A program made the translations under genes and the position numbers. Source: a virus. Taken from it: 64,000 nucleotides of DNA. The notes beneath the pieces were generated by a model. The model ran no database searches. It had not been told where the DNA came from and was given only the letters and a program-made list of their open reading frames with translations. The stretch is from the IMG/VR virus record IMGVR_UViG_3300020055_000005, positions 1 through 64,000 of that record; one strand, 5' to 3'. Positions 1-64,000 of this stretch are shown here, one piece after another (within the stretch, counting starts at the first letter, position 1; every line of letters starts with the position of its first letter).

Positions 1-171
1 GAATTTGATTTCACCATCACCCACTATATTAGTGATGGGTTCCATCTTAGTATCTAAAATATAATAGGGATTGAATACACCTTTTCGTTGATAATCAGGT
101 GACACGGTCAACTCTGAAATTACTTTCGGAGTCGTCCTTTTAATACCTGAGAATTCTGAAAAACTTTTCAT
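1..171 (-). CDS. Hypothetical protein, 5' part only (MKSFSEFSGIKRTTPK...), runs off the window
   Basis: Manually translated open frame from ATG at 171. A near-consensus late promoter (GATAAATA, 177-184) lies just upstream. The MKSF-x-EF start resembles T4-like head-targeted proteins. Confidence 0.55.
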   Translation of the reverse strand, partial: MKSFSEFSGIKRTTPKVISELTVSPDYQRKGVFNPYYILDTKMEPITNIVGDGEIKF

Positions 172-183
172 ACTACTATTTAT

Positions 184-1899
184 CTATTCTGCGATGCGAG
201 AGAAGTTTTTATGTTTCTCAAAACGAATCACATTCTCAAACTTGTCATATAATACATCACCTTTATGACTAATAATAAATGCATTAGTCTTCTCTGTCAA
301 GGTGTTTAGAAGTTTTAAGAAATCATCTGTTCCATTAGTGTCAAGTGAACTATCAAAAACTTCGTCTAATATCAATAGATTAGTGTTCACTGAGTTCTTC
401 ATACGTGCAACAGCTCTCCAAGTGAATAGTAATGATAAGTCAATCCTCATCTTTTCACCCTGTGAGAAGTTATCGTATTTGAATACATCCCTGAACCTAG
501 ACTTGATGGTTTCTTCAAATGATTCGTTTAATTCAAAACCAACATAGAATTCTAATTGTGCAAGATACTTGTTAATCAGTTTGTTCATGATTGGAACGTA
601 CTGTTTGATAATCTTTTGTCTTACACCTTGATCACGTAGAAGTGTCACTGCAATATCATGATAGTGTTTCTGTTCTACTAAATTCTCTTTCTTTCTGTGT
701 AGGATGTCTAAAGAATCTTCTTCAGTTTCTATTTCATCTTGTACATTATTGTTCCCTGTTTGTTCTTCCTCAAGTTTAGTAATCTCTCCTTGAATCTTCT
801 TAATAAATTTTTGGTTTGAAACCACTTCCGATTGAAGAAGTCCGATATCCTTTTGTACCTTTTCGATACTATCCTGTACCTGTGAGATTTCGTCGAGTCT
901 TGATTGTGCTGAATTAATCGTCTCCTCGATTGATGCAATTGCATGGTTGATCTCATCTGCCTTCGCCTTGCGTTCTGCAATGTGTTTCTCCTTGTGTTCT
1001 TGATCTAACCCCTGTTTACACGTTGGACAGTCATCATTTTCCTCATAGAATTCGACATCTTTAATTGCCTTTCTACGAGCCTCTTGCAACTGTCTCTCCA
1101 ATTCTGTTGCTTGTTTGAGTCTATCGCCTTGAGGGTCTTTATCCTTGATGGTGGATTTTTTCTCCACCACATCTTTCGTCTTTTCATCCACTTCTCCTAA
1201 AAGTTTATCGATGTTATTTTGTGTTTCATCAACGGTGGATTCATACTGTTTGATTTTCTTTTCACGATTTTCACGAAGTGCATTGAGTTGATTATTAAGT
1301 CCGTTGATACGTTCTTCTAATATTTCAATTTCATGATTATTGTCATTCACTTCAATCTTGTGGTCAGAAATCTTTTTCTTTAGTATGTCAGACATAGTTG
1401 TAAAGATAGAGATATCCAACAAGTCTTCTACAAGTTTACGTCTTTCAACTGCCTTTAACTGCATGAAAGGTGTAAAGTTTGCAGAACCTAGTATTGCGAC
1501 TTGAGTAAAGGAACGGTAACTCATTTTGAGTACGTTCTTTTCTAGGTGTTCTTGATAGTCTCTCATGGTTGCATCTTGATTGATAAGTACATCATTCATG
1601 TACAATTCAAACTTATTTGGTTTCGCACCACGGAGTACTTTGTATCGTTTCTTACCAATATCAAACTCAACCTCAACTACAAGGTCACGTCCATTGATAG
1701 AATTGATAAGAAGGTCTTTCTTGAGATTACGGAACCCTTTACCATAGAGTCCAAAACAAAGTGCATCTAATAGGGTAGACTTCCCTGCACCATTCTCTCC
1801 CAAGATTAATGTTGTTTGATGTGAGTCTAGTTGTATTTCAGTAAACTTGTTACCTGAGCTCAGTAAATTTTTGTATCTTACTTTTCGAAAATTTATCAT
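184..1899 (-). CDS. gp46: Recombination endonuclease ATPase subunit (Rad50/SbcC-like)
   Basis: Walker A GENGAGKS, CPTC zinc hook in coiled coil, FSQGE signature, LLILDEVFD Walker B. Confidence 0.97.
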   Translation of the reverse strand: MINFRKVRYKNLLSSGNKFTEIQLDSHQTTLILGENGAGKSTLLDALCFGLYGKGFRNLKKDLLINSINGRDLVVEVEFDIGKKRYKVLRGAKPNKFELYMNDVLINQDATMRDYQEHLEKNVLKMSYRSFTQVAILGSANFTPFMQLKAVERRKLVEDLLDISIFTTMSDILKKKISDHKIEVNDNNHEIEILEERINGLNNQLNALRENREKKIKQYESTVDETQNNIDKLLGEVDEKTKDVVEKKSTIKDKDPQGDRLKQATELERQLQEARRKAIKDVEFYEENDDCPTCKQGLDQEHKEKHIAERKAKADEINHAIASIEETINSAQSRLDEISQVQDSIEKVQKDIGLLQSEVVSNQKFIKKIQGEITKLEEEQTGNNNVQDEIETEEDSLDILHRKKENLVEQKHYHDIAVTLLRDQGVRQKIIKQYVPIMNKLINKYLAQLEFYVGFELNESFEETIKSRFRDVFKYDNFSQGEKMRIDLSLLFTWRAVARMKNSVNTNLLILDEVFDSSLDTNGTDDFLKLLNTLTEKTNAFIISHKGDVLYDKFENVIRFEKHKNFSRIAE

Positions 1900-2963
1900 A
1901 GATAGTTATGTTCATCAAGGGCTTCATTATATAATGAGGTCATCAAATCTGTAAGAGGTTTTTTCTTCCCTTGAATGTCGAGACCTTCTATGTACTTTGT
2001 GAGGATGGTTAGAGTGTCTTCAACGTCACCCATATCTTCATCATCCATAAAGTCCATGTGTTTATTATCGTCAACAACTGAAACATGAAGAGGACTTACT
2101 GCATGTATTTTGTCTAAGAATGTATCAAACCAATAAGGATTGTCTTTATTGACAACTACAATCTTAGTAAACTTACCAGTGTATTTTGAGTAATCTGCAT
2201 TTGATATTGTTTCAAATGTTTCCTTTGTATCATCATAGAATGCCTTTTCAAACATTGTAATAGGATTGTGTACAGGAAGTAGATCACGTGTTTCAGTATC
2301 AAAGATATGAAAGTGTTTACCATCACCATAGTCAGACCAAGTGAATTGCATCTGAGACCCTAGGTATCTGATATTTGCGAATTCAGATTTTTGATGGAAG
2401 TGTCCACTTAAAACTTTCTCGAATCGTTTTACATAAGAATGGTCAAGTCCATGTTGACACGTCATGCCTGGCATCATCAATGCACCTTCAAATTCGAAGT
2501 GTCCCATACACCATTCTGCATTTGCGTTCATTAAGAATTCAACTGAGTCTGCATAGTTCTCAGGATTAATCCATGGAACCAGTGCAACATTAAACCCATC
2601 AAAATCCTTTACAATAGGTTCAGAAATAACGTTAACGTTTGGTTGATTGTATAACAACAACTCAGGTGCATTAACATCATTGGTATTCTTATAATAGGTG
2701 TCATGGTTACCTAGAATCAAATCCATAGTAATCCCACGTTCATTCATAGGTTCTATAAAGTGATCTAGATTTGCCTTCATAGATGCAAAGTTAATATACT
2801 TTCTTCTATCAAAGTAATCTCCTAGGTGGACAATGTGTTTAATATCATGTTCATCCAAATATGGAAAGAACACTTCATTATAAAAACGACCTTGATATTT
2901 GGCCATTTCAATCATGTCACCTCTGACACCACAATGGGTATCGTTCAGTATCGCAAATTTCAT
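1896..2963 (-). CDS. gp47: Recombination endonuclease nuclease subunit (Mre11/SbcD-like)
   Basis: DTH, GDYFD, GNHD and GHFH phosphoesterase motifs; adjacent to gp46. Confidence 0.97.
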   Translation of the reverse strand: MKFAILNDTHCGVRGDMIEMAKYQGRFYNEVFFPYLDEHDIKHIVHLGDYFDRRKYINFASMKANLDHFIEPMNERGITMDLILGNHDTYYKNTNDVNAPELLLYNQPNVNVISEPIVKDFDGFNVALVPWINPENYADSVEFLMNANAEWCMGHFEFEGALMMPGMTCQHGLDHSYVKRFEKVLSGHFHQKSEFANIRYLGSQMQFTWSDYGDGKHFHIFDTETRDLLPVHNPITMFEKAFYDDTKETFETISNADYSKYTGKFTKIVVVNKDNPYWFDTFLDKIHAVSPLHVSVVDDNKHMDFMDDEDMGDVEDTLTILTKYIEGLDIQGKKKPLTDLMTSLYNEALDEHNYL

Positions 2964-3517
2964 TCTGTAAATTTATCTAATGTTGATGTTTTCTTTTTGT
3001 TTGTTCGTTTTGATTTCCTTGGTTCGTATTCAACACGATTCATGTTCTCTTGCATCCACTCTACGTTGGTATTGGTTAAACTTGGGTCATAGACTCCATC
3101 AATCGTTTCGAAAGCATCCATGGTCACATTCGTTGCATCAATCGCCTGTTGTTTTATGAATACCTGTTTCTTCTCCTTTTGAATTCGTCTTAGGAATGCA
3201 TAATAACAGATTTGAGTGACGTATGCGAATGCATTATTTGATTTTTCTTGATTAAAGTTACCAATATACTGAATACAATTTTCAATTGCATCACAGATCA
3301 TTTCATCCCTGTAAGTATAATTGATAAAGTTTGGACGTGTAGATAGTCGAGTTGCGATCTTATAGATACACTCTCCTATGTACTCGGTCATCCTTGGTGG
3401 GGTTTTCCCCTTTGATTCTGCGAGTTTAACCGCTTGATTAAAATCGGAGACTGCTTGAGTGAACTCTTTGTTGTTAACATAGTGTTCTGCCTTTTTAGGG
3501 TCTTTTTTAGTAGTCAT
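2960..3517 (-). CDS. gp55: Late transcription sigma factor
   Basis: HYVNNKEF, YIGECIYKIA, NFINYTYRDEMI and AFAYVTQICYYAFLRRI motifs. Start placed at the ATG at 3517. Confidence 0.95.
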   Translation of the reverse strand: MTTKKDPKKAEHYVNNKEFTQAVSDFNQAVKLAESKGKTPPRMTEYIGECIYKIATRLSTRPNFINYTYRDEMICDAIENCIQYIGNFNQEKSNNAFAYVTQICYYAFLRRIQKEKKQVFIKQQAIDATNVTMDAFETIDGVYDPSLTNTNVEWMQENMNRVEYEPRKSKRTNKKKTSTLDKFTE

Positions 3518-3523
3518 ACGTAT

Positions 3524-3552
3524 ATAATACACGAAAACCCCTGATTCTACAA
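3524..3552 (-). promoter_or_regulatory. Sigma70-like promoter for gp55 (TTGTAG-17-TATTAT), overlapping a hairpin that probably terminates iscA
   Basis: Minus-strand sequence AAAACCCCCTTGTAGAATCAGGGGTTTTCGTGTATTAT; inverted repeat AAAACCCC/GGGGTTTT. Confidence 0.5.
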
Positions 3553-3570
3553 GGGGGTTTTATATATTTA

Positions 3571-3894
3571 TTAAACAGTGAAATTTACAGACACACCACA
3601 TCCACATGATGCAGTTTCTTTAGGATTTATAAATTTAAAAAAGGAATTGAGTCCTTCTATTACAAAGTCTAGTGTCATACCTTCTATATATGGTACACTA
3701 TCTTGGTCGATTAGTATAGAGAATTTTCCATAATCTACGATGGTATCATGTGCATCAGGAACCATAGAGCTATCAAAGATGTATTCAAAACCAGCACAAC
3801 CCCCACCAGTAACACCAACTCTGATGTGGTTAAATCCATCCCTTTGTTGCAACGATAGGATTTGAGTAATCGCCTCATTTGTAACTTCTATCAT
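3571..3894 (-). CDS. iscA: A-type Fe-S cluster carrier protein (IscA/SufA/HesB family)
   Basis: GGGCAGFEY and C-terminal CGCGVS motifs. Confidence 0.93.
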   Translation of the reverse strand: MIEVTNEAITQILSLQQRDGFNHIRVGVTGGGCAGFEYIFDSSMVPDAHDTIVDYGKFSILIDQDSVPYIEGMTLDFVIEGLNSFFKFINPKETASCGCGVSVNFTV

Positions 3895-4325
3895 AGTCCG
3901 TTTTCAGGATAGAGATTATGTTTCCTATGTGCAGTCTTTTGTTCCCAGTCCTCTATTGCTTTATGGATACTTTCCTCTGCAAGGACTGAACAGTGAATCT
4001 TAATAGGTGGTAAATCTAATGCATCTGCAATGTCTTTATCTTTAACTAGTTTTGCTTCTTCTATTGTTTTACCTTTTAACATATCCACAAACATAGAAGA
4101 ACTTGCGATTGCAGAACCACATCCGTATGTTTTAAATACAACATCCTCGATTCTGTCATCGATATCTAGTTTTAATTGAAGTCGCATTACGTCTCCACAT
4201 GCAGGAGCACCAGCCATTCCAGTTGCGACATTGGGGTCGTTGGGGTCAAATCTCCCAACGTTGAATGATTTAGGATTGTTCGTTACTTGTTCGAACCTCT
4301 CCAATACCTCTTTCGAATAGGGCAT
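3891..4325 (-). CDS. iscU: Fe-S cluster scaffold protein IscU
   Basis: GAPACGDVM, FKTYGCGSAIASSS and LPPIKIHCS motifs (three Cys plus a variant of the LPPVK chaperone motif). Confidence 0.96.
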   Translation of the reverse strand: MPYSKEVLERFEQVTNNPKSFNVGRFDPNDPNVATGMAGAPACGDVMRLQLKLDIDDRIEDVVFKTYGCGSAIASSSMFVDMLKGKTIEEAKLVKDKDIADALDLPPIKIHCSVLAEESIHKAIEDWEQKTAHRKHNLYPENGL

Positions 4326-4449
4326 ATTCTATCTTCTCCAGTCGTTCTAACAACTCTTTGAACCCATCAAATTCACAAAGACCTATAGGAGGATGAGAAT
4401 CCTTCTCTAAGGTTTCTATTCTTTGTATAATTTTCTGTAGTTCATCCAC
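4270..4449 (-). CDS. Small hypothetical protein (59 aa, MDELQKIIQRIETLEKDSHPP...)
   Basis: Manual translation with a GTG start directly after late promoter TATAAATA at 4454-4461; overlaps the iscU start. Confidence 0.5.
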   Translation of the reverse strand: MDELQKIIQRIETLEKDSHPPIGLCEFDGFKELLERLEKIEYALFERGIGEVRTSNEQS

Positions 4450-4453
4450 TCTA

Positions 4454-4461
4454 TATTTATA
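4454..4461 (-). promoter_or_regulatory. T4-type late promoter TATAAATA upstream of iscU-iscA
   Basis: Exact gp55 consensus in an intergenic position. Confidence 0.7.
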
Positions 4462-4546
4462 TAAAAAAAATTAAAAAAGTCCCTTGTACATTCATAAAAA
4501 TATGATATACTAATTATGTCCCACAGGGGATGCTTATATAAAGAGA

Positions 4547-4750
4547 TTATCCTGCATAGGATGGGGATAGTAACCAAAAGATTCCTAACATCCCACCAAA
4601 CATCGTCAACTGTATTAACGTTGGTATGACGACGAAATACATGAGTGGGTCAGGTTTTCCACTGCGAAAGAAGTCTGTCCTTTCCCACTCTTTAACCTCT
4701 TCAGGTGATGCATCTCTAGGTTTATTTAGAGGTAGAGATAACTGTGACAT
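4547..4750 (-). CDS. Small membrane protein
   Basis: C-terminal hydrophobic helix (LMYFVVIPTLIQLTMFGGMLGIFWLL). Confidence 0.65.
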   Translation of the reverse strand: MSQLSLPLNKPRDASPEEVKEWERTDFFRSGKPDPLMYFVVIPTLIQLTMFGGMLGIFWLLSPSYAG

Positions 4751-5010
4751 CAGTCAGATTTTTTTGGACACCTGTTTCTGATCATATACTCTGATGACTT
4801 TCTAAGTTCTTTCTTAGATAGTTTACCATCTTTGTTTTTGTCAGCATGCTTAAAAAGCCCAGGCTTAACGACACAACCCATTTGTGATAATTCACTAGGG
4901 ACGACGAACCCATCTGAATCTAAGTCAAATTTTCTCATTCTCCAGTCATCTGCGTATGCATTTGTTACAAACCCAAGAGTAACTATAAGTGCAAAAATTT
5001 GTTTTTTCAT
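4750..5010 (-). CDS. Secreted EF-hand calcium-binding protein
   Basis: Signal peptide MKKQIFALIVTLGFVTNAYA; EF loops DLDSDGFVVPSE and DKNKDGKLSKKE; two Cys; AGGAG RBS before the ATG at 5010. Confidence 0.8.
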   Translation of the reverse strand: MKKQIFALIVTLGFVTNAYADDWRMRKFDLDSDGFVVPSELSQMGCVVKPGLFKHADKNKDGKLSKKELRKSSEYMIRNRCPKKSD

Positions 5011-5018
5011 TTGTTCTC

Positions 5019-5165
5019 CTAAACGATAGGTGCAATGGCGAATGTGCAAGTCACGAATACTAAAACGAGAGTCACTAGTTCAAGTGCCTCTAAAAAGTCA
5101 GCTTCAGTAGTACCACGAATTCCATGCTCGGCATCACGTACTAATTTTTTGACCAATTCAGTCAT
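5019..5165 (-). CDS. 48-aa membrane peptide (MTELVKKLVRDAEHG...LVTLVLVFVTCTFAIAPIV)
   Basis: Manual translation; GGAG upstream; late promoter at 5221-5228; C-terminal TM helix. Confidence 0.6.
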   Translation of the reverse strand: MTELVKKLVRDAEHGIRGTTEADFLEALELVTLVLVFVTCTFAIAPIV

Positions 5166-5220
5166 ATTGTTTTATTAACTCCATTGATAATGTGATATAA
5201 CTGCACGTTATACACGTGGA

Positions 5221-5228
5221 TATTTATA
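5221..5228 (-). promoter_or_regulatory. Late promoter TATAAATA
   Basis: Exact consensus upstream of the small-ORF operon. Confidence 0.65.
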
Positions 5229-5356
5229 AAACTTTTATTTCTAACAGATATATTTTTGAAAATTATTTTATGGACAAACTTTGTATGATTTATAGAAAGT
5301 ATATGCGCCTGTGATTATAGGCAACATCATTAGAGTTGCAAGTAAAAAAATTTCCA

Positions 5357-5890
5357 TTAGTGGATTTTCTTCTTGTCTTTAGGTGGTCTTGCAGAAAAGA
5401 AATCTTCGTATTCGTCACGTTCCAAATCCAGTTCCTCTTGCATAGCCTCTAACCATTCTAGGTCTGCTTCTTCAGGATGTCTTTGCATGTCCATCATTCT
5501 TTTTACCAAGTCATCTAATTGTGACCTGACATCTACTTGGTCACCGATTGGTAAATTATTATCTAGTGGAATAGTTCCAGTCTCTACCATGTTCAACCAC
5601 TTAGATGATGCGTTGTCATAGAATGGAACTATTTGTTTATTAAGTGTGTTCCTATGTAAGATCATATCATCAGGTATTGTCACCGTAGTGTCTGATGATA
5701 AAGGTGAGTAAGGATAGAAGGTTGCAATAGTTCTACCTTTCATAGTTGCAGAGAGGTGACACATCATAGGTAATGTGACCTCGGTCTGACCTTCCAATCG
5801 TCTAGTCATACCCATAATCTCTTGACCTGTGTCAAGTCTGATTACTTCGTATTGATTAGGTACCAAATGTAAATCCTTAGGACTAGCCAT
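5357..5890 (-). CDS. Conserved T4-like hypothetical protein downstream of uvsW (Sm-like N-terminus)
   Basis: VIRLDTGQEIMG N-terminal pattern, acidic C-terminus ending KKIH, synteny with uvsW. Confidence 0.6.
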   Translation of the reverse strand: MASPKDLHLVPNQYEVIRLDTGQEIMGMTRRLEGQTEVTLPMMCHLSATMKGRTIATFYPYSPLSSDTTVTIPDDMILHRNTLNKQIVPFYDNASSKWLNMVETGTIPLDNNLPIGDQVDVRSQLDDLVKRMMDMQRHPEEADLEWLEAMQEELDLERDEYEDFFSARPPKDKKKIH

Positions 5891-7340
5891 CTTTTAAATC
5901 GAACTCTTGTATTTCATACGGAAAATTTTCCTCGTTGTATATATTTATTCGATCTTTAAGGTGGTTAAGTGTATAATTTTCGTTTTGTAGATCATCTGAT
6001 ATATCAAACAATCTCATTTTATCTTTACCTTCCGTTTTACGCAATCCTCTACCAATAGACTGTAGGTTTCTGATACGTGACTTGGATGGTGATGCGAATA
6101 CAATGTTGTCGATTCGTTTGATATTAACTCCTGTAGAGAAAGTTCCGTATGATGCTAGTATGACACTATTCTTAGACTTCTCAACAATCTCTCTAACCTT
6201 TTCTCTACTTTCAGTATCAGTTCCACCATACACATAGTGTAAGTCTTGTACTCTGCCATCTAACATGGGATATAAGACTTCACCATGTTTCTCTACATAT
6301 TGAAACAACACTAGTGTGTTGCCCTTTAGGGATGCAACTAAATTAGTAATGAACTGATTACGTCCTTGATGACTTACGAGATAATCCATCTCTTCTTGAT
6401 ATGTCATCTTCTTCTGTTTAGTATGACGAAGTATGACACAATCTATATTAATATTTGCAATCGTACCTTCTTCCATGAGTTGGTATGACGATATTACTTT
6501 TTTAACTGGCCCGAATAATCCTTCGAGTTGTAATCTATGAACTTCACTTCCATCAAGTGTACCTGTAGTACCTATACGGAAACCAGTGGAAGACATCTTC
6601 TCTAGTATACTCTTCAGTGTTTGTGCTTTGAATAAGTGTGCTTCGTCTCCGATGACTACATCGAATGACTGTAATGTTTCTTTAGGTGCTTTAGAAAAAC
6701 TCTGCCATGTGGTAATGGTAATAGGTGCATCAAACACTTCTTGTCCATGATATATCTTACAGACCTTTTCTTTGTATCCATAGTCTTCGAAGTCTTTACT
6801 CATCTGTTCTACTAGAGACGTTGTAGGAACGATTATAACGGTCTTACAGTTAGGTAAGGACATTTCCCCTTCAAACCACCTACACAACATATAAATGATT
6901 AGAGATTTACCACTTGCAGTTGGTGATAGTAGAAGTTGTCTACCATATTGCACTGCAGTTTTAAATGCATCTATTTGATAATCACGTGGTTCAAAGGGAA
7001 GACCCAAGCCTGGAATTAGGTCATCACCGTTAATAAAGAAATCAACATCCTCATCTGTAAGGAGTGTCTTTTCACCTATAACATCTTCAATACCACCAAA
7101 CTCAAATCCACGTTCTCTACAGAACTCATCAACGTATGGTAATAGTCCGATATAAATCTTTTTAGTCTTCAGAGAGAAGAGTCTGACTTTACCGTCCCAA
7201 AATTTATTTCGATAGGAAGGCATGAACTTTGCATTAGGTACAGTAAAGGAAAAGAAGTCATACAAATCACGTGCAAGTGAATCGTCGCAATTGACTTGCA
7301 TGAAGACTTCATCAACTTTACGTACAGTAACTTTTTCCAT
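5883..7340 (-). CDS. uvsW: SF2 DNA helicase UvsW
   Basis: SPTASGKS, DEAH, TGT and QSIGRGLR motifs. Confidence 0.96.
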   Translation of the reverse strand: MEKVTVRKVDEVFMQVNCDDSLARDLYDFFSFTVPNAKFMPSYRNKFWDGKVRLFSLKTKKIYIGLLPYVDEFCRERGFEFGGIEDVIGEKTLLTDEDVDFFINGDDLIPGLGLPFEPRDYQIDAFKTAVQYGRQLLLSPTASGKSLIIYMLCRWFEGEMSLPNCKTVIIVPTTSLVEQMSKDFEDYGYKEKVCKIYHGQEVFDAPITITTWQSFSKAPKETLQSFDVVIGDEAHLFKAQTLKSILEKMSSTGFRIGTTGTLDGSEVHRLQLEGLFGPVKKVISSYQLMEEGTIANINIDCVILRHTKQKKMTYQEEMDYLVSHQGRNQFITNLVASLKGNTLVLFQYVEKHGEVLYPMLDGRVQDLHYVYGGTDTESREKVREIVEKSKNSVILASYGTFSTGVNIKRIDNIVFASPSKSRIRNLQSIGRGLRKTEGKDKMRLFDISDDLQNENYTLNHLKDRINIYNEENFPYEIQEFDLKDG

Positions 7341-8020
7341 TAGATGTATGGTTTACCGACTAACCATCCTACTAGTGATATCCTTGTACCTCTTATAACT
7401 GGTGTTACTTGATGGTGTACAAAGGAAGGGAATACAATTAGACTACCTTTCTCTTGTGCAGAGAATGGAGCTCTTCTTTTTATATCTTCGATTCTAATGA
7501 TATCTTCATTGTGTCTAAGATTATCAAAAGTGTGTTGTGGTTCTAACCACTCAAAATGACCACCCTCATATTCATCAGGATGGGATAATTGTAATGTGAA
7601 ACTAAGTTTTCTTTGACTACCATTCTTATATGCATCTGAACCTGCATCTGTATGCCATGTATAGAAGTCTCCTGTAACTGGTGCATCAGGTCTATGTTTA
7701 TATACAGTGTATTGTAATGGTTCTAAGTAATCATATTCCCACGATGACCAATTGTTTCTTCGTGCAACTTCACCTACACCTTCGTGTATTTTTTCAAGTA
7801 GGTCTTTGGATAATGGTTGTCTTTCATCAAACCATTTAACTTCAGATTGTCTGATTTCACTTCTTACATTGAAGTCCTCATCCAATTGATCAGGGTCACC
7901 TTCTGCAAAACCAACTCTACCCTTTTCCCATGGTAATGAATCTGACTGTCTGTGTATCTCTTGAACTTCAGTATCAGAAAAAAACTCTGAAATATAACAA
8001 CAATAACTTTCTAATAACAT
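7340..8020 (-). CDS. 2OG-Fe(II) oxygenase (PKHD/prolyl-hydroxylase-like)
   Basis: WHTD...RKLSFTLQLS...YEGG...FPSFVHHQVTPV...RISLVGW. Confidence 0.9.
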   Translation of the reverse strand: MLLESYCCYISEFFSDTEVQEIHRQSDSLPWEKGRVGFAEGDPDQLDEDFNVRSEIRQSEVKWFDERQPLSKDLLEKIHEGVGEVARRNNWSSWEYDYLEPLQYTVYKHRPDAPVTGDFYTWHTDAGSDAYKNGSQRKLSFTLQLSHPDEYEGGHFEWLEPQHTFDNLRHNEDIIRIEDIKRRAPFSAQEKGSLIVFPSFVHHQVTPVIRGTRISLVGWLVGKPYI

Positions 8021-8463
8021 TACATACCACTCATAAATTTACGCCACTCAATAGTGTTCTTAATTGTTTGATGTCTCCATGTGATATTATCCATACATCT
8101 TTTTATGAAATCAATCTTCTCTTGGAGGTAATCCAGTTGTGTTCTTATCTTCATTATGTCAGGGTCTGCATCTAAAAAGATATTGATATCGTTCTTCATG
8201 ATTTTAAGACCATCGAATGGGTCATCTGACCATCCTAGTTGTTTGATACGATCACCGTCCATTTTACCGTTAAACCACAGCCATTTGTCTTTTAAGAGCA
8301 GTTTATACTCCAACTGTTTACCTTTATAGGAAACAATGCTGTCAGTTAATAATTCGGAGTATTTAGCGTGTAGTTTGGGAACTTCTAATGATGATTTGTC
8401 GAGTTCAATATCATCAATCTCACAGTCTTTAGACCATTCTAATTTCAATTCATCTAATGTCAT
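8020..8463 (-). CDS. uvsY: Recombination mediator UvsY
   Basis: PKLHAKY and IKNTIEWRKF motifs; synteny. Confidence 0.92.
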   Translation of the reverse strand: MTLDELKLEWSKDCEIDDIELDKSSLEVPKLHAKYSELLTDSIVSYKGKQLEYKLLLKDKWLWFNGKMDGDRIKQLGWSDDPFDGLKIMKNDINIFLDADPDIMKIRTQLDYLQEKIDFIKRCMDNITWRHQTIKNTIEWRKFMSGM

Positions 8464-8513
8464 AATAATCCAATAGTAGTATTTTCTACTATTATACCAT
8501 ATTTATGGGGATT

Positions 8514-9056
8514 TTACGAGGTGTTTTTTATCTCGTAGTATGAAAATCTAAATGATACGTTACAGGTTACTGCCTCTGACTCTGCCCCTGATTGCAATTC
8601 AATACCACTGATTGATATTGGGAATGCATCATGGAATCTAATAAATCTATTTGGAACGTTTTTGTTAGTGTTCATTACTAGTGTAATGTCTGAATACTGA
8701 TTCATATCATTATCTACTGCACTGTAAGTACCTGAACCTGTTTTAACTGAATCTACATATGCCTCATACGATGAGGGGTCTGATACAGGAACAATCGCAT
8801 CCATCCAATCAAAGATTTCTTTAAAGTTTTCTAAATCTTCATCCACTAAGAACGTACAGTCTAGTGTCTCAAATGACACTTTATCGCCTGGGAAGAATGC
8901 ATCCAAACCAATTCCTGTTGCAGACGTTGTTTCAGTAAATGATAAGCCTGGGATATTGCAAGACTGTATATAGTATTCCACTGTAGGAACTTTATCTATA
9001 AGAAGTCTAAAATTATTCTTATTCAGAATTGATTTGTTTATTGTTGTTTCAGCCAT
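8514..9056 (-). CDS. gp3: Tail completion / sheath stabiliser
   Basis: NFRLLI..P.VEYYIQSCNIPG, PGDK and FLVDEDLENF motifs; synteny. Confidence 0.88.
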   Translation of the reverse strand: MAETTINKSILNKNNFRLLIDKVPTVEYYIQSCNIPGLSFTETTSATGIGLDAFFPGDKVSFETLDCTFLVDEDLENFKEIFDWMDAIVPVSDPSSYEAYVDSVKTGSGTYSAVDNDMNQYSDITLVMNTNKNVPNRFIRFHDAFPISISGIELQSGAESEAVTCNVSFRFSYYEIKNTS

Positions 9057-9267
9057 TTAGTTTGATAATCCTTTTAGACGTTTTAGTGTCATAGTAATCT
9101 CCGTTACGATACTCTCTCTGAACTGTCTCTTCGCAAAGATATCCATCTCTAACGTATCGTGTAGCGATAGTCCTACTAATTACATCTGTCGTTTCGACTC
9201 CATCAGGGAATGCACTTTTTTCCCATGGGCCTTCTAACACTTTCACTGTTTTTGCATATTCACTCAT
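9049..9267 (-). CDS. Hypothetical protein
   Basis: ORF between gp23 and gp3. Confidence 0.6.
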   Translation of the reverse strand: MSEYAKTVKVLEGPWEKSAFPDGVETTDVISRTIATRYVRDGYLCEETVQREYRNGDYYDTKTSKRIIKLNG

Positions 9268-9306
9268 ATTGTATACCTATAAAAATTGTTACTTTATATT
9301 TAGGTA

Positions 9307-9335
9307 AAAAAAAGGGTCTCAAAGAGACCCTTTTT
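9307..9335 (-). terminator. Rho-independent terminator after gp23
   Basis: AAAAAGGGTCTC/GAGACCCTTTTT stem with U-tract. Confidence 0.85.
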
Positions 9336-9354
9336 AAAGTTCTTAAACTTTGGT

Positions 9355-10659
9355 TTACAGAATGTTTGAAACTGCGAACTTTCTGTAGTAGAAGTTTGAA
9401 CCATCAGATGCAAGACCATTTGCAGGTGTTGAACCTACGAATGGGTTAGATACCATTCCGTATCTTGTTTTGAATCCGATTTTTGGTTGGAATGTATTCT
9501 CACCAACGGCACGAACCATTTGTAATGGAACGTATGGGCAATAGAATAGACCAGCATCGTAAGGGTTAGACCCTCTGTAACCAACTGTTAAGTAGTCAAC
9601 ACCAGCATAAGGGTCGATGTAGACTTTAACTCTACCGTTAAGAACACCAGCAAAAGTATTACCAGTGTCATCAACGTTTAAGTTAGTTGACAATGCAGGA
9701 GCGTAATCTAATACACCTGCCATTGAAAGAGCAGACGCTACGTCTGAAGAACAAAGGATAAAGTTACCTTTACCTCTTCTTGATTCTTTAGCGATCACGT
9801 TTGATTCTCTTTCGATTTGGAATAACAATCCTTTGAACTTCTCTACTGACCATCTACCGTTTGCATCTACGTCAAGGTTGAAAGTACCTGCAGATGCTGT
9901 TAAAGCAGCACCTGTTTTAGCTTGAAGATTAACTTCTCTAACAACTTCTCTGTTGATTTCTGCAAGGATTTCTGATGATAGAATGTTTGCAAGTTCTGAT
10001 TCTGCGTCAAGACCGTGGATTGCTTTTAAGTCTTGTGCAAGTTCGAGTGTGTACTCGGCTTTTAATGCTCTGGATTTTGCAGTAACAGTTGCCTTTTCAA
10101 TTGTGAAAGACATTTCGTTAAATGCGTTAGATGATGAATCACCTAAAGCTTCTGCAGTTGCAGTTGACATTCCGCCTACTGTATCAGTTGCATATCCACC
10201 TGCGAATGGGTCGCCTGATGGGTCAGCGTCAACACCTGCTGAACTGTTAGGGCCGTTTGTAGCGGAGTTTCCAGTTCTAGGTTCGTTGATACCTAATGCT
10301 TCTGATTGTGCTTCTCTAGCACCTGAAGGATAGTCATTATATCTAGCCTTCATTGCGAAAATTAACCCTGTTGGGCCTGTCATTGGTTGAACACCACAAA
10401 TGTCGTAAGCAACGAGATTTGGCATAGCTCTACGTACTAATGAGATCAAAATTGGATCCCAGTTAGAAATTGCAGAACTACCAGTAGCATTTAAAGGTGC
10501 AGCTTCTTCAAGAGTAACTCTGTCTTCGTTAAGAGCTTTCTCTTGGTTTTCAAGAATAACTGCAGTAACAGCACGCTTGTAGTTATCTTCGATCTTAGGA
10601 AGATCGGAGTGTTCTAGAATCGGTTGCCACTTTTCTTGTAAGTTTTCTGATAAAAACAT
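9355..10659 (-). CDS. gp23: Major capsid protein
   Basis: GVQPMTGPTGLIFAM, KSRALKAEYT.ELAQDLKA.HGLDAE and FQPKIGFKTRYG motifs. Confidence 0.99.
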   Translation of the reverse strand: MFLSENLQEKWQPILEHSDLPKIEDNYKRAVTAVILENQEKALNEDRVTLEEAAPLNATGSSAISNWDPILISLVRRAMPNLVAYDICGVQPMTGPTGLIFAMKARYNDYPSGAREAQSEALGINEPRTGNSATNGPNSSAGVDADPSGDPFAGGYATDTVGGMSTATAEALGDSSSNAFNEMSFTIEKATVTAKSRALKAEYTLELAQDLKAIHGLDAESELANILSSEILAEINREVVREVNLQAKTGAALTASAGTFNLDVDANGRWSVEKFKGLLFQIERESNVIAKESRRGKGNFILCSSDVASALSMAGVLDYAPALSTNLNVDDTGNTFAGVLNGRVKVYIDPYAGVDYLTVGYRGSNPYDAGLFYCPYVPLQMVRAVGENTFQPKIGFKTRYGMVSNPFVGSTPANGLASDGSNFYYRKFAVSNIL

Positions 10660-10679
10660 TTTAAGTTTTCCCCTTTAAA

Positions 10680-12038
10680 TTAACCTAATGGTTTTAGTTT
10701 TGATAATGCAGAAGTATACTTAGACATTGTTGGGTCAAGAACTGGTTCTTTATCTTCTGATAATTCACCTGTTCCTTCTTCAACAACAGTTTCTTCTGCA
10801 ATTGTCTCACCTTCAACTGGGAAGTATGCTTCTTTCAACTCTGAAACTTTCTCTTGGAAATCTTCAATGTCTTGGAAGTCTACACCATTTGATAGTGAAA
10901 CCATCTTCTCTGTTTGTGATTCAGTTAAGTCTTTGCAGGCTTCTCTGATCACGTTACTTCTCTTGAGTGAATCTAACTCTTCAGTGACTTCCATATTCTT
11001 GGACACTTCACTGTCAAGTTTAGCTTCCATCTCGTCGAGACGATTTGCGAGTTCATCAATAACGTCATACTTGTCTTCAGGTACATCAACGTAGTGCTCT
11101 ACGAATAATGTTTTAAGACCTTCGATAAAGTTTTCGGTCATTTCTGATCTCAAACCTCTTTCGATTGCAAGTTCGTTTTCTTTCGTCCACTCTTCTGCAC
11201 AATAAGTCATGTACTTGTCCACCGCTTCTGCGAGGTCTGACTTGACTTCTTCTGTCGAGGTTTTTAATTGTTCTTTGAATTGTTCTTCAAGTTCTGTCTT
11301 GATTTCAGATACTTTAGAAGACACTGCAGCTTTGAAGATTGTTTTAGCCTTTTCAGTATTTTCTTCTGATAAGTCTAATGCTTCAGAGATAGCTGATAGG
11401 TCGTCATCTATTTCCATCTCAACCAACTCAGATTCGAGTTCAGCAGATGTTTCTTCATCTACTTTTTCTTCCTCGTCATCTTCGTCTTCGACTTCGTCTT
11501 CATCTGATTCCATTTCAGACATAACTTTTTTAACATCCTCATCGTCTTTCTTTTTCATAAGTTCAACGATGCTTCGAGCGATTTCTGCCTTTGTTAAGGA
11601 CTCGTCAACTTCCTCTTCGTCATCTTTGACTTTAGAGTACATTGCCTGAAGTTTTTCTTTATCCATACCCTTCATTGCGTTGACCATTGCCTTAATTGTT
11701 TCCATCTTAGATGGTGAGTCCTTCTCAGAATCTTCGCCCTCTGAAACTTTTTTCAATTTAGGTTGTGCATCAGGTTTACCCTCACCTTTTTGTTGAGCGT
11801 CACCACTTACTTCTTTAGTTTTTTCAGCGGACTTCACAGATGCAACTGCTTTGTCAACAGGATTTTCTTCAGGTTTGACGACTTCACCTTTACCACTTTC
11901 AATTGAAGCGGCGTCAGATGAACCTTGTTTTACAGGCGCTTTGTCACCCTTTTCTGCCTTTGAATCAGGTTGTTGACCTTCTTCAATAGCCTCAACAGTT
12001 TCTTCAACTGTTTCTAGGTTTTTATCTAACTCTGCCAT
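10680..12038 (-). CDS. gp22: Prohead core scaffold protein
   Basis: Acidic coiled coil; KAKTIF.AAV, W..ENELAIERG and LFVEHYVDVPE motifs. Confidence 0.93.
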   Translation of the reverse strand: MAELDKNLETVEETVEAIEEGQQPDSKAEKGDKAPVKQGSSDAASIESGKGEVVKPEENPVDKAVASVKSAEKTKEVSGDAQQKGEGKPDAQPKLKKVSEGEDSEKDSPSKMETIKAMVNAMKGMDKEKLQAMYSKVKDDEEEVDESLTKAEIARSIVELMKKKDDEDVKKVMSEMESDEDEVEDEDDEEEKVDEETSAELESELVEMEIDDDLSAISEALDLSEENTEKAKTIFKAAVSSKVSEIKTELEEQFKEQLKTSTEEVKSDLAEAVDKYMTYCAEEWTKENELAIERGLRSEMTENFIEGLKTLFVEHYVDVPEDKYDVIDELANRLDEMEAKLDSEVSKNMEVTEELDSLKRSNVIREACKDLTESQTEKMVSLSNGVDFQDIEDFQEKVSELKEAYFPVEGETIAEETVVEEGTGELSEDKEPVLDPTMSKYTSALSKLKPLG

Positions 12039-12068
12039 TTGTTTCTCCTGTTTGAGTTTTTCCTTTTT

Positions 12069-12076
12069 TATTTATA
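12069..12076 (-). promoter_or_regulatory. Late promoter TATAAATA (gp22-gp23)
   Basis: Exact consensus. Confidence 0.75.
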
Positions 12077-12078
12077 TG

Positions 12079-12732
12079 TTAAAGGTTTTTAACAAACCTT
12101 TTCCATGCATTTAATTTAACTTCTTCCAACTTATTGAGCTTAGCAGACCTGAATTCATCTCTAATTGACTCAATTTCAACTGCTTTGAGGATACCACCTT
12201 CCATAACCCATTCTACACCTTCCATAATACCTTCTACGAAGGCCTCAGGAGCAGAAGGGTCTGCGACGATATCACCTGCAGTTGCAAGTTGGAAATCACT
12301 TTTAACGTATTGTGCGTTTCCCTTTTGTTCTAGTGAACCTAGACCTCTAGAAGAAACACCCAACTTTGCACCATCATCGATAAGATTTTTAACAATATTA
12401 CCATTTGGTGTACTTAAAATCTTTGCACGTCCCACATAGTTATCACCATCTTCTTCTAATTTAGTGATCATGTGCGACACTTTGTCAAGATTAATCGTAG
12501 GGCCGTCAGGATGTCCCAACTCACCGAATGCACGATCTTTCTCAACGAATTCTTTTACATAACGTTTTACCTCTTTCTGCATTACTTCTTTAGGGTAAAC
12601 ACGTCCATTTCTGTTCTTAATTTCTGACTGCATGAAGACACCTTCGATGAAGTAATCTTTCTTACCATCTTCGTTTTGTTCGATGATTACAGGTTGTACA
12701 CCGTAATCATTAAATTCTGATATTAATTTCAT
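12079..12732 (-). CDS. gp21: Prohead core protease
   Basis: NRNGRVYP, GELGHP, GVSSRGLGS and DIVADPSAP motifs. Confidence 0.97.
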   Translation of the reverse strand: MKLISEFNDYGVQPVIIEQNEDGKKDYFIEGVFMQSEIKNRNGRVYPKEVMQKEVKRYVKEFVEKDRAFGELGHPDGPTINLDKVSHMITKLEEDGDNYVGRAKILSTPNGNIVKNLIDDGAKLGVSSRGLGSLEQKGNAQYVKSDFQLATAGDIVADPSAPEAFVEGIMEGVEWVMEGGILKAVEIESIRDEFRSAKLNKLEEVKLNAWKRFVKNL

Positions 12733-13018
12733 CTAGTAAATCTCCAGTTTTAATTCCGTCATACGACATTTGTAACATGATTTTTTTCATGTCTTTTGTT
12801 TCTTTTTCTGCCGTTTTCATGTCTTTATAAGGGTTACCTCCAGTGAAATCATCACCGTTCAGGTAGACATGTATCTTACCCTTTTTGTCTTGGGTATAGA
12901 CTATCTCTATCTTCTTCCCACCGACTTTTTCTATATCTCTCTTAACCTCTTTTTCACCTCTAGGTGCCTTGAACTTTGCTTCGTTCAATTCTTTAGATAT
13001 AGATGCGAAAGTTTTCAT
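12710..13018 (-). CDS. Prohead core protein (gp68 position)
   Basis: MKTF..I..ELNE start; position between gp20 and gp21. Confidence 0.6.
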   Translation of the reverse strand: MKTFASISKELNEAKFKAPRGEKEVKRDIEKVGGKKIEIVYTQDKKGKIHVYLNGDDFTGGNPYKDMKTAEKETKDMKKIMLQMSYDGIKTGDLLDEINIRI

Positions 13019-13194
13019 TCGGAATCGTCACCTTCAGTTGTTGGATTGTCCATCCAGTCTACTTGTTTCTCAACTCGTTTCATGTCAACAGCGTCAGCAG
13101 CCTTCTGTTTGATACCATCAAAGGCAGCTTCTTTTGCATCGTTCCATTGACCTTTTTCGATATGGTCTACAACTTTTCTTGCATTATCACTCAT
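13015..13194 (-). CDS. Small prohead core protein (gp67 position), 59 aa
   Basis: Manual translation MSDNARKVVDHIEKG...; fills the gap after gp20. Confidence 0.7.
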   Translation of the reverse strand: MSDNARKVVDHIEKGQWNDAKEAAFDGIKQKAADAVDMKRVEKQVDWMDNPTTEGDDSE

Positions 13195-13197
13195 TTA

Positions 13198-14727
13198 TTA
13201 AAATCCTCCGAAATCATCGTCGTCTTCGTCACCACCCTCTGCCTTTTCGGTCTCGATTTGTTTGTCGAGGACTGCGATTTCGTCTTCTGTTTGTCTGAGA
13301 ATATACTTACGTATATACTCATGACTATAATATTTACCAACGTATTCTTGAGCCTGACTCAACGTATCAAGTCTTTCTCTTATGATTTCTGCATCCTTCA
13401 ACTCTGTAAAGTGGTTGTCAGTTGCGAAATCAAACTGCATGAAGTCTTTGATACCATCAAACTCTTCTGCAGAGACTACATCCTTCAATACAAGTTGTGT
13501 TCTTAATACATCTATGAACACTCTTGCAAATTTCTTTTGAAGTCTATTAGTAAACTTATTAAACTTCAATTCGTCTCTAGAAATCTCAGATGCACGACCC
13601 ATGTTAAAACCATTGTCTGCTTCTAATCTAGTTCTAGGGACATTCAGTGATTGATATAGTTTCTTCTTGAAGTATTCTATATCTTCAATCTCTGATAAAT
13701 TCTGTCCGCCTGGAAGTGTACTTATCTCTGTACCTCTTCCACCTTCTCTACGTGGTAACCAAAAATCCTCTAACATCGACATGTGTTTGCGATCATCCTT
13801 GATCTCACCAGTATCTGCATTATAAACAAGTTTGTTTCTGTACTTGTTCATAACATCGGCAAGATACTGTTCTGCCTTTGCCTTTGGAAGGTTACCTACA
13901 TCAATGTAGAAAATCCTTCTTTCAGGTGCTCTTGATATTCTATAGATAACAAGTGCATCCTCCATCATTGATAACTGATTTGCAGTCTTCAATGCTTTGT
14001 GAAGGTATCCGATTACAACATTCTTAGTGTAATCTAAAAGACCTGAGGTTGTATATGTAACTGCCTCAGGTGCAATTTTTAAGGTAGCACCTTCTGTACC
14101 ACCTGTTTTATCAAAACCTTTATCATTAAAAACGTAGAACTCTTCTACCTTCTTAATCTTTTCAATACCCTTTCTATCTTTTTCTTTCTCTACGTTACGT
14201 ACCTTTTTAATTTTTAAAGGGTCAATGATACGTAAATCTACAATACCAGCCTTTTGACGATTAGAATTCACTACCTTATGCAGATAAATTCTACCGTCAA
14301 CGTACCACTTTCTGAAAATTTCATGAGAGTTCTGATTGAACTTCATTAAAGATAGGATGTATGCAAACTCGTCTTGTATCTTAGTCTTGATACTATCAGA
14401 GAGTTTAACATCTCTGAGATCGAGTGAAACAATCCTATCTGCCGAATCAGATGTGATACACTCATTTATAATGTCTTCGATTGCAGAATCACACTCAGGT
14501 ATTAACGACACTTCACGATATCTTCGAATGAGTTCTGCCTCATTCTTGATACCACCTTCCATGTCGACATACGAACCATACGCACCACCAGTGATAAATC
14601 CGCCTGGCTGTGACTGTATGACTGGTGTTCCGTCATCGTCTACAGGTGGAACAAACGAAGGCCCTTTGACCTCCGTTGCCCTTAACTCGTCTTTTTTACG
14701 AGTTATTTCAAACCCAAATAATTCCAT
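13198..14727 (-). CDS. gp20: Portal protein
   Basis: WYVDGR, YRISRAPERRIFYIDVGNLP and EDFWLPRREGGRGTEI motifs. Confidence 0.99.
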   Translation of the reverse strand: MELFGFEITRKKDELRATEVKGPSFVPPVDDDGTPVIQSQPGGFITGGAYGSYVDMEGGIKNEAELIRRYREVSLIPECDSAIEDIINECITSDSADRIVSLDLRDVKLSDSIKTKIQDEFAYILSLMKFNQNSHEIFRKWYVDGRIYLHKVVNSNRQKAGIVDLRIIDPLKIKKVRNVEKEKDRKGIEKIKKVEEFYVFNDKGFDKTGGTEGATLKIAPEAVTYTTSGLLDYTKNVVIGYLHKALKTANQLSMMEDALVIYRISRAPERRIFYIDVGNLPKAKAEQYLADVMNKYRNKLVYNADTGEIKDDRKHMSMLEDFWLPRREGGRGTEISTLPGGQNLSEIEDIEYFKKKLYQSLNVPRTRLEADNGFNMGRASEISRDELKFNKFTNRLQKKFARVFIDVLRTQLVLKDVVSAEEFDGIKDFMQFDFATDNHFTELKDAEIIRERLDTLSQAQEYVGKYYSHEYIRKYILRQTEDEIAVLDKQIETEKAEGGDEDDDDFGGF

Positions 14728-14732
14728 ACTGA

Positions 14733-14740
14733 TATTTATA
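14733..14740 (-). promoter_or_regulatory. Late promoter TATAAATA (gp20)
   Basis: Exact consensus. Confidence 0.75.
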
Positions 14741-14770
14741 ACACCCTAAAAAGGGTATTCTTCACTGTTT

Positions 14771-15268
14771 TTAGACTACTCTGTCCCAGTGAGAGAATTC
14801 AAAATCAACTGTGAACTCTTCTAATGCATCGACTGATTCGTATGAAAGTTCGATTGCACCAATGTTAGAAGGGAACATGTTAAAGAATTCGTATCTCGCC
14901 AGTACTGAGTCGTCTTTATTAAGTTGTTCTACAAATGCACGTGATAATAAGTAATCTGTGTCAGTTGCACCTTCACCACTATCTAATGCTTGAATCTCTT
15001 GTTGCCAACCTTCTAAGGCTGTTCTTGCAGAGAATTCTACATCATTAATGATAGTAACACTCCATGGTTCGAAGGTTCTGTCCCCTGCGAGTTTAAGAAT
15101 GTGACCTCTAAAGTTTACAGGTACCACTCCAACTGTTGCAGGTGGAATTTGTGCAGCTTTACACAGGAATTCGATCTTATTACCAGCACGTGGTAAGAAC
15201 ACTCTAAATCGGTTAGCACGTGGGCCTCCACCGATCAATTGTGCTTTAAATTGGTCTATTGTTGCCAT
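14771..15268 (-). CDS. gp19: Tail tube protein
   Basis: GGGPRANRF and AGDRTFEPW motifs. Confidence 0.97.
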   Translation of the reverse strand: MATIDQFKAQLIGGGPRANRFRVFLPRAGNKIEFLCKAAQIPPATVGVVPVNFRGHILKLAGDRTFEPWSVTIINDVEFSARTALEGWQQEIQALDSGEGATDTDYLLSRAFVEQLNKDDSVLARYEFFNMFPSNIGAIELSYESVDALEEFTVDFEFSHWDRVV

Positions 15269-15281
15269 TTATCTAATCTCC

Positions 15282-17294
15282 TTAAACTGCACCGTATACT
15301 TCTTCAAACTCAACACCTGAACGTGTTGCGACGAAGTTTAATGTTACAAAGTTAATTGACTTAGCAGGTTTGATGAAGATTGAACAAACAAATTCGTTTC
15401 TATCGATAACTGAATCTGTGTTGTTTGTTTCATCACAAACTACTGAGAAGTCTACCAAACCTCTTCTATTCTTCACATCTCTTAGGAAAGGTTCTACTGC
15501 ACTTCTAAACTGAGCTCTTGTGAATGCATCATTGAATTCAAAGAGTTGTGCTTGAGCGGCAGTTGCGATTGCTTTCTCCAATACGATGAAGAGTCTTCTG
15601 ACGTTAATTCTGTCGAATGCACTTGTTGTTGACAATCCTGTTTTATCACCGAAGAGAACTGTACCTTGTCCTGCGAAAGTAACCACTGGGTTAACTCTTG
15701 CACGATAAAGGTCATCTCTAGATGATTTTCTTGGATTGAAAGCAAGTTTTGTAATACCTAAGTATTGTCCTCTTGAGAAACCTGCAGGTGAGTACCATGG
15801 GTCTCTTAACAAGTCAGATCGTGCCATAATCCCTGCAGTATGGGGGTTTGCAGGTATGTAACAATATCTGTCATTGAATCTATCGTACTGATAAACCCAA
15901 GTTGAATCGAATACAACGTATGATGAACTTGTTGCAGTATCTACTGTTGCAATAACGTTTTTCAATCTGTTATTTTCAGATGTAGGTGCAAAGTGATTTG
16001 CTTCACTGTTTGCAGTACCCAAAACGTCTTTCTTCATTGGTGATGCAACAAGGATACAATCCTTTCTTGTTTCACAAAGTTGAATACCTTGGTTGATGAT
16101 AGTTGTCCAATCTGCTAAACTATCACCGTTGTCTGTTCTAGTTGAACCTACGATCAAGAACGAGATGTCAGATGCAGATGCATCTTCAAAATGATCTTGC
16201 CATGCACCGTAGATAGTCCCAGCAGTTGGTTCTGTACCATCTGAACCTGAACTCAATGATGAGTTATTTACTGCAGAAGGTCTTCCGAATGCTGTTGTAG
16301 CTGACTGTACATGTGTTCTATGTTCGTTAACTGTAGTGTGAGTTGATGTTGTATGCGCTGTCCAATAAACCCACTGTGAATCTCTTTCGATTACATCTCT
16401 GTAATAATTAGAGTTTCCATTTGAATCTTTTGAGTCAGATGCAAGGGATACAAAAGGATACGATTCCAATACTGTGTTAGCAGTACCTGAAATTGTTCCA
16501 TCCTCATCGACAACCACTACGTGTATTTCGTCGTCTGAACCACCTGCTGATAATGCAGATGCAGACTTTGCTGGAGCTTTGTTGAAAATGTTGTAGAACT
16601 CCCAATACCTATTGACGTTAGTCGCCGCAGAAACAGCAACTGTAAGTCCTGTTCCAGTAGGTTGTCCTATTGCTTCGATAGTTAATGAATCTGTTGCGAT
16701 TGCAGTAATACGGTACTGTGTATTATGACCTACTTGGTCAAATTCAATGATATCTCTAACATTGAAAGAAGCACCTTCTCCTGCACCAACAGAAATTGAT
16801 GTGTTACCTTCAGCCTCATTTCCTGCAACTGCACCTACACCTGCGTTGAAATACGCATTTGCAGATGGACATACTGAAACTTTAAGTGAATTACCTAAAG
16901 CACCAGCAAATCTTGCAGTCCATTGACCTGTAGTCCCACTCAATGCACCATCTCTGGCAATATTTTGGTAGTCTGTATCATTTTTGATAAGTTGAGTCCC
17001 ACCACTTGAGTTAGAGTTATACAACCCTGAGTTGTTTAATCTGATAACTCGTAGTGCTGAACCATATTTCAGGAACGATTCTGCTGAATAGAAGTCTTCT
17101 GCTGAAGCATCTGTATTTGCAGGTTCGTAGAAAATGTCGACTAAACTTTTCGCATCTGAAACTGTTACTACTTCATCAACAGGGCCCCATTGAAATGTAC
17201 CAGCAAATCCTCCAACCGTGGAAGAAACTGCAGGTACAACATTTGTAAGGTCTATCTCTGAGACCTGTACGCCTGGTGATACTTGAAATGCCAT
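15282..17294 (-). CDS. gp18: Tail sheath protein
   Basis: SPGV...EID, PWYSPAG and FDRINVRRLF motifs. Confidence 0.98.
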   Translation of the reverse strand: MAFQVSPGVQVSEIDLTNVVPAVSSTVGGFAGTFQWGPVDEVVTVSDAKSLVDIFYEPANTDASAEDFYSAESFLKYGSALRVIRLNNSGLYNSNSSGGTQLIKNDTDYQNIARDGALSGTTGQWTARFAGALGNSLKVSVCPSANAYFNAGVGAVAGNEAEGNTSISVGAGEGASFNVRDIIEFDQVGHNTQYRITAIATDSLTIEAIGQPTGTGLTVAVSAATNVNRYWEFYNIFNKAPAKSASALSAGGSDDEIHVVVVDEDGTISGTANTVLESYPFVSLASDSKDSNGNSNYYRDVIERDSQWVYWTAHTTSTHTTVNEHRTHVQSATTAFGRPSAVNNSSLSSGSDGTEPTAGTIYGAWQDHFEDASASDISFLIVGSTRTDNGDSLADWTTIINQGIQLCETRKDCILVASPMKKDVLGTANSEANHFAPTSENNRLKNVIATVDTATSSSYVVFDSTWVYQYDRFNDRYCYIPANPHTAGIMARSDLLRDPWYSPAGFSRGQYLGITKLAFNPRKSSRDDLYRARVNPVVTFAGQGTVLFGDKTGLSTTSAFDRINVRRLFIVLEKAIATAAQAQLFEFNDAFTRAQFRSAVEPFLRDVKNRRGLVDFSVVCDETNNTDSVIDRNEFVCSIFIKPAKSINFVTLNFVATRSGVEFEEVYGAV

Positions 17295-17334
17295 ACTTTT
17301 TCTCCTGTTAATGTAAAAAGTTTTCTTACTGTTT

Positions 17335-17342
17335 TATTTATA
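17335..17342 (-). promoter_or_regulatory. Late promoter TATAAATA (gp18-19)
   Basis: Exact consensus. Confidence 0.75.
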
Positions 17343-17366
17343 AGTTTATTACTTTTAACGTTACTA

Positions 17367-18950
17367 TTATGTGTCTGTAAACCATCTATCTCCATTCACA
17401 TCTACAAATGAATTACTAGATTCATCCTCTTGATGGAAGAAGCCTGGGGGTAACAGATCATCTTCAATTAGTTTTTGTTGTTCTGAGTACAATAAATCCT
17501 TTACTGCACGATCAGTTAGAAATGTAAATTGTTCTGTTGTTACAAACCAACTGAATAAAACTAAATTCATCACTGTGTCATCATTATAACCTCTATCTGC
17601 CTCATAACTATTACCCTTAATAACAAATGTCATTAATTCTGTAATAGTTGCTCTATCACATAGAAGTAATCTGTTTTCTTCTAAAAGTTCTTTGAGTGTA
17701 GAACACCCAATTCTTTTTATACGTCTGTTCATCGTTATACCAATATCAGACGCCTTTTGAAGACCCTGTGCAAATACGTTAGGGTATTCAATGTCAAAAT
17801 GCAACTGTGTTGCAACCGTAGAACCTTCTGCATTGTTTTCTATAATAACTAATGCTTCATTATACGGTCTTACGTATTTATTAATTATGTCAGGTAACAA
17901 GAGCGATGAAATCATATTATCTCTATATGTTAACACCTGTCTGAACGGTTTCGCAGATACATCGACTACGGTGAACGTAGAATAGTCCATACCACGTCCT
18001 GAGGACACGTCTACTGTACAGACATAGTTATGCTCAGGTTGAGGTAACTCATAGACTTTTACACCGTCTTTACCCCACTCATGGTCTCTTGCTCGCATTC
18101 CTAAGAGCGTATCTGCGTTGATAAGGGTTGCACCTGTCCCTAAGAAACTATTACCGTATTCCTGTTCAAATTGCGCCTCAGAGGTATTTGCAATGGTCAT
18201 CTTCTTCCATTCTTCATCTCTGCCTGGCACATCGTACCAATTAATTGTAAAATGTTTATACTCTGATTGTCCGTGAACTGCAGATTCATATATCTTATGG
18301 AACATATTACCCACACCATTTGCAGTAGATGTAATAATAACCTTTGAGTCTTTACCTGAGGTTACCACTGGATATGTTGCAGTATAGAACTCTTCTGCAC
18401 CTTCTACGAATGCAAACTCATCGAGATATAGTAAGTTGATTGACATACCACGAATCGAACTAGAAGATGTTGCGGCTGCGACTACTTTAGAATCATTACC
18501 AAATTCTATCGAACCTTTGTTAAGAATCTTAACTCCAGGCTGCAGAAAGAATGGAACAGACTCTAACATAGTAACGAGACGTGCAATCATCTCCCTTGCA
18601 ATTGCACCTTTGTTTGCAAGTATAGCAACTGTAACTTCAGGATTGAACAACAAATACCATAATAGATATGCACAAGATGTAATTGATTTACCACTCTGAC
18701 GTGATGCGAGAACAACATTAAATCTGTTTGAATTATAATGATTGATTAATTTTTCTTGATATCCACGAAGTTCAAAAGGAACTAAACCTTCGTCAAGTGA
18801 TATAATTTGAGTGTAAGATTGAATGAAATAACAAGGGTCTTTAGTACACTTCAAGTACTCTTTTAATTCTTCTTCGGTATACTGGTGGTTGATGCCAGAA
18901 CGTTTGATTAAGTTATTACCGAGATAACCCTCATTCTTAGGTTGTACCAT
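17367..18950 (-). CDS. gp17: Terminase large subunit
   Basis: SRQSGKS, LLYLDEFAF, STANG and nuclease DVS.G/DD motifs. Confidence 0.98.
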   Translation of the reverse strand: MVQPKNEGYLGNNLIKRSGINHQYTEEELKEYLKCTKDPCYFIQSYTQIISLDEGLVPFELRGYQEKLINHYNSNRFNVVLASRQSGKSITSCAYLLWYLLFNPEVTVAILANKGAIAREMIARLVTMLESVPFFLQPGVKILNKGSIEFGNDSKVVAAATSSSSIRGMSINLLYLDEFAFVEGAEEFYTATYPVVTSGKDSKVIITSTANGVGNMFHKIYESAVHGQSEYKHFTINWYDVPGRDEEWKKMTIANTSEAQFEQEYGNSFLGTGATLINADTLLGMRARDHEWGKDGVKVYELPQPEHNYVCTVDVSSGRGMDYSTFTVVDVSAKPFRQVLTYRDNMISSLLLPDIINKYVRPYNEALVIIENNAEGSTVATQLHFDIEYPNVFAQGLQKASDIGITMNRRIKRIGCSTLKELLEENRLLLCDRATITELMTFVIKGNSYEADRGYNDDTVMNLVLFSWFVTTEQFTFLTDRAVKDLLYSEQQKLIEDDLLPPGFFHQEDESSNSFVDVNGDRWFTDT

Positions 18951-19342
18951 TAGTCTTTATTCTTTTTCAGAAACTTCTGCAAGTCAGATGTTGACCCCAC
19001 ATATAGATGATTGTGTTGTGTCTTTGGTGCATCTTCACCTTCTAGTTTCTTTAATTTACTTTGTAGATCAATAAGTTTTTCTGCAGTCTCACCCACTGTT
19101 TTAATTAATTGTCCTGCAACTTCGTATGCACGTGGATGTTCCGTTTCTTTGGATAGTTCTAAGATACCATCGATTGCATCTTGTCCTCTCTCTACGAGAT
19201 TATAAAGATTCTCTCTGGCATATTTGTAATCTGTTTCGATATTCTCTGTTCTTGCAGGAAGTTTGACTAAGTCTGTCTTTTCCTTAATATCAGAACTAAT
19301 ATCTAACAGATCATTGAGTTGTTGATCTACTTTGTCTGTCAT
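18950..19342 (-). CDS. gp16: Terminase small subunit
   Basis: DYKYAR.NL, HPRAYEV and YVGSTSDLQK motifs. Confidence 0.93.
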   Translation of the reverse strand: MTDKVDQQLNDLLDISSDIKEKTDLVKLPARTENIETDYKYARENLYNLVERGQDAIDGILELSKETEHPRAYEVAGQLIKTVGETAEKLIDLQSKLKKLEGEDAPKTQHNHLYVGSTSDLQKFLKKNKD

Positions 19343-19344
19343 AA

Positions 19345-20391
19345 TTAAACTGCATCACTATCTATGTCTTCTTGGAATGTAGATGGTGCGCCATCATCAT
19401 AAAATGTTACCGTCTCTGCGACAACAAATGTATCTGTTGGGTCAACCGAACCTACAAACTTCAATGTAGTGTCTGCATCTAGTGTCACTGCATTACTCAC
19501 TACCATTGATAATCTATCTGTTGCAATCGATGTAATAGTTGGATTCGTTGATAAGTTTGTTCCAAAAACTTCATCTGATGCACTTATCTTACTATTTATT
19601 GCACTTGAAAAAGTAATAGTTGTTGAGTTAGAAACTGCGTTAGATACTTCTGCAAATGCAGGTTCATAGTGTTTAACTTCTTTTACTAGACCTGATGAAC
19701 TGATTTGTGACGTTGTAAATAACCCTGTTGCACTATTGATATAATCTCTTTCAATAACATTTGTAATAATCTTACCAGTACTTACAGGGCCGAAGAAGTA
19801 TATCTTCATTGTAAAGTCTAGTGTATATTCAATAACTCTTCTCTCTTCGAATGTCCCTTCGTACTGATCATCCATACTTACTGAATTTAAAACAATAGGA
19901 ACATCCCTAGTGTCAGACATATCATCGATCATTTTCATAGTGACCGTGTATTCAGGTTGAAAGTATGGTAGAATTTGTTCTACAATTTGTAATGCATCTA
20001 TAGCATTCTTTGCAAGAACACTTAGTGAGAAGTTTAGATTATATGGTGCAGGTTGATATTGAAACCCTCTATTAACTCCATCAGATTCTAGTGTTGATTT
20101 ACCATGTCTGATAATTTTGTTTTGTTGTCTAGTTGCATCATATTCAAAACCTGCTAGTTGAAATGCCATACGTGGAAGAGAGATTGCAGTCCTGTTACCA
20201 TCAGAAAGATTAGGTTCTTCTGCAAGTCTCTGTAAAAACTTCTGTTTAGGGCCGTATGAAATAGGTACCAATTGTTCTGTTAAAACAGTACCATCTGATT
20301 TTGTTTTCTTAACTTTGATGTTATTAAAGAGAGTACCGAATATAGAAATTGATCTTTTGATAGTCTCATTATAAAAATATGTACCAAACAT
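19345..20391 (-). CDS. gp15: Tail sheath stabiliser / proximal tail terminator
   Basis: FGTLFN, VPISYGPKQKF and QIVEQILPYFQP motifs; C-terminal extension. Confidence 0.95.
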   Translation of the reverse strand: MFGTYFYNETIKRSISIFGTLFNNIKVKKTKSDGTVLTEQLVPISYGPKQKFLQRLAEEPNLSDGNRTAISLPRMAFQLAGFEYDATRQQNKIIRHGKSTLESDGVNRGFQYQPAPYNLNFSLSVLAKNAIDALQIVEQILPYFQPEYTVTMKMIDDMSDTRDVPIVLNSVSMDDQYEGTFEERRVIEYTLDFTMKIYFFGPVSTGKIITNVIERDYINSATGLFTTSQISSSGLVKEVKHYEPAFAEVSNAVSNSTTITFSSAINSKISASDEVFGTNLSTNPTITSIATDRLSMVVSNAVTLDADTTLKFVGSVDPTDTFVVAETVTFYDDGAPSTFQEDIDSDAV

Positions 20392-21245
20392 TACGGTTCT
20401 CCAAATGGATTCGTTTCACTAAAGTCTAAGTAAGATGTGTCTTTATCTTCAAACTCTTTGTTCTGTGCGTTAGGGTCATTACTCATAGTCATGATATCTG
20501 TAATTGTTAAGATGTCGTATGATGCACCATTGTCTGCACCTACAAGTGTGTCTCCAACTTGTAGTGTTCTAGTGTTATCTTTGATTGTAAGTTTTCTAGT
20601 AGATGCAACCCACGATACAACTTCACCTACTACGACACTATTAAGTGTAACATTTTCATTTGCGTAGTATGTTCCAGTTCCTGTTGCATCCATTGTAAGT
20701 TCAATTGAATATGCTTGTTGATCTTCAACAAGATCAATGAATGTGTTACCAGTATCGAAATCTTCTCCACTATATTCAAACAATTCACATTGAAGTTTAA
20801 ACACAAACAGTTTACCAACTTGATAGAAAGGATTTTCGTGTTCTACAAACTTGATTTCAAATAATGAACCTGACATAGGAAAATAGATTAGATCACCTTC
20901 ATTTGGTCTGAGTGACGTTGCAAGGTTACTATCTAAGGAAATGAACCTTTCCCATGAACGTAAAGATAAAACAAACGTGGCTTGGTCTCTTACTTGTACA
21001 CCAAACTTACTGAAAAGGTCTCCTTCTCCTTCGAAACCTTCTGTGTTTTCAATATACATTTCAACACTGTATGCATCTCCATAGATTGATTGAATGTCCT
21101 CTCCTAGTATAGAGTCCTCTTCGACTACTTCTCTAGGTAAGTAGAAACATTCGTGTCCATAGAATCGTAATGATTCAACAACTAAATCTTCGTAAAGATG
21201 TTGTTCAGTTTGGACTGCATGGTTAAAATATACATTAGTTGGCAT
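20391..21245 (-). CDS. gp14: Neck protein
   Basis: YLPR, FSKFG, RPNEGDLIY, PFYQ.GK and C-terminal NPFG motifs. Confidence 0.95.
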   Translation of the reverse strand: MPTNVYFNHAVQTEQHLYEDLVVESLRFYGHECFYLPREVVEEDSILGEDIQSIYGDAYSVEMYIENTEGFEGEGDLFSKFGVQVRDQATFVLSLRSWERFISLDSNLATSLRPNEGDLIYFPMSGSLFEIKFVEHENPFYQVGKLFVFKLQCELFEYSGEDFDTGNTFIDLVEDQQAYSIELTMDATGTGTYYANENVTLNSVVVGEVVSWVASTRKLTIKDNTRTLQVGDTLVGADNGASYDILTITDIMTMSNDPNAQNKEFEDKDTSYLDFSETNPFGEP

Positions 21246-21247
21246 AA

Positions 21248-22063
21248 TTATCCTATCATATCCATCACAGGCATTTCATAATTTAATCTTGATTCTTCTT
21301 CCAGTCTCTGTATCTCCTCTTGCGCTTCTTGTTTCATTTGTGAACCGTCAAGTGTCACACCGCCAGGCAGTGGTATACCTTGGAACTTAGAAAGATTTTC
21401 TCCCCATTGATACTTAACTAATGCAGTTGCATATCGTTTCAACCACATATCATTATAGATATCTGTAAAGTCTGAGGGGTCTAATTTACGATAACATTCT
21501 ATGATTAAATACTCATCATCATTGATTGCATCTAAATCCATATCTAGATATAATCTATTCATGTGAGTGTTATATCTAATTGGTGTTCTACCGACAAGTA
21601 TATGATCTAACATATTGATGTGTTGTTGTACTTGTTCGTAATATAAAATATTTGTTGACGTTAAATCCCATAAATCATTCAATCTTAATTGATACCTAAG
21701 ATCAAACATATTCATATTGTGTTTATCATTAAATGGGAATATGTTAATCACTGCAAGAACATGTTCAGGTAACACGATGTAATTCTTTTGATGTTCTGAC
21801 ACTTCATTAGTGTAATCGTGTGTACCAGCAGGTGTTGCAGTGAATGACTCATTAGTCTTCATTGCAGTTTTCTTGGTGTTAGTAATCTGATGTTTTAGAT
21901 ACGTTTTGATTGAACCATCATAGTGATACTCTCTGAAATATTGGAGTGCTTCATCAATTCTATCGTCGAATTGATCGTCATCAACGTTTATTTCGAGTAC
22001 AGGCGCACCAAGCCTTCTCTTGATATACTCTTTTAGTGCTGATTTGCTATTTGGTTCTGACAT
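21248..22063 (-). CDS. gp13: Neck protein
   Basis: RLGAPV.EINV and QWGENLSKF...LPGGV motifs. Confidence 0.96.
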   Translation of the reverse strand: MSEPNSKSALKEYIKRRLGAPVLEINVDDDQFDDRIDEALQYFREYHYDGSIKTYLKHQITNTKKTAMKTNESFTATPAGTHDYTNEVSEHQKNYIVLPEHVLAVINIFPFNDKHNMNMFDLRYQLRLNDLWDLTSTNILYYEQVQQHINMLDHILVGRTPIRYNTHMNRLYLDMDLDAINDDEYLIIECYRKLDPSDFTDIYNDMWLKRYATALVKYQWGENLSKFQGIPLPGGVTLDGSQMKQEAQEEIQRLEEESRLNYEMPVMDMIG

Positions 22064-22109
22064 AGTAGTATTCCATTAATTAAATGTGTTACTACTATTT
22101 ATGCGAATT

Positions 22110-22370
22110 TTAATCTTGGAAGTAAGTTCTCGACTGTAATCTGTCTATCTTTTCGTCTATTCGTTCTATCGTACTCATCATTCTTTGGAAGTCTGCTTCT
22201 ATCTCTTCCCTTGTTACATACTCTTTTGCAATCTCTTCTCTTGTTTTATTAAGAAGTATATCGATTCTTTTCTGCTCTGCGAGAACAGACCTCACTAAAA
22301 ATCCAAGTGGGAAAACGACAGCCGTGATGAATACGTGCCACAAAAATTCAGGGTTTACAGTTACTTCCAT
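22110..22370 (-). CDS. Small protein with N-terminal TM helix and coiled coil
   Basis: FLWHVFITAVVFPLGFLV followed by heptad-like C-terminus. Confidence 0.65.
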   Translation of the reverse strand: MEVTVNPEFLWHVFITAVVFPLGFLVRSVLAEQKRIDILLNKTREEIAKEYVTREEIEADFQRMMSTIERIDEKIDRLQSRTYFQD

Positions 22371-22379
22371 ACATACTAT

Positions 22380-23081
22380 TTAGAAGATTGGGTTCCCCTC
22401 TGAGTCTATTTCAAATAGAAATTCATCAGGGTCGTGGTCAAAATTACTACAATTACTTCCATCAGGATGATGGTATTTTACTTCCATATTAAATGAGATA
22501 CTATAACGATCTTTGTTACTCATGTTAGGTTCAACCATGTGCATCAAACCACTTGGGAACAGAATTAACCTTCCACTTCTTGGTTCGATATTATGACTCA
22601 TTCTAAACCTAGGTGAATTAGGATGGTCAGAAACCACCTTTGTGTCTTTATCTATTAATGAAATGCATCCTTCATCACCCTCTGCATGAACGTAAAATAC
22701 ACCACTATACCAACAACCATTATGTAAGTGTGGAGCATTCCATGCAGAAAAATCGTTAATATTAGCCCATGAGTTACCTATATTTACTGTACACTTAGTT
22801 TGGTCTATACGATGAAACGGTAAAACCTCATCTTTAAATTGTTGTTCTATCTTTCTCATCAATTGACTAAGTGCAGGATTTGATTCACAACCATCTACTG
22901 ATTGCCATCCTGTATATTGGTTAGATACTTGTCTACCAGCAGGGTCTCTCTTTCTCATACCATCCATTGCATCTCTGCACATTTTAAGATAGTCTTCAGT
23001 GACACCTCTACGTTGATCTAGTTCAGGGTCTAATAAATCCTTCTCAAATACAAAGTTTGGAAATAATAATCTAACTGCCAT
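22380..23081 (-). CDS. Putative 2OG-Fe(II) oxygenase (HxH type, TIGR02466-like)
   Basis: WANIN...HLH...SGVFY...LFPS.L.HMVEPN...RYSISFN. Confidence 0.85.
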   Translation of the reverse strand: MAVRLLFPNFVFEKDLLDPELDQRRGVTEDYLKMCRDAMDGMRKRDPAGRQVSNQYTGWQSVDGCESNPALSQLMRKIEQQFKDEVLPFHRIDQTKCTVNIGNSWANINDFSAWNAPHLHNGCWYSGVFYVHAEGDEGCISLIDKDTKVVSDHPNSPRFRMSHNIEPRSGRLILFPSGLMHMVEPNMSNKDRYSISFNMEVKYHHPDGSNCSNFDHDPDEFLFEIDSEGNPIF

Positions 23082-23964
23082 TATCTAAATCTAACTCCAA
23101 TTGATTTTCTGTTTCTTCACTTACAACTTTATGAAAAGGACATTCAGGTGGTGGTGATTCTTCTTTATAAAACTTACCCTTCGGTTGCCAGTATTCACCT
23201 TTTCTATATGCACCCATTTGTAATGATACATTTCTTTCTTCATCACTCAACCCCTTATGTCGACCCCACTCATCCATAGATTTTGCATATTTACCATCTA
23301 AGTGAGTTGTCACACTAGAACGATTCTCTTGAAATGTTTGATGGTCGAACTGCATGTACGATGCATTCCATTCTTCTCTTTTGAAAGGTACAACCTGACA
23401 TAGTGGTGTACCTTCCTTAATGGTAAATGATTTCTGTACCTTTGGATAAAATATGATTTGTGCATTATCCATGTTACTGTTAAATGTATCAGTATCAATA
23501 ATTCCTTGCCATGTTGCAAAGTATTGATTCTGAAATAAGAAGGGGTCTAAGTAGAAACATGAATAGCCTGGAGGTGTAACAATGTTCCAAGGGTTTCTCA
23601 TTTTGAATGCATCATTGACAGGGCCATGAGTACCCATGTATTCAAATGCATTTCCCATTTGTGTATGATTATGTGAAGGTGATGCATAACCATCGTTCTT
23701 ATCTTTAGTATAGAACTCTGTTGAATCGGAATCTGTTCCTACACCACAGTTAACTTCCATATCTCTATTTGCAACGAGATACCATCCCATCTTTAACCAG
23801 TCATCCATTGCAGGACAGGCACGTACTGTTGTTATACGTTTTCCATGTACATCCATACCAACCTTGAGGGTTTTCCACCACTCAGGTTGAACCGTTTTCG
23901 CAAGAACTGGTCTAAAGTTCTTAACCGTGTCCGTATCGTATGAATGGAATTCTATCGTCGGCAC
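23071..23964 (-). CDS. Conserved oxygenase-cluster protein (DUF6065-like)
   Basis: CPAMDDW, NPW.I.TPPGYSC, GIIDTD and GTPL.QV.PFKR pattern. Confidence 0.6.
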   Translation of the reverse strand: MPTIEFHSYDTDTVKNFRPVLAKTVQPEWWKTLKVGMDVHGKRITTVRACPAMDDWLKMGWYLVANRDMEVNCGVGTDSDSTEFYTKDKNDGYASPSHNHTQMGNAFEYMGTHGPVNDAFKMRNPWNIVTPPGYSCFYLDPFLFQNQYFATWQGIIDTDTFNSNMDNAQIIFYPKVQKSFTIKEGTPLCQVVPFKREEWNASYMQFDHQTFQENRSSVTTHLDGKYAKSMDEWGRHKGLSDEERNVSLQMGAYRKGEYWQPKGKFYKEESPPPECPFHKVVSEETENQLELDLDNGS

Positions 23965-24664
23965 TGTACTTCGTCCTCCTGTCTGTTAATTTAACCTCGT
24001 CTCCTCTGATTACTATGGAACGTCTATCCATGTATCTTGCACTTTCATTTGGTGCATCTGCACCATGAGGTATTCTACCATCAAATAAAACTAAACGATT
24101 TGGTACAAATTCCACTTCTGCAATTTGATGGTTTTTAATATGTTCGTTTCTTCCTTGAAGACCCTGTTGTGGTGAATCATAAATTCTTAATGTACCACCC
24201 CATTTAGGGTTCCAAAATCTGTTATAATAATATAAAAAAGATAAGTTCCAATCATCATGATCATCACAATCTGAGTGTGTAGTTCCATGACATCCATGTG
24301 TTTGAGAATTTAAACCTGCATACTGAAATCTAACCCACTCAAATTCAAAATCTGTTTGAAGTTTTCTATTAAACCAAATCGGAACGACTGCATCTAAACG
24401 ATCAATATCTCCTTCAAGATTGTCCCCACGAAGAAAACTTGCACCCCAAAAAGAATGCATGGGTAATCCTGTAGGATTGTCTCCACCGACTTGATTGGTT
24501 TTAGACCAAATTGATGTTCTAGTAAATAGGTTGTCTATGTGGTGATGAAGTTCATCACTTAAATAATTATCTATTACATAAACTTTATCTAAAGGCAACT
24601 CGCAAATTTTAAAAGGTTCGTCTAAGTAGACGACCTCTAATTGATCATCATCCTGTTTGACCAT
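23921..24664 (-). CDS. 2OG-Fe(II) oxygenase (prolyl-hydroxylase-like)
   Basis: HSD...W...WGG...PNRLVLFDGRIPH...RRS. Start placed at MVKQ (24664). Confidence 0.85.
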   Translation of the reverse strand: MVKQDDDQLEVVYLDEPFKICELPLDKVYVIDNYLSDELHHHIDNLFTRTSIWSKTNQVGGDNPTGLPMHSFWGASFLRGDNLEGDIDRLDAVVPIWFNRKLQTDFEFEWVRFQYAGLNSQTHGCHGTTHSDCDDHDDWNLSFLYYYNRFWNPKWGGTLRIYDSPQQGLQGRNEHIKNHQIAEVEFVPNRLVLFDGRIPHGADAPNESARYMDRRSIVIRGDEVKLTDRRTKYSADDRIPFIRYGHG

Positions 24665-25235
24665 TTCCCTGCGTTTCCATATAAGAGTCAGGAGCAAGTA
24701 ACGGTGTTGGTATAACAACACAGTAGTCATCTACTTCCTTTAAGAAATCCTCTCTAGTGTTATTAATTTCATCTTCGATTTGTACATAACAACACCACAC
24801 TGCATCAGCATATTCTGCAACTCTTCTGGCCGCTGACCTTCTAGGATGTGAAGACCCTTCTCTACCTGCAAAAACAACTTCAATCAAATCATCAAAACCG
24901 TATCTATGCACAACCTCTTTAATGAATTCATGACAAATATTATTGATTTCTTGTTTGTGTTGTTGATTTAAATTAAAACCGATAGGTGGTTCAGAGTTTT
25001 CAATGTATAGTTCAATCGCATCCTTTTCTTCATCTGTTAAGGGAAGTGCATCTTGTTTTTCAAAATCTACACCATCTTTCCATTTTACAATCTTAATTTC
25101 TAAGTCTGCGTACACTAACATTTCATAATCAAAACCCAAGTCAGGTGCATCGCAATTGTCAAAACTGTATCTCAAACCATTAGGTTTAGTGATTTGTAGA
25201 TTACCGTCTTCTGTAAATATTAATTCACTTTTCAT
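24648..25235 (-). CDS. Probable tail-fibre assembly/chaperone-like protein (DUF4376-like C-terminus)
   Basis: RYGFDD...AEYADAVW pattern resembling phage fibre-associated proteins. Confidence 0.45.
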   Translation of the reverse strand: MKSELIFTEDGNLQITKPNGLRYSFDNCDAPDLGFDYEMLVYADLEIKIVKWKDGVDFEKQDALPLTDEEKDAIELYIENSEPPIGFNLNQQHKQEINNICHEFIKEVVHRYGFDDLIEVVFAGREGSSHPRRSAARRVAEYADAVWCCYVQIEDEINNTREDFLKEVDDYCVVIPTPLLAPDSYMETQGNGQTG

Positions 25236-25255
25236 TTATTAAATACCTCTTTCAT

Positions 25256-25284
25256 ATTATAACCTGTCATTGACTTTTTGTCAA
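25256..25284 (-). promoter_or_regulatory. Perfect sigma70 promoter TTGACA-17-TATAAT driving the oxygenase cluster
   Basis: Minus strand TTGACA AAAAGTCAATGACAGGT TATAAT, followed by AGAGG RBS and the ATG at 25235. Confidence 0.85.
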
Positions 25285-26849
25285 GCAAGTACTCTCCATT
25301 TTTTATAGATGTCTAAATTATTTATGTGGTCACAATCCATACCTTCTACCCAAGGGCCTCCCCTAGTATAATGGATACCACTGAAATCCCACTTAACATC
25401 AGGGTCATCATATCCTTCTACAAATATGTATTTCTCAGGAATCTTACTGATCTTATCAGTCCATTCAAACTGATGGAGTTGTTTACCTGTCCAAGTGTTC
25501 ACTGTTTCAGGTGTAAGTTTTTTACAATCTTCATGACCATTATTAAATATCATCATACTAGACCATAATTTTTTTGGATAGTCTATGTTCACTTCTCCGT
25601 TAAACTTAGTTTCATCATGTTTATATTGAGGATACTGAATACATGCAACTGCATCATCAGGATGTAGATAATAGAACATAGGTAATAAAGTTTTTTCAAA
25701 AATAAAATCATCATCTATGAAAATACTAAAACCCTCGTAATTTTCTAAGTAAGGAATTAAAAACCTACTGTATGTAAACTCTGTTGATTGATTTGCATAC
25801 TCTCTAGTATATTCAGGTATCTTTGATACATCTAATAGTTTTATTTCAGGTTCGTATCTTATTTCATTAATTAAATGTCCTGCACCTGTATCTTTAAAAA
25901 TACTTTGTTCAATAGAAATTTTAGATACTTCTGCGAGGTTACCATGTCTACTATCGTAACCAATGTAAATGTTTAATGGTTTACCTTTACTTAAACTATG
26001 AACCTTTTTATTCCAATTGTAAATTTTTGGTCTGAACTCTTGCACATTCATCAGGTTACTGTTATATTCTAATGCACCCTGTATCAGTGTGAATGACACA
26101 TTATAGTGTCCACCCATACCCATTCTTTGTCCAAGGTCTTCTCGTAGACTTAATTTGGTTTTCCAATACTCCATGAAATCTTCGAATCCAATGGGTTCTT
26201 GATCGATGGTGTCGTATGCATCTGTAATACACAATTCCATATCAGGGTCACCCATCTCTTCAAAACAACCTGAACGTATAGAGCCTGGATGAATTCTTAG
26301 TTGATATCTACTATCTTTAACTAATTCTATTACTTGTCCTTGTATAGGTGCCCAAAGACCATCTTCTTGTATACTGTGTATTAACCAATGTGCCTTTGCA
26401 CTATGGTAATACATTGAGTTTAAAGATTCTAAATCTCGTTTGGATAATGCATATTCTTGTTCATTGACATGATCTCTTAAATCAATATACTCACCATTTG
26501 TATCGACTGTATCCATACCTGCAATTTGATTTTCATGATTGGGACGAGGTTTTTCAGTCCATCCTACTGGTAAGAATTTATGATAACATGGTGATTCGTT
26601 TTTTAGTCCATTGAACAAAGACCACTTTTCTCTTTTTCGTTCTTTCTCAAAATCTCCCCATTTAAAAATTTTTATAGGGGGTATAATTTCTTCAAAAACA
26701 TATTTAAGAATTGCGTATGTTTCTTTATCCTTGTATTCTTGATCTAATTGAAGTGACCCAAAATGATAATAGGTATCTTTCCAGTCAGTTTTACCTGCTA
26801 GTTCTTCTTTTGCTTGGGATACGGATTCTATTTTAATAAAATTACTCAT
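25281..26849 (-). CDS. Fusion: N-terminal ParB/Srx-like domain plus C-terminal GT-A glycosyltransferase (GT8/CDI-like)
   Basis: C-terminal IYIGYD, STEFTYSRFL.P, DDD, WSS.M.FN, LHQFEW and HYT.GGPW motifs. N-terminal LIHSIQEDGLWAPI...HPGSIR. Confidence 0.8.
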   Translation of the reverse strand: MSNFIKIESVSQAKEELAGKTDWKDTYYHFGSLQLDQEYKDKETYAILKYVFEEIIPPIKIFKWGDFEKERKREKWSLFNGLKNESPCYHKFLPVGWTEKPRPNHENQIAGMDTVDTNGEYIDLRDHVNEQEYALSKRDLESLNSMYYHSAKAHWLIHSIQEDGLWAPIQGQVIELVKDSRYQLRIHPGSIRSGCFEEMGDPDMELCITDAYDTIDQEPIGFEDFMEYWKTKLSLREDLGQRMGMGGHYNVSFTLIQGALEYNSNLMNVQEFRPKIYNWNKKVHSLSKGKPLNIYIGYDSRHGNLAEVSKISIEQSIFKDTGAGHLINEIRYEPEIKLLDVSKIPEYTREYANQSTEFTYSRFLIPYLENYEGFSIFIDDDFIFEKTLLPMFYYLHPDDAVACIQYPQYKHDETKFNGEVNIDYPKKLWSSMMIFNNGHEDCKKLTPETVNTWTGKQLHQFEWTDKISKIPEKYIFVEGYDDPDVKWDFSGIHYTRGGPWVEGMDCDHINNLDIYKKWRVLA

Positions 26850-26881
26850 AATATAAACTGTGATTTATTAGTATTTAGTTA

Positions 26882-27583
26882 CTATGTAATCGGTGTTGCT
26901 GGCCACTGTTGTGACAATACACCATCCCATCTTGCGACAGGAGTTCTACCTTGTCTAGCATACGTTGCAGGTTGTCTGTTCTGATATGTGAAAGGTGTTT
27001 GACCTTGTCTCGCATACGTACTAGGTTGTCTGTTTTGATATGTGAACGGTGTCTGCGAGTTCGAAGGATTTCTATATGTAAACGGCGACCTGTGATTATA
27101 TGTAGAAGGTTGTCTTGCGTTTGCAATATAAGGATACGGTTGTTGTGCATCCCTAATGTTAGGTTCCTGTGCATTCTTAATAGTAGGTTGTTGTCCATTT
27201 CTAATGTTAGGTTCTTGTGCATTCCTAATATTAGGTTCTTGTGCATTTACTGGATTTCTATATGTAAATGGTGACCTATAGTTATATGTAAACGGTTGTC
27301 TTGCATTTGCACGATATGGAACCCTATATGTAAATGGCACTCTATATGTAAAAGGTTGTCTCGCATTCGCAATATAAGGAACACGATATGTGAAAGGTGA
27401 CTGATAAGTCACAGGTTGTTGTGCGTTAGCAGGGTACCTTGCACTGTATGTGAAAGGAGACTGATAAGTTACAGGCTGTTGAGCATTCGCAGGATATCTT
27501 GCGTTGTAAGTAAACGGTGCTTGGCTGTTGACCGTGGCACGAGCCTGACCTTGCATCGATTGTCTGTGGAAACCTGTTGCCAT
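26882..27583 (-). CDS. Pro/Tyr/Gln repeat protein, zipper partner A2 (233 aa)
   Basis: 26 Pro-delimited units of 6/8/10 aa (aa 24-215); GAGAGG RBS. Confidence 0.85.
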   Translation of the reverse strand: MATGFHRQSMQGQARATVNSQAPFTYNARYPANAQQPVTYQSPFTYSARYPANAQQPVTYQSPFTYRVPYIANARQPFTYRVPFTYRVPYRANARQPFTYNYRSPFTYRNPVNAQEPNIRNAQEPNIRNGQQPTIKNAQEPNIRDAQQPYPYIANARQPSTYNHRSPFTYRNPSNSQTPFTYQNRQPSTYARQGQTPFTYQNRQPATYARQGRTPVARWDGVLSQQWPATPIT

Positions 27584-27601
27584 CTTACTTAATTCCTCTC
27601 A

Positions 27602-28906
27602 TTATTTCGTACTAATATTATGAACCATTAAACTATTTGCAAAGAAGTTATGATGTGGACTGTCTACACCAAAGTGATAAACCATCTCTTCATCTGCTTC
27701 TTCTATAGATTCAATAATTGACTCTGATAAATTTTGTTTTAAAATTGCATTGTTGATGTCTTTAATTGCATCACCGATCTGCAATTCTCCGTTGACTTCT
27801 TTCATGTCATCGGCATGTCCTAATTCTACTTCTTTATTCCAATCTTCTAAATTAATAACCTTCCATCCCTGATCTTCAACATAGAATGGATGACCACCTG
27901 TTACTTTTAACCACCCACCGTCTGTAAGTTGTAGTTTATAAACTTTACACTCTCTTGGTTCCATGACATTTGATACACTTACTCTTTCCAGTTCGTTACT
28001 TTCTAGATTAAGTGAATACACCACATCACCCACTTGGATGTTTTCTATAGGTGTCATTGAAGTGTCACCCATCCAAACTTGTGTTCCAGCAGCGAAACAT
28101 CCTCCTCCACCGTAGAAGTAAACTGCTAAGAAACGGAAAGGATATGTATACGGTTGTTGCGAAGAACTAGGTTGTCTTGCGTTTGCAATATAAGGCACCC
28201 TATATGTAAACGGTGATCTAAATGCAACTGGTTGTCTTGCGTTAGCAATATAAGGTACTCGATATGTGAAAGGAGACCTAAATGCAACTGGTTGTCTTGC
28301 GTTTGCAGGATATCTAGCATTATACGTAAATGGTGTTTGACCGTTTGCAGGATATCTAGCATTTGCAGGATATCTAGCATCATACGTAAATGGTGTTTGT
28401 CCGTTTCTTATATTAGGTTGTTGTGCATTTACAGGGTTTCTATATGTAAATGGAGACCTATGGTTATAGGTAAACGGTGATCTGTGTTGATACGTAAATG
28501 GTGACCTATGTTGATATGTAAATGGTGACCTATGTTGATACGTAAATGGTGATCGACCTGTTGCCTGATACGTGAAAGGTGTTTGTGCGTTCCTTATATT
28601 AGGTTCTTGTGCATTTACTGGATTCTGATATTCTGCAGGTTGTCTTGCGTTTGCAATGTAAGGTGTTTGTGCGTTTGCAATGTAAGGATAAGGTTGTTGT
28701 GCGTTAGCAATATAAGGCGTCTGACTGTTTGCAATGTAAGGATAAGGATTTTGAGTTGCTTCTTGACCTGATGCATTATTCCACCCTGTAGGTGTCTTAA
28801 TATAAATCTGATCAACTGCTTTCCATGCTGTGGGAGTCTTTACCCATGCACCCCTAGTTGCATTCCAACCTGTAGGTGTTTTTACGCTTTGATTACCTGA
28901 TGCCAT
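27602..28906 (-). CDS. Pro/Tyr/Gln repeat protein A1 with three N-terminal KTPT-W repeats and a C-terminal Hint (intein-like) domain
   Basis: Repeats at aa 55-246, then GGGG|CFAAGT...TGGHPFY...VYHF...HNFFANSLMVHN-ISTK. Confidence 0.9.
   Translation of the reverse strand: MASGNQSVKTPTGWNATRGAWVKTPTAWKAVDQIYIKTPTGWNNASGQEATQNPYPYIANSQTPYIANAQQPYPYIANAQTPYIANARQPAEYQNPVNAQEPNIRNAQTPFTYQATGRSPFTYQHRSPFTYQHRSPFTYQHRSPFTYNHRSPFTYRNPVNAQQPNIRNGQTPFTYDARYPANARYPANGQTPFTYNARYPANARQPVAFRSPFTYRVPYIANARQPVAFRSPFTYRVPYIANARQPSSSQQPYTYPFRFLAVYFYGGGGCFAAGTQVWMGDTSMTPIENIQVGDVVYSLNLESNELERVSVSNVMEPRECKVYKLQLTDGGWLKVTGGHPFYVEDQGWKVINLEDWNKEVELGHADDMKEVNGELQIGDAIKDINNAILKQNLSESIIESIEEADEEMVYHFGVDSPHHNFFANSLMVHNISTK
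27617..28099 (-). other. Hint/BIL autoprocessing domain (aa 270-430), no homing endonuclease
   Basis: Cys1, block-B TxxHP, terminal His-Asn; the +1 residue is Ile. Confidence 0.9.
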
Positions 28907-28940
28907 TTACCTTTAATCCTCTAAAATATACTCCTATTTA

Positions 28941-30569
28941 TTAGGAGTATAAAATCCACAAATCACCAACTGCACCATCTGAAGAAGTTGGAGCAGAGGT
29001 TGATTGATACACATTCCTTGCAACACCACCACTGTTATTTGCGTAGTTTGTAGTAATTTGTGTAAATTCTACGTTTGATGATGTTGATACTGCCTGACCG
29101 ATTGCAACTTCACCTGAACTGATTGAAACACCAGTTCCTGCAGTGATATGAGCTCTTACTTCAGCAGCACTTGGCCCTGTGTATGTAATTGTTCCACCAC
29201 TGTATGCAAGTGAACCATCTCCACCAGCGTCAGTTACAGTAATTGCAGCTCTCGCTCTTGTATCAGTATAATACAAGTTGGATGACCCTTCTGAAACATC
29301 GTCTGTATCATGGTTTGACACATCTGAAACTGTTCCAGTTACATTACCAGTTAGGTTACCTTCGAATGTTCCTGCAACAAAAGTTTCTGAACCTACTGTC
29401 CATTTGTCATTTGTTTCGTCCCAAAGAAGTGTCTTAGCAGTAGAACCACCTCTAGTGACACTAATACCTGTATCTTCTGTAGGTGAACCTGAAGTGAAGT
29501 TACTGTTTAATGCAATGATATTATCTGCAAGGTTAATTGTTTCTGAGTTTACAGTTGTTGTAGTTCCTGAAACTGTTAAGTCACCTGAGACTGTTAGTGA
29601 ATCATTAACTGCAACTACACCTGTTCCGTTTGCAGTAAGAACTAGGTTTGTATCTGCACTTCTTGACTCAATTGCATCTACATCAATTGAGTTTGAAAAT
29701 GAGATTGCATTTCCATCTGATGAAGCAACGTTTGAACCTGCCTGTACTGAGATCGGCCCTTTTAATTGGATACTACCTGAACCTGTTGGGTCTAATTCAA
29801 CGTCACCTGAACCTGATGTTTGGACACTAACATTTTGGTTCGCATCAGCAGAAACAACGATTGTTCCTGAACTATCTGATACTACTTGTTGACCGTTAAC
29901 ATATAATGACCCTGGCCCGACATACACATCTCTCCAAGTATATGAAGATGAACCTAAGTCGTATGTGTTGTCTGCACTTGGTACGATATGACCTGTTACG
30001 TCTGAATCTGCAGTAAGTGTTATACCTGCGAATGAAGGTTTATCTGAAGTTCCAACTGCCTGACCGATACTAACTTCACCTGAACTGATTCCAACACCAG
30101 TTCCAGCAGTGATATGTGCCTGTACTTCTGATGCACTAGGCCCTGTGTAAGTGAGTACACCTGTACTGTTATCGTATGCAAGTGAACCATCTCCACCTGA
30201 ATCTGTTACTGAAATCTTTCCTCTGATAGCAGCGTCAGTAATTGATAAATCAACTGCACCGTCTCCTGCATCATCGTAAGATGCAGTAATGTTAGTATGT
30301 GAACCGTTAGTTACTAACTGAGCACCAACGATATCTTGAATTTCTTCTTCAGTTTTACCAGTTGATGAGATTGTGATAGTGTCGTTTGTATCATCATAAG
30401 TTACAGTTGTTGAACCTGAACCTTGAATGATACCACCAATCTTATCTGCAATTGCTTCGTCTAAAGCAGTTCCTACTGCACTTGCAGTGATACTACCTGA
30501 ACTATCAATGACTTCGGTTGTACCAACCGTAAGTCCGTTCTTGATTATGAAATTCTTTTCTCCTGCCAT
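28941..30569 (-). CDS. Tail fibre protein
   Basis: G/S/T-rich; internal repeats (DGSLAY...TYTGPSA.EV.AHITAGTGV); L.VSG..TTVNS motif; C-terminal SAP..SDGAVGDLW. Confidence 0.85.
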   Translation of the reverse strand: MAGEKNFIIKNGLTVGTTEVIDSSGSITASAVGTALDEAIADKIGGIIQGSGSTTVTYDDTNDTITISSTGKTEEEIQDIVGAQLVTNGSHTNITASYDDAGDGAVDLSITDAAIRGKISVTDSGGDGSLAYDNSTGVLTYTGPSASEVQAHITAGTGVGISSGEVSIGQAVGTSDKPSFAGITLTADSDVTGHIVPSADNTYDLGSSSYTWRDVYVGPGSLYVNGQQVVSDSSGTIVVSADANQNVSVQTSGSGDVELDPTGSGSIQLKGPISVQAGSNVASSDGNAISFSNSIDVDAIESRSADTNLVLTANGTGVVAVNDSLTVSGDLTVSGTTTTVNSETINLADNIIALNSNFTSGSPTEDTGISVTRGGSTAKTLLWDETNDKWTVGSETFVAGTFEGNLTGNVTGTVSDVSNHDTDDVSEGSSNLYYTDTRARAAITVTDAGGDGSLAYSGGTITYTGPSAAEVRAHITAGTGVSISSGEVAIGQAVSTSSNVEFTQITTNYANNSGGVARNVYQSTSAPTSSDGAVGDLWILYS

Positions 30570-30802
30570 TAGATACTACCTCCATCAATTTGCACGTTTG
30601 CAAGTGTTTTTGATGCAGAACTATCGGCGAGATGTGTGTCTACTCTTGAAGTAGAAAAATACAAATTACTTGACCCTTCTGAAAGGTTGTCGGTGTCTAA
30701 GTCTGAGATTGCAGCTGCTTGTAATTTACCTGAACTGTTAATAATTTCCGTAGACCCAACTGTCAAACCGTATTCGATAACAAATGTGTTTTTAGTTGCC
30801 AT
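30569..30802 (-). CDS. Small fibre-associated protein
   Basis: N-terminus paralogous to the 542-aa fibre; DTD.LSEGSSNLY motif; ends IDGGSI. Confidence 0.75.
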   Translation of the reverse strand: MATKNTFVIEYGLTVGSTEIINSSGKLQAAAISDLDTDNLSEGSSNLYFSTSRVDTHLADSSASKTLANVQIDGGSI

Positions 30803-30867
30803 TTTTCGTGTGTCCTATGTCAAAATGTGGGTTATTATACTTTTATTTATGAAAGTATGACGTTCAA

Positions 30868-31704
30868 TCAAACATCTATTTCAATTTTTTTATATTTAAA
30901 TACAGTTGAATTGGTTGAAGCAGGTGAAATTTTTAGTTTCACATTACCACTTTCAATTGCAACTGAGAATGTAGCGAGTTCCGTAGTTCCTCCTGCAAGT
31001 ACGGTACCAAACTGAGAGAAGAATGCATTACTTCCATCATGTAATACATGTATCTCAGTCATCTGATATTCAGATGCAGTAGAATCGGATATCGATATAG
31101 TATATTTAACAGATCGATACGTTGAAGCGGAGAAAGAATCTAAATCGGTTTCTGATGTCGAGGTAGTTGTTGCAGTTCCTGAAGTTAATCCTGTTCCTGC
31201 ATCCTGAAATGATAGTGTACCACTACCATTGGTTGTGAGAACTTGACCATTTGTTCCATCTGTTGTTGGATATGCAATGTTTGAACCAGTGATACTATTC
31301 GTTACATTAAGTGTCGTTGCAGTCAAATCTCCTACTTCTAAGGCTGCTTTTGCGTATCCTGTTCCTGAAGTGTTGACTGTTGTAGTTGGTTCAACCTCTA
31401 AACCATCGAATAGTTTCCAAGTAGAATCTGATGCATCTCTGAATAAACCTGTGTATTCACTTGCACCTCCATCTGATAAACCATCATCATAATTACCATA
31501 CAAACCAATGTCAAGTGTGTCAGAACTCGTATTTGCATTTGCGAGTTCAAGCATTGAGTCTGCGACTGATGTAGTTGTTGAGTTAACTGTAATTGTTGTT
31601 CCATTTACAGTGAGGTTGCCTGCAATCGTAGTGTTACCATCGACAATCAAATCACCATTTGTAGAAAGCCCAATATCCGATAATAATTTTTGTTTTGTCG
31701 CCAT
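30868..31704 (-). CDS. Fibre/virion structural protein
   Basis: [22 protein letters not shown] repeat, shared C-terminal beta domain. Confidence 0.8.
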   Translation of the reverse strand: MATKQKLLSDIGLSTNGDLIVDGNTTIAGNLTVNGTTITVNSTTTSVADSMLELANANTSSDTLDIGLYGNYDDGLSDGGASEYTGLFRDASDSTWKLFDGLEVEPTTTVNTSGTGYAKAALEVGDLTATTLNVTNSITGSNIAYPTTDGTNGQVLTTNGSGTLSFQDAGTGLTSGTATTTSTSETDLDSFSASTYRSVKYTISISDSTASEYQMTEIHVLHDGSNAFFSQFGTVLAGGTTELATFSVAIESGNVKLKISPASTNSTVFKYKKIEIDV

Positions 31705-31709
31705 AGTAC

Positions 31710-31717
31710 TATTTATA
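31710..31717 (-). promoter_or_regulatory. Late promoter TATAAATA
   Basis: Exact consensus. Confidence 0.7.
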
Positions 31718-31735
31718 CTTTTTTAAAAGTACAGA

Positions 31736-31766
31736 TAAAAAGAAGGGGACGTAGTGTCCCCCTCTA
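31736..31766 (-). terminator. Rho-independent terminator
   Basis: Minus strand AGAGGGGGAC-ACTAC-GTCCCCTTCT then TTTT. Confidence 0.75.
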
Positions 31767-31784
31767 AAGATTGCTTACTGTTAA

Positions 31785-32195
31785 TTAAGCGTCAACTACA
31801 ATCCTATCGAATTGGATAACTGTAGAAGATGAAGATGCTGGTGTTACCAACAATCTTACATCACTTCCGTCGATATCTGCATCGAAAGTTGCAAGTGAAC
31901 TAGACTTCAGTGTACCATATTGAGTCATTGTTACACTACTACCATCGTGGACAAGCATAACTTCTGTTGAATGGAAGTCACTACCTTGTGACATAGCGAC
32001 GATATAACGTGCAGCTCTGAAATCTGTCTTTGCAAAGGTGTCGAGACTAAACTCAGTTGTAGAGGTTCTTGTTGAATTACCTCTCTTTGAGTTTTTATCT
32101 CTTGTTTTCTTTGCAGTAACGATTTCATCATTTGACGTATCGTATGAGAATACACGAATTAACTCAGCAATTTTAAAAGCATTTGTCTTAGCCAT
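31785..32195 (-). CDS. Virion structural protein (stand-alone copy of the shared C-terminal domain)
   Basis: LDTF...FRAARY...EV..VHDG....QYG...LATF. Confidence 0.75.
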   Translation of the reverse strand: MAKTNAFKIAELIRVFSYDTSNDEIVTAKKTRDKNSKRGNSTRTSTTEFSLDTFAKTDFRAARYIVAMSQGSDFHSTEVMLVHDGSSVTMTQYGTLKSSSLATFDADIDGSDVRLLVTPASSSSTVIQFDRIVVDA

Positions 32196-32208
32196 TTCTT
32201 ATATCCTC

Positions 32209-33033
32209 CTATGACATCCTAATTTGGAATGTATCCACTGTTGTATTAGTGTTAACAGGTGTAATGAGAAGTCTCATATTACCTGAATTAACGTCTGAAC
32301 TCAATGAGAACAATGATGCGTTTGAATATGTATCACCGTATTGTACGAAGTACGCATTCGACCCATCATTGATCAATAACACTTCTGCGGCATGTGTTCC
32401 TGCACTCGCATGAGTGGCAGTAATCACATACTTCACAGCCTTGTTTGCAACTGCATTAGATGATAAAACTTGATCAGATGTTGTTGCAGTGAAAGTATTT
32501 GCAGTAAAGAAACCTTGAACTAAGTTCGCAGCCTCTGTGATTGCAACTACTTCTACAACGTCACCTGAAATGGCGTTCTCAGTAAGTGTAATAACTGTAC
32601 TACTTGTTGCAGTATAGTCAGAACCTGAGACTAACTTAACACCGTTAATATACACTTGTTCTGTTCCTGAGGAATATGAAAGTGTATTACTATTATCATC
32701 TGCACCTGTAATTGAAGTACCAGTTGATGTAATAGAGTAGGTAAAAGTTACAACCCCTGAAGACGGTTGAGCGGCGAAACTTATTGTTCCACTACCATCT
32801 GTCTGTAGGACTTGACCTGAAGTACCATCTGAAGTTGGGAAAGAGTACGCATCGTTAACAGTAAGAGTTGCAGGATTTGACCCTACTTCAACAATTGAAG
32901 CAGAACCATCATCCTTCTCAGTATAGACTCTACCGTGATAGGTATTAATACCTATCTCACCTAATGATAAATCACTAGTTGATGGTACAGAATTCTGAGT
33001 TGAACTCCTCTTGAATTGAATTACTGTTGCCAT
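32209..33033 (-). CDS. Fibre protein with Mtd-N-like N-terminus
   Basis: VIQFKRS...P...L..GE; VYINGVKL module; shared C-terminal domain. Confidence 0.8.
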   Translation of the reverse strand: MATVIQFKRSSTQNSVPSTSDLSLGEIGINTYHGRVYTEKDDGSASIVEVGSNPATLTVNDAYSFPTSDGTSGQVLQTDGSGTISFAAQPSSGVVTFTYSITSTGTSITGADDNSNTLSYSSGTEQVYINGVKLVSGSDYTATSSTVITLTENAISGDVVEVVAITEAANLVQGFFTANTFTATTSDQVLSSNAVANKAVKYVITATHASAGTHAAEVLLINDGSNAYFVQYGDTYSNASLFSLSSDVNSGNMRLLITPVNTNTTVDTFQIRMS

Positions 33034-33062
33034 TTGCTACTCCTGTTATAGACTAAGTGTTA

Positions 33063-34634
33063 TTAAAATGTTCCACCGTCGATAGCAGTAATGCTTACAG
33101 CTCCTGAACTCACTGTAAAGTTATTTGAATCGTAAGAAGCAATACCTTTTGCAGATGTTGTTGCATCGTCGATAGCAACATCACCTGAAGTTACAGTGAA
33201 ATATGAACCTGAGAATGAAGCAATACCTTTATTTGAGTCTGTTGCATCCTCACCTGCGATAGTGATAGCACCATCTGCATTAGTGATGTCAACACCTTCT
33301 CCAGCTGTTAAAGCTGCAAGTTCCATGTCTCCGTTAGAGCCATTACCAATCATCAATTGACCTGCTGTTGGAGCAGCGCCGTCTAATGATGTGATTGAAC
33401 CTGAAAGTGCAAGACCTGATGCCTCTAAACCACCAAATACTGCGTTACCGACTGAACCTGAGAATACTGATGAAGAGTCAGTTGCATCTTGGATGAACTT
33501 AAACTTACCATCTGAATCGTCCATACCAAAGAAACCAACTTTAGCAGCTGAACCATTGTGCCACTTAAATTTGATACCTCTGTCTAGGTTGTCATCTGAT
33601 GCATCATCACCGATTTCAAATACAGGGTCTGCAACTGAAGTAGTTGTAGAGTTTACAGTTGTAGTTGTACCATTAACAGTTAAGTTTCCTGAAACTGTTA
33701 AGTTACCTGAAGCAGCGATATTAGTTGATGTAATATCGTCTGATGTCAGTGTACCGTCTACTTGAACATTGTTAAATTGAACGTTGTCAGATGTACCAAC
33801 TGACTGACCAATTGCAAATGTAACTGCTTGGTTAGCGGCAGATGTTGTTACACCTGTTCCACCTGTGAAAGTGATTGATTGTGAATCTAAATCGATTGCA
33901 CCAGTACCACTGTCAGCAGCGACATCTAAGTCTTGAGCTGTTACTTGAGAGTCAACGTATGCTTTAACTGATTGTTGTGAAGGAACTTTGACATCTGAAT
34001 CAGAAGACATGTCATCTTCGTCAACAAAGAAGTCAATCATACCGAGTTCAACAGCGCTGTTTGCGATTGTTACAGCACCTGCTGAATCCATTGTTACATC
34101 ACCACTGATTGCTACGTTATCAAATGAATCTGAACCGTCATGGACAAGAATGTGTCCTGATGCAGGGCTAGAAATATCTGAGTCTGTTGCGCCAGCAAGT
34201 GTTGAAGTAGTAGATAGGAATGAAAGTGAACCACTTCCGTCTGTTCCTAGTACTTGGTTTGCACTACCATCTGCTGAAGGTAATGTAAACGTTACATTAG
34301 AAGCTACTGAATCAGGAGCTTTAAGTGCTACATAGTTTACACCATTGTCAGAATCTTCTAATAACTGAACCTCACCACCAGCAGTCGAACCATTACCAAC
34401 TTTAAAGTTAGCAGGTGTTGCAGAAGAACCTGCAAGAATGTCTGTGTAGTATTTACCACCAATCGCATGGATTAATGGGGTTGAGTTATCGGAATCAACT
34501 GATTCGATAAACAGTTTAGCACCAGCACCTGAATTACTTCTGTCCTGAATATACGCTAATTCACCTTCCGATAAATCTGATACTGTAGGCGCAGAAGAAC
34601 CAGTACTTCTTTTAATTTGAATTACTGTTGCCAT
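33063..34634 (-). CDS. Tail fibre protein with Mtd-N-like N-terminus
   Basis: VIQIKRS...L.EGELA; LPSADG..QVL; [11 protein letters not shown]; AT...KGIA repeats; ends IDGGTF. Confidence 0.85.
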
Positions 34635-34682
34635 TTTTTTCTCCTAAAAAATTTTATTTTTTATAAAAGTAATTTACGTAAA

Positions 34683-34759
34683 TTTCTCTTCACTATCCGA
34701 GAAAGATCATTATATATACAGTCCTCTCACTATGAGGGTCGTGTCTCACTGAATGACAC
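34683..34759 (-). promoter_or_regulatory. Three tandem RNA stem-loops with AGUGA-containing loops in the 5' leader of the 523-aa fibre gene
   Basis: GUGUC-AUUCAGUGA-GACAC, CCUC-AUAGUGA-GAGG, UUUCUC-GGAUAGUGAA-GAGAAA. Confidence 0.55.
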
Positions 34760-34774
34760 CTTGATTTGTAATAG

Positions 34775-34782
34775 TATTTATA
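34775..34782 (-). promoter_or_regulatory. Late promoter TATAAATA
   Basis: Exact consensus. Confidence 0.7.
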
Positions 34783-34785
34783 AAA

Positions 34786-35034
34786 CTAGAATGTTCCACC
34801 ATCTATTGATGTGGTTGTTTCCCACTTATCAGTAGTTGCGTTGTATGAGAGAAGTCCATCATCTGTTTCAGATGCATTAACATCTGATAACTCTTGAATT
34901 GATTTAGTTGCAAGATTAACACTTGTTGATGAGTTACCGATTGCAACTTGTTTTGCACGTATATTTGTTGCACCTGCAATCCTAGCACCAACTGAACCTG
35001 TCGATCTATTTAATGTCCCTTTAATGTTTGCCAT
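34786..35034 (-). CDS. Small fibre-associated protein
   Basis: L.DV......LLSYN....KW module; ends IDGGTF. Confidence 0.75.
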   Translation of the reverse strand: MANIKGTLNRSTGSVGARIAGATNIRAKQVAIGNSSTSVNLATKSIQELSDVNASETDDGLLSYNATTDKWETTTSIDGGTF

Positions 35035-35036
35035 AA

Positions 35037-35369
35037 TTAACTCCTCGTTACTCCTGGCGTTACAATCGCTTGTCCTTCTATAACTCTAGTTGTATTTGAA
35101 CCACTAGTTATATTTAGATCATAAACATATCTTCCAGCATTCAATGCAGCAGTTTGAGTGTCATCAAGTGATAATGTAACCTGTCCAGTTGCAGCTGCAA
35201 TACTAGTTCCAAATGTCGCAGAGACAGTAGAAGAACTATATGTTTTTCTTATCTGTGCGGCCGCAGTATATCCATTTAAGTCTAAGATATCACCTGCTGA
35301 GTCAGTCACATCAACAGTAATACTGAAGTCTGTTCCTTGATCTATGTATAGGTTTGCAATTATAGCCAT
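35037..35369 (-). CDS. Virion structural adaptor (Ig-like; QG.DF...YVYD...R..EG...TPGV)
   Basis: Motif pattern typical of small T4-like structural proteins; late promoter at 35375-35382. Confidence 0.75.
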   Translation of the reverse strand: MAIIANLYIDQGTDFSITVDVTDSAGDILDLNGYTAAAQIRKTYSSSTVSATFGTSIAAATGQVTLSLDDTQTAALNAGRYVYDLNITSGSNTTRVIEGQAIVTPGVTRS

Positions 35370-35377
35370 ATAACTAT

Positions 35378-36094
35378 TTATACCTGAGTGTTACTTGGGT
35401 TCTTAGAGAACCTTGCAGTTGGTACAGATTGATGTATTTTTTCTACAGTACCTGTTTTATTTACGTACACTTCACTTAATTTTCTAAGTGTACCATTATC
35501 ATTTACATATACTCCTTTCACTTTTGCAATCGGGCCTACAGTTCTAGTAGTTGAATATGGTGCTTGATATGTAAATGGTGACCTCACCGTGTAAGGGAAC
35601 TGATAGGTTACTTGATATATAAACGGTGATTGTGCATTCGCAATATATGGTGATTGTGCATTTGCAGTGACCCTATATGTTGACGGTGATCTATGTTGAT
35701 ACGTAAACGGATTCCTTGCGTTTGCAGGATTGGGTTGTTGTGCATTCCTAATATTAGGTTCTTGTGCATTTGCAATATAAGGACTTGGATTTTGTGCCTG
35801 ATATGTATTAGGTTGTCTTGCGTTTCCAGTCGCTCTATAAATTAAAGGTTGTCTTGCATTTCTAATATTAGGTTCTTGTGCAGATGTAGGGTTTCTATAT
35901 GTAAACGGAGACCTATGGTTATAGGTGAAAGGACTCTGTTTAGTTGCACGATATGTAAATGGTGACCTTGCAATATACGGATAAGGTGTTTGACCAATAA
36001 GAGGTTGTCTTGCCTGATAAGTCGTTTGACCTTGCGCTTGATAAGTTGTAGGTTGTTGTGCAATATATGGTATTTGATAGTATCCTGTTGCCAT
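35378..36094 (-). CDS. Pro/Tyr/Gln repeat protein, zipper partner B2 (238 aa)
   Basis: MATG start; even-spaced Pro units; C-terminal VYVN..G repeats. Confidence 0.85.
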   Translation of the reverse strand: MATGYYQIPYIAQQPTTYQAQGQTTYQARQPLIGQTPYPYIARSPFTYRATKQSPFTYNHRSPFTYRNPTSAQEPNIRNARQPLIYRATGNARQPNTYQAQNPSPYIANAQEPNIRNAQQPNPANARNPFTYQHRSPSTYRVTANAQSPYIANAQSPFIYQVTYQFPYTVRSPFTYQAPYSTTRTVGPIAKVKGVYVNDNGTLRKLSEVYVNKTGTVEKIHQSVPTARFSKNPSNTQV

Positions 36095-36095
36095 T

Positions 36096-37256
36096 TTATA
36101 TTCCTAATGCCTGTCCATAAGTTGCGTTTAATGATATCATACCATGACTATATGTTGATGTATATACATTATTACTTGAATCCACACCCTTAACTGTGAA
36201 ACTAACACCTTGTGCTTGTGTCCATGTAGTACCATTAGGGTTTGGGCCGTTTGGTGTTACACATGCCTTCCACAGGAATTGTCTTGCACCACTAGTTGGA
36301 ACACTATAGTAAGTACCTGAACTATATCCAGCGTTAGTTGGTAATGGCCCTGAACTATAAGAGTAACAATAACTTGAACTACAGTCTTTACCACTACATG
36401 CTTGACTTGATACATCATATTTTACTGTAAATGTGGAACTGGTTGTCAATAGACCTTGATATAAAATGTAATCAGAATAAACAGTCGCCTGATATTGATT
36501 TGTATAACCAAACCACAATGCCTTAATAGAACTTTGGGCAGTTGCATTTGAGAACTCCATTGAACACCCTACCTCAGGTGGAGGGTTTGTGGATGCTCTT
36601 GATTGCGTAGTATACCAGTACCCAGCTGAACCAGTACCAGGCCCCCAAACTTGTTCTAGTGGGTCATAGATATATGCAGCTGGTTGTCTTGCATTATAAG
36701 ACGATCTTGCGTTTGCAATGTATGGATAAGGTGTTCTTCCTATAAATGGAGACTGATATGAATATGGTGTTTGACCAATTGTAGGCACTGGTTGTTGTGC
36801 GTTACTAGGTGATTGATATGACTGTTGTGCATTTCTAATCACTGGTTGTTGTGCATTTGTAGGATTTCTATATGTAAACGGTGACCTATAGTTGTACGTA
36901 AACGGTGATTGTTTATTTGCTGGTACCTGATATGTAAATGGTGTCTGCGAATTTGCAATATAAGGATTCGCTTGTTGTGCCGAATATGTAAATGGTGATC
37001 TGTGTTGATAAGTAAACGGAGACCTAACAGTGTAATTGAAAGGTTGTTGTGCGTTTCTTATAAACGGAGATTGTTGAACAGCAGGTGTCCTATATGTTAC
37101 AGGTTGTCTGTTGTTGTATGTTAGGGGTTGTCTTGCCTGTGCAGGTGTTCTACCAGTTGCCTGTTTGGTTTCAGGTGATTGTGCGTTAACTACTGCTTGC
37201 CCTTGATAGGGTTGTTGGAAAGTCGTCCCTGTGTTTATATAGATTTCATCAGCCAT
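36096..37256 (-). CDS. Pro/Tyr/Gln repeat protein B1 with C-terminal Cys-containing globular domain
   Basis: Repeats at aa 17-199; non-repetitive S/T/Y/G-rich domain at aa 200-386. Confidence 0.85.
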   Translation of the reverse strand: MADEIYINTGTTFQQPYQGQAVVNAQSPETKQATGRTPAQARQPLTYNNRQPVTYRTPAVQQSPFIRNAQQPFNYTVRSPFTYQHRSPFTYSAQQANPYIANSQTPFTYQVPANKQSPFTYNYRSPFTYRNPTNAQQPVIRNAQQSYQSPSNAQQPVPTIGQTPYSYQSPFIGRTPYPYIANARSSYNARQPAAYIYDPLEQVWGPGTGSAGYWYTTQSRASTNPPPEVGCSMEFSNATAQSSIKALWFGYTNQYQATVYSDYILYQGLLTTSSTFTVKYDVSSQACSGKDCSSSYCYSYSSGPLPTNAGYSSGTYYSVPTSGARQFLWKACVTPNGPNPNGTTWTQAQGVSFTVKGVDSSNNVYTSTYSHGMISLNATYGQALGI

Positions 37257-37257
37257 A

Positions 37258-38337
37258 TCATATCACAAACCATAAGTGTCCATTAGACGTACTTCCTACA
37301 CTTGACGGTGCAGAAGATACTGTCTCGTAATCTAACACTACATTATCACTATCCGTTTTAATTCCGTTAGAAGTGTTGACACTCATAGTTGTCCCTGTAA
37401 GGTCTAGACCATCTCCACCTGTTACTGAATTCGAACCTGTAAACGATATAGTGTTATTCGCATCATCATAAGATACAGTGATATTAGTATGTGTACCAGC
37501 AGCAATTGCAGTTGCAACTGCATCTTGTGCCTGTTCGTCAGTGTAGTTTGCAGGTGCATCAGCGGATTCCCAATTCGTTGTTGAAGAGTTGTAGATTAAC
37601 ATCTGACCATTATTAGGAGATGATGCATCTACGTTACCCAACGATGCTAAATTGTGATTTGTTATACTGGATACGGTTCCTGTTACATTACCGACAACAT
37701 TACCCTGTACATCACCTTTAACTAATGCACCACTTGGTAAGTTGATATGATTTTGGAAATATACTTCACCATCAAATTCGATAGGTGCAGAAGTAGTTAA
37801 GAGTGTTGTCTTAGTTGCACCGTCACCATTGAAGATTAATCCATTGTCGTTTGTATTATAAATTGTATTAGCGGCAGTTTCAGAAAAGTAACCTACAGAT
37901 GCACTTCCTTGTCCTGTAAATCCTAAGTAAGAACCAGTAAATGAATAAATTACAATCTTATCTGAGTTTGCAGCTGCTGAAACTAGGTCTATTCTATTAT
38001 ATGTTCCATCACCTTGAACATTACCTAATGAATAGTCATCACCCTCAAATAGGTGAACACCATTCTTAAAAACTTGTATTCTGTTTGCAACAAATTTTAG
38101 AGTATATCCAAAGTTATCTACACCAGTAAATCTTGTATTACCGTTAGTTCCATCTGAACCAGTAAAGATATACTCTTGTAAGAAGAAAGACTTGTCTTCA
38201 AGACTGTTTAATGCATCGATAATATTACTTTTTTCAGTTGTGCGTAATCCTGATATCGCACCGACATCATTTGCAAGATCGTTGTACTGTCTTCTAAAGT
38301 CTTCTATCGTACTGTGATTGTCAACTGTCCTAGCCAC
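37258..38337 (-). CDS. Fibre protein (gp9/10-like N-terminus)
   Basis: TIEDFR..YN, NIIDALN, VFKNG module; C-terminal SAPSS....GHLWFVI. Confidence 0.75.
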   Translation of the reverse strand: MARTVDNHSTIEDFRRQYNDLANDVGAISGLRTTEKSNIIDALNSLEDKSFFLQEYIFTGSDGTNGNTRFTGVDNFGYTLKFVANRIQVFKNGVHLFEGDDYSLGNVQGDGTYNRIDLVSAAANSDKIVIYSFTGSYLGFTGQGSASVGYFSETAANTIYNTNDNGLIFNGDGATKTTLLTTSAPIEFDGEVYFQNHINLPSGALVKGDVQGNVVGNVTGTVSSITNHNLASLGNVDASSPNNGQMLIYNSSTTNWESADAPANYTDEQAQDAVATAIAAGTHTNITVSYDDANNTISFTGSNSVTGGDGLDLTGTTMSVNTSNGIKTDSDNVVLDYETVSSAPSSVGSTSNGHLWFVI

Positions 38338-38536
38338 TTACTTTCTCCATCAATTGTTTTAACATCTCTTTCATTTCAGACATGTCTTCTTTAAGTGTAT
38401 TTATCTCTTCTGTTTGCATTTTAAATCTTTGTCTTCTCATTTTCTGCAACTTCCACGCTTCTTTATCTGTGGAAACGATTGCAGTAGTGTCTTCGTCTCT
38501 TTCTAAGTAAGAATGTCCGTCTACTCTAATACCCAT
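38330..38536 (-). CDS. Small conserved coiled-coil protein
   Basis: V.GH..L.RD..T.AI and EI..LK.D..E.K.ML pattern. Confidence 0.75.
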   Translation of the reverse strand: MGIRVDGHSYLERDEDTTAIVSTDKEAWKLQKMRRQRFKMQTEEINTLKEDMSEMKEMLKQLMEKVSG

Positions 38537-41500
38537 TATCCTGTCGCAATAGCTCTAAATGCAGAGATTAAAGGTGGTTTAGAAGTATTATACCCCTGTC
38601 CTACAATCTTAATTATGAATGAAGAGAACTCAGGTAAATCTTCAACGTTATACTCATACTCTTTGAAGTTTCTTCCATCTGCACCTATTTGTGAATCAGG
38701 TGAACCATCTGTGTTAAAGAATTCATATCCTATTTCATCAAACTTACGTTCATCGTCAACCTTAACGGTCTTAAATAAAACTTTAACATCAGTTCCTGCA
38801 TTTTTCATGCAATCAAACATAACTCTGATACCAGTTGCAGGGTTCTTCAAGTTAATCTTCTTAGTTACATAACAGAATGCGTTGTCTTCACCTAGTGATT
38901 CCTGACTAATATTAATTGAACTTGAGAATGAATTGTCATTTGAATTTTTCTGCAACCCATTAATTCTATTTGCAAATGCAATTCCACCTAAAGTTTGTGT
39001 ATCAACAAAAGGTGAAATGTATTGATTTCTAGAGAACATCATACACTTCAACTGCAGTGACCTTCCACTTGACATCTCGTTAATCTCATTGATTCTAGAT
39101 GCAATAATACTTGGTCTACTGAAGAATGCATTTTCGTTAAGTGTTACATTATCACCACTAATTCTTCTCTGATAAACTGTACCATCAATATATCCTTCAG
39201 GTGAATTCATTGGTGTTCCTACTGCATTAATAAACATTCCTGTATTTGCACAAAGAATGTTTTGTACTTGAGTGTGGATTCCATCATAGTAAATATTTTT
39301 AGATGTTACAACATTTCTTCCACCACCAACTGTAGTGTCTGTTGCTTTATAGTCTGAAACATAATCAGGGAATAGTGCTTGTCCTATTGTTGTAATATCT
39401 GAATTAGCATCTACGTCTGATTGAACTGCAGTTGCACTAAGATTAGGTGTAAACGAGAATGTATCTATTGTAAAGTCTGCACCAATACTAGTATGTGAAT
39501 CATCTGTTGAAGTGTTTATTGCACGAACTGGAATTCCACCTAGTGTTTGTCCAATTCCTTCTACAGTTGTTGTGAAACTCCATGAAGAACCAACTGTTAC
39601 TGTAACGACATCTCCTACTGCGAAATTATCACCTGCTTGTAATATTTTACATGCAGTAATATCTGATACACCATTTGATGTAGAAACTGTAATTCTAAAT
39701 GCGACTCCTGTTCCAGTTGTGTTTCCATCACTTGGAGTCGTATCAGCTTTAACAGCAGATATTGATACATTGTCTGAACCCAATGTACTTGAAGTTCCAG
39801 TGTTATACGGTAGAGTTCCGTGTATTAAATTATATGTACCATCAACAGGAAGTGTTCCTGAATCGGTTGCATCAGAAATTCTATACACACCTCCATTCCT
39901 ATCACCTATTACACCATTAATTTGTACATTAGATGAAGTGTTGTAATGTCCATGGAAGAAACTTTGCATTGTAATTGATGATGAATCTGCAACGGTTGAA
40001 ATTGGATTTTCAGGAATGTGGTTTTCCACATCATCTTCATCTGTGGAGTTGATATCTATTGTTTCATCTGCATTATACCAAGGTATGTCTGCATTTGTCA
40101 AATTAAAACTTGAACTCTGTGCAATATCAAACTCTGCATAGTTTAGACAATATTTAATATCGTCTTCTTGTCTTGCAGTCCATGTTGAACTGTTTTGTGA
40201 TACAAACATAGAACCCATATTAGAAGCTGCGACTGCAACCTCAAGACCGTTAGCAATATCTTTATCACCTGCATGAGCGTACCAAATTTCATATTGGTCT
40301 GAACTTGTATAAACCACAAAACAATATTCCATTTGTGATTTAATAATAATAGGGTTCTCAAAAGTAAATTTAGTTACTGCAGATGCATCTTCTGAAACAT
40401 TAATTTCATCAGGAGTTTTTGTAACTACTGACAAAGGTATAGGTGTTTGAGTTGGATAACCATTTTCCATACCTCTTAATTCAACAGTGATCTCTTTGTT
40501 AACATCTTTTGTTTTGAAATACAGGTCAATACTTGTTAACACCATATTTGTACCTACTGATTCAGGGGCTGCAAATGATTGTGCAACTGGGTCAAACCAA
40601 ATTCCTGTTGGGAACATACCTGCATCAAATCTAAAATCACCTATATCGATAGGTGGAAATCCTGGCGGAAGATTAGGTGGCCAATTAGGGTCATCACCAC
40701 CATCTGAAATAAGTGGGCCATCGCCTGGGCCCTCAGGGTCTTCAGCACCAATTTCGTCTATTTGTGTTTGAAGATCATCAATTCTATCGTCTAATTCTGT
40801 AAATGGATTAGGGCCTGGGTCTGATTCATTAAAGGTTGCATTGATGGTTTCACCTCTAGTTGTTATTGTTCTCGAATCATTAGTTGGAACTCTTGTAATT
40901 CTAGAAGTTCTTGTAGTTACTGTATGTCTATCAATATTTGCAACCATACCTGTTGAGGTATACAATGCAGTTGCAGATGATACTGGATTTGGTGAATTAT
41001 ACTTTTGTGAAGTTACAATTAATTCTTTAGTACCACTTGTAAAGGTATTTGCACGGAGATAGAATCGTGCCTTCAATCTACCATTTGCATCAGTCTGTAA
41101 TTGAGCACCTGTGTTACCTAATGTACCTGAAGTATGCGAAGGAGAATAATAATAAGTAGCACTTGGGCTTCCATAAGTCCATCTTTCACTTCGCATTCGT
41201 GTACTAACATCTATACCATCAAAATAAACGTAATGATAAGTGTTAGGTTTTAATCCTTGACAAGTAACTGTGATAGTCCTTTGTTTCATGAACCTTTCAA
41301 GTTGAATATTTCTGACTCTATTTCTCTCGTCTACGGATACGTCAGTTGCATAATCAAACATCATACCATTACGTGCTTGAACTTCAGGGGTTTCTGTGAT
41401 CTCTCTTGTAAGGTCTATGCCTGGCTGCCATTCACCACCTTGTTCAGCAGACCCTGACCATGAACCTGAAGTTGATATCATAGGTTCTGTAGTCGTAACT

Positions 41501-44500
41501 GGTGTTCCTGTCCAAGTGGTTTCCCAATCATTCCAAAGTGTTCCTGTACCATTTCTTCTAAGACCTCGTAATTCTGCTTGAATTGCACTTAAATTAGATA
41601 CTGTTTGGGATGTAGGAGTAATAGAAGATGGTGTTCCAGGCCTTGTATCCATATCAGGACTGAGATTACATGTACCAGTAAATGATGTGACAAGGAATGG
41701 GTTAACATTAATTGATCTAGATGCTTGAGTTACAAACATAGATGTAAATGCTGTATCTGATGCCTTTCTCTCTGTATATGGAAGTGTTAGGAAATCACCT
41801 GTTTGTTGAGTGTGTACTAATGACCCTGCCTCTACTTCCATTGGGAAGTCTTGAGAAACATGAGAAGGTCTCAATTGACCCATTTTCATATCAATAGCGG
41901 CGTTATAATCAGTGTTTAATACATCACTTGCACGTTGATTCCTAAAGTTATCAACTAAGAAACCTGATTTAAATTTATCAAATCCATCTGCATCTAAAAT
42001 TTGTGTAGAACGTGTGTCTGATTCAAGTAATGACAATGTGGTTACTGTTTCTAATGCAGTAACCCTTTGAGATATTCTACCGATATCTCGCATTGTAAAT
42101 CTGCGATGATCTTTAGTTTTAACTCTGATGTCTTTAGGGTCTTTTGTAAATGCAGGTATTTTTAATTCTGCAATCTCTATTGCACCATCAACATGTGGTG
42201 GTCTTGTAGGTGTAATTCCTGCAATACCACTTGCAATTTGGAATTGACCTGATTTGTGCAAGAATAATTTATCAATTCTTGGAACATAAAATTTAAGGTC
42301 ACCTTGAATTGCAGATGCATCTTTAGGTGTAGGCATAATTGCAGGGTTAGTAGAATAATTAAATCCTGTATTAGTTTCTTTCTTATCTCTTGATGATTTA
42401 AAACTTACTCCATCTTCATAAGAAAAGTGTGCATATTCAATGATTGAACTTATACTCGATATATTTGTTAAGTCTACTGTTTGTGTTAAATCTTTATCAT
42501 ATAGTTGTCCTGCAACTGGTCTGTAGTCTAAACAATCTGAAAGTTCAAATGTTCCGTCAGGTTCATTACCTCCCAAGTCAACTCTGTTTGCAGCGTAAAT
42601 AGGAATGTCTTTGTAAGGAACACTATATGAATTTACATCAAAGAATTCTCCTGCACCATGAGAGAAGTAATCAAATACAACCAACACTTCACCAATTGGT
42701 GCAGCTCGTCCTTGTTTTCTAATTAATTTTGAGATACCATAGTATCCATCTTTTTGACCATCGTCAAAAAGGAAACTCTCTGTAATTTCTTTTGAACCTG
42801 CACTAAGTGAATCTATAGTTACCTGAGATTTATTGTTTTGTCCAACTGCAATCTCACCCTCTACAAATCTTTTCTTTGTTAGGTAATAGAAGTATGTTGT
42901 TGCACCTGCATTATAGTCAATTATAATTGCACGTGCATCTGAGGTTTGTCCTTTAATTTCTTCATGCAATTGTAATGCAGGAAAGGTCGCAAGGTCTTCT
43001 TGTAACGTTGCACTAGGAGTTATAGGAGCACTATCTACACCATCATAGATACCACGTATTTTAAATACATCTGCAACACCAAGTGTTATTTCCTGATCAT
43101 CCATTGCAGATGTATAAACACCTGAGTATCCTGCTGATCTTTTACCTGTTATTTTTAATACTCTACCTTTATGAAGTGTTTTTGATTTTCTCTGAGGTGT
43201 TGTTACTAGAACTGAATATGTTATTCTTAACACAACTCCATCATTTGCAGAACCAAAGTCTCCTAGTGTAATAGACTGACCACTACCGTTTGTTGCAGGA
43301 TTAGCGTCTTTATAACTTTCTATATCTAATAGGTCACCCTTACTAAATGTTGGGTTTGATGCTCCTGATATATCAACCACTGCAATTGAGAAGTTATCTG
43401 TATTTTGATCTTCAAATGCACCGTCTTGTTGTGCAATAGTTACTTCACCACTTCCGATAGTTTGTACTGTTTGTTTTTTGATGTGAATTAAATCACATGT
43501 ATGTTCACTGATGAAATCTCTTTCGTATGCGAAAATAGACACTGCTTGTTGAGGTCTATGGATTTGTGATCTAAGTCTAGTACAGGATTCACCAGTAAAT
43601 GATGTCTGTGTATTTGAACCTGAAATTGCACCACCAGTGTTTCTAACTGTCATTGAAGTGTCACTAGTGATTGCAGATACTGTTACTAATTCACCAGTAC
43701 CCAATCTTCTAATAACATCACCTACTCTTAATTGACTTGCAAATAACGTTTCAATACCAGTTACCGTAGCACTGTTTGCAGTAAATGTCAATTGACCTCT
43801 GAGAGAAAATTCTAAATCTTTCTTAATGTCTCCAAAGAAGTATTGTGTACTACCACCTGCAGTTGGTTCTTGAGTAATTAATCCAGCCTGTTCGTAGTTG
43901 AAGTTTACTACCCCATCATTCTGTGAATCTGTAATTGCAAAATCACCTTTACCGATACATGAGATTGCATCATTACCACTAAATGAACCGATTACATCGT
44001 GGATGTATAAACAACTTCTGTTAGGGTCATCGTATGCAATGATACCTGTTGCACCAGTAGCACTACCTGTAACGTGATCACCTGTTTGTGCAGTACCTGT
44101 ATGTGCAGAATAACTAATCTTAGTAAACATTTTTATATCAAATGCAGATAAGTTAAATTCTGTAGTATCTTCGTTATATTCTCCTGCAGTTGATGAACCT
44201 GTATGATGTGTTATGTCTCTTAAACGTGCATAACCGATTTGTTCAGGACTGTTTTGATCTGTTGTTAAGGGTTCTCTATTATTTGCGATAGGGCCATCAG
44301 ATGCATGTGAATCTGAAGTCATGTGATCAGAACCCATGTTCCAAAGTTTACATAGTTTATGTGCTTCTATGTTAGTTGCGTTAATACCCTTTGTGATTTC
44401 AGGTAAACCATGACAGTTAGTAACTCTAATAATGTTACCAACATTTGCAGTTGTCAACATGTCTTCTTCTGAGACTATTGTTCTTGCCTTAGGAAATGGA

Positions 44501-45627
44501 ACTGTTTCTGAACCTGTTTTTGCAACTTCAAAACCTTGTACGTATGCTTTTCCAGGCGACATCTGCATGACAAATTTAGTTTCATCACCACCGACATCTT
44601 TTTTGAACATTCCATTATTTGTTTCATCATTTAAGTGTTCTTTTAATTCGTATTCAAAGTTCTTTAATACAAAATCTCCACTTGCATCATGTGTTCTTCT
44701 TGCCATTGATTTTTCAAGAACATTATATGTTGGGTCAGTAATTTGTACTGCAATGTTACCTTTTTCAACCCTTGCAAGTTCAACAAAGTTTGAGTCTTCT
44801 ATACTATCAACTGGATATTTTTTAAGTGTTAAATCTAATTGTAATCTATCTGCACCAGCAGCGTTCTGATTTGAAGCACCAGTTGCATTGTCTTGTAATG
44901 TAGCATCTTCTGCATTGGAAATTAACTTTTCTTCGATGTTTAAACCAATTTTATAAGTTGGTTGAACACTATATTTTTCCAATATGAGACTTTGTGCATC
45001 TACTTTAATGAAAAAACCTCTGAGATAGATTACACCTTCGTCTAAATCTATCGCAGAACCTTGTCCTGTAGGTTTACTGGTATCACCAGTAGTTAAGACT
45101 TTAAATTCGTTGTTGTTTGTTCCAACAATTGAGTAAACACCAGCTGCGTTTACTGTAACTTCTTGTAATTCTTCTCCCTGTATAAATGTCATACGGTTAT
45201 CAAGACCGTTTACAACATACTTGAGGAACAGAGTCATCTCATCTGTTTGATTGTTTACAGTTTCTTTAGGAGTAGATTTTTTAACTTTTGCGATAACACC
45301 TGAAGTTTTACCCTGAAGAAATTTACCATGGAAGGATGTTCTATAGGTTTCTACATCAGCGTCACCTGCTGTGTTTGGGTTTTCTGTACTTACTTTTACA
45401 TAGTACAATTCGAGATCGATATCAGTTCTGATTCCATCAACGATAGAACCATTTTTAAAAATATGATTACCAAATCTTTCAATTTGGTTTTGAAGAATTG
45501 ATTGTGATTGCGTTAACTCTCTTGCTTGAAGAGGTCTACCTGCCTTAAATAGTATTTTATGATATTTTTTACTATCATCATAATCATCGAAGTAAGGTGC
45601 AATATTTAAATCGGTTTTCTCTGGCAT
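38536..45627 (-). CDS. Very large virion structural protein (VrlC/DUF4815-like)
   Basis: PYFDDYD..K.Y..ILF..GR.LQARELTQ.QSILQ.Q, FKSGFLVDNF and DPVAQSF motifs. Confidence 0.88.
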   Translation of the reverse strand: MPEKTDLNIAPYFDDYDDSKKYHKILFKAGRPLQARELTQSQSILQNQIERFGNHIFKNGSIVDGIRTDIDLELYYVKVSTENPNTAGDADVETYRTSFHGKFLQGKTSGVIAKVKKSTPKETVNNQTDEMTLFLKYVVNGLDNRMTFIQGEELQEVTVNAAGVYSIVGTNNNEFKVLTTGDTSKPTGQGSAIDLDEGVIYLRGFFIKVDAQSLILEKYSVQPTYKIGLNIEEKLISNAEDATLQDNATGASNQNAAGADRLQLDLTLKKYPVDSIEDSNFVELARVEKGNIAVQITDPTYNVLEKSMARRTHDASGDFVLKNFEYELKEHLNDETNNGMFKKDVGGDETKFVMQMSPGKAYVQGFEVAKTGSETVPFPKARTIVSEEDMLTTANVGNIIRVTNCHGLPEITKGINATNIEAHKLCKLWNMGSDHMTSDSHASDGPIANNREPLTTDQNSPEQIGYARLRDITHHTGSSTAGEYNEDTTEFNLSAFDIKMFTKISYSAHTGTAQTGDHVTGSATGATGIIAYDDPNRSCLYIHDVIGSFSGNDAISCIGKGDFAITDSQNDGVVNFNYEQAGLITQEPTAGGSTQYFFGDIKKDLEFSLRGQLTFTANSATVTGIETLFASQLRVGDVIRRLGTGELVTVSAITSDTSMTVRNTGGAISGSNTQTSFTGESCTRLRSQIHRPQQAVSIFAYERDFISEHTCDLIHIKKQTVQTIGSGEVTIAQQDGAFEDQNTDNFSIAVVDISGASNPTFSKGDLLDIESYKDANPATNGSGQSITLGDFGSANDGVVLRITYSVLVTTPQRKSKTLHKGRVLKITGKRSAGYSGVYTSAMDDQEITLGVADVFKIRGIYDGVDSAPITPSATLQEDLATFPALQLHEEIKGQTSDARAIIIDYNAGATTYFYYLTKKRFVEGEIAVGQNNKSQVTIDSLSAGSKEITESFLFDDGQKDGYYGISKLIRKQGRAAPIGEVLVVFDYFSHGAGEFFDVNSYSVPYKDIPIYAANRVDLGGNEPDGTFELSDCLDYRPVAGQLYDKDLTQTVDLTNISSISSIIEYAHFSYEDGVSFKSSRDKKETNTGFNYSTNPAIMPTPKDASAIQGDLKFYVPRIDKLFLHKSGQFQIASGIAGITPTRPPHVDGAIEIAELKIPAFTKDPKDIRVKTKDHRRFTMRDIGRISQRVTALETVTTLSLLESDTRSTQILDADGFDKFKSGFLVDNFRNQRASDVLNTDYNAAIDMKMGQLRPSHVSQDFPMEVEAGSLVHTQQTGDFLTLPYTERKASDTAFTSMFVTQASRSINVNPFLVTSFTGTCNLSPDMDTRPGTPSSITPTSQTVSNLSAIQAELRGLRRNGTGTLWNDWETTWTGTPVTTTEPMISTSGSWSGSAEQGGEWQPGIDLTREITETPEVQARNGMMFDYATDVSVDERNRVRNIQLERFMKQRTITVTCQGLKPNTYHYVYFDGIDVSTRMRSERWTYGSPSATYYYSPSHTSGTLGNTGAQLQTDANGRLKARFYLRANTFTSGTKELIVTSQKYNSPNPVSSATALYTSTGMVANIDRHTVTTRTSRITRVPTNDSRTITTRGETINATFNESDPGPNPFTELDDRIDDLQTQIDEIGAEDPEGPGDGPLISDGGDDPNWPPNLPPGFPPIDIGDFRFDAGMFPTGIWFDPVAQSFAAPESVGTNMVLTSIDLYFKTKDVNKEITVELRGMENGYPTQTPIPLSVVTKTPDEINVSEDASAVTKFTFENPIIIKSQMEYCFVVYTSSDQYEIWYAHAGDKDIANGLEVAVAASNMGSMFVSQNSSTWTARQEDDIKYCLNYAEFDIAQSSSFNLTNADIPWYNADETIDINSTDEDDVENHIPENPISTVADSSSITMQSFFHGHYNTSSNVQINGVIGDRNGGVYRISDATDSGTLPVDGTYNLIHGTLPYNTGTSSTLGSDNVSISAVKADTTPSDGNTTGTGVAFRITVSTSNGVSDITACKILQAGDNFAVGDVVTVTVGSSWSFTTTVEGIGQTLGGIPVRAINTSTDDSHTSIGADFTIDTFSFTPNLSATAVQSDVDANSDITTIGQALFPDYVSDYKATDTTVGGGRNVVTSKNIYYDGIHTQVQNILCANTGMFINAVGTPMNSPEGYIDGTVYQRRISGDNVTLNENAFFSRPSIIASRINEINEMSSGRSLQLKCMMFSRNQYISPFVDTQTLGGIAFANRINGLQKNSNDNSFSSSINISQESLGEDNAFCYVTKKINLKNPATGIRVMFDCMKNAGTDVKVLFKTVKVDDERKFDEIGYEFFNTDGSPDSQIGADGRNFKEYEYNVEDLPEFSSFIIKIVGQGYNTSKPPLISAFRAIATG

Positions 45628-45677
45628 ATCCTATCTCTTATAAGTTATTTATTTGACCCCAAAATGAGGTCAAATGA

Positions 45678-47150
45678 TTACATTTCGACGATAAGTTTAA
45701 TATCTTCGATCTGATCAGCGGCACGTGTTACTGCACCTCTGTTTTCAATATACATGATGTTTCCACTGTATCTTTCTACTTCAGGATGAACTGTACTGAT
45801 ACCACTGGAACCAATTGTTGCAACTTCAACTGCATCAACATATACAGAATCTGAGTTTACAAAACTCACATATTGTCCACCTGAGTTTGCAACAGGTATG
45901 TATTTGACAATTGCATTTGTTGAATCGACAGATACCACTCTACCAACTGCTACTGATGCACCATTTGTTTGTGCATTTTGAATTAAGTCATCAACACTGA
46001 TATTTGCAACGTTTGATGCAACAAATTGATGATATGCAGTCAATGTATCACTTGTAGATACGGTAGTTGTTCCTAGATTGAATGGGTCTTGAATTAGACC
46101 AATTCTTCTGAAGTCGTTATCTGTTGGGAAGTCACCTGCACCTTCGTTAAACTCTAATCTTGAGTTGACAATAATGTAGTTACCACCTAGTTCTTCTACA
46201 GGGTCTGCACCATGTCCAATTAACGGTGATATAATAACTTTTACAGCACCATTTGAACCTGCCCCAATACCTGATATACTTGCGATATCGACTGATGCAC
46301 GTTTATAACCTGAACCTTCTGTTGATACTTCAACGTGTGAAATTGCACCACCCACTACGTGAACTGTACATACACCGTTTTGACCGTCACCTAAAATAGG
46401 GACTCCTGTATATCCTGAAGAAGGAGAGTCGTTATAACCTGTTCCACCAGCAGTTACCACAATGTGATGCACAGCACCATCAACTGCTTGGTTTTCAACA
46501 TCCCATTGAGATGAACCATCATCGGTGGCAGCAGTACCGAGTCCAGTTTCACCATAAATTTCTGTTTGAGCACCAAGTGTCTTAACAGGGATGAAATCGT
46601 TTGTTACGAATTTAATTGTATCTGAAGCGGAGACTGAGTACATATATTTCCAAATGTATCCTCTACCAGTTGCGGCACCTGTATCAGATGTCTCGACTAA
46701 TGAAGTTGGACTTGTACCTGAAGGTTTAACAGTTGAAGCAACCACTGAACCACTAGAATCTCTACCAGTTCTAATACACTTGTATACGTGATACTCATCT
46801 GTAATTACATAGAATGTTGCATCATACAAGTTAGTAGCACCTGATGCTACGCCTGGGTTTGATGAAGAGATATCATGTTGATACTCATCATAAGATGTAT
46901 TCTCTGCCCAGTTTCTTCTAACTAAACCGTGTGATACATCGGCTGTAGTTACTTTCTTGAGTGCAATCATATCTGAGAATGCATCTACTTCTTCTCCTAC
47001 TGAGTTTGCAGGTGAAGGAGGTGAATTCTCATCCGTCCAGTCGAATGAACGACCAATAAAAACATACGTTGAAGAAGCTGCTTCTCCAAAGTCTTCTCTG
47101 AATTGTTTCGCATTGTGGACACGAAACTTTTCTGTTATAATAGCTGCCAT
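45678..47150 (-). CDS. gp8: Baseplate wedge protein
   Basis: FYV.T....VYKC, GY.WKYMY, GHG.DP..ELG and NDFRRIG motifs; late promoters at 47170-47177 and 47181-47188. Confidence 0.9.
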   Translation of the reverse strand: MAAIITEKFRVHNAKQFREDFGEAASSTYVFIGRSFDWTDENSPPSPANSVGEEVDAFSDMIALKKVTTADVSHGLVRRNWAENTSYDEYQHDISSSNPGVASGATNLYDATFYVITDEYHVYKCIRTGRDSSGSVVASTVKPSGTSPTSLVETSDTGAATGRGYIWKYMYSVSASDTIKFVTNDFIPVKTLGAQTEIYGETGLGTAATDDGSSQWDVENQAVDGAVHHIVVTAGGTGYNDSPSSGYTGVPILGDGQNGVCTVHVVGGAISHVEVSTEGSGYKRASVDIASISGIGAGSNGAVKVIISPLIGHGADPVEELGGNYIIVNSRLEFNEGAGDFPTDNDFRRIGLIQDPFNLGTTTVSTSDTLTAYHQFVASNVANISVDDLIQNAQTNGASVAVGRVVSVDSTNAIVKYIPVANSGGQYVSFVNSDSVYVDAVEVATIGSSGISTVHPEVERYSGNIMYIENRGAVTRAADQIEDIKLIVEM

Positions 47151-47191
47151 TTTTAATAATCTCCTAAGATATTTATATACTATTTATAAAC

Positions 47192-50100
47192 CTACGCAGA
47201 ATTTACATAGGCACTAAATGCAATATTTGTTCTTTTTCTTTCATGAAGTGGGTAATCAGGAATATGCATTGCAGGAAAGTAAGTTTCATAATCTGAAATT
47301 CTAATACCTTCTGATTTAGTTTCTTCAGACATGAATACACCTGTTCCATCTTCTAATAAGAAGTCATCATTATCCGTCTCATCTTTGATGAAGTACGCAA
47401 TACGATAACTTCTTTGACTCTGTATTTTATTTAGTGTTCGTAAAGTATGGCCTAAAGGTGTAAATGTACTAATGTTATTTTCTGAAGATAGTTCATGCAC
47501 CATCGGTGATTCATCTTCCATAACAAGTCTATTCCAATCCTCAGTATATAAATTGTTATCAAATAAATCTATTGATCTTTCACTAACAAAATAATGAGTT
47601 TCCATCTCTACTGTTGCACTTTCTAAAATTGCAACATCGTCATTTTCTAATCTAATACGATCACCATGTGTTCCTTTTACATTTGCATCTTTATCAGGTT
47701 CAAATCGTATATGGTGTACGTGTTCTTCTAATAAAATTTTATGACCATCTTCTAATACAAGTATTTCATCTTCTTTAGTATATGATGAGAATATCTTTCC
47801 TTGGTCTGATGGTCTTCTTTCAGGTGTAGACCCAAACTGATTTATTGGTGTTTGCATCTCTCCATGGTTGTCATCTGAACGACATAGGTTCAAGACTGAC
47901 ATCATGTCATCCAGTCTAGGTGAATACTGAACTGGAGTATGTGCGAGTGATGCTATAACATTAACGTTAAAGTGTCTGTTCTTACTTTCTGTGTCATAGT
48001 ATTCTGCACGTTCACCTAAGTCAATACCAGCAGGGTTAGTAATATGGTCGACACCAAGTACCGTTCCAGTTGTATTAACTCCATTTGTTACAACTGCTGA
48101 TGTTGTTGTTAATGGATATGACACTGAAGTGTCTACTGTTGGTGTGTTGTTCTCTAATCCAGCAGGCATTAACACCAATAATGGGTCAGGTGTAGTGTCT
48201 TCCATTCGGAAGTAGTTTGATTGACCTGAAATAAATCCTGTTGTCTTATCTTCCAATACAGGTTTATACCCATCTTCAAATATAATATCTCCGTGTGGGA
48301 AAAAGTCATGTAACTCAATTTCTCTACTTGAGTTATAGAATGCTTGTGATATTCTAGTAGAGTCAAGTTCTTGAATCATTCCTCCACCACTAATATAACC
48401 ATCCATCTGATCGTAGAAACCATCTAAGAGAATTCTACCTAAAGATTGTCCAAATGTTTGAGAGTTGATATCCTGATCGTCCTCTAGAACAATATTAAAT
48501 TCTTCAGTATCACCGTGGATGATAATTGTAGGTCTAAAAGTAGTTTGAAGATCAAGTGAATTATCAATTGGGTCACCAGTTACTGGGTCTCTATCGACTG
48601 GTATGTTTACATTAGTAAGTGTAGTATCTTCACCGAACTGAGAGTTAGTGTCAGCAGAGACCACAACCTTTTTAATTGCAACTTCACCAAAGAAGATATG
48701 TCCAGCAGGATGTAATAAATCTTTTACTGCGGCTCTCCACTTGTTGATTGATTCTCCAATCTTAACAACATAGGAGTGTGATTGATAATAAAGGTTATCG
48801 TGTATATTAGATGCAGTTACAGATAACTGTCCTCTGTCACCTAGTGTACCTTCTTCAATAATACCTTCACCACCAACTAAACCTCTTCCGTCAAAACGGA
48901 AGTTCTTGATAACTTCAAAGGAATCTGTAAGATTAAAGTTAACCTCTTCTCCATCTAAGAAGTCACCATCTAAATCTGTATATGTTAATATGTGTCTGTC
49001 ACTATCATAACTAACAACTGATGCAGTTGTACCTGATGCTTCACCAGTTATTACAATTCCAGTAGTTAGACTTGTTGAAGGTGTTTTAATTAACATAGGA
49101 TGGTGAGATGATGATGCAACTAAACCATCTTCACTAAAGTTATAACCTTGTGATTCTATATTAATCGAACCAACACCACCGATAGTACTTGACCATGCAA
49201 ATAGTTTTGCACCTGTACCACTTGATACGTTTACTTGTTTTGCAGTTTGTTGATTTAAAGATACTGCACCTTTTATGATTTTACTTGCAACGAAAGTTCC
49301 TGTGTCTGTTGATCTTCTTGCAACTATTAATCTGTTTCTATCTTTTTCAATTTTTAAAAGTAGACCAGTTGCACTAACTGTAACACCGTCACCTTCTATT
49401 TGTTGAAGTTCTTCTCCTAGTTGATACCCACTTAAATCATCAACAAAAATATATCCACCAGTGTAAACTTTCGGTACTGTTCTATACCCATGTCCACCGT
49501 TATGAATATTAATTGTTCTAATTCTTGAATCGGTTGTTTCTAAATTGATGCGAGTTCCGTCTTCGTATGTTAGATTATTGAATTCTTGATAGATATCAAC
49601 TGTTTCTCCTCCTACTAGAGGTGTGTTTAAAACAATCCTATCATTTTTTCTTGTATAACCTAATACTGCATCACTTCTTGCATATTCGATTCCATCAACA
49701 AAGACTCTAACCTTCTCATCATTAAAGATGAGATTGAAACCATGATTGTCTTTACCAGTAAATAATGTTTGACCTGCAGTTGCTGTGAACTCAAATTGAC
49801 CATATACATCTTTATTTTCTAAAATTATTTCATCACCAACTGAACCAATAATTGCACTTGCACTTCCAGCTCCTTGTTGACCTGCATCATCAAACACCAA
49901 TTGTTGTGGTAGACCAATTTGTAAAATGTCTCCACTACTTAAACTTAATTTTTCATTGACTCTCATAGATGTTCTATCATCTGAGATTTCAACTACTTGT
50001 ACTCTTGGAAGATATGTACCAAAAACTTCTTGACCAACTCTGATTGAAGTGTCTAATGGTTGAGAGAAAATAAGTAAATCAGAACTTGTTGATTGTTCAG

Positions 50101-51721
50101 AAACTACTTTGTTTCCATCTTCATAGACGAGGTCTTGTAAATCTTCTGTTAACAGTTGATCAACTGTACCATCACAAACTGCAGTGAATGTGTTATGGAA
50201 TCCAGTACCTGCATCTTCAATGTAAATGTGTTCGATTCCACCACCGACTAGTGCATCTACAATACCTGTTGCTTTGACTGCATCTTTATCTCTATTTGAA
50301 CCAACAAAATCTATTCTATCATTAAGTTTATAGAGTGAACCTCTTTGATCAAGTTCGTATACAATACCTGAACTTGCATTTCTAATAATAGTGTCATTAG
50401 GAACGTCAGTTTCCAAACCTGTACCAAAAGGTTGATTTATTTGTTCAATAGTAAGTATACTTAAATCTTTAATATCAATAATACGATATTGTGTAGTGTG
50501 ATTATCAAACTCAACAATATCACCTTCACTAAATTTACCCACATAACTACCACCATTATCCTCTGAGATAATGTTAATGTTTATTTCTTGTTTACCTTGT
50601 AGTTGTTCTTGGGTAGTTTTAGATAGAATTGTTGTTTCTAACACTACAGTGTCTTCGTCATCCGTTTTCATATACGTACTTGACTGTCCGTATTTTACGT
50701 CACTAACGACACCTAAGATTCTTGCGAACTCACTTGTAACACCATCTCTATCTAAAAGTGTTACAGTTCCATTGTTTGTAAAGGTACCTATGTGATTGTC
50801 TGTTATCTCTAATGAGTAAATACCTTTATCTGATTCTAATACATATACGTTTTCAACTATAGACTCTGCAACTTTAACTGTAGACCCAGGCTCATATTGT
50901 ACAATCTTGTCTGTTGCGACAGGTAATGCACTTTCATTTTCCATCCTGATGACCATACGTCTTCTCTGACTAAAGTCAGATGTTGACAGATGAAGTGTCT
51001 CATCTACAGGATAACGTATTTCAGCGTCCTCTGCAAAGAGGATACGCATTAAAAACTTGAGTGACTCTTCTGTTCCTTTCTTCTTGTATAAAGAAGTCAT
51101 ATTCTTTATTGCAAGACGTTTACTCTTAATGTTATTAATGTTTAATGAAGGAACAAAGTCTTTCGTAAAATACTCTAAGAATTGTTCAGTTGTATGATCA
51201 ATATCTGAATAATCTAAGAGTCTGTTTTGTGCGAGTATGGTATTTTCTTTATATGTTTTTACAACACCAGTACGATTACCATCTCGTCCTTGTATAGTTT
51301 CGCCTGGCGCAAATCCATTTCCTGATATTGCATTTAGATATAACGTAAGTCCGTTGATAACTGTTACCTGTGCAACGGAACCACTGGTTTGACCAATGAT
51401 ATATTCTCCAACTTGAAACGGTTCAACCCCAACTAGTACACTATTAATACTTTTGGTTTTTTCTTGAACAATTTTAGATGTTGCAGAATCAGGAGATGGT
51501 GCAGTGGTAAAGGGTTCCAAAAGAATGGAACCCTGACCATCTTCTAAAAGAATGTCCCCTATCTCTTCTTCAGATTCGAGGACAATTATTTCGGATTCTA
51601 GATACTCAAAATATGCTTTTAAAAACTGTTCGAATGCAGGAGATTCCTCCTGAATAAAATTCGGTATCAGTTGCGATAATCTATGAGATAGTTTATCTAT
51701 TACAAAGTTATCGTGAGACAT
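47192..51721 (-). CDS. Baseplate wedge initiator (gp7-like) with many LLEDG motifs
   Basis: FL.AYFEYLE, LY..KGT.ES..FL.RIL and YYQ.HSYV.K...LHPAG...FGE motifs. Confidence 0.8.
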   Translation of the reverse strand: MSHDNFVIDKLSHRLSQLIPNFIQEESPAFEQFLKAYFEYLESEIIVLESEEEIGDILLEDGQGSILLEPFTTAPSPDSATSKIVQEKTKSINSVLVGVEPFQVGEYIIGQTSGSVAQVTVINGLTLYLNAISGNGFAPGETIQGRDGNRTGVVKTYKENTILAQNRLLDYSDIDHTTEQFLEYFTKDFVPSLNINNIKSKRLAIKNMTSLYKKKGTEESLKFLMRILFAEDAEIRYPVDETLHLSTSDFSQRRRMVIRMENESALPVATDKIVQYEPGSTVKVAESIVENVYVLESDKGIYSLEITDNHIGTFTNNGTVTLLDRDGVTSEFARILGVVSDVKYGQSSTYMKTDDEDTVVLETTILSKTTQEQLQGKQEININIISEDNGGSYVGKFSEGDIVEFDNHTTQYRIIDIKDLSILTIEQINQPFGTGLETDVPNDTIIRNASSGIVYELDQRGSLYKLNDRIDFVGSNRDKDAVKATGIVDALVGGGIEHIYIEDAGTGFHNTFTAVCDGTVDQLLTEDLQDLVYEDGNKVVSEQSTSSDLLIFSQPLDTSIRVGQEVFGTYLPRVQVVEISDDRTSMRVNEKLSLSSGDILQIGLPQQLVFDDAGQQGAGSASAIIGSVGDEIILENKDVYGQFEFTATAGQTLFTGKDNHGFNLIFNDEKVRVFVDGIEYARSDAVLGYTRKNDRIVLNTPLVGGETVDIYQEFNNLTYEDGTRINLETTDSRIRTINIHNGGHGYRTVPKVYTGGYIFVDDLSGYQLGEELQQIEGDGVTVSATGLLLKIEKDRNRLIVARRSTDTGTFVASKIIKGAVSLNQQTAKQVNVSSGTGAKLFAWSSTIGGVGSINIESQGYNFSEDGLVASSSHHPMLIKTPSTSLTTGIVITGEASGTTASVVSYDSDRHILTYTDLDGDFLDGEEVNFNLTDSFEVIKNFRFDGRGLVGGEGIIEEGTLGDRGQLSVTASNIHDNLYYQSHSYVVKIGESINKWRAAVKDLLHPAGHIFFGEVAIKKVVVSADTNSQFGEDTTLTNVNIPVDRDPVTGDPIDNSLDLQTTFRPTIIIHGDTEEFNIVLEDDQDINSQTFGQSLGRILLDGFYDQMDGYISGGGMIQELDSTRISQAFYNSSREIELHDFFPHGDIIFEDGYKPVLEDKTTGFISGQSNYFRMEDTTPDPLLVLMPAGLENNTPTVDTSVSYPLTTTSAVVTNGVNTTGTVLGVDHITNPAGIDLGERAEYYDTESKNRHFNVNVIASLAHTPVQYSPRLDDMMSVLNLCRSDDNHGEMQTPINQFGSTPERRPSDQGKIFSSYTKEDEILVLEDGHKILLEEHVHHIRFEPDKDANVKGTHGDRIRLENDDVAILESATVEMETHYFVSERSIDLFDNNLYTEDWNRLVMEDESPMVHELSSENNISTFTPLGHTLRTLNKIQSQRSYRIAYFIKDETDNDDFLLEDGTGVFMSEETKSEGIRISDYETYFPAMHIPDYPLHERKRTNIAFSAYVNSA

Positions 51722-51738
51722 CTAGATTAAGTTCCTAT

Positions 51739-52215
51739 TTAAGCAACAACAATAGTTGCATTGTTGTTAGCAACTGGTAACCATACAGAACCGTTCCAAA
51801 TTAAAACACATCCATCTCCAGCATCTTCTAGTTGAATCTGAGGCGCAGATGCACCTGAAGCGAACCATGAAGATACAGTAATGTCTGCATCATAAGAAGC
51901 ATGCATTCCTGAACATGCGATGATTTTAATTTGACCAACATCAGTACCATTGTCTAATGTGAATGCAACGTCTGCTGAGAAGTTAGTACCATCGATGATG
52001 GTAATTGCAGTTGCAGCTAAATCTGTTGCAGCTGCTGTCTCAGTTGAGATGTCATTCAATGCAAGGTGAGTTGGAACGTTTTCAAAAAGTTGACCGATAG
52101 TCATCTTTTTGTTTACTGGGGTACCACTTGGGTTATCTACGATATGCAACAAGTCATCTGACCCAATATCTGAATCTGCGACTGATGATAACGCACTAAT
52201 TTTTTTATCTGCCAT
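51739..52215 (-). CDS. Small virion protein (MADKKISAL...)
   Basis: KIS.L/NKK.T motif; strong GGAGG RBS. Confidence 0.7.
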   Translation of the reverse strand: MADKKISALSSVADSDIGSDDLLHIVDNPSGTPVNKKMTIGQLFENVPTHLALNDISTETAAATDLAATAITIIDGTNFSADVAFTLDNGTDVGQIKIIACSGMHASYDADITVSSWFASGASAPQIQLEDAGDGCVLIWNGSVWLPVANNNATIVVA

Positions 52216-52285
52216 TCTATTTTCCTCCTATAATCCAATTGAATGGGAAACTACTCAGGGGACTCCTGACCACTTTCTTCATAAG

Positions 52286-54157
52286 TTAATATGATGTACT
52301 AGATGTAGTTGTAAACCCTACACCAGCACTCGTTTCACCACTTGCGATGGTGTCTACTTCACCTTTGACTTTAACATTTTCTATATCAATGTCAATCAAA
52401 CTACCCCTTGTTGCGACAACATCGTCACCGTCAGGGATAATAGTGAAGTCAATCGAGCTATCAACGTTCTTCGTGGAAGTAAACGTGATGGCGTTGATTG
52501 TAATAATTCCTTTAGTATAATCGATAGTACCTGCTTCTTTGTCTGCAAAGATTCTATTAGAACCTTGTAAGTAATATCTTCTTAATACTCCGTTTCCGTC
52601 ATCGTCAAAATATTGATCATTGACGGAATCTCCTTGTACTTTAAAACTTGTAGTAACTAATATACCACCTGAGGATGCATTATGTCCTGAGTGTGGATGA
52701 TAAAATGCGTTTCCAAACTTAACATCGTATCCTTGTTTTTTATTAGCTTCTACAACTCTTGCTTTACGTAATCTGATATTTGTAGTGTTTGATAATATAG
52801 CACTGTTTGCATCATCAACAGCCCTTGTTAGTTTTGAATGTCTAAACACTGCATCAAAGTTGTTTAGGTTTACATTATCATAGTTTGTAATTGCGTTTAA
52901 CACTACGGTCTCTAATTCACCACTTGTAAGATCAGTTTGTTTCTCATCATACTTGAATGTGGTAGAGATTAAAATTTTAGTTATGTCAGGAGATATAATA
53001 ATAGGTCTTACCGTTAATATGTTCAGTGCCTTTAATTTGTTCTCCACTTGTCTCTTTTCTGTGTCTGATAAGTAGTCTGCGTTTTTAGGTTTGATTGCAA
53101 GAAACACTTTACCATATTCAGGTGGGTCATTATCTTCACCACCCCACACTGCGATTGCATCTGCATTCGGATAGTATTCAGACACTTTACCTTTATAGTC
53201 ATTAAGTGTCACAAGTCTGTTTTGTGATGTGTAAAATTTGTTTGCCTTAAATTTAATTGAGTCAATAGATTCTTTCTCTGCACCACCTGTTGATGCAACT
53301 TTAGTTGATATGACTGCATCAACAAATCCGTTAATACTTTCTCTTAAATTAAATATGTTTGCACCATCAGCGTGTAATGCATCAACTATAATATAAGTTG
53401 CAGTGATAATGTCACCGTCCTTTAGTTGTTTACCTAATACCCCATCACCAAAATAAATTTCCGTATATCCTTCGTCGTTTTCTTGTGCATAATAAACTCT
53501 AGATTCAGTTGATACGTTTGATATATCAGTTGATAATGTGTATGTTTCTAATTGACCATCTGAGTCAACTGTAACTTTAAGGTGTGATTTATCTATTCTC
53601 AAATTTGAGAGTACATACTTACCATTCTTGATCTGAGAGTCATACACGTATTTGTCTGTCATGTACGAACCTTGAACAAGTTGTACGTCTGCATATTGAT
53701 ATGTATTACCATTTGCAACAGGTCTTACTGGATTTGAAACAACATACTCATAGTTTTTACCATCGTATGCAGTTGAAAATCTAGTTCCTCTAGGGATTGT
53801 CATTTCAGTAGTTGTAGGATATGTCTGATCAGCATTACGAACATTTCTTAGATTCATATCTACAATTGCAGAAGATGCCTTTTCTGATGCAGGAGTGAAT
53901 CCTAAATCTTTTGCACGTGCAACAACGTTCTTTCTTAGTTGTGCAGAATCTAAAAACAATTCAGAAGCTGCAAGGTTAGTGTTAATTGCACCAATATGTG
54001 CAGTGTATGCCATTAGATCAATGAGAATCGACATTGTTGAACCATCGAAGTCATAATCTTTAAATTTTTGTTGTCCCTTTAGATATGATTTAAGATTCTT
54101 TGCGATATCTTCAAAATCTAAATCTGAAACTGATATTTTTGAACTGTCTACTGCCAT
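52286..54157 (-). CDS. gp6: Baseplate wedge subunit
   Basis: LDF..I..NL, DYDFDGS, E.FLDSA, QNR.VT..DY and WGGEDN.PP.YGKV motifs. Confidence 0.96.
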   Translation of the reverse strand: MAVDSSKISVSDLDFEDIAKNLKSYLKGQQKFKDYDFDGSTMSILIDLMAYTAHIGAINTNLAASELFLDSAQLRKNVVARAKDLGFTPASEKASSAIVDMNLRNVRNADQTYPTTTEMTIPRGTRFSTAYDGKNYEYVVSNPVRPVANGNTYQYADVQLVQGSYMTDKYVYDSQIKNGKYVLSNLRIDKSHLKVTVDSDGQLETYTLSTDISNVSTESRVYYAQENDEGYTEIYFGDGVLGKQLKDGDIITATYIIVDALHADGANIFNLRESINGFVDAVISTKVASTGGAEKESIDSIKFKANKFYTSQNRLVTLNDYKGKVSEYYPNADAIAVWGGEDNDPPEYGKVFLAIKPKNADYLSDTEKRQVENKLKALNILTVRPIIISPDITKILISTTFKYDEKQTDLTSGELETVVLNAITNYDNVNLNNFDAVFRHSKLTRAVDDANSAILSNTTNIRLRKARVVEANKKQGYDVKFGNAFYHPHSGHNASSGGILVTTSFKVQGDSVNDQYFDDDGNGVLRRYYLQGSNRIFADKEAGTIDYTKGIITINAITFTSTKNVDSSIDFTIIPDGDDVVATRGSLIDIDIENVKVKGEVDTIASGETSAGVGFTTTSSTSY

Positions 54158-54579
54158 TATCGTACCCTACTTACTGAGAATTCTACTTGATTATTTCGTT
54201 TACCATTGATGATAGAATAGGTTACTGTAACATCTAATCTATTACTGTTTGTTACAGGTGCAAATCTTACACCAACATTAGTAACACGTGGTTCAATGAT
54301 TTCTATTTGTTCTTTCAGTTGTCTTTTAAGACGATTAATCTGTACAGAAGTGTCTAACTCAAACAATGCACTCTGTAGATTTCCACCAAAATTTGGTTTA
54401 AAAGGTCTTTCATATTTATTGGTTAATAGAATATTTCTAACTGCACGTCTTACTGCATCTGTGTCATACTTCAATGCAAGATCACCTGTAATAGGATGTG
54501 CCTTAAATTGCAAATCTAAATCTGCTGATGCAGGGTCAATCGCAACTGTCTTACCATTGGGTTTTACGTAATCTACCAT
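54157..54579 (-). CDS. gp25: Baseplate wedge subunit / sheath initiator
   Basis: A.RRAVRNILLT...ERPF.P.FG and EPRV motifs. Confidence 0.94.
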   Translation of the reverse strand: MVDYVKPNGKTVAIDPASADLDLQFKAHPITGDLALKYDTDAVRRAVRNILLTNKYERPFKPNFGGNLQSALFELDTSVQINRLKRQLKEQIEIIEPRVTNVGVRFAPVTNSNRLDVTVTYSIINGKRNNQVEFSVSRVR

Positions 54580-54605
54580 AATTCTATTTATGTCACCTTA
54601 CCTAA

Positions 54606-56576
54606 TTAAACTGCAAGTTGGATTGAAACTAATCCACTATTTGGTGCATCTGTAAACTGTATGATCTGATTTTCAACATCGATTGTGTATAGACTAGGGT
54701 CAATTAATTTATTACGAATAAAAACATCGACATTATTTGCAGTCATCGTTCCACCACCCTGCACATTGAAGTCTGTTTGACCGTCATCTGCAAATTCTCT
54801 GTCCTCTCCAAACACTGAAATAAACTTTCCTGCTTCAGGTGGAGTACTAAACACTATGTTACCACTACTTTCAGTGAAACCACCACTTTGTCTTACACCA
54901 TCTATAAACACGTATGTATTACTACCACTTCCTGCGATTGGGAATGTATCTCTTACACCATCTGTTTCAAATGCGTTTTCTGTTGGTTCAGTATCATCAT
55001 TATTAGTAGGTCTAGGTATTTTAGGTTTTTTCAGACTTGAATTTACTACTCCATCTATACTTGAAAGGGAAAGACCAATCGTTAGAGGTAAGAAACCAAT
55101 TAACTCTAAGAAATCACAGAAAGTTAAGAAGAGTACATCAAATATTTTACCTAATCCAATCTTATCTAAAAACTTCTTAATCTTTTTAACCCATAAGAAA
55201 AGAACTCTCTTGTACCAGTTTACTTTAAATTTTTCTAATGCAATCATCATATCTGCAATTTCTTCTTCAAGTGATTGTGCAGTTGATTCTATTTCTGCAC
55301 CTATGATTTCTCTTACAGTAAAACCAAAAATAGATAAACCTAAAATTTTATCTCGTATCATTTGTTGGAACTTTCTTTGTTCGTCCATTATTTGATCTTC
55401 TAATTCTTTACGTCCTTCTAAAAGAATCTCTCTCGCAGCCACATCACTTTTATAGGGTTCTTCTTCTAGTAACTTATCAATTTCATCGATTTGTAATTGA
55501 ATACCCAGTCTAGTTTTCTTAAACTCCTCTTTAATAATCTCTGTGACTCCATGAACCATTTCAGGAATATCCATTGATAATATGTCTGCAAGTTCACTGA
55601 AAGGTAAATCAGGTAATCCTAATAAATCCCATATTTCATCAAACAGGTCTATAAGTTTTTCAAATGCTTTAACGTGCCAGTTATTCAACCAATCTTCAAT
55701 TTCAGTTTGTATACACTGGAATGCTAACTGCGCTTTCGCTTCTACATCTAAAACACCATACTCTCCGTCAAATTGTCTACATGTGGAAGGTAAGAATGAG
55801 AATAGTTTATCAACCAATTGTGTTCTTAAATTTTCCTTGGTTAAAATATCACTTTCGATTCTTTCAATCTCTGCCTTTATTGCCTCTTCTTCTGCCTCTG
55901 TATATGCAATAGGGTCGTCTTTTAATTTACGTAGTTCTTCATGTTGATTTTCGATTTCACCTCTTAATCCCTGAATCTCTTTAACGATTTCACTTCCCAT
56001 TATCTGTGCTTCAATTTCTTTTTTATAGTTTGGTGAAGTGATAATTGCAATAATGTCTATAGATATTCCATAAACATTAATTGTAAAATTGATAGGGACA
56101 AATTTACTGATAAACTCTGCAATTTTTGCTGGAACGTATACGTGGAATTCTGCGAGGAATTTAGTTACTGCCTGATTCGCTTCTTGTTGCCAGTTTCTTT
56201 TTTGTCCGTCTTTTTGCCAGTAAGGTGAAAGAAGTTCCTCAATTTTCTCTTTAACCTTTTCAACTTCTTCTACCATCTCTTCAATCTCTTCTTCCAATGC
56301 AGTGAGGACAGGATAGATTGATGATTCTAATGCATTAATCTCTTCAATTATAGCATCCTTTTCTTCCTTTGTCAAATTTGGGTCATTTAATCTGTCCCAA
56401 AGTTCTTTTATTTCTTTTTCCTTTTCTGCCTTTTCTTCTAAGAATGCGGCTCTCAACTTCATTGGTAAAGAACCAATTGAATTCAATGCATTAACTATTT
56501 CTGCTTTAGATGGAAGGTCAAAGATGTCCCCTTCAGGACATACTATTGCTGTAGGAATCTCAATATTAATGGACAT
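54606..56576 (-). CDS. Large helical hypothetical protein with C-terminal beta modules
   Basis: Coiled-coil and amphipathic segments; VFIDGVRQ module; lies between gp5 and gp25. Confidence 0.7.
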   Translation of the reverse strand: MSINIEIPTAIVCPEGDIFDLPSKAEIVNALNSIGSLPMKLRAAFLEEKAEKEKEIKELWDRLNDPNLTKEEKDAIIEEINALESSIYPVLTALEEEIEEMVEEVEKVKEKIEELLSPYWQKDGQKRNWQQEANQAVTKFLAEFHVYVPAKIAEFISKFVPINFTINVYGISIDIIAIITSPNYKKEIEAQIMGSEIVKEIQGLRGEIENQHEELRKLKDDPIAYTEAEEEAIKAEIERIESDILTKENLRTQLVDKLFSFLPSTCRQFDGEYGVLDVEAKAQLAFQCIQTEIEDWLNNWHVKAFEKLIDLFDEIWDLLGLPDLPFSELADILSMDIPEMVHGVTEIIKEEFKKTRLGIQLQIDEIDKLLEEEPYKSDVAAREILLEGRKELEDQIMDEQRKFQQMIRDKILGLSIFGFTVREIIGAEIESTAQSLEEEIADMMIALEKFKVNWYKRVLFLWVKKIKKFLDKIGLGKIFDVLFLTFCDFLELIGFLPLTIGLSLSSIDGVVNSSLKKPKIPRPTNNDDTEPTENAFETDGVRDTFPIAGSGSNTYVFIDGVRQSGGFTESSGNIVFSTPPEAGKFISVFGEDREFADDGQTDFNVQGGGTMTANNVDVFIRNKLIDPSLYTIDVENQIIQFTDAPNSGLVSIQLAV

Positions 56577-56581
56577 ATCAT

Positions 56582-57640
56582 TTAAAATACAACTTTCTTA
56601 CCAGCAAGTACTAGATCACCTGCGGCCTGAATTCTCATGTTTTTACCTGACTTAATTGTCAGATCATCTGAAACATCAAGTAACCCTTTACCGTATGCAG
56701 TTATTTCTGCATTACCATTTGCATGAATGTTTGCGTTACCTAATACTCTTATATTCACTTTACCACCAACATACATTTCGTGGTCTTTACATACAACATG
56801 ATAGTGGTCATTTACAATGTGATGTACTTCAGAACCATCAGGATGAATTTCTGTAAATGTTCCTGATCTATGTTCTATTGCAAGACGTTCCTTTTCGAAA
56901 GTGTCATCAATTTCTAAGACGTGTCCTGACTCTGAATGCCATACATGGTTATATGGGTACTTGGGGTCTGCAGGTGAATTAGGGTAGTGTTCCATACCTT
57001 TAATTTCATTTATGTTTCGAACACTATAATCTCCTTCTCCTCTTGCAAACTTTGAAATATCTGATTCATCAAAATACAATGGATAGAATGGTAAATCTTT
57101 TTCTGCATCAATTTCATAATGGTCAACAGTTGACCCTGTTCCATCATAGTTAACAGTTCTTCCTTCTTCTGATGGTTGTTTAGGTGCAGTGTCTAATGCT
57201 TGTTCTAGTCCCCAAGTTCTAACTGAATTTTGTGCAGGGTTTGCCCCATCTGCAGTTCCTTCGTAATCTGCAGGGGTCATTCTTCTAGGGTCATTAAATC
57301 CTTTATCTACTAATCTAGATAATATGGTTCCTTCGACTGTTTCTCTGTAACCATCAACTGTAACTCCAGTCGCAACCCCTATAATAATTGGGTCTTGTTT
57401 TGTGGAGTCTCTCCAAAATCCAAATACCGTAGACCCCTCAACAAGTCCGTGAGAGTTCATACCGATACCTGAGAGACCACTTGACGTTGGTGGAAGAATT
57501 ACCTGTGCCCATGGTAAATCAGGTGTTGCAATCGCAAGTTTATCATCTGTATGAACACCATGAACACGTACACGTACTCTTCCTATCATGAGAGGGTCAT
57601 GTCTGTCTTCAACTATTCCGTAAAAATATTCTGCGTTCAT
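56582..57640 (-). CDS. gp5: Baseplate hub/spike protein (no lysozyme domain)
   Basis: G.VEDR.DP...GRVRVR, LPWA and YPYNHV..SESGH..EIDDT motifs; short beta-helix. Confidence 0.92.
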   Translation of the reverse strand: MNAEYFYGIVEDRHDPLMIGRVRVRVHGVHTDDKLAIATPDLPWAQVILPPTSSGLSGIGMNSHGLVEGSTVFGFWRDSTKQDPIIIGVATGVTVDGYRETVEGTILSRLVDKGFNDPRRMTPADYEGTADGANPAQNSVRTWGLEQALDTAPKQPSEEGRTVNYDGTGSTVDHYEIDAEKDLPFYPLYFDESDISKFARGEGDYSVRNINEIKGMEHYPNSPADPKYPYNHVWHSESGHVLEIDDTFEKERLAIEHRSGTFTEIHPDGSEVHHIVNDHYHVVCKDHEMYVGGKVNIRVLGNANIHANGNAEITAYGKGLLDVSDDLTIKSGKNMRIQAAGDLVLAGKKVVF

Positions 57641-59118
57641 TATGTATCCTGTACTGTATTTTGGATTCTTTCAGGGCCAGATGCGTTCTGTAATGGTCTG
57701 TAATCTTCTATTTTACCTGAGAAACTTTCTTTAACCGCTTCTATATGAAGAAACCCTGTGTTTTTAGTTGGGTCTGCATCCATACACATATCTGTTACAA
57801 GATAACGATTATCATTTACATTACTTTCAATCGAACTGTCAGGTCTCTTTAATTCAGGTTCAGGTATAATTAATTTAACTATAGACCCAACTGTGAAATC
57901 TGTTCTGAGAGGAACCGTAAATTTTATTCTGTTCTGTTGGAGTGTTTCTAATAATGCCTTTCTTTCCAGTGGCCCTGTGTTATCTGATTTAAGTCCTATT
58001 AATGGTTCGTTTGAAGTTACGTCTGTTGCATCACCAAAAGAATGTGTAGTAGTGTAAGTGTATTCAACAACACTATCGAATGCTTTATTCGGAGCTGCAT
58101 CTGCATCTAACTCATCGTAATCTGCAGGTAACATACTGTCTGTTTGGTTTCTTGCCTTCAATATAACTTCAGGTTCATCTAAACGTACCATTGGAAAGTT
58201 TCCACTTACGTGTGTACCCTTATCCATAACTTCTTTCATATCGTAATGATATGTTCTATCCATTTTTCTAAGAGGGTCGTATACATGCATAGTTGCAGAA
58301 TAAGAACCTGCAACTGTTCCTCTTAAAGTGTCAAATAGTTGAGGTCTAGAATATGAAAGTATTGTAGAATTCAATCCCACACCTGGCACGTTTACAGGTG
58401 CATTGAGTGAATCTATTTGAGAAGTCTTAGGTCTATATTCAAATTGTTGTCCGTGTTCTCTCCCACACATTTCATCCATGGACATAAACCTAAAACCACC
58501 GTTTAGTGTTTGGAATAAAAAGAATCCTTGTTTCCAACTACCACTATTATCTTTCTCTGCGTTCTGAATAGTGTAGTCTAAAAATTTATTAACTGACCAA
58601 TTAGGACAAATGAATTGAACGTTACTTGGGTCTGATTCTTCCCAAAAATCAATTTCAGTTCCTTTCATGTTACCGTAATCTTGCATTACACCCAAACAAA
58701 TCTCTGACCATGAACCTGTCCACGTCCCACTTATTCTTTGTTTCTGTAAATAGAATAGACGAGGTTCACATAATTGTAAGACGTATGATTGTGTCTTGTC
58801 ATCAACTCTCAGATTGTTTTGTACTTTATAAACTCTAAAAACTTTATCAATAGAATTTGAAAGTTCAGATTCTGACCCATCATTTTCTTTACCACGTAAT
58901 GCAATACGAACATACTCTTGTCCGACTAGTTTGAAATTCTTTAAAATGTTGAGGGAGTCAACTATTGAAATGTCTGCACTAACAAACTTAGAGTAGATAC
59001 TTTCATACATGCGAAAGTTAACAACAATATCTTCAATTGCAAGTGTGTCACCATCTGCATTAACTAATGTCATTGACTCTAGTGCAAACTCACCAGGCCT
59101 GTAATTTCTTTGTTCCAT
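57640..59118 (-). CDS. Baseplate hub protein (gp27-like)
   Basis: YESI...D..N....L.GQE, FFLFQT..GF.F and YLVT motifs; position. Confidence 0.65.
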   Translation of the reverse strand: MEQRNYRPGEFALESMTLVNADGDTLAIEDIVVNFRMYESIYSKFVSADISIVDSLNILKNFKLVGQEYVRIALRGKENDGSESELSNSIDKVFRVYKVQNNLRVDDKTQSYVLQLCEPRLFYLQKQRISGTWTGSWSEICLGVMQDYGNMKGTEIDFWEESDPSNVQFICPNWSVNKFLDYTIQNAEKDNSGSWKQGFFLFQTLNGGFRFMSMDEMCGREHGQQFEYRPKTSQIDSLNAPVNVPGVGLNSTILSYSRPQLFDTLRGTVAGSYSATMHVYDPLRKMDRTYHYDMKEVMDKGTHVSGNFPMVRLDEPEVILKARNQTDSMLPADYDELDADAAPNKAFDSVVEYTYTTTHSFGDATDVTSNEPLIGLKSDNTGPLERKALLETLQQNRIKFTVPLRTDFTVGSIVKLIIPEPELKRPDSSIESNVNDNRYLVTDMCMDADPTKNTGFLHIEAVKESFSGKIEDYRPLQNASGPERIQNTVQDT

Positions 59119-59828
59119 TAACTACTCATTACACGTTCAAATTCACGAACAACTCTAGACATTATCTGAGGTTTAATGAATTTAATCAAACGTTTTTGTT
59201 CATTCTCTTCGTCTTCCATCTGCCAGTTACTTACTTCTGTATAACCTGTTGCAGAAAAATTTTGTCTTTTACCTTCTGAATCTTGGTAGTATGCGACACC
59301 ATCTATCATGTCAATAACAGAATTTATTTCAAGGGTCTTTCCACTTACTTCACCAGTTAGTGTTTCTCCAACTATCCAATTACCTTTTGTTACTGCAATC
59401 CTCTTATATGTAGGTTCCACTTGTAAGACTCTTCCGTTACCACTATGTGACCTAACCTTTTCTCCTATTAAAAACTTCCTGTCTTGTTGAATGATATCTG
59501 AAACATTTTGCACTACGATATAATTGCCTGGATATTTTTCCTCCATATAAGTTTCCATGGTGCGTTGATCTTTATACCAATCAAGATAATTTTCCATGTC
59601 ATTGACTAAGAAGAATGTCCAATGTAATTTACTAGAACCGTATAATCTATGTGCAACAATATCAGGTCTCTCACCTTCTTTTATCTCGTAAAACTCATAA
59701 TCAATTAATGAGTTAACTGCATCCTGTTCAATCTTTGCCTTTCTGAAAAAGTCACGTACAGTTACCCACTTACCATTTTGGAGTTTGTAATTTATCTTTG
59801 GAAAATTTTTAAAATATTTTTGTGCCAT
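59118..59828 (-). CDS. gp53: Baseplate wedge protein
   Basis: YF..FP.I.Y, ERPD.VA..LYG...HW and E...NE.KR.I motifs. Confidence 0.93.
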   Translation of the reverse strand: MAQKYFKNFPKINYKLQNGKWVTVRDFFRKAKIEQDAVNSLIDYEFYEIKEGERPDIVAHRLYGSSKLHWTFFLVNDMENYLDWYKDQRTMETYMEEKYPGNYIVVQNVSDIIQQDRKFLIGEKVRSHSGNGRVLQVEPTYKRIAVTKGNWIVGETLTGEVSGKTLEINSVIDMIDGVAYYQDSEGKRQNFSATGYTEVSNWQMEDEENEQKRLIKFIKPQIMSRVVREFERVMSS

Positions 59829-60904
59829 TATCCACCTCTCATATTATCTTCTAATGCACTTGCGCTTTGTTCTCCACCAGCACCAAGTGCAGTTGCAGTC
59901 GGACTGATTGCAAGATAATTATTTTGTGATAGAATTTTGATTTCTAAAAACTCTAGTGTCATTGTTGTTTTCATAGGTTGTCCATCTGCATGAACAGAGA
60001 ATTTTTGTCCACCTGTATGATCAACATCACACTTGGTACACACCATAGGTAAGAACCCATCTAATTTGGATGCAATAGGCCCTACGTAAGTTACATCGAA
60101 TATGTTTGGATAGTTAAAGAAGTTTTCTGTTTCTGAACCACCTACTGATGCGAATGTATCAGGTAACATTGATGACCTAAACCCAAAAATTATATTATTG
60201 ACCATGGTTGCTTCTTCTTGACTTCTTGGATAGAAGTCATAACTAAAGTTCCATGATCTAAATGCAACCCCATCCAACATTTGTTCTTGCATAGGATTGA
60301 TTGCACGACCTGCCATGAAGTTTGAAACGTCACCTGTTAATTTGTTCCAAGTGTTTTGTCCTGCAGCTTTGATTGCGTTAAGTGCTTCTTCTCCTGCAGT
60401 CTTTAAGAAATCACCCTCAACATCGTTAGATGCAGCATTTATTGATCTCATCAAACCTTGTTTTGCAGGGCCAAAGTCTTTAGCCGCATAAGTTACGTTT
60501 GCTTGAGAGATAACTGAGTCAGGTACGTATAGGTGTGCAGAGAATCCATCGAATGGTGTTGATTGACCTGACATTAGATTTCCTGGCTGGTGTTTACGTG
60601 GTCTTGTTTCAAAATGAATATAATTGTTAAACAATTCATGTTGAGGATAAACTGTGTCTAGGTATCTTACATTAGTACTACTTTCATACCATGAACCCAC
60701 TTCGACTGCTGAACTGACCTGTGCTTCAAGTGCATCTCTTCTTTCTTTAAGTTTCTCTCTCGCTTCAGTTGCTTGCTCACCTAATTCATCAATGAGGTTA
60801 TCATAGTTTAATCTTTCGATTTTACTTTGAATACCTTTAATTGAATTAATGGTTTTGTTTGCTTTACCTACTAAGTCGAGTAACTTATCTACGAAATTTG
60901 ACAT
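59828..60904 (-). CDS. gp48: Baseplate tail tube cap
   Basis: LYVP, NP.....GV.FR...F.YDF.P.S..EA and L.F.EI motifs. Confidence 0.8.
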   Translation of the reverse strand: MSNFVDKLLDLVGKANKTINSIKGIQSKIERLNYDNLIDELGEQATEAREKLKERRDALEAQVSSAVEVGSWYESSTNVRYLDTVYPQHELFNNYIHFETRPRKHQPGNLMSGQSTPFDGFSAHLYVPDSVISQANVTYAAKDFGPAKQGLMRSINAASNDVEGDFLKTAGEEALNAIKAAGQNTWNKLTGDVSNFMAGRAINPMQEQMLDGVAFRSWNFSYDFYPRSQEEATMVNNIIFGFRSSMLPDTFASVGGSETENFFNYPNIFDVTYVGPIASKLDGFLPMVCTKCDVDHTGGQKFSVHADGQPMKTTMTLEFLEIKILSQNNYLAISPTATALGAGGEQSASALEDNMRGG

Positions 60905-60914
60905 TTAAATACCT

Positions 60915-60922
60915 TATAAATA
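60915..60922 (+). promoter_or_regulatory. Late promoter TATAAATA (gp4 operon)
   Basis: Exact consensus. Confidence 0.75.
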
Positions 60923-60947
60923 AACTAAAAGAGTTTTACAGTTATTT

Positions 60948-61394
60948 ATGTCATACAGTGGAAAGTTCAAACCGAAGAACTATAAAAAATACAAAGGTGA
61001 CCCTACTAAAATCTTCTATCGTTCTCTATGGGAACGTAAATTTATGGTGTATTGCGATAATAACGATGCAATTATAGAATGGGGTAGTGAAGAAATTGTA
61101 ATTCCATACAAATCACCTATCGATAAGAAACCACATAGATACTTCCCTGACTTCTATATAAAATACGTGAATAGTAAGGGTCAGTCTGTTCGTGAAATTA
61201 TAGAAGTTAAACCAAAGGCACAGACACTACCACCCAAAGAACAGAAACGTAAGACACAGAAATTTTTACGTGAGATAGCAACCTACGCAACCAATCAGGC
61301 AAAATGGAAAGCCGCAGAAGAGTATTGTGCAGATCGAAGAATGCACTTTCGTATATTAACAGAAGATCATCTTCTACCCAAGAAAAAGAAATGA
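60948..61394 (+). CDS. gp4: Head completion nuclease
   Basis: KY.GDP..I.YRS.WE, RYFPDF, IEVKP and NQAKW motifs. Confidence 0.96.
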   Translation: MSYSGKFKPKNYKKYKGDPTKIFYRSLWERKFMVYCDNNDAIIEWGSEEIVIPYKSPIDKKPHRYFPDFYIKYVNSKGQSVREIIEVKPKAQTLPPKEQKRKTQKFLREIATYATNQAKWKAAEEYCADRRMHFRILTEDHLLPKKKK

Positions 61395-62011
61395 AAGCAG
61401 TTGTATTTGATTTAGATGGAGTGTTAATAGATTCTCTTCCTAATATGAAAATGGCATGGGGGATAGTGCAACTCCATCATAAGATTGACATACCATTTTC
61501 TGAATATGAGAAACAGATTGGTAAACCCTTCTTTGATATTCTAACTGCAATCGGTATCACTGAAAATCATAGAGAAATAAAGAACACTTATAATGAGGCA
61601 TCTCACATGACACTAGATGAGATAAAGATTTATCCTCATGCGATATCAACATTAAAAGAATTGAGAGATAGGAACTACAAGATTGCGATATGTACATCTA
61701 AAGACTATGACAGAGTGTTACATGTATTTGCATCTTTAATATTAGATGGTGAGAAATTTCCTAGATTTGATTTCATCTGCGCTCCTAAAGAGGAAATTAG
61801 AGGTAAACCAGCTCCTGATCAATTACTATATACCTTAGCACACTTAAACGTTGACCCTAAAGATGCATACTTCGTTGGAGATATGCAATCTGATAAAGAG
61901 TGTGCAGAACGTGCTAATGTAAAATTTATACATGCAAAATATGGATTCGGTGATTTAAAATGCGAACACTATCTAGACCAACTGTCGGACTTAACCAAGT
62001 TATTGGATTAA
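61391..62011 (+). CDS. HAD-superfamily phosphatase (Gph-like)
   Basis: FDLDGVL, TSK, KP.PD and VGD...D motifs. Start placed at the ATG at 61391. Confidence 0.92.
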   Translation: MKAVVFDLDGVLIDSLPNMKMAWGIVQLHHKIDIPFSEYEKQIGKPFFDILTAIGITENHREIKNTYNEASHMTLDEIKIYPHAISTLKELRDRNYKIAICTSKDYDRVLHVFASLILDGEKFPRFDFICAPKEEIRGKPAPDQLLYTLAHLNVDPKDAYFVGDMQSDKECAERANVKFIHAKYGFGDLKCEHYLDQLSDLTKLLD

Positions 62012-62727
62012 TTCCTGCACGTTGGAACTCATCTCGTTTTGAGGGTAAACCCCTTGCAGAAATATGTGGTATACCTATGATTCATAGAGTATATAATCAA
62101 TGTCTTCAATGTGAATCGTTAGATAGAATAGTAGTCTTGACTGACGATGAACGAATCAATCAGTATTGTGCATCCAATGAAATTCCATGTGTTGTAATTG
62201 ATGAACCATGCGAGACAGGAACAGACCGTTGTGCGAAAGCGATTGAACTCTTAGATGGAGATTACTTTGTAAATATCCAAGGTGACGAACCCCTAATCGA
62301 CCCTTACACTATTGACACTTTGGTTAGAACATTTTTAGAAAATCCTGATCACTGGATGGCAGGAAATGCGTATGTAAAAATGCATGACGATTTAAAACTG
62401 CATGATAAGAATGTAGTTAAAGTTGTGTTCGATGTAACAGACAGTGCGTTGTTTTTTTCACGTTTACCTATCCCATATCCTAAAGGTGATATGGAACAAT
62501 ACTATCAACAGTTGGGTTTATACGTTTTTACACGTGAAAGTTTAGAACGATTCTCAGACTTAGAACGTCTTCCATTAGAAAGATCGGAAGAAATTGAAAT
62601 GTTGCGTTTTTTAGAACATGACTATAAGGTGAGAATGGTAGAAGTAACAGATGTGGGACTGTCCGTAGACACCCCTCACGATTTAAAGGAAGTAGAGAGA
62701 TACATTAATGATATACAATATAACTAA
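61960..62727 (+). CDS. kdsB: KdsB-like cytidylyltransferase (CMP-ulosonate synthetase family)
   Basis: IPAR..SSRF.GKPLA.I.G.PMI, TGTDR, NIQGDEP, FSR.PIP, LE..E..E.LR.LE and VDTP.DL motifs. Confidence 0.88.
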   Translation: MRTLSRPTVGLNQVIGLIPARWNSSRFEGKPLAEICGIPMIHRVYNQCLQCESLDRIVVLTDDERINQYCASNEIPCVVIDEPCETGTDRCAKAIELLDGDYFVNIQGDEPLIDPYTIDTLVRTFLENPDHWMAGNAYVKMHDDLKLHDKNVVKVVFDVTDSALFFSRLPIPYPKGDMEQYYQQLGLYVFTRESLERFSDLERLPLERSEEIEMLRFLEHDYKVRMVEVTDVGLSVDTPHDLKEVERYINDIQYN

Positions 62728-63544
62728 CCCTAATTATACAATTGATGAAGAGAATCTTGCAAGATTAAAAGAAGACTTTGAAAGAGTAAGTGAATATTCT
62801 AAACCAAAACTTGTAAGATTGAATGATGCATTTCATCATTACAATCTAGTAGATGCTGATCATCCAACATTACACTTTGCAAAAGGTCTATTAGAACATG
62901 GACACAGAGAACCCATACAAAAAGAAACGTTCATGGAAAAAATGAATGATCAAAAAGACAATGTGTTATTTCATGCAGTTAAGTGTATGTTTTTAATACA
63001 TGAAGAATTAATGAGAGGATTCTACTCACTTCCACAAGCTTATATAAATCATGACACTGGTAAATGGGTTGTACATCCAGGCTCGTTTCGTGTCAAAACA
63101 CTTGTTCATACAGGTAAATGGGAACAGAATTTTATTGTATGGGATGATAAAGATATTCTAGAAGAAGACCCCATTGATTTTGACACTTGGTGTGGACACT
63201 TCTTACATAATGCAGAGTTTGAAAGAGACCTTCATGTTGCAGTAGAACCTCAAAATCATAGAGGTAAAAAAAGTCCTATTATAGAATTTCATGTTGGTGA
63301 AGATAGAGAAATGATGTACGCTCTTGCTCACAAAGTACACAATCGATTTAAAGTGAAACCTTATCTAAAAGGAGAGTGTCATCCTGACTTAGAAATATAT
63401 TTTAGTGATGACCCCACTTCGAAGATACACGTTACGACTGCAGAGGGGTATGTTCTACAGGAACATGACCTAGTACACTTCCTAAATTTACATCCAACTA
63501 TTAGAGATTTTAACACTGATAGAGTATTCATTTCATCGAATTAA
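62708..63544 (+). CDS. Hypothetical protein, paralogue of the N-terminal domain of the 25281-26849 fusion (ParB/Srx-like)
   Basis: FHAVKCMFLIH...G...PQ...VHPGSFR aligns with YHSAKAHWLIH...G...PIQ...IHPGSIR. Confidence 0.65.
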   Translation: MIYNITNPNYTIDEENLARLKEDFERVSEYSKPKLVRLNDAFHHYNLVDADHPTLHFAKGLLEHGHREPIQKETFMEKMNDQKDNVLFHAVKCMFLIHEELMRGFYSLPQAYINHDTGKWVVHPGSFRVKTLVHTGKWEQNFIVWDDKDILEEDPIDFDTWCGHFLHNAEFERDLHVAVEPQNHRGKKSPIIEFHVGEDREMMYALAHKVHNRFKVKPYLKGECHPDLEIYFSDDPTSKIHVTTAEGYVLQEHDLVHFLNLHPTIRDFNTDRVFISSN

Positions 63545-63552
63545 TATAAATA
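63545..63552 (+). promoter_or_regulatory. Late promoter TATAAATA (gp2)
   Basis: Exact consensus. Confidence 0.75.
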
Positions 63553-63559
63553 ATAGACG

Positions 63560-64000
63560 ATGGCAGGTCTATTTGAACAATTTGATGAACTTTTACCAGC
63601 AGAGATAGAAGAAAAATCTGCAGAAAGTATCGATTGGTTCAGAAAGAATCTCAGAACAATAAGATTAAGAGTTGATGAAGTGTCACGTTCACAAGGTGTC
63701 ACTGTTCAACCGTCTGAGATGAAGACAGGAGAGATGTTCTTATACTTGTATGATGCAAAACATAAAGAAACACTTCCATGGTACGACAAGTTTCCGTGCA
63801 TGATTCTCTTAGAGAAGAATGCAAAGGGTTTTATGGGACTTAATCTACACTACATTGCACCTAGATTTCGTGCAAAGTTGTTAGATGAATTATACAAGAT
63901 TAGTACAGACGAAGAACTAGAAGAACGAACTAGATTCAGAATAACATACGAACTATTGAAGAAGATTACAGATTTAAAGTATGGTATTCCTTGTGTTAAG
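63560..64000 (+). CDS. gp2: DNA end protector protein, partial
   Basis: Manual translation: S.DWFR, YDAKHKETLPWYDKFP, GLNLHY..P..R..LLD, PCVK. Confidence 0.92.
   Translation, partial: MAGLFEQFDELLPAEIEEKSAESIDWFRKNLRTIRLRVDEVSRSQGVTVQPSEMKTGEMFLYLYDAKHKETLPWYDKFPCMILLEKNAKGFMGLNLHYIAPRFRAKLLDELYKISTDEELEERTRFRITYELLKKITDLKYGIPCVK

What the first reader, a model, noticed from the sequence alone, without database searches (positions are those of the whole stretch)
26882..28906. Two neighbouring genes encode mirror-complementary proteins: an antiparallel protein zipper with a pairing code (pair A)
SEEN: I split both proteins at prolines, merging YP into the next unit. The 434-aa protein (aa 55-246) gives unit lengths 10,8,10,8,6,6,8,10,8,8,8,8,6,6,8,8,6,6,8,6,6,6,8,6,6,8. 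The 233-aa protein (aa 24-215) gives exactly this series in reverse: 26/26 units, 192 aa each, with constant register i+j=269. Unit identities follow rules: FTYRNP-VNAQxP, FTYRVP-AN(A/G)xxP, FTY(Q/N)HRSP-NIRNAQxP-type, FTYxARYP-Y(I/R)ANARQP, VAFRSP-VTYQSP, and YPYIANxxxP-xTYxxxGxxP. In this register Pro faces Pro, and the Tyr of xTY units faces Ala/Gly/Ser in all but the two VAF/VTY units. The run of four FTYxHRSP units faces the run of four NIRNAQEP-like units. KNOWN: even-spaced alternation and cross-strand aromatic-Gly/Ala packing are typical of antiparallel beta ribbons. INFERENCE: the two products form an obligate heterodimeric two-stranded filament (about 60-65 nm if fully extended at about 3.3 A per residue), a 'reverse-complement' code at the protein level. 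I do not know of a described phage appendage built this way.
Basis: partly seen in the sequence, partly recalled or inferred. Interest (0 to 1): 0.97.

Follow-up and report, generated by a model that had tools for sequence, protein, structure and literature searches.

The report
Mirror-coded two-protein phage fibre zipper
Two neighbouring genes of an uncultured marine T4-like phage encode proline-punctuated repeat proteins that complement each other unit by unit when one is read backwards; 57 distinct gene pairs of very different lengths show the same pattern, which points to the two chains zipping together head-to-tail into a long fibre held in register by a pairing code I could not find described.

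Summary
A1 (434 aa) and A2 (233 aa) have 26 Pro-delimited units whose lengths are exact mirror images. This gives 27 Pro-Pro coincidences at i+j=269, against 12-16 in any other register of this pair. Unit types are complementary: TY-type faces NA-type. The relation exists only at protein level; the DNA and RNA show no complementarity.

It is a family rule. Among 57 distinct gene pairs (55 from marine viral contigs plus the window's two), the register is the short partner's length plus 36 or 37 in 50, while that length runs from 190 to 559 aa. There are 45 different unit architectures, mirrored indels and chain-swapped units. A conserved Trp-Trp pair falls in the same register in 50 of 50 pairs. 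Aromatic residues sit only at odd offsets from Pro (27% against 0%), the signature of beta strands.

My reading is an antiparallel, register-coded two-chain beta fibre shaft in the phage's host-recognition gene cluster. One end is conserved and the other variable. The number of chains per fibre is unresolved. The Hint domain on A1 looks like an optional self-removing cap.

No structure prediction supports or contradicts this. The scan found the same family earlier on other genomes. I found no published description.

The parts
27602..28906 (-). Gene A1 (X1-type chain, 434 aa): head, zipper arm, Gly-rich linker and C-terminal Hint domain
   Evidence: ORF; units; Pfam hit
28745..28906 (-). A1 head, aa 1-54. 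It holds three KTPxGW-like repeats and is conserved across the family. From residue 36 it faces the C-terminal tail of A2, and its Trp42 faces A2 Trp227.
   Evidence: Many invariant columns in alignment A1; Trp-Trp facing in 50/50 pairs; antiparallel layout
28169..28744 (-). A1 zipper arm, aa 55-246: 26 Pro-terminated units of 6, 8 or 10 aa
28100..28168 (-). A1 aa 247-269: the last short units and a Gly tract that ends exactly at register position 269, just before the Hint cysteine
27617..28099 (-). A1 Hint/intein-like domain, aa 270-430. It has Cys270, T336-x-x-H339 and H429-N430, followed by Ile rather than a nucleophile. I read it as a non-splicing, self-cleaving module.
   Evidence: PF14890 at 1.2e-11; TIGR01445 intein N-terminal region; residues read
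26882..27583 (-). Gene A2 (X2-type chain, 233 aa), starting 18 nt after the A1 stop, with its own ribosome-binding site
26939..27514 (-). A2 zipper arm, aa 24-215: 26 units, the exact mirror of the A1 arm in length and opposite in type
26885..26938 (-). A2 conserved C-terminal tail, aa 216-233 (RWD...W.P motif), which faces the A1 head
   Evidence: Invariant columns in alignment A2
25281..26849 (-). Gene directly downstream (522 aa). Its C-terminal half has a GT-A, family-8-like glycosyltransferase fold. I take it as a candidate modifying or assembly enzyme of the fibre.
   Evidence: Adjacent downstream in 78 of 78 two-gene loci; AF2 pLDDT 86; Foldseek hits to LgtC, glycogenin, GlyE and UGGT; weak PF01501 hit
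35378..37256 (-). Second pair in the same genome (B1 386 aa, B2 238 aa). It obeys the same code at i+j=201 and does not match the chains of pair A.

Best explanation
A1 and A2 are the two chains of one fibre shaft. They lie side by side in opposite directions in a single register (A1 residue i opposite A2 residue 269-i), as extended beta strands.

Each chain is a string of Pro-terminated units of 6, 8 or 10 residues, of two kinds. TY-type units carry Phe and Tyr. NA-type units carry Asn and then Ala or Gly. A unit must face a unit of the same length and the opposite kind, so that Tyr sits over Ala or Gly, Thr faces Gln, Ile faces Arg and His faces Arg. Because unit order is irregular, only one register and only the cognate partner satisfy the rule. 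The order of unit lengths and types thus acts like a sequence of base pairs that prevents slippage and mispairing with the second pair (B) made in the same cell.

One end is conserved: the A1 head plus the A2 tail, clamped by a Trp-Trp pair. I infer that this end docks on the virion. The other end (A1 C-terminus, A2 N-terminus) is variable. In relatives it carries nothing, a globular domain of about 150 aa, or, as here, a Hint domain that probably cuts itself off at Gly269/Cys270.

Shown here: the complementarity, its conservation and co-variation, the two-residue periodicity, and the gene context. Inferred: physical pairing, beta conformation, presence in the virion, polarity of attachment, and Hint cleavage. 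The number of pairs per fibre (one, or three as in a six-stranded needle) is open.
For: (1) Exact mirror of 26 units and 27 Pro-Pro coincidences at one register, p about 3e-10.
(2) 78 of 80 related viral loci carry exactly two adjacent same-strand genes of this kind.
(3) Among the 57 distinct pairs analysed (55 from those loci plus the window's pairs A and B), the best register is len(X2)+36 or +37 in 50, over len(X2) 190-559. The cognate partner ranks first in 51 of 57. Mean Pro match is 0.87, against 0.52 for non-cognate combinations.
(4) There are 45 distinct unit architectures, with zipper spans of 154-532 aa.
(5) Of 2055 matched unit pairs, 1537 are TY opposite NA in either chain orientation, 45 are TY/TY, 3 are NA/NA and 470 include a unit my pattern left unclassified.
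(6) Compensatory changes. The window pair and L001 have the same length, but the central units are swapped between chains in both partners. Crossing the partners drops the match from 27 to 16 and 21.
(7) Mirrored indels: +18/+18, +44/+44 and -8/-8 at positions summing to within 1-7 residues of the register constant. L1 against L2 gives r=0.999 in 24 pairs.
(8) Independent of the Pro used to set the register, the conserved head Trp faces the conserved tail Trp in 50 of 50 pairs, at Pro parity.
(9) Beta signature: 99.9% of unit lengths are even. The aromatic fraction is 0.274 at odd offsets and 0.000 at even offsets. Facing pairs Q-T, A-Y, G-Y, I-R, H-R and E-F are enriched 3- to 8-fold. The strongest covariation falls between positions on the same face, facing or diagonal.
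(10) There is no nucleotide-level complementarity.
(11) Context: the genes lie in the fibre / host-recognition cluster next to the VrlC-like baseplate gene, flanked by fibre-like genes (PMC7029224).
(12) Pairs A and B in this one genome do not cross-match: 13-14 coincidences, against 27 and 17.
Against: There is no direct structural or biochemical evidence, and nothing shows that either protein is in virions.

A beta ribbon of 150-530 residues per strand has no precedent, and Pro every 6-10 residues is unusual for a regular sheet.

Three related pairs (L023, L039, L048) differ between partners in the copy number of a 44-aa super-repeat, and L068 and L072 differ from their close relative L065 in the length of the X1 end (tail +24 and -30 against +6). 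These are either short-read assembly errors or real tolerated bulges and overhangs.

Covariation cannot fix the physical register to better than +/-2 residues, because facing and diagonal positions co-vary as blocks.

Pair B matches less completely: 17 of 27 Pro.
Confidence: 0.75

Rival explanations
1. The pairing is real, but the fibre is a trimer of pairs: three A1 and three A2 form a six-stranded antiparallel needle. This would be like the out-and-back strands of the T4 gp37 needle domain, with the hairpin split into two genes. It is a rival only to the reader's strictly two-stranded filament, and it is compatible with my best explanation.
For: Phage fibres are usually three-fold. [quoted passage not shown] One face of the strands is aromatic or small (Tyr, Phe, Ala, Gly) and the other is Pro or polar, which suggests a buried face.
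Against: There are no His-x-His metal sites like those of gp37 (read; iron-His described in PMC6957217). Pro occupies 28% of the even positions, which would weaken hydrogen bonding to a second neighbouring strand. No sequence similarity to gp37 families was found.
Confidence: 0.3
2. A2 is not a structural partner. It is a full-length template or chaperone that pairs with A1 only during folding and is then released, as tail-fibre assembly proteins are.
For: Phage fibres often need dedicated chaperones encoded next to them. The complementarity shows pairing, not permanence.
Against: A chaperone that must match its client unit for unit over 150-530 residues and co-vary with it through 45 architectures would be very costly. 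The conserved A2 tail and A1 head form a joint conserved end, which fits a permanent structure better.
Confidence: 0.1
3. The Hint domain uses its thioester at Gly269 to join A1 covalently to the N-terminus of A2, which lies flush with it in the register. That would turn the two chains into one closed hairpin.
For: The register constant 269 equals the last residue before the Hint Cys270, so the two ends are adjacent. The Hint domain has Cys1, TxxH and a C-terminal His-Asn but no downstream nucleophile, so it does not splice.
Against: Most relatives have no Hint domain and simply end 5-14 residues past the register end; these include L003/L036, whose X1 shows the highest identity to A1 in the locus search (71%, best segment) and ends in a similar Gly-rich tail. 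In Hint-bearing relatives where my pattern located the cysteine, it lies 1-11 residues past the register end, so the cut product resembles the Hint-less proteins. A2-type N-termini are similar in pairs with and without Hint and carry no Cys. No naturally fused single-chain form was found among the 368 proteins tested, 240 homologues first and the rest later.
Confidence: 0.07
4. The two proteins do not touch. Each forms its own homo-oligomeric fibre, and the mirror pattern is a by-product of DNA- or RNA-level events such as an inverted duplication or mRNA pairing.
For: Both proteins are built from the same two unit types, so they are paralogous at the unit level.
Against: Both genes are on the same strand. 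There is no inverted repeat. Nucleotide complementarity is at background, and the best 60-nt window (31/60) equals codon-shuffled controls. No mutational process mirrors unit order while exchanging unit type. Compensatory swaps and mirrored indels recur in many lineages.
Confidence: 0.02

Closest known systems
Needle domain of the T4 long tail fibre tip, gp37 (six-stranded antiparallel beta needle; PMC7291167, PMC6957217)
   Same: A long, thin phage fibre element built from extended strands running out and back antiparallel. It is encoded in the fibre module of a T4-like phage.
   Different: gp37 is one gene whose chain folds back, forms a homotrimer, and is held by seven iron ions bound by His residues of the three chains. 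Here the out and back strands are two separate gene products. There are no His-x-His sites. The strands are cut into Pro-terminated units of two complementary types with a length code. No sequence similarity was found.
Stalk of streptococcal antigen I/II adhesins (SpaP and relatives; PMC7732690)
   Same: Two different repeat regions, complementary to each other, run antiparallel and interlock (partly through Tyr) into a stalk more than 50 nm long that projects a distal domain.
   Different: There it is one polypeptide and an intramolecular pairing of an Ala-rich with a Pro-rich region; from my own recall, these form an alpha helix wound with a polyproline-II helix. Here there are two polypeptides with a two-residue (beta) periodicity and an irregular unit order that sets the register.
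Heterodimeric coiled coils (leucine zippers) and register-specific collagen heterotrimers
   Same: Partner choice and register of elongated multi-chain assemblies are written in a simple repeating residue code.
   Different: Those are alpha-helical (heptads) or triple-helical (Gly-X-Y), and mostly parallel. Here the periodicity is 2, unit lengths are 6, 8 or 10, and the chains are antiparallel.
Tryptophan-zipper and other designed beta hairpins; aromatic-over-glycine cross-strand pairs (own knowledge; Trp/Trp stacking noted in PMC4471590)
   Same: Cross-strand Trp-Trp and Tyr-over-Gly/Ala pairs in a two-stranded antiparallel arrangement, as seen at the conserved end and along the arms.
   Different: Those are hairpins of 12-16 residues within one chain. 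Here the arms are 150-530 residues on two chains.
Hint / bacterial intein-like autoprocessing domains, and self-cleaving C-terminal chaperone domains of phage fibres (function recalled from my own knowledge)
   Same: A C-terminal module that can cut itself off the mature fibre protein. The A1 domain matches intein and Hint profiles and keeps Cys1, TxxH and the terminal His-Asn.
   Different: It lacks the downstream Cys/Ser/Thr needed for splicing. It is present in only part of the family. I know of no described fibre that uses a Hint domain in this position.

Membership tests
Hint / intein superfamily (A1 aa 270-430) | Significant match to intein/Hint profiles | tested here: met
   PF14890 at 1.2e-11, 45.1 bits, above the cut-off of 35.8. 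TIGR01445 at 25.8 bits, above the cut-off of 24.5.
Hint / intein superfamily (A1 aa 270-430) | N-terminal nucleophile (Cys1) and block B Thr-x-x-His | tested here: met
   Cys270 follows a Gly tract, and T336-x-x-H339 is present. Both are conserved in the Hint-bearing relatives (consensus).
Splicing intein | C-terminal His-Asn followed by a Cys/Ser/Thr at +1, and a C-extein to be ligated | tested here: not met
   H429-N430 is followed by Ile, with only 4 residues before the stop. In relatives that keep the terminal His-Asn it is followed by Gly, Arg or Met. This makes it a cleaving rather than a splicing module.
T4 gp37-type needle | Single chain that folds back; repeated His-x-His iron sites; homology to gp37 families | tested here: not met
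   There are two genes. No fused form was found among the 368 proteins tested. The arms have no His-x-His. There is no Pfam, NCBIfam or PHROG match.
T4 gp37-type needle | Six-stranded, three-fold antiparallel assembly | not testable with these tools
Phage tail or side fibre (generic) | Encoded in the structural / host-recognition module next to other fibre genes | tested here: met
   The genes lie between the VrlC-like 2363-aa baseplate gene and the neck side, among fibre-like ORFs. A homologue of the 542-aa gene immediately upstream in the window (it matches a PHROG structural-protein family) was found in all 80 loci and lies upstream in the 78 with two genes. An LtfC-like protein follows pair B (PMC7029224).
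Phage tail or side fibre (generic) | Protein present in the virion | not testable with these tools
   No cultured phage carries the pair, and no proteome is available.
Collagen-like or polyproline-II fibres | Three-residue periodicity (Gly-X-Y, or Pro every third residue) | tested here: not met
   Unit lengths are 6, 8 or 10 and 99.9% even, and residues alternate strictly with period 2.
Antiparallel beta ribbon (structural class) | Two-residue alternation of side-chain character; Pro confined to one parity; cross-strand partners satisfy i+j=constant | tested here: met
   Aromatic fraction 0.274 against 0.000 by parity. Pro only at even offsets of the 6-, 8- and 10-residue units. A constant register in 50 of 57 pairs. 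The conformation itself has not been observed.

The most novel reading that the evidence does not exclude
Nature has evolved a protein analogue of a nucleic-acid duplex. Two unit types in three lengths pair like complementary bases along two antiparallel chains. Partner choice, register and fibre length would then be written in a readable code that can be extended. It would also allow non-interfering pairs: A and B coexist in one phage without cross-matching. Fibre length would be tunable from about 50 to about 180 nm by matched insertions in the two genes.
Probability: 0.6. Interest if true: 0.95.

Novelty: categorically new. Interest (0 to 1): 0.9.

Why it matters
If the chains pair as the sequences imply, this is a new way of building a long biological fibre and a new kind of protein-protein recognition. 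Specificity and register would come from the order of short complementary beta units rather than from a folded interface.

It would explain how an abundant group of uncultured marine myoviruses sets and varies the length of a host-recognition appendage, through matched indels in two genes.

It would offer protein engineers a natural, modular and apparently orthogonal beta-strand pairing code. Such codes exist for coiled coils but not for beta structure.

It also poses an evolutionary puzzle: how two slippage-prone repeat genes stay complementary.

Tried and rejected
- Complex prediction of A1(30-269) with A2, using family alignments: score 0.00, no verdict. It counts neither for nor against.
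- AlphaFold2 of A2 alone with 19 sequences: pLDDT 38 and no secondary structure. So there is no sign of a self-contained fold, but this is weak evidence.
- Cultured phages: blastn and tblastn of the genes, and of the conserved 64-aa head, against 50,697 phage records gave nothing. The low-complexity filter may hide repeat matches. All database relatives I looked up are unnamed metagenomic proteins.
- Pfam, PHROGs and NCBIfam give nothing for the repeat arms. The ESM Atlas gave only chance-level scores of 0.81 or less.
- Naturally fused single-chain (fold-back) versions: none among 240 homologues, and none when all 368 fetched proteins were tested. The long hits of the exhaustive search are unrelated low-complexity proteins.
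- DNA/RNA-level explanation: rejected.
- A sliding-window local-register scan was confounded by internal 18-aa and 44-aa periodicities. I replaced it with the global register.
- I aligned the C-terminal domain of B1 with the roughly 150-aa tip domains of relatives, hoping to fold it. Identity was only 15-26%, so I dropped it.
- Literature: the unit motifs as text strings gave 0 papers. Keyword searches and the pelagimyophage and Melnitz papers do not mention these proteins.
Full report
WHAT IS THERE. The window is part of a 151-kb record of an uncultured T4-like marine myovirus. Its 2363-aa VrlC-like baseplate protein is about 30% identical to those of the OM43 phage Melnitz and of cyanomyophages. 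The finding lies in the variable region that the pelagimyophage literature calls the host recognition cluster, next to VrlC (PMC7029224). Two co-oriented, tightly spaced ORFs are present as described: A1 at 27602-28906(-), 434 aa, and A2 at 26882-27583(-), 233 aa. They are 18 nt apart, and A2 has its own ribosome-binding site.

- In the antiparallel register i+j=269 there are 27 Pro-Pro coincidences. Other registers of this pair give 12-15, its best parallel register 16, and the best antiparallel register of the other combinations of the four repeat proteins in the window 13-19.
- With the unit composition fixed, an exact mirror has probability 2.8e-10. 200,000 shuffles never shared more than 21 of 26 boundaries.
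- The third-position aromatic of the TY-type units faces Ala 20 times, Gly 3 times and Ser once. The only exceptions are the two VAF/VTY unit pairs, and the only unmatched Pro are the inner Pro of three YPY motifs.
- Every unit of one kind (TY-type) faces a unit of the other kind (NA-type) of the same length, except those two pairs.

IT IS A PROTEIN-LEVEL RELATION. The genes are on the same strand, and no inverted DNA repeat connects them. Nucleotide complementarity in the protein register is 0.345, against 0.313 +/- 0.034 for other registers. The best 60-nt match between one arm and the reverse complement of the other (31/60) equals codon-shuffled controls.

IT IS A FAMILY RULE, WITH COMPENSATORY CHANGE.
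- A scan of viral contigs returned 80 loci, and 78 of them carry exactly two adjacent same-strand repeat genes.
- That gives 57 distinct pairs: 55 from the loci plus the window's pairs A and B. The best antiparallel Pro register equals the length of the short partner plus 36 (43 pairs) or 37 (7 pairs), while that length ranges from 190 to 559 aa.
- The cognate partner gives the best match for 51 of 57 long chains. The mean matched fraction is 0.87, against 0.52 for non-cognate combinations.
- The pairs represent 45 different unit architectures, with zipper spans of 154-532 aa.
- Of 2055 matched unit pairs, 1537 are TY opposite NA, with either chain carrying either type. Only 45 are TY/TY and 3 NA/NA; the other 470 include a unit that my crude pattern left unclassified.
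- The window pair and L001 have almost the same length, but several central units sit on the opposite chain, in both partners at once. Exchanging partners drops the match from 27 to 16 and 21.
- Related pairs differ by indels of equal size in both genes at mirrored positions. Examples are +18/+18 with position sums of 370 against a register of 374, and 345 against 346. There are also +44/+44 and -8/-8 in one comparison.
- For the 24 pairs without a C-terminal domain, the two lengths correlate with r=0.999.
- A check independent of Pro: the invariant Trp of the third head repeat of the long chain faces the invariant Trp of the short chain's tail in 50 of 50 pairs, at the same parity as Pro.
- The window's second pair (B1 36096-37256, B2 35378-36094) obeys the same code at i+j=201 and does not match the chains of pair A.

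WHY BETA STRANDS.
- Matched unit lengths are even in 99.9% of cases.
- Within units, Phe, Tyr and Trp occur only at odd offsets from the preceding Pro (27.4% against 0.0%), together with Ala, Gly and Ser. Even offsets hold Pro, Gln, Arg, Thr, Ile and Asn. A strict period of two with two chemically different faces is the signature of an extended strand. It is incompatible with collagen or polyproline-II periodicity.
- Facing pairs are strongly non-random: Q-T, A-Y, G-Y, I-R, H-R and E-F are enriched 3- to 8-fold.
- Within 8-residue unit pairs, the strongest covariation is at a directly facing pair of positions (z=49). The others lie at facing or diagonal positions of the same face, and cross-face pairs are weak.
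- From general knowledge of sheets, Pro can sit only where the backbone NH points away from the partner strand. Placing all Pro at one parity on both chains is what a two-stranded ribbon needs, and it would also discourage sideways aggregation. This last step is inference.

ANATOMY AND LIKELY WORKING.
- One end is conserved: about 54 residues of the long chain, with three KTPxGW-like repeats, and about 18 residues of the short chain's C-terminus. I infer that this joint end docks on the particle.
- The other end, where the long chain's C-terminus meets the short chain's N-terminus, is variable. In 31 pairs the long chain stops at most 24 residues past the register end (5-14 in 28 of them, 18 and 24 in two, and 30 short of it in L072). 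In ten it continues into a domain of about 140-156 aa (pair B has 185 aa), and one (L029) has a 95-aa repeat extension. In fourteen, including A1, it continues into a Hint domain.
- Where my pattern located the Hint cysteine (9 of the 14), it lies 1-11 residues after the register end, so self-cleavage would yield a product like the Hint-less proteins. L003/L036, whose X1 shows the highest identity to A1 in the locus search (71%, best segment), have no Hint.
- A1's domain has Cys270, T336-x-x-H339 and H429-N430 but Ile at +1, so it should cleave and not splice.
- I therefore read the Hint as an optional, self-removing cap rather than a ligase. The short chain's N-terminus is similar with or without Hint and has no Cys.
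- If fully extended, the pair A arm would be about 63-65 nm. Across the family the range would be about 50-180 nm. This is arithmetic, not measurement.

WHAT IS NOT SETTLED.
- The complex prediction gave no verdict.
- A2 alone is predicted without any fold, which does not contradict the model but is weak.
- Stoichiometry is open. The second would resemble the six-stranded antiparallel needle of T4 gp37 (PMC7291167; iron-His sites in PMC6957217). The arms have no His-x-His sites.
- Three related pairs (L023, L039, L048) have unequal copy numbers of a 44-aa super-repeat, and L068 and L072 differ from L065 at the X1 end (tail +24 and -30 against +6). Short-read assembly of 132-bp tandem repeats could cause this, but real bulges cannot be excluded.
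- No cultured phage carries the pair. All relatives I looked up are unnamed metagenomic proteins. An exhaustive search finds 157 representative clusters, 96 of them at E <= 1e-10.

COMPARISON WITH KNOWN SYSTEMS. The nearest analogues are:
- the gp37 needle, which has out-and-back antiparallel strands but is one chain, a homotrimer, and metal-clamped;
- the antigen I/II stalk, where two complementary repeat regions interlock antiparallel but within one chain (PMC7732690);
- coiled-coil zippers, which have a residue code for partner and register but are helical and mostly parallel.
None of them has two separate chains, a period of two, and an irregular order of complementary units that sets the register. 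Text searches for the motifs and for related keywords found no description. The scan had already flagged and confirmed the same family on other genomes. My tests here were done independently on this window and on freshly fetched loci.

ASSOCIATED GENES. A 522-aa protein is encoded directly downstream of the pair in all 78 two-gene loci. Its model is confident (pLDDT 86). Its C-terminal half has a GT-A fold closest to family-8 transferases that act on proteins or glycans: LgtC, glycogenin, GlyE and the UGGT catalytic domain. A 2OG-Fe(II) oxygenase (PF13640) follows in 60 of 80 loci. Modification of the fibre by hydroxylation or glycosylation is therefore plausible but untested.

Noticed in passing
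window 25281-26849 (-): A 522-aa protein sits immediately downstream of the zipper pair in 78 of 78 related two-gene loci. AF2 gives pLDDT 86. The C-terminal half has a GT-A, family-8-like glycosyltransferase fold (LgtC, glycogenin, GlyE, UGGT), with a conserved acidic motif (D379 and D381 invariant). The N-terminal half is unassigned. It is a candidate fibre-modifying enzyme.
   Followed up: partly
window 23921-24730 (-) and 24648-25235 (-): A 2OG-Fe(II) oxygenase (PF13640, 2.8e-9) and a 195-aa protein of unknown family follow the transferase. Homologues lie downstream in 60 and 77 of 80 loci. The two ORFs overlap as listed, so the oxygenase probably starts at a later Met.
   Followed up: partly
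window 35037-35369 (-): A 110-aa protein right after pair B matches the LtfC-like / L-shaped tail fibre assembly families (PHROG 3304 at 5e-23; PF23926 at 2e-4). No homologue of it was found in the 80 loci, which were fetched with the A1 protein.
   Followed up: no
L015:5445-5729, L017:5377-5652, L024:6220-6477, L049:5563-5862, L058:5651-5950: In five of the loci where the long chain carries a C-terminal domain of about 150 aa (all five I inspected), an extra 86-100-aa ORF sits between the two zipper genes. It may be a tip chaperone or accessory protein. The 20 loci with a 300-350-nt gap between the genes probably share this layout.
   Followed up: no
L023, L039, L048 (also L068, L072): In L023, L039 and L048 the partner genes differ in the copy number of a 44-aa (132-bp) super-repeat. 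In L068 and L072 the X1 end is 24 residues longer and 30 residues shorter than the register end, against +6 in their relative L065. These are either short-read assembly errors or natural intermediates in which one gene has changed and the other has not yet followed.
   Followed up: partly
window 153-164 of A1 and 106-117 of A2 (protein coordinates); the same motif occurs in B1 and B2: A TY-type 6-mer directly followed by its complementary NA-type 6-mer occurs in both chains at facing positions. This gives a local two-fold (self-complementary) site, present in all four zipper proteins of this genome and in the relatives I displayed that carry it (L001, L003, L007, L022). It may be a nucleation point.
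   Followed up: no
window 28935-28943 (-): A TAATAAATA motif, one mismatch from the T4 late-promoter consensus (consensus recalled from my own knowledge), overlaps the stop codon of the upstream fibre-like gene about 30 nt before the A1 start.
   Followed up: no
window 28941-34634 (-): A run of fibre-like ORFs lies upstream of pair A (542, 77, 278, 136, 274 and 523 aa). Several share the N-terminal motif typical of phage fibre proteins (two begin MATVIQ) and C-terminal blocks similar to one another. Homologues of three of them (542, 278 and 77 aa) lie upstream of the pair in most related loci.
   Followed up: partly

What the first reader, a model, noticed from the sequence alone, without database searches (positions are those of the whole stretch)
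27578..28140. Non-splicing Hint domain positioned to ligate the two zipper chains into one hairpin
SEEN: A1 ends its zipper with ...YTYPFRFLAVYFYGGGG|C270 followed by a minimal Hint domain (Cys1, TxxH, terminal HN), then only ISTK. The +1 residue is Ile, so there is no Cys/Ser/Thr nucleophile for cis-splicing. Extending i+j=269 past the repeats still gives Y253-A16, Y255-A14, F257-G12 and Y265-G4, and puts A2's Ala2 opposite Gly267. KNOWN: Hint domains form a thioester at the residue before Cys1 that outside nucleophiles can resolve (Hedgehog-cholesterol, BIL domains), and Met is normally removed before Ala. INFERENCE: zipping delivers the free alpha-amine of Ala2 (or the Thr3 hydroxyl) to the Gly269 thioester. 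This would join two gene products through a G268-G269 two-residue turn into one giant covalent beta-hairpin, i.e. template-directed protein trans-ligation. Alternatives are simple cleavage, or capture of another cargo or host nucleophile at the filament tip.
Basis: partly seen in the sequence, partly recalled or inferred. Interest (0 to 1): 0.92.

Follow-up and report, generated by a model that had tools for sequence, protein, structure and literature searches.

The report
Self-cutting Hint domain on phage zipper protein
A marine phage fibre-like protein ends in a genuine intein-like (Hint) self-cutting domain placed exactly where its partner protein's start lies, but comparison with relatives suggests it most likely cuts itself out using its own lysine-bearing tail rather than welding the two proteins together.

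Summary
A1 (27602-28906, minus strand, 434 aa) ends its proline-rich arm in GGGG, followed by a 161-residue Hint domain (Cys270, TGGH336-339, His429-Asn430) and the tail ISTK.

The Hint scores above Pfam's cut-off. It folds confidently, and its nearest structures are Tetrahymena BUBL BIL2 and the type-A BIL 2LWY.

The zipper premise is strongly supported:
- 27 of A2's 30 prolines face A1 prolines at i+j=269. Shuffles give 11.2±1.7, with a maximum of 20.
- The same mirror register holds in 71 distinct homologous pairs.
- Arm lengths covary with r≈0.998.
- A2's N-terminus therefore lies 0-12 residues from the scissile bond in 21 of 23 Hint-bearing pairs.

Ligation to A2 is not supported:
- The Hint is optional (23 of 71 pairs) and patchy on the tree.
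- His-Asn is invariant, and a tail of at least 4 residues always follows.
- Every tail contains a lysine (46 of 46).
- A2's N-terminus is the same with or without a Hint, and half of the Hint-bearing pairs have Pro2.
- No A1–GG–A2 fusions were found.

Best reading: a type-A BIL/BUBL-like self-excising module resolved in cis, by a tail amine or by water. Trans-ligation remains possible (about 0.12).

This scan had already noted C-terminal Hint domains with a conserved lysine on phage tail proteins in other DNA.

The parts
27602..28906 (-). A1 gene (434 aa): docking domain, proline-punctuated arm, poly-Gly, Hint, tail
   Evidence: ORF. Homologues at 96-40% identity in metagenomes.
28757..28906 (-). 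A1 N-terminal domain with three KTPTGW-like repeats (residues 1-50). A2's C-terminus aligns to residue 36.
   Evidence: Nearly invariant columns. k = lenA2+36 or +37 in 65 of 71 pairs.
28112..28801 (-). A1 arm (residues 36-265), mirror-matched to A2
   Evidence: 27 of 30 Pro coincidences at i+j=269 against 11.2±1.7 in shuffles.
28100..28111 (-). GGGG (G266-G269), the N-extein end. Gly-1 is invariant.
   Evidence: GGGG precedes Cys1 in 44 of 60 homologues.
27617..28099 (-). Hint domain C270-N430 (161 aa): Cys1, block B TGGH (27890-27901), terminal His-Asn
   Evidence: PF14890 above cut-off. 2LWY and BIL2 hits. pLDDT 91.
27605..27616 (-). C-flank tail ISTK (+1 Ile, terminal Lys434)
   Evidence: Tails are 4-29 aa and never shorter. 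Lys is present in 46 of 46 distinct tails.
27584..27601 (-). 18-nt spacer with a Shine-Dalgarno-like GAGAGGA, between the A1 stop and the A2 start
   Evidence: The last Lys codon, stop and spacer align with the Hint-less relative L006.
26882..27583 (-). A2 gene (233 aa): second arm, with a conserved C-terminal RWDG...QQWP motif

Best explanation
The A1 C-terminus carries a type-A-BIL/BUBL-like Hint module that removes itself after translation, without needing A2.

Shown:
- The domain is an intact Hint with Cys1, the block B Thr/His motif and a terminal His-Asn.
- It sits between an invariant Gly and a short tail that always holds a Lys.
- Orthologues without it end in the same poly-Gly plus a short tail.

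Inferred from the chemistry of the family:
1. Cys270 makes a Gly269 thioester by N-S acyl shift.
2. Asn430 cyclises and cuts off the ISTK tail.
3. The thioester is then resolved in cis. The acceptor is the freed alpha-amine of Ile431 (the type-A BIL route), the epsilon-amine of Lys434 (the BUBL BIL2 isopeptide route), or water.

The products would be an A1 arm ending in GGGG, with or without ISTK, like the Hint-less orthologues, plus a free Hint of about 18 kDa.

Why the phage keeps it is inference only. It may be a transient cap or timing device for the aromatic/poly-Gly distal end of the zipper, or a tolerated intein-like insertion.
For: - Hint identity and fold.
- C270, G269, H429 and N430 are invariant in 30 aligned sequences. 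C, G, H and N stay invariant in 40 sequences that include unrelated phage proteins.
- The +1 residue in 60 homologues is G 28, F 15, M 7, I 3, L 2 and Y 2, with one each of K, R and S.
- The tail is never shorter than 4 residues. Lys is in 46 of 46 distinct tails, and is the last or penultimate residue in 42. Only 12 of 26 Hint-less tails hold a Lys.
- The Hint is optional: 23 of 71 distinct pairs carry it. On the N-domain tree the label needs at least 9 changes, and at least 3 are forced by supported branches.
- The closest Hint-less relative, L006 (71% identical arm), keeps the poly-Gly, a terminal Lys, the stop and the spacer.
- The same Hint type, ending in HN followed by K, closes many unrelated phage proteins that have no zipper partner.
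- Literature: type-A BILs have His-Asn and no +1 nucleophile. They mostly cleave, and can splice through the free amine of the C-flank (PMC4031507, PMC7664689). BIL2 forms a Lys isopeptide (PMC8616854).
Against: - No biochemical data exist for this family, so cleavage itself is inferred.
- A 4-residue tail has no obvious function, which makes re-ligation look pointless.
- In both the A and B families the Hint always sits on the first-arm protein. This is exactly where single-chain relatives continue into the second arm, which also fits a chain-joining role.
- A2's N-terminus is sterically close to the scissile bond.
- Lys also occurs in 12 of 26 Hint-less tails, so part of the Lys signal may be ancestral.
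Confidence: 0.5

Rival explanations
1. First reader's model. Zipping of A1 with A2 brings the free alpha-amine of A2 residue 2 to the Gly269 thioester. Aminolysis then joins the two gene products into one covalent hairpin of about 500 residues.
For: - The mirror register is conserved in 71 pairs and puts A2 Met1 opposite the start of the poly-Gly, 0-12 residues from Cys1 in 21 of 23 Hint-bearing pairs.
- A2 residue 2 is always small (A, P, S or V), so Met removal is expected (known MetAP specificity).
- Single-chain hairpin forms exist in the B family.
- A Hint also sits at the same break point in B1 proteins.
- Amine attack on a Hint thioester has precedent (PMC4031507, PMC8616854).
Against: - The invariant His-Asn, the obligatory tail and its universal Lys are left unexplained.
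- A2 N-termini do not differ between Hint-bearing and Hint-less pairs. Residue 2 is Pro in 12 of 23 Hint-bearing pairs.
- The Hint is absent from 48 of 71 pairs.
- In L087/L088 the register puts A2's N-terminus 17 residues past Cys1.
- No A1-GG-A2 fusion turned up in 170 loci and 213 proteins.
- The same Hint type occurs on proteins with no partner.
Confidence: 0.12
2. BUBL-like conjugation in trans. The Gly269 thioester is passed to a Lys of another protein (another virion protein, another A1 tail, or a host surface molecule). This crosslinks or anchors the distal tip.
For: - The closest structure is BIL2 of the Tetrahymena BUBL locus. BIL2 conjugates a Gly-Gly C-terminus to lysines of several substrates without ATP (PMC8616854).
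- Gly-Gly before Cys1 is invariant or nearly so.
- Lys is conserved in the C-flank.
Against: - The arms are almost free of Lys: 1.7% of residues, and A2 has a single Lys far from its N-terminus.
- No candidate acceptor was identified.
- A thioester would not survive long in a free virion, which argues against capture of a host nucleophile.
Confidence: 0.12
3. The Hint is not processed. It stays on A1 as a distal payload, or as a decayed intein-like remnant with only a structural role.
For: The slot after the arm takes other payloads, such as globular domains in L013, L014, L025, L028 and L156.
Against: All catalytic positions are invariant across divergent homologues at 33-65% identity. That is not expected for a remnant.
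Confidence: 0.08

Closest known systems
Type-A bacterial intein-like (BIL) domains, e.g. Clostridium thermocellum BIL (PDB 2LWY)
   Same: - Cys1, the block B Thr/His motif and a C-terminal His-Asn.
- No nucleophilic +1 residue.
- Located in variable, non-essential proteins, with no homing endonuclease.
- 2LWY is the best PDB sequence hit, E 1.6e-9.
- Known to cleave, and to ligate through a free amine (PMC4031507).
   Different: - Here it is at the extreme C-terminus of a phage fibre-like protein.
- It is preceded by poly-Gly.
- It is followed by only 4-29 residues, which always include a Lys.
BIL2 of the Tetrahymena thermophila BUBL1 polyubiquitin-like locus (PDB 6Y75, 6TMM)
   Same: - Best structural match, TM 0.75/0.84.
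- Gly-Gly immediately before Cys1.
- A Lys in the C-flank.
- BIL2 makes a Lys isopeptide with the N-extein C-terminus (PMC8616854).
   Different: - The N-extein here is a proline-rich repeat arm, not a ubiquitin-like domain.
- The C-flank is a short peptide, not a domain.
- Sequence identity is only about 20%.
Class 1 mini-inteins (Ssp DnaB, gp41-1)
   Same: Same fold and the same blocks A, B, F and G.
   Different: - No Cys, Ser or Thr at +1 (1 of 60 homologues).
- Not inserted in a conserved site of an essential enzyme.
- Present or absent among close relatives, with no homing endonuclease.
Hedgehog C-terminal autoprocessing domain (HhC)
   Same: A Hint at the C-terminus that activates the preceding Gly as a thioester for an outside nucleophile (PMC7664689).
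   Different: - No sterol-recognition region, only a 4-residue tail.
- It has the intein-type His-Asn that Hedgehog lacks.
- The structural match is weaker, at rank 42-44.
Self-cleaving C-terminal intramolecular chaperone domains of phage tailspikes and fibres (Peptidase S74; from my own knowledge, not tested here)
   Same: A C-terminal module of a phage fibre protein that is released autocatalytically after assembly.
   Different: An unrelated fold and chemistry (a Ser-Lys dyad, no thioester). It cannot ligate.

Membership tests
Hint/intein superfamily | Match to a curated Hint/intein splicing model above its cut-off | tested here: met
   PF14890 scores 45.1 bits and 48.2 bits, against a cut-off of 35.8.
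Hint/intein superfamily | Horseshoe Hint fold | tested here: met
   AF2 model has pLDDT 91.2 and pTM 0.87. 60 PDB Hint/intein chains match at E<=0.001.
Class 1 intein | Cys, Ser or Thr at +1 of the C-extein | tested here: not met
   +1 is Ile here. Among 60 homologues the counts are G 28, F 15, M 7, I 3, L 2 and Y 2, with one each of K, R and S.
Class 1 intein | Cys1, block B TxxH and terminal His-Asn | tested here: met
   C270, TGGH336-339 and H429-N430. They are invariant.
Type-A BIL | His-Asn terminus combined with a non-nucleophilic +1 residue, in a variable non-conserved host protein | tested here: met
   The best PDB sequence hit is the type-A BIL 2LWY. Family definition taken from PMC4031507 and PMC7765530.
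Type-A BIL | Autocleavage or splicing activity | not testable with these tools
   Needs expression and mass spectrometry.
BUBL-type BIL (BIL2) | Gly-Gly before Cys1 and a Lys acceptor in the C-flank | tested here: met
   G268 and G269 are invariant or nearly so. Lys is in 46 of 46 tails. Whether the Lys is the acceptor cannot be tested here.
BUBL-type BIL (BIL2) | Ubiquitin-like domains flanking the Hint | tested here: not met
   The N-flank is a Pro-rich repeat arm and the C-flank is 4 residues.
Hedgehog HhC | Sterol-recognition region after the Hint | tested here: not met
   Only ISTK follows Asn430. PF01079 scores 19.8 bits, below its cut-off of 29.7.
PT-HINT (pretoxin Hint) | Followed by a C-terminal toxin domain, with a PF07591 match above cut-off | tested here: not met
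   PF07591 scores 17.3 bits against a cut-off of 27.7. No downstream domain is present.

The most novel reading that the evidence does not exclude
The Hint thioester at Gly269 is resolved by the N-terminal amine of the zipped partner A2. Two separately encoded arms would then be welded post-translationally into one covalent hairpin. This would recreate the single-chain topology seen in B-family relatives, and would be a natural, template-directed protein trans-ligation in virion assembly.
Probability: 0.12. Interest if true: 0.9.

Novelty: new variant of a known kind. Interest (0 to 1): 0.6.

Why it matters
If the thioester is passed to any protein amine, this would be an ATP-independent protein ligation step in phage morphogenesis. 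The amine could be the tail Lys, A2's N-terminus or another virion protein.

The module would also be a compact natural Gly-Gly ligation tool that needs no nucleophilic side chain.

Even the conservative reading has value. It adds a maturation step to a widespread, uncultured group of pelagimyophage-like ocean phages.

It also shows that the Hint sits at the distal tip of a two-gene, mirror-matched protein zipper. The comparative evidence for that zipper is unusually strong: 71 pairs, about 90% of prolines facing, and length covariation of r≈0.998.

Tried and rejected
- **Complex prediction.** Complex prediction on A1(1-272) plus A2 with alignments gave no verdict (score 0.00, partner pLDDT below 50). 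I do not use it either way.
- **Isolate phage genomes.** blastn and tblastn of the locus, A1, A2 and B1 found no match. The low-complexity filter may contribute to this.
- **A1-GG-A2 single-chain fusions.** None among 213 fetched proteins and 170 loci. Only B-type or hybrid single chains exist, and these have a non-repeat loop of 60 residues or more.
- **Stop-codon read-through joining A1 to A2.** The 18-nt spacer is in frame in the window. In homologues the spacers range from -1 to 65 nt and gene order can be reversed. Rejected.
- **Aromatic/small pairing code beyond the last matched proline.** It is not peaked at the claimed register.
- **Canonical intein, Hedgehog-type sterol transfer and pretoxin Hint readings.** Each fails a defining feature (see the membership test).
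- **ESM Atlas look-up of A2.** Scores were at most 0.81, which is noise level.
- **Primary papers.** Aranko 2013 and Dassa 2004 are not held. I cite reviews that describe them instead.

Full report
**Setting.** The window is the first 64 kb of a 151-kb IMG/VR virus record. It carries a T4-like structural module: major head protein, portal, sheath, terminase and baseplate wedge genes. The major capsid protein is 64-67% identical to those of Pelagibacter phages HTVC008M and Mosig and of Methylophilales phage Melnitz. The finding lies among fibre-like genes, upstream of a GT8-like gene and 2OG-Fe(II) oxygenase genes.

**Observation.** A1 (27602-28906, minus strand, 434 aa) has these parts:
- an N-terminal domain with three KTPTGW-like repeats;
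- a proline-punctuated repeat arm;
- an aromatic patch followed by GGGG;
- Cys270, then a 161-residue domain with TGGH at 336-339 and His429-Asn430;
- the tail ISTK.

The domain matches PF14890 above its curated cut-off. Its best solved relative by sequence is the type-A BIL of Clostridium thermocellum, 2LWY, at E 1.6e-9. An AF2 model from a 40-row alignment has pLDDT 91.2. Its best structural neighbours are BIL2 of the Tetrahymena BUBL1 locus (TM 0.75/0.84), then DnaB and gp41-1 mini-inteins and 2LWY. Hedgehog ranks much lower. The genome holds no other Hint domain.

**The zipper premise.** The ligation idea depends on A1 and A2 pairing antiparallel, so I tested that first.
- In the window, 27 of A2's 30 prolines face an A1 proline at i+j=269.
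- The best parallel register gives 16. Shuffling the order of A2's segments between prolines gives 11.2±1.7, with a maximum of 20 in 2000 shuffles.
- I collected homologous loci from ENA/JGI contigs and IMG/VR. This gave 71 distinct A1/A2 pairs.
- Each pair has one dominant antiparallel register that matches a median 90% of A2's prolines.
- In 65 of 71 pairs the register equals the A2 length plus 36 or 37. A2's conserved C-terminus therefore always lines up with A1 residue 36.
- The length of A1 before Cys1, or total A1 length in Hint-less forms, covaries with A2 length over 190-496 residues. r is 0.997 for 23 Hint pairs, and 0.998 for 28 Hint-less pairs after dropping three outliers.

Mirror order of repeat types cannot come from a DNA inversion. 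Matched changes in two genes therefore argue for a physical, in-register antiparallel pairing. A complex prediction gave no verdict.

**Geometry at the junction.** Cys1 follows the position facing A2 Met1 by 0-12 mostly Gly residues in 21 of 23 Hint-bearing pairs. L087 and L088 are the exceptions, at -17. It is equally conserved in Hint-less pairs, where A2 Met1 also faces the start of the poly-Gly. The aromatic/small "code" proposed for the last 20 residues is not peaked at the claimed offset.

**What the relatives say about the chemistry.**
1. *Active-site conservation.* Cys1, Gly-1, the block B His and the terminal His-Asn are invariant. This looks like an active enzyme, not a remnant.
2. 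*The +1 residue.* In 60 distinct Hint-bearing A1 proteins it is G 28, F 15, M 7, I 3, L 2 and Y 2, with one each of K, R and S. Canonical splicing is out.
3. *The tail.* A tail always follows Asn and is 4-29 residues long, never shorter. All 46 distinct tails contain Lys. In 42 of them it is the last or penultimate residue. By comparison, 12 of 26 Hint-less tails hold a Lys. The Fisher p of about 1e-9 was computed on partly overlapping counts and is not corrected for phylogeny, so it is only indicative.
4. *Hint is optional.* It is present in 23 of 71 pairs. 31 pairs have only poly-Gly plus a short tail, and 17 have a globular or other end. On an N-domain tree the Hint label needs at least 9 changes, and at least 3 are forced by well-supported branches.
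5. *The closest Hint-less relative.* L006 has a 71% identical arm. It keeps the poly-Gly, a terminal Lys codon, the stop and the 18-nt spacer, and these align with the window. The Hint therefore behaves as an insertion or deletion between the poly-Gly and the tail.
6. *A2's N-terminus.* It has the same motifs (MATG, MAIG, MPIG, MPQG and others) with or without a Hint. Residue 2 is Pro in 12 of 23 Hint-bearing pairs.
7. *Gene order.* It is A2 then A1 in 13 of 71 pairs, four of which carry a Hint.
8. *Wider distribution.* The same Hint type (CFxAGT ... LVHN, then K) ends many unrelated viral proteins. Some have poly-Gly before Cys1 and some carry two or three tandem copies. None has a zipper partner.

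**Known chemistry.** Type-A BILs have a His-Asn terminus and lack a +1 nucleophile. They give mostly cleavage products. They can also splice: Asn cyclisation frees the amine of the C-flank, which then attacks the N-terminal thioester (PMC4031507; also PMC7664689, PMC7765530). BIL2 of the BUBL locus joins the Gly-Gly C-terminus of a ubiquitin-like domain to a lysine epsilon-amine of the C-flank or of other proteins, without ATP (PMC8616854). The open question is which amine acts as the acceptor.

**Verdict on mechanism.** The invariant Asn, the obligatory tail and its universal Lys are what a cis resolution needs. Ligation to A2 does not need any of them. The optional, patchy Hint and the unchanged A2 N-terminus also argue against a dedicated A1-A2 ligation system.

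I therefore favour self-excision (confidence 0.5). The steps are a Gly269 thioester, Asn430 cyclisation, and then resolution by the tail's alpha- or epsilon-amine or by water. The product would be an A1 like those of the Hint-less orthologues.

Two points keep the trans model alive (0.12):
- A2's N-terminus really is next to the scissile bond.
- In both the A and B families the Hint sits on the first-arm protein, exactly where single-chain relatives continue into the second arm.

A BUBL-like transfer to another protein's Lys (0.12) and an unprocessed payload (0.08) remain as further rivals.

**Novelty.** The Hint class is known. New here are its placement at the tip of a mirror-matched two-gene zipper and the poly-Gly/Lys-tail context in ocean myophages. 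Earlier notes of this scan had already recorded C-terminal Hint domains with a conserved Lys on phage tail proteins in other DNA (e1-3282460), and BIL2 as the closest known relative of another phage Hint (e1-5392404). I found no paper describing these.

Noticed in passing
window 26882-28906 (A1/A2) and loci L001-L171: The two-gene 'mirror zipper' is strongly supported by comparison. In 71 distinct pairs, a median 90% of A2 prolines face A1 prolines at one antiparallel register. A2's C-terminus always aligns to A1 residue 36, and arm lengths covary with r≈0.998 over 190-496 residues.
   Followed up: yes
window 35378-37256 (pair B); P0069, P0076, P0084, P0108, P0112, P0151; L049:4890-6521: The paralogous B pair shows a weaker mirror register: 17 of 27 prolines at k=201. 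Single-chain proteins exist that start like B1 and end like B2, with a non-repeat loop domain between the arms. P0082 combines a B1-like N-terminus with an A2-type C-terminus.
   Followed up: partly
P0167, P0169, P0174, P0177, P0193 (L090:920-2791); P0105, P0160, P0163 (L091:2501-4246): Some B1-type first-arm proteins also end in a Hint, placed after a globular payload. One subtype ends in HN followed by a single Lys. Another lacks the terminal Asn (type-B-like) and begins with Cys-Cys. The second-arm gene follows directly.
   Followed up: partly
L045:3618-6356, L048, L065, L044:3594-5903: Unrelated viral proteins of about 770-910 aa end in two or three tandem Hint domains. Each starts 0-4 residues after the previous His-Asn, and the last is followed by a single Lys.
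   Followed up: partly
L086:2251-3162 (P0066): This 303-aa ORF starts exactly like the window's A2 (first 40 residues identical). It continues into the poly-Gly and Hint of an L087-type A1. It is either a recombinant across shared repeats or an assembly chimera.
   Followed up: partly
L009, L087, L098-L113, L122-L126: Gene order is reversed (A2 before A1) in 13 of 71 pairs, including four Hint-bearing pairs.
   Followed up: partly
window 22380-26849; L001-L004, L086, L087: There is conserved synteny downstream of the pair: a protein of about 520 aa with a weak GT8-like region, then two 2OG-Fe(II) oxygenase genes (prolyl-hydroxylase-like Pfam families), then gp13. This suggests hydroxylation and glycosylation of the Pro-rich arms.
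   Followed up: no
L002:7314-8031: In one 151-kb relative the A2 frame is broken: a 177-aa ORF with a frame change near its end. Two near-identical contigs have an intact 232-aa A2. This is probably an assembly error in the repeats.
   Followed up: no

What the first reader, a model, noticed from the sequence alone, without database searches (positions are those of the whole stretch)
27209..28474. A self-complementary 28-aa 'palindrome' shared by all four zipper proteins
SEEN: FTYN(H/Y)RSP-FTYRNP-x(N/S)AQxP-xIRN(A/G)xx(P/S) occurs in A1 (28391-28474), A2 (27209-27292), B1 (36819-36902) and B2 (35846-35929). In both pairs these copies sit exactly opposite one another, because the element is its own complement under the pairing rules. 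INFERENCE: it may be a relic of an ancestral antiparallel homodimer or hairpin that duplicated into heterodimers, and could act as the nucleation site for zipping.
Basis: partly seen in the sequence, partly recalled or inferred. Interest (0 to 1): 0.7.

Follow-up and report, generated by a model that had tools for sequence, protein, structure and literature searches.

The report
Self-pairing cassette in phage fibre proteins
A 28-residue stretch shared by four repeat proteins of an uncultured marine T4-like phage really is its own partner under the head-to-tail pairing rule these proteins follow, but it is a recurring, copy-number-variable building block of an undescribed two-chain fibre family, not a unique fossil or a required starting point for assembly.

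Summary
Observation confirmed. All four minus-strand genes carry the element at the stated coordinates, with 23-25 of 29 residues identical in every comparison. In both pairs the copies lie exactly opposite each other in the one gapless antiparallel register that superimposes the prolines.

The element is four consensus modules, T8-T6-N6-R8. Here a chain switches from aromatic 'xTY' modules to 'NAQ/NIRN' modules. In about 60 homologous pairs T modules face N modules of equal length, so such a switch must face an identical switch. The four copies are therefore two independent occurrences.

- Each pair in the window also holds a second, degenerate copy, also in register.
- Homologous pairs carry 0 to 8 copies, mostly 44 residues apart, and copy number matches between partners (r=0.93).
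- 19 of 66 pairs have no self-opposed copy.
- The element scores equally well against any copy, itself included, and is not the best-scoring stretch.

It is also the best stretch of parallel DNA homology between the partner genes. Two natural hybrid genes with self-complementary repeats have their crossovers at such cassettes.

The scan had already reported the mirror rule for pair B of this genome.

The parts
27602..28906 (-). A1, 434 aa. N-terminal head with three KTPTGW-like repeats, then 26 Pro-delimited modules (aa 54-246), then a Gly run and a C-terminal Hint/intein-like domain starting at Cys270.
26882..27583 (-). A2, 233 aa, the partner chain. Its 26 modules have the same lengths as A1's read in reverse order.
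36096..37256 (-). B1, 386 aa. N-terminal repeat arm plus a C-terminal globular domain.
35378..36094 (-). B2, 238 aa. Partner of B1, with a small C-terminal domain.
28391..28477 (-). Cassette E1 in A1 (P144 to P172): T8-T6-N6-R8, HMM score 70 bits.
27209..27295 (-). Cassette E1 in A2 (P97 to P125), exactly opposite the A1 copy (i+j=269), 70 bits.
36819..36905 (-). Cassette E1 in B1 (P118 to S146), 69 bits. The closing Pro is replaced by Ser.
35846..35932 (-). Cassette E1 in B2 (P55 to P83), exactly opposite the B1 copy (i+j=201), 71 bits.
28577..28663 (-). Second, degenerate cassette copy in A1 (aa 82-110: YIANARQ / AEYQN / VNAQE / NIRNAQT), 29 bits. Faces A2 aa 159-187.
27023..27109 (-). Second, degenerate cassette copy in A2 (aa 159-187: STYNHRS / FTYRN / SNSQT / FTYQNRQ), 36 bits. 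In register with A1 aa 82-110.
37041..37127 (-). Second, degenerate cassette copy in B1 (aa 44-72), 32 bits. A cassette starts at residue 44 in several B-type homologues, both two-gene pairs and single-chain hairpins.
35624..35710 (-). Second, degenerate cassette copy in B2 (aa 129-157), 38 bits. In register with B1 aa 44-72.
28229..28333 (-). A different self-complementary cassette, E2, in A1 (aa 192-226): T8-N6-o6-T6-Y8, with its centre inside the VAFRS module.
27353..27457 (-). E2 cassette in A2 (aa 43-77), exactly opposite the A1 copy. Third-best A1/A2 DNA match (83% over 104 nt).

Best explanation
The element is the family's standard 'crossover cassette' in a two-chain, antiparallel, complementary fibre shaft.

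Each chain is a string of proline-delimited modules of 6, 8 or 10 residues. Aromatic T modules (P-x-T-Y...) on one chain always face N modules (P-x-N-A-Q-x, P-N-I-R-N-A-Q-x or P-Y-I-A-N-A-x-Q) of the same length on the other chain. Pro faces Pro, Tyr faces Ala, Arg faces Ile and Phe faces Glu or Gln.

The cassette T8-T6-N6-R8 is the commonest way for a chain to switch from T to N modules. Its lengths are symmetric (8-6-6-8) and the code is symmetric. The partner chain must therefore make the same switch at the same place, read in its own N-to-C direction. Self-complementarity and the 'exactly opposite' position follow from that.

The cassette is a duplicable unit. It forms the core of a 44-residue super-repeat whose copy number varies between phages and matches between the two partner genes, so it sets shaft length. 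It is also the best stretch where the two partner genes are homologous in parallel. Recombination between partner genes there yields hybrid genes whose repeats are self-complementary.

Status of each step:
- Shown: the rule, the register, the multiplicity and the hybrids.
- Inferred: that the chains physically pair as an extended antiparallel structure, and that cassette duplication and recombination drive length change.
- Not required, on the comparative data: a role as unique dyad relic or obligatory nucleation site.
For: 1. Pairing rule. Among 2055 matched modules from 57 pairs, T6 faces N6 585 times, T6-T6 0 times and N6-N6 0 times. T8 faces NIRN8 303 times and YIAN8 285 times, against 1 T8-T8. 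A cruder binary classification gives T opposite N in 1852 of 1972 module pairs.
2. Independent test. A log-odds matrix trained without the window gives A1xA2 260 bits in register against 13 for the next register, B1xB2 98 against 4, and at most 5 for non-cognate combinations.
3. Orientation. Covariation is concentrated at antiparallel corners (T position 1 with N positions 5 and 7, z 26-29). The parallel corners show none (z about 1 or below).
4. Cassette as the standard switch. 88 of 338 T-to-N junctions are T8 T6|N6 N8, the commonest type. Four-module palindromes number 72 against 23.3 +/- 4.4 in module-order shuffles, and 55 of the 72 are T8-T6-N6-R8. The reverse order N8-N6-T6-T8 is nearly absent.
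5. Multiplicity and co-variation. There are two in-register copies per window pair and 0-8 copies in homologous pairs. 122 of 145 chain-1 hits in A-type pairs are exactly opposite a chain-2 hit. Copy number in chain 1 against chain 2 gives r=0.93. The dominant spacing is 44 residues (40 of about 76 spacings).
6. Parallel homology. The element is the top blastn match in 5 of 6 comparisons among the four genes.
7. Hybrids. L115/P0035 is the N part of an A2-type gene joined, within T6-N6-R8, to the C part of an A1-type gene with its Hint domain. It lies between an A1-type and an A2-type gene, and its whole repeat region is self-complementary (99 bits). In L114/P0009, A1 is 100% identical to the window's, and the downstream gene is the start of A2 joined at the E2 cassette to a different Hint-bearing tail.
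Against: - No structure or binding data.
- The homologous pairs are related and contain internal duplications, so counts and shuffle statistics overstate independence.
- Cassette copy numbers and both hybrid genes come from short-read metagenome assemblies, where repeats are error-prone. L115 is only 1.9 kb.
- The 44-residue unit as a whole is not self-complementary, so self-complementarity is not needed for coordinated expansion.
- In pairs with a single copy the cassette lies near the middle (relative position 0.54-0.64). In pair A it occupies modules 12-15 of 26. A dyad relic would also predict this.
- The four window copies share codons somewhat more often than codon usage predicts (69% against 51%), so some concerted evolution or extra constraint on this copy is not excluded.
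Confidence: 0.6

Rival explanations
1. Dyad relic. A1/A2 and B1/B2 descend from a self-complementary chain that formed an antiparallel homodimer. The element is the surviving symmetric centre.
For: The element is self-complementary and occupies modules 12-15 of 26 in pair A. In single-copy homologous pairs it lies at relative position 0.54-0.64. The four copies are conserved, and their synonymous differences argue against recent copying.
Against: There are two copies per pair here and up to 8 elsewhere, and 19 of 66 pairs have no self-opposed copy. In pair B the element is off-centre, at relative position 0.63. Outside the cassettes the chains are not palindromic: A1 aligned antiparallel to itself matches 19 of 38 prolines, against 27 of 30 for A2. 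Any symmetric T-to-N switch is automatically self-complementary. The self-complementary genes that were found look like recent recombinants lying between normal partner genes.
Confidence: 0.12
2. Nucleation or register-setting site. Zipping of the two chains starts at the element, which fixes the register.
For: The element is among the higher-scoring stretches of both duplexes: 53 bits in pair A and 41 bits in pair B over 29 positions. It is strongly conserved in all four chains.
Against: It has no self-opposed copy in 14 of 56 A-type and 5 of 10 B-type pairs that still obey the mirror rule. Multiple identical copies in one pair would promote out-of-register nucleation. It scores equally against self and non-cognate copies (30-56 bits), so it cannot choose the partner. 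It is not the top-scoring window, ranking 28 of 205 and 8 of 172. Single-chain fusions would start zipping from the turn.
Confidence: 0.12
3. Symmetric docking or hinge site. The locally two-fold-symmetric duplex segment is bound by a third component, such as a chaperone, a cross-linker or another fibre, or it forms a flexible joint. This would explain why one copy is kept nearly invariant in both fibres.
For: One copy per pair is much better conserved than its degenerate twin: about 70 bits against 29-38 bits. A cassette starts at residue 44 of chain 1 in several B-type homologues, hairpins included. A tail-fibre-assembly-like gene (LtfC-like) follows B2.
Against: No partner has been identified. 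Copy number varies from 0 to 8. The conservation equals that of the consensus module types found elsewhere in the chains.
Confidence: 0.08
4. Intrachain hairpin. Each copy folds back on itself (T8-T6 against N6-R8) to make paired side-knobs, like a cruciform, instead of pairing in trans.
For: The self-score equals the trans score. This fold could accommodate an extra unit in pairs whose chains differ by 44 residues: L023, L039 and L048.
Against: The flanking modules continue the trans register without any gap on either side. This folding would break an otherwise continuous duplex. The length-mismatched pairs may be assembly errors.
Confidence: 0.04

Closest known systems
Needle domain of the T4 long-tail-fibre tip, gp37 (PDB 2XGF). 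Recalled from my own knowledge and named in the earlier scan note e1-5782688; not tested structurally here.
   Same: An extended fibre in which the polypeptide runs to the tip and back, so N-side and C-side segments lie antiparallel. The natural single-chain forms here have two complementary arms and a tip domain.
   Different: gp37 is a single gene forming a homotrimer with His-x-His iron sites. Here there are two genes or one fusion, Pro-delimited modules of 6, 8 or 10 residues, a T/N complementarity rule, and no repeated HxH. No sequence match to any solved structure.
Palindromic sites in double-stranded nucleic acids (an analogy, not a family).
   Same: Antiparallel strands follow a symmetric complementarity rule, so a self-complementary site must face an identical site. 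Such a site can in principle pair in trans or fold in cis. Recombination between the two 'strands' (here, two genes) is possible only at such sites.
   Different: The units are peptide modules of 6-10 residues with two classes plus length, not four bases. The pairing is inferred from sequence, not shown physically.
Heterodimeric leucine zippers and coiled coils such as Fos/Jun.
   Same: Two different chains whose repeats are complementary, giving specific heterodimers in a defined register.
   Different: Those are alpha-helical heptad repeats, usually parallel. Here a Pro every 6-10 residues excludes helices, all module lengths are even, and the orientation is antiparallel.
Hint / bacterial intein-like domains (Pfam PF14890 Intein_splicing, PF01079 Hint).
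   Same: The C-terminus of A1 has a Gly run, then Cys, and ends ...VHN, matching PF14890 at E=1.2e-11.
   Different: No C-extein nucleophile follows the terminal HN (the next residue is Ile), so classical splicing is not expected. This domain belongs to A1 but is not part of the 28-residue element.

Membership tests
Mirror-complementary two-chain phage fibre family (undescribed; defined here) | Adjacent genes whose Pro-delimited module lengths are mirror images, with one gapless antiparallel register. | tested here: met
   27 of 30 prolines coincide in pair A and 17 of 27 in pair B. None of 2000 shuffles reach these values. About 55 distinct homologous pairs behave the same way, for example 70 of 74 and 64 of 70 prolines.
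Mirror-complementary two-chain phage fibre family (undescribed; defined here) | T-type modules face N-type modules of equal length. | tested here: met
   Class table, binary classes, and window pairs scored with a matrix trained on other pairs.
Mirror-complementary two-chain phage fibre family (undescribed; defined here) | Physical antiparallel association of the two chains. | not testable with these tools
The AlphaFold2 single-sequence model of a hairpin form had pLDDT 33.
T4 gp37-type needle (chain-reversal fibre) | The chain runs to a tip and returns, giving antiparallel arms. | tested here: inconclusive
   Single-chain homologues have two complementary arms around a non-repeat tip. This is sequence-level evidence only.
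T4 gp37-type needle (chain-reversal fibre) | Repeated His-x-His metal-binding motifs and sequence similarity to gp37. | tested here: not met
   No HxH repeats. No PDB sequence match. No Pfam or PHROG tail-fibre hit on the repeats.
Collagen-like triple helix | Gly at every third residue (G-X-Y). | tested here: not met
   Modules are 6, 8 or 10 residues with Pro at the boundaries and almost no Gly periodicity.
Alpha-helical coiled-coil zipper | Heptad repeats compatible with helices. | tested here: not met
   A Pro every 6-10 residues and even periods.
Splicing intein (for the A1 C-terminal domain) | N-terminal Cys/Ser, C-terminal His-Asn, and a Cys/Ser/Thr at +1 of the C-extein. | tested here: not met
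   Cys270 and the terminal HN are present and PF14890 matches at E=1.2e-11, but HN is followed by Ile-Ser-Thr-Lys-stop. The domain is Hint/BIL-like, not a classical intein.

The most novel reading that the evidence does not exclude
Self-complementary cassettes are the joints that let a two-gene protein 'duplex' evolve. They are among the few places where the partner genes are homologous in parallel. Unequal or inter-gene recombination there could (a) change shaft length in both genes in step and (b) interconvert heteroduplex (two genes), hairpin (fusion) and self-pairing (hybrid) forms. This would be a protein-level counterpart of palindromic sites in nucleic acids, within a fibre architecture that has not been described.
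Probability: 0.3. Interest if true: 0.85.

Novelty: categorically new. Interest (0 to 1): 0.62.

Why it matters
If the chains do pair as the sequences indicate, this family is a natural protein-protein recognition system with a readable, modular code: two module classes, three lengths and antiparallel orientation. Its register and partner specificity can be computed from sequence. Cognate pairs score 98-260 bits and non-cognate pairs 5 bits or less.

The cassette shows how such a code behaves at symmetric sites. It pairs with any copy of itself, it can be duplicated, and it is where the two partner genes can recombine. This matters in three ways:
- It bears on how phage fibres of tunable length (22 to 69 modules) evolve in step across two genes.
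- It suggests simple design rules for non-helical heterodimeric protein 'zippers'.
- It warns that self-complementary cassettes are weak points for specificity.

It also removes an attractive but unsupported story: the element is not needed to explain assembly or origin.

Tried and rejected
No result.
- AlphaFold2 on the natural single-chain form P0007 without an alignment: mean pLDDT 33, no usable model, so no fold search was run. I left the second structure job unused. Only about 11 length-variable single-chain homologues were available for an alignment, and the chains are not expected to fold alone.
- Named relatives. Megablast and tblastn against 50,697 phage records gave nothing for A1 or B1, and only a low-complexity hit to a mycobacteriophage for P0007.
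- Pfam and PHROGs gave nothing on the repeats. PDB sequence search gave nothing. ESM Atlas gave only chance-level scores of 0.81 or less.
- Six literature searches found no description. One pelagimyophage paper says the tail-fibre proteins could not be identified.
- My first regular expression for the element was too strict and suggested it was missing from most homologues. I replaced it with an HMM of the four copies.
- Apparent wholly palindromic single genes P0061 and P0014 are gene calls truncated at scaffold gaps inside normal A1-type genes that have normal partners. Rejected.
- DNA-level origin, with A2 as the antisense of A1: rejected. All four genes lie on the same strand, and the reverse complement of CCN (Pro) is NGG, not Pro.
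- Recent gene conversion among the four copies: not supported. DNA identity is 78-85% with synonymous differences, and codon identity is 69% against 51% expected.
Full report
CONTEXT. The window is the structural module of a T4-like myovirus with about 36% G+C. PHROG matches identify the tail sheath, large terminase, portal, major head protein and baseplate wedge. No cultured phage in the phage collection matches the region.

Four minus-strand genes in the fibre region carry the repeats: A1 (27602-28906), A2 (26882-27583), B1 (36096-37256) and B2 (35378-36094). The motifs occur nowhere else in the window. The repeats are strings of modules that each begin with Pro and are 6, 8 or 10 residues long, so every length is even.

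THE OBSERVATION. The coordinates in the finding translate on the minus strand to the peptides described. Including the leading Pro, the four copies share 23-25 of 29 residues. The next-best windows common to all four proteins reach at most 18 of 29 and are themselves degenerate copies of the same unit.

One gapless antiparallel alignment superimposes 27 of A2's 30 prolines on A1 prolines; the next-best offset gives 15. For B1/B2 it is 17 of 27, with 12 next. None of 2000 module-order shuffles reach these values. In those registers the copies lie exactly opposite each other in both pairs, central Pro facing central Pro.

THE PAIRING RULE, TESTED INDEPENDENTLY. Scans of viral contigs returned 80 A-type and 31 B-type loci. 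Every A-type locus that is not cut short has an adjacent pair with closely matched module numbers, from 22 to 69, and about 55 distinct pairs show the same antiparallel proline register.

Among 2055 matched modules, aromatic T modules (P-x-T-Y...) face N modules (NAQ, NIRN or YIAN types) of equal length almost without exception:
- T6:N6 585 times, T6:T6 0 times, N6:N6 0 times.
- T8:NIRN8 303 times, T8:YIAN8 285 times, T8:T8 once.

A residue-pair log-odds matrix trained only on non-window pairs scores A1xA2 at 260 bits in the true register against 13 for the next register. B1xB2 scores 98 against 4, and every non-cognate combination scores 5 or less. The favoured opposite residues are F-E, H-R, G-Y, I-R, P-P, A-Y and Q-T. 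Covariation between paired modules sits at antiparallel corners and not at parallel ones. The 'zipper' with a code is therefore a property of the family, although it remains a sequence inference.

WHAT THE ELEMENT IS. In module terms it is T8-T6-N6-R8, the point where a chain changes from T to N modules with symmetric lengths. In an antiparallel code that is itself symmetric, a T-to-N switch in one chain necessarily faces a T-to-N switch in the other. With lengths 8-6-6-8 the two are the same sequence. The 'exactly opposite' position and the presence in both members of a pair therefore follow from the rule. The four copies amount to two independent occurrences.

The arrangement is nevertheless a preferred unit and not a chance palindrome:
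- It is the commonest T-to-N junction, 88 of 338.
- Four-module palindromes occur 72 times against 23.3 +/- 4.4 in module-order shuffles.
- 55 of those 72 are this cassette, while the reverse order is almost never seen.

These counts are inflated by relatedness and internal duplication.

NOT UNIQUE, NOT CENTRAL, NOT ESSENTIAL. An HMM built from the four window copies finds a second, degenerate, in-register copy in each window pair: A1 82-110 facing A2 159-187, and B1 44-72 facing B2 129-157. Pair A also holds another kind of self-complementary cassette, T8-N6-o6-T6-Y8, at A1 192-226 facing A2 43-77.

Among the 56 A-type pairs, 14 have no self-opposed copy, 11 have one and 31 have several, up to 8. 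Among the 10 B-type pairs, 5 have none. In A-type pairs 122 of 145 chain-1 hits lie exactly opposite a chain-2 hit. Copy number in the two partners correlates at r=0.93, and the dominant spacing is 44 residues. The 44-residue unit reads T8-T8-[T8-T6-N6-R8] in one chain and [T8-T6-N6-R8]-R8-R8 in the other.

Position varies. In single-copy pairs the cassette lies near the middle (0.54-0.64), and in pair A it occupies modules 12-15 of 26. In pair B and in multi-copy pairs it does not lie centrally.

HAIRPINS AND SELF-COMPLEMENTARY GENES. Eleven loci encode single chains that join a chain-1 head to a chain-2 tail. In ten B-type loci the two arms flank a non-repeat tip. One A-type locus (L110) continues directly after a '...YKGG' where A1 has 'GGGG-Cys-Hint'. 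In several of the B-type hairpins (L095, L096, L097, L104) cassette copies sit in both arms in exact register, so the turn is not the element.

A database search returned only 'hypothetical' proteins. Two apparently palindromic hits are truncated gene calls at scaffold gaps. Two others are more interesting:
- P0035 (L115) has a wholly self-complementary repeat region (99 bits) followed by a Hint domain. It lies between the end of an A1-type gene and the start of an A2-type gene. Compared with the closest full locus (L123), it is the N part of A2 joined to the C part of A1, with the junction inside T6-N6-R8.
- P0009 (L114) follows an A1 that is 100% identical to the window's. It consists of the first ~88 residues of A2 joined at the E2 cassette to a different Hint-bearing tail, and 11 of its 13 modules form a palindrome (self-score 69 bits).

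This fits the DNA picture. The element is the best parallel DNA match in 5 of 6 comparisons among the four window genes. Because the N part of A2 pairs with the C part of A1, any such hybrid is automatically self-complementary. These genes therefore look derived from two-gene pairs, which is the reverse of the relic proposal. Both come from short-read assemblies and need confirmation.

NUCLEATION. Any copy of the element scores 30-56 bits against any other copy, itself included. It cannot discriminate partners, and several copies in one pair would invite slipped registers. It is a good but not the best stretch of either duplex, ranking 28 of 205 in pair A and 8 of 172 in pair B; the run of T8:R8 modules scores higher. 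Pairs without the element keep the mirror rule. A required nucleation role is thus unsupported, though a kinetic contribution cannot be excluded.

AGE OF THE COPIES. DNA identity among the four copies is 78-85%. About a third of identical residues use different codons: 69% share the codon, against 51% expected from codon usage. This argues against recent gene conversion and is compatible with selection on consensus modules plus some shared history.

COMPARISON WITH KNOWN SYSTEMS. The repeats match no Pfam, PHROG or PDB entry. The literature searches found no description. The nearest physical analogue I can name from memory is the gp37 needle of the T4 fibre tip, where the chain runs to the tip and back. 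The defining HxH motifs are absent here, and homology is not detectable. Collagen-like and coiled-coil periodicities are not met. The A1 C-terminal domain is Hint-like but lacks a +1 nucleophile.

LIMITS. Oligomeric state (1+1 or 3+3 chains), secondary structure and any post-translational changes are unknown.

An earlier follow-up in this scan (e1-5782688) reached the same mirror rule for pair B and mentioned the single-chain fusions. I reproduced both independently here.

VERDICT. The element is best read as the standard, duplicable, self-complementary crossover cassette of an undescribed two-chain fibre family. The relic and nucleation readings are not supported by the comparative data.

Noticed in passing
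window 27602-28096 (A1 aa 270-434); L110:2908-4314: A1 ends in a Hint/intein-like domain directly after a Gly run: GGGG, then Cys270, ending ...VHN-ISTK. In the A-type single-chain homologue L110 the chain continues at the same point ('...YKGG-PPARAS...') into an A2-like arm and has no Hint domain. This fits a Hint domain that cleaves itself off or ligates A1 to the nearby N-terminus of A2.
   Followed up: partly
window 23921-24730 and 22380-23081 (minus strand): Two 2OG-Fe(II) oxygenase genes (PF13640 and PF13759) lie a few genes downstream of pair A. The same arrangement recurs in L112, L113 and L114. They could hydroxylate the Pro-, Asn- and Gln-rich fibre chains, but such genes are also common in marine phages.
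   Followed up: partly
L114:928-3162: A 7.8-kb metagenome contig encodes an A1 100% identical to the window's. A2 is replaced by a 303-aa gene: the first ~88 residues of A2, then a short palindromic repeat, then an eight-Gly run and a different Hint domain. A1 would lack a full-length partner there. This is either a real variant or an assembly chimera.
   Followed up: partly
L115:1-1905: Tandem arrangement: end of an A1-type gene with Hint, then a hybrid gene (A2 N part + A1 C part + Hint), then the start of an A2-type gene. The two repeated segments differ in their identity to L123 (87% against 93%).
   Followed up: partly
L023, L039, L048 (compare L022, L038): Natural pairs in which one chain is 44 residues (one cassette unit) longer or shorter than its partner would require. 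These are either intermediates of length evolution or repeat mis-assemblies.
   Followed up: no
L107, L108, L109, L111 (and the A-type L110): A different module 'dialect' (PFTY / PASARGRY, PFTYQANARGRY, PFQQNYQN PY) in single-chain forms. It lacks the 28-residue cassette entirely but keeps self-antiparallel proline register.
   Followed up: no
window 28771-28885 (A1 aa 8-45): The A1 head contains three tandem ~14-residue repeats (VKTPTGW..., VKTPTAW..., IKTPTGW...) within one chain. This hints that a single chain may supply what a trimer usually supplies at an attachment site.
   Followed up: no
window 35037-35369 (minus strand): The gene immediately downstream of B2 matches LtfC-like / L-shaped tail-fibre assembly families (PF23926, phrog_3304, phrog_1084). 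This supports a fibre role for pair B.
   Followed up: no
window 38536-45627 (minus strand): A 2363-aa ORF lies just upstream of pair B. It may be the VrlC-like giant structural protein that bounds the 'host recognition cluster' described for pelagimyophages (PMC7029224). I did not test this.
   Followed up: no

What the first reader, a model, noticed from the sequence alone, without database searches (positions are those of the whole stretch)
35378..37256. Second zipper pair (pair B) obeying the same code
SEEN: the 386-aa and 238-aa proteins keep i+j=201 over about 170 residues (P28-P173 to P192-P9, plus flanks). Examples are VNAQSP-FTYQAP, LTYNNRQP-YIANAQSP, FIRNAQQP-FTYQHRSP, FTYQHRSP-NIRNAQQP, FTYSAQQANP-SPYIANAQEP, FTYNYRSP-NIRNARQP, FTYRNP-TSAQEP, TNAQQP-FTYRNP, VPTIGQTP-YPYIARSP and YSYQSP-LIGQTP. 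Where a Pro is missing, summed lengths still match (12=6+6, 12+6=8+10, 6+16=16+6). As in pair A, the short partner starts MATG and its Gly4 faces a Tyr (Y197). The unit order differs from pair A. INFERENCE: replication in a second locus makes chance very unlikely, and the distinct 'barcodes' would make the A and B pairs largely orthogonal.
Basis: partly seen in the sequence, partly recalled or inferred. Interest (0 to 1): 0.9.

Follow-up and report, generated by a model that had tools for sequence, protein, structure and literature searches.

The report
Mirror-complementary two-protein phage fibre shaft
Two neighbouring genes of an uncultured marine T4-like phage encode repeat proteins whose units match in length and are of opposite type when one is read backwards. 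This rule holds in about 60 related gene pairs and in natural single-chain fusions, so the two chains most likely pair head-to-tail into a long thin fibre, a design I could not find described.

Summary
B1 (36096-37256, 386 aa) and B2 (35378-36094, 238 aa) keep the register i+j=201 from B1 P28/B2 P173 to B1 P192/B2 P9. At that offset 17 of B2's 27 prolines coincide, against 12 at the next best offset; 1 of 5000 unit-shuffles reaches 17.

I trained a facing-residue score on other phages' pairs and ignored proline. It peaks at the same offset with 111 bits (null 31±5). Swapped A/B pairs score at null level.

Across 60 distinct pairs from IMG/VR there are 47 different unit-length architectures, spanning 154-532 aa. 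In each, the partner carries the mirrored series, so the two genes show compensating insertions and deletions.

Natural single-chain proteins occupy the same syntenic slot. They start like B1 and end like B2, joining exactly the ends that the antiparallel model puts together.

Pro-Pro spacings are even in 3945 of 3947 cases, and covariation is confined to one residue parity. Both point to an extended beta ladder.

Best reading: a split hairpin fibre shaft in the phage's host-recognition cluster, with a conserved base and a variable tip. Physical binding and the 3D structure are not shown; structure prediction failed. I found no precedent in papers, PDB or GenBank phages. Earlier agents of this scan found the same family on other DNA.

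The parts
36096..37256 (-). B1 gene, 386 aa: long partner (N-terminal base strand, arm, C-terminal tip domain)
   Evidence: ORF; unit parsing. No Pfam or PHROG family.
37209..37256 (-). B1 aa 1-16 (MADEIYINTG..FQQP): conserved base strand, faces B2 aa 200-185
   Evidence: M1-N8, G10 and Q14-Y17 are invariant in 9 homologues. Single-chain forms start with the same motif.
36660..37208 (-). B1 arm, aa 17-199: Pro-terminated 6/8/10-residue units, in register with B2 at i+j=201
36099..36659 (-). B1 aa 200-386: distal tip domain, predicted all-beta, rare and variable
   Evidence: It starts exactly where B2 Met1 faces B1. Only 4 homologues were found among 5.8 billion proteins, plus loci L001-L006. 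AF2 gives pLDDT 65, pTM 0.64, 12 strands. No PDB match; weak matches to uncharacterised phage proteins.
35531..36094 (-). B2 arm, aa 1-188 (starts MATGYY): the return strand of the duplex
35378..35530 (-). B2 aa 189-238 plus stop: conserved base module (AKVKGVYVN..VYVN..EKIHQSVP)
   Evidence: Many columns are invariant in 9 homologues. It overhangs B1 Met1 by a constant 30-38 aa in all B-type pairs. The same motif in the L016 protein is modelled as a small beta meander, pLDDT about 77. It hits phrog_13729 at 1.4e-5.
36092..36110 (-). B1 stop / B2 start junction: TAA, one base, ATG, with AGGA 9 nt upstream of the ATG (translational coupling)
   Evidence: Sequence. The upstream gene is coupled to B1 in the same way, TGA-T-ATG.
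35037..35369 (-). 110-aa LtfC-like beta-sandwich protein, invariably next to the B locus
   Evidence: PF23926 at 2.3e-4 (below its cut-off) and phrog_3304 'L-shaped tail fiber protein assembly' at 5e-23. Present directly downstream in 30 of 30 B-type loci at 62-90% identity.
37258..38337 (-). 359-aa upstream neighbour, conserved beside the B locus
   Evidence: Found in 30 of 30 B-type loci at 35-54% identity. No Pfam family.
26882..28906 (-). Sister pair A (A1 27602..28906, 434 aa, with C-terminal Hint domain; A2 26882..27583, 233 aa), same code, register i+j=269

Best explanation
B1 and B2 are the two arms of a split hairpin fibre. The roughly 165-190-residue arms run antiparallel in the fixed register i+j=201, as an extended period-2 (beta-ladder-like) duplex.

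Each unit of one chain faces a unit of equal length and opposite type on the other chain: xTYxxRSP faces NIRNAQxP or YIANAxQP, FTYRNP faces xNAQxP, and a 10-mer faces YP plus an 8-mer. Large residues face small ones (Tyr3 faces Ala5). The variable, specificity-giving positions lie on one face.

B1's N-terminal strand and B2's C-terminal VYVN module sit together at one conserved end, the likely attachment to the virion. B1's variable all-beta domain sits at the other end, the likely receptor-binding tip.

What is shown: the mirror register, the code, its co-variation between partners, the fusions and the synteny. What is inferred: physical pairing, beta geometry, virion location and tip function. 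The oligomeric state is unknown; a trimer of duplexes, as in the T4 gp37 needle, is possible.
For: (a) Register. 17 of 27 Pro coincide at k=201 and 1 of 5000 shuffles reaches this. With proline ignored the score is 111 bits at the same k, against a null of 31±5.

(b) Co-variation between partners. 58 other adjacent pairs all show the mirror register, z 4.6-12.7. There are 47 distinct unit-length architectures with spans of 154-532 aa, and the numbers of '10-8' and '6-6-8' modules change together in both chains. Cognate partners coincide at 0.86 of Pro and non-cognate at 0.53; the cognate partner is best in 49 of 60 cases.

(c) Natural fusions. Single-chain proteins (L016, L017, L027, L028, L031) start MADEIYIN like B1, end with B2's VYVN/EKIHQ module, and are self-antiparallel (z 4.7-6.8). 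They join exactly the ends that the model places together. They occupy the same syntenic slot as B1+B2.

(d) Modular ends. The base overhang is constant (+30 to +38 in B types, -35 in A types) whatever the arm length (k=185-596). The other end varies: a Hint domain, a Gly-rich tail, or domains of 140-276 aa.

(e) Period 2. 3945 of 3947 Pro-Pro spacings are even. Mutual information between facing units is confined to odd positions around the antidiagonal.

(f) Context. The genes lie among fibre-like genes downstream of a 2363-aa protein and next to an LtfC-like tail-fibre-assembly homologue. In pelagimyophages the region between VrlC and neck gp14 is described as the host recognition cluster (PMC7029224); that the 2363-aa protein is VrlC is my guess, not tested. 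B1 and B2 are translationally coupled.

(g) There is no inverted DNA repeat, so the symmetry is at the protein level.
Against: There is no experimental or modelled structure; AF2 models the repeat arms as coil with low confidence. Pair B is imperfect: 10 of B2's 27 Pro have no Pro opposite.

The mutual-information pattern partly reflects unit sub-families, so it does not prove residue contacts. Virion location is inferred from gene neighbourhood only, and no cultured phage in GenBank carries a homologue.

Phage fibres are normally parallel homotrimers, so this geometry has no solved precedent of the same kind.
Confidence: 0.7

Rival explanations
1. The two chains do pair, but not as an extended ladder along the fibre axis. 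Instead their units interleave as rungs of a two-start cross-beta solenoid or beta-helix, with strands perpendicular to the axis, somewhat like the octapeptide triple beta-helix of T4 gp5C.
For: Units of 6-10 residues ending in Pro resemble strand-plus-kink units. Recurrent super-repeats '6-6-8' (20 aa) and '10-8' (18 aa) could be turns. T4 gp5C uses octapeptide units (PMC3004832).
Against: The order of unit lengths is irregular in many pairs, including B, which would give a solenoid of changing cross-section. Covariation is centred on residue-level facing positions. The base-to-tip modularity and the fusions fit either geometry, so they do not decide between them.
Confidence: 0.15
2. The mirror order is a relic. 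An ancestral palindromic hairpin gene was split, and today the two proteins work separately, for example as two different homomeric fibres.
For: Single-chain forms exist. All four window proteins share a self-complementary block.
Against: A relic would decay. Instead 47 different architectures keep the mirror, with compensating unit insertions and deletions in both genes. Facing residues co-vary. The cognate partner is best in 49 of 60 cases.
Confidence: 0.05
3. The paired proteins are not virion fibres. They form some other extended structure, such as a host-surface or intracellular scaffold made during infection.
For: There is no virion proteomics. The composition is Q/N/Y-rich and amyloid-like.
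Against: Neither protein begins with an obvious signal-peptide-like N-terminus (by eye only; MADEIY.., MATGYY..). They lie inside the late structural block among fibre-like genes. Their modular build of conserved base and variable tip is typical of receptor-binding fibres.
Confidence: 0.08
4. Chance or low-complexity artefact, or a by-product of DNA-level inverted repeats.
For: Repeat proteins with even unit lengths give many partial coincidences; null means are 10-12.
Against: Permutation tests, replication in 58 further pairs, and no inverted DNA repeat between the genes.
Confidence: 0.01

Closest known systems
Needle domain of the T4 long-tail-fibre tip, gp37 (PDB 2XGF; Bartual et al. 2010, from my own knowledge; iron sites mentioned in PMC6957217)
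   Same: It is a phage receptor-binding fibre in which the chain runs out to a distal head and comes back. Ascending and descending extended strands lie antiparallel, and both ends of the shaft segment are at the virion-proximal side.
   Different: gp37 is one chain; its homotrimer gives six strands. The needle is about 15 nm long and held by His-x-His iron sites. It has no Pro-terminated unit repeats, no two-type pairing code and no split into two genes. B1 and B2 have no HxH motif and no sequence relative in the PDB.
Streptococcal antigen I/II (SpaP/SspB) stalk
   Same: It is a long hairpin stalk in which two different repeat regions pair antiparallel and present a domain at the tip.
   Different: There an alpha-helix (Ala-rich repeats) wraps with a polyproline-II helix (Pro-rich repeats) within one chain, using a few long repeats. 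Here there are two chains, period-2 units of 6-10 residues, and a variable unit order mirrored in the partner.
Antiparallel coiled-coil arms of SMC/Rad50 and heterodimeric leucine zippers (established knowledge)
   Same: Two segments of co-varying length pair antiparallel, with functional domains at base and tip. Specificity is encoded by complementary residues at periodic positions.
   Different: Those are alpha-helical heptads. Here the period is 2, there is a Pro every 6-10 residues and no heptad pattern.
Triple beta-helix of T4 gp5C and other trimeric fibre shafts (PMC3004832)
   Same: It is a phage fibrous beta structure built from short octapeptide-like units.
   Different: It is a parallel homotrimer of one chain type, with no antiparallel partner and no unit complementarity.

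Membership tests
T4 gp37-type needle | Sequence or profile similarity to gp37 needle or other solved fibre proteins | tested here: not met
   phmmer against all PDB chains gave 0 hits for B2 and only a chance hit for A2, at E up to 10.
T4 gp37-type needle | Periodic His-x-His iron-binding motifs along the needle | tested here: not met
   Neither B1 nor B2 has an HxH motif; His occurs singly, as in FTYQHRSP.
T4 gp37-type needle | Out-and-back (hairpin) topology with a distal head domain | tested here: inconclusive
   The mirror register, the tip domain at the turn and the natural single-chain fusions fit this topology, but there is no structure.
Hint / intein splicing domain (PF14890) | Pfam match above the gathering score, with Cys1 and terminal His-Asn | tested here: not met
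   For pair B there is no Hint match in B1 or B2. It is met only in the sister protein A1 (aa 280-430, 45.1 bits against a cut-off of 35.8; C270..VHN).
Collagen-like phage fibre | Gly-X-Y triplet repeats | tested here: not met
   The units are 6, 8 or 10 residues ending in Pro, with no Gly every third residue. Only 35% of Pro spacings are multiples of 3, while 99.9% are even.
Curli CsgA/CsgB-type amyloid subunits | Sec signal peptide and Curlin repeat (Pfam) | tested here: not met
   No Pfam family at E up to 0.1. The N-termini MADEIY.. and MATGYY.. do not look like signal peptides (by eye only).
Mirror-complementary repeat pairs of marine T4-like phages (the family defined here and in earlier notes of this scan) | Adjacent co-oriented genes; Pro-terminated even-length units; partner carries the reversed length series; T-type units face N-type units | tested here: met

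The most novel reading that the evidence does not exclude
These proteins use a natural, readable pairing code for extended polypeptide chains. Units of two complementary types and three lengths act like letters, and their order (the 'barcode') sets both register and partner choice. One phage can then build two or more orthogonal heteroduplex fibres of freely variable length (154-532 residues seen). In the sister pair A, a Hint domain sits within 1-10 residues of the point that faces the partner's N-terminus and may seal the duplex into a covalent hairpin.
Probability: 0.5. Interest if true: 0.92.

Novelty: categorically new. Interest (0 to 1): 0.86.

Why it matters
If the two chains really zip together as the sequences imply, this would be a new fibrous protein architecture. 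It would be an antiparallel hetero-duplex whose register and partner specificity can be read from the sequence, as in coiled coils, but built on a period-2 (beta) scaffold.

It would explain how abundant marine T4-like phages, relatives of pelagimyophages and cyanomyophages, build host-recognition fibres of adjustable length with exchangeable tips. It would also turn two 'hypothetical protein' families found in hundreds of marine viral contigs into annotated structural genes.

The many natural variants form a ready-made data set for learning the code, which could be of use for designing orthogonal protein fibres.

Tried and rejected
Complex prediction of B1(1-205) with B2(1-238), using 9-row alignments, returned 'no answer': ipSAE 0.02, partner pLDDT under 50. 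This is evidence neither for nor against binding.

AF2 on the natural single-chain form from L016 (531 aa, no alignment) gave pLDDT 38. The arms were modelled as coil and only the C-terminal VYVN module was modelled, so it says nothing about the arms.

The AF2 model of the B1 tip domain (pLDDT 65) had no PDB match at E<=0.001. It matched only uncharacterised phage proteins in BFVD, TM 0.3-0.5, so no function could be assigned.

The ESM Atlas look-up of B2 gave only viral hypothetical clusters, and the Atlas model is poor, pLDDT 0.47.

megablast and tblastn against GenBank phages found nothing. The queries were the B region, A2, B1, the B2 base module and the A1 N-terminus. The low-complexity filter may hide the repeats, but the non-repetitive parts also found nothing.

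The weak Pfam 'Cementoin' hits in A1 and A2 (below cut-off) were rejected as compositional.

A DNA-level inverted repeat as the cause of the symmetry was rejected: only direct repeats are present. A parallel alignment of the partners was rejected: best parallel Pro coincidence is 13 for B and 16 for A, against 17 and 27 antiparallel.

Literature searches found no description of such proteins. The terms covered pelagimyophage fibres, Hint domains in fibres, antiparallel beta-ribbon fibres and LtfC.

Full report
**What is there.** The window is the late structural region of an uncultured marine T4-like myophage. It is an IMG/VR record of 151 kb. The nearest GenBank terminase is 57% identical (Phage C48C1), followed by cyanomyophages at about 44%.

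All genes around the finding lie on the minus strand. B1 (36096..37256, 386 aa) is followed after a one-base spacer by B2 (35378..36094, 238 aa). Both are rich in Pro, Gln and Tyr. Both consist of units that end in Pro and are 6, 8 or 10 residues long. Neither matches a Pfam family. A second pair of the same kind lies 7 kb away: A1 at 27602..28906 and A2 at 26882..27583. These four are the only such proteins in the genome.

**Check of the observation.** I counted prolines of one protein that fall opposite prolines of the other, for every antiparallel offset.
- B1/B2 peaks at i+j=201 with 17 of 27. The next best offset gives 12 and the best parallel offset 13.
- A1/A2 peaks at 269 with 27 of 30; the next best gives 15.
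- Shuffling the order of the partner's units gives 9.6±1.4 for B (1 of 5000 reaches 17) and 11.7±1.8 for A (0 of 5000).

In pair B some Pro boundaries are missing or displaced by 2-6 residues. The cumulative lengths still agree throughout, so there is no net indel over 164 residues.

**The same code, tested without proline.** I collected 110 related loci from IMG/VR. They hold 58 distinct adjacent pairs of repeat proteins. All 58 show the antiparallel register, with z of 4.6-12.7 against unit shuffles.

Among 732 distinct facing unit pairs, units of the xTY type never face each other. Instead:
- FTYRVP faces ANAQ(S/Q)P.
- FTYRNP faces V(N/S)(A/G)QxP.
- FTYQNRQP faces YIANAQQP.
- STYQHRSP faces NIRNAQTP.
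- The 10-mer xTYARQGxTP faces YP+YIANxQTP.

I built a log-odds matrix of facing residues from those other phages only and set all proline terms to zero.

| Pair | Score (bits) | Offset k | Unit-shuffle null |
|---|---|---|---|
| B1/B2 | 111 | 201 | 31±5, max 47 |
| A1/A2 | 202 | 269 | 41±7, max 65 |
| A1/B2 (swapped) | 45 | 165 | 36±6, max 59 |
| B1/A2 (swapped) | 39 | 213 | 35±6, max 57 |

The swapped pairs are at the level of their shuffles. So pair B obeys the same code, and the two pairs look orthogonal in silico. One shared self-complementary block, FTYNxRSP-FTYRNP-xNAQxP-xIRNAxQP, occurs in all four proteins. It pairs with its copy in the cognate partner and could permit short cross-contacts.

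**Co-variation between partners.** The 60 pairs, window included, have 47 different unit-length architectures, 35 different offsets, and in-register spans of 154 to 532 residues. Chain 1 read N to C and chain 2 read C to N give the same series of lengths. The number of '10-8' and '6-6-8' modules varies between phages, and it varies together in both genes.

On average 0.86 of the possible Pro coincidences are realised with the cognate partner and 0.53 with non-cognate partners. The cognate partner is the best of 60 in 49 cases, and the exceptions are near-identical variants. These are compensating insertions and deletions in two separate genes. I cannot explain them without a constraint that couples position i of one chain to position k-i of the other.

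**Natural fusions.** In several contigs the slot between the conserved 359-aa upstream gene and the LtfC-like downstream gene holds one gene instead of two. These proteins (L016 531 aa, L017 491 aa, L027/L031 508 aa, L028 476 aa) begin MADEIYIN.. like B1. They end with the AKVKGVFVN..VYVN..EKIHQ module of B2.

They are self-antiparallel, z 4.7-6.8. In L016, residues 1-120 run in perfect register with residues 499-380. L030 starts like A1 and ends like A2, but its self-antiparallel signal is weaker (z 3.7). The fusions join the C-terminal end of the long partner's arm to the N-terminal end of the short partner's arm. These are exactly the ends that the antiparallel model brings together.

**Modular ends.**
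- In all B-type pairs the short partner overhangs Met1 of the long partner by 30-38 residues. In all A-type pairs the long partner overhangs by 35. Both hold whatever the arm length (k from 185 to 596).
- These ends are the most conserved parts.
- The other end is variable. It can be a Hint domain whose Cys1 lies 1-10 residues beyond the position facing the partner's Met1, a short Gly-rich tail, or unrelated domains of 140-276 residues.
- B1's tip domain (aa 200-386) has only four homologues in 5.8 billion proteins. It is modelled as an all-beta domain, pLDDT 65, with no informative structural neighbour.

A conserved base with a hypervariable tip is the usual layout of receptor-binding fibres; this last point is inference.

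**Geometry.** Of 3947 Pro-to-Pro spacings inside the paired regions, 3945 are even, while only 35% are multiples of three. Mutual information between facing units is confined to odd positions. T-unit positions 1, 5 and 7 co-vary with partner positions 7/5, 3/1 and 1/3, that is, the facing residue and its same-face neighbour. The even positions (T2, R6, P8; I2, N4, Q6, P8) are conserved.

A period of two, with prolines always at the same parity, is what an extended antiparallel beta ladder predicts. All Pro would then sit in the same class of position, where the missing NH costs nothing. This is inference. The mutual-information signal is partly carried by unit sub-families, and a cross-beta solenoid with interleaved rungs is not excluded.

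If fully extended, about 165-190 residues would span roughly 55-60 nm. The oligomeric state is unknown.

**Context.** The pair lies downstream of a 2363-aa protein and among fibre-like genes. The next gene, 35037..35369, is an LtfC-like or 'L-shaped tail fiber protein assembly' homologue, present in 30 of 30 B-type loci.

In pelagimyophages the region between VrlC and neck gp14 has been described as a hypervariable host recognition cluster in which tail fibres could not be identified (PMC7029224). Whether the 2363-aa protein is VrlC was not tested. There is no inverted repeat at the DNA level.

**Comparison with known systems.** I found no sequence relative with a solved structure, no homologue in GenBank phages and no description in the literature searched.

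The nearest analogues are topological:
- the out-and-back needle of T4 gp37 (one chain, HxH iron sites, about 15 nm);
- the hairpin stalk of streptococcal antigen I/II (alpha-helix with PPII helix);
- antiparallel coiled-coil arms such as those of SMC proteins.

None has Pro-terminated period-2 units, a two-type unit code, or a split into two genes with mirrored unit order.

Earlier notes of this scan report the same family on other genomes, with follow-up agents reaching the same reading (e1-5703444, e1-5703451). Those are not independent evidence. The tests here were run afresh on this window.

**Verdict.** The 'same code' and 'orthogonal barcode' readings are supported by sequence statistics, partner co-variation, natural fusions and synteny. 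Physical pairing, beta geometry and virion location remain to be shown, and the structure predictors gave no usable model of the arms.

Noticed in passing
window 27605-28099 (-), A1 aa 270-434: The C-terminal Hint/intein splicing domain of A1 (PF14890, 45 bits) follows GGGG and ends ..VHN-ISTK, so there is no Cys/Ser/Thr at +1. In 8 Hint-bearing pairs from other contigs, Cys1 lies 1-10 residues beyond the residue that faces the partner's Met1. Other A-type long partners have no Hint domain and end in a short Gly-rich tail.
   Followed up: partly
window 22380-26849 (-): A gene block directly follows the A pair in about 80 A-type loci. It holds a 522-aa protein (phrog_28018, weak GT8 hit), a 195-aa protein, a 2OG-Fe(II) oxygenase (23921-24730, PF13640), a 297-aa protein and a second 2OG-Fe(II) oxygenase (22380-23081, PF13759). 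This suggests hydroxylation and/or glycosylation of the repeat proteins, which I did not test.
   Followed up: partly
L016:4001-5596, L017:4001-5476, L027/L031:4001-5527, L028:4001-5431, L030:3908-5317: These are natural single-chain versions of the B pair and, more weakly supported, of the A pair (L030). They are self-antiparallel at the ends, with a less regular central part that takes the place of the tip domain.
   Followed up: yes
window 35850-35947 and 36823-36920: A 98-nt direct repeat, 79% identical, is shared by B2 and B1. It encodes the self-complementary block FTYNxRSP-FTYRNP-xNAQxP-xIRNAxQP. The same block occurs in A1 (aa 145-172) and A2 (aa 98-125), and in each pair the two copies face each other.
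   Followed up: partly
window 35037-35369 (-): The 110-aa LtfC-like gene is better conserved (62-90% identity) than the fibre genes it follows, and is present in 30 of 30 B-type loci. It is a possible assembly factor or adaptor for the duplex fibre.
   Followed up: partly
window 32209-34634 (-): Two consecutive fibre-like proteins (523 and 274 aa) both start MATVIQ(I/F)KRS.. and have no Pfam family. They are conserved downstream of the B locus in most related contigs.
   Followed up: no
window 28745-28906 (-), A1 aa 1-54; window 35381-35530 (-), B2 aa 189-238: The base modules are short internal repeats: three copies of (V/I)KTPTGW.. in A1 and two copies of VYVNxxGTxxK in B2. They sit on the long partner in pair A and on the short partner in pair B, yet at the same end of the antiparallel duplex.
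   Followed up: partly
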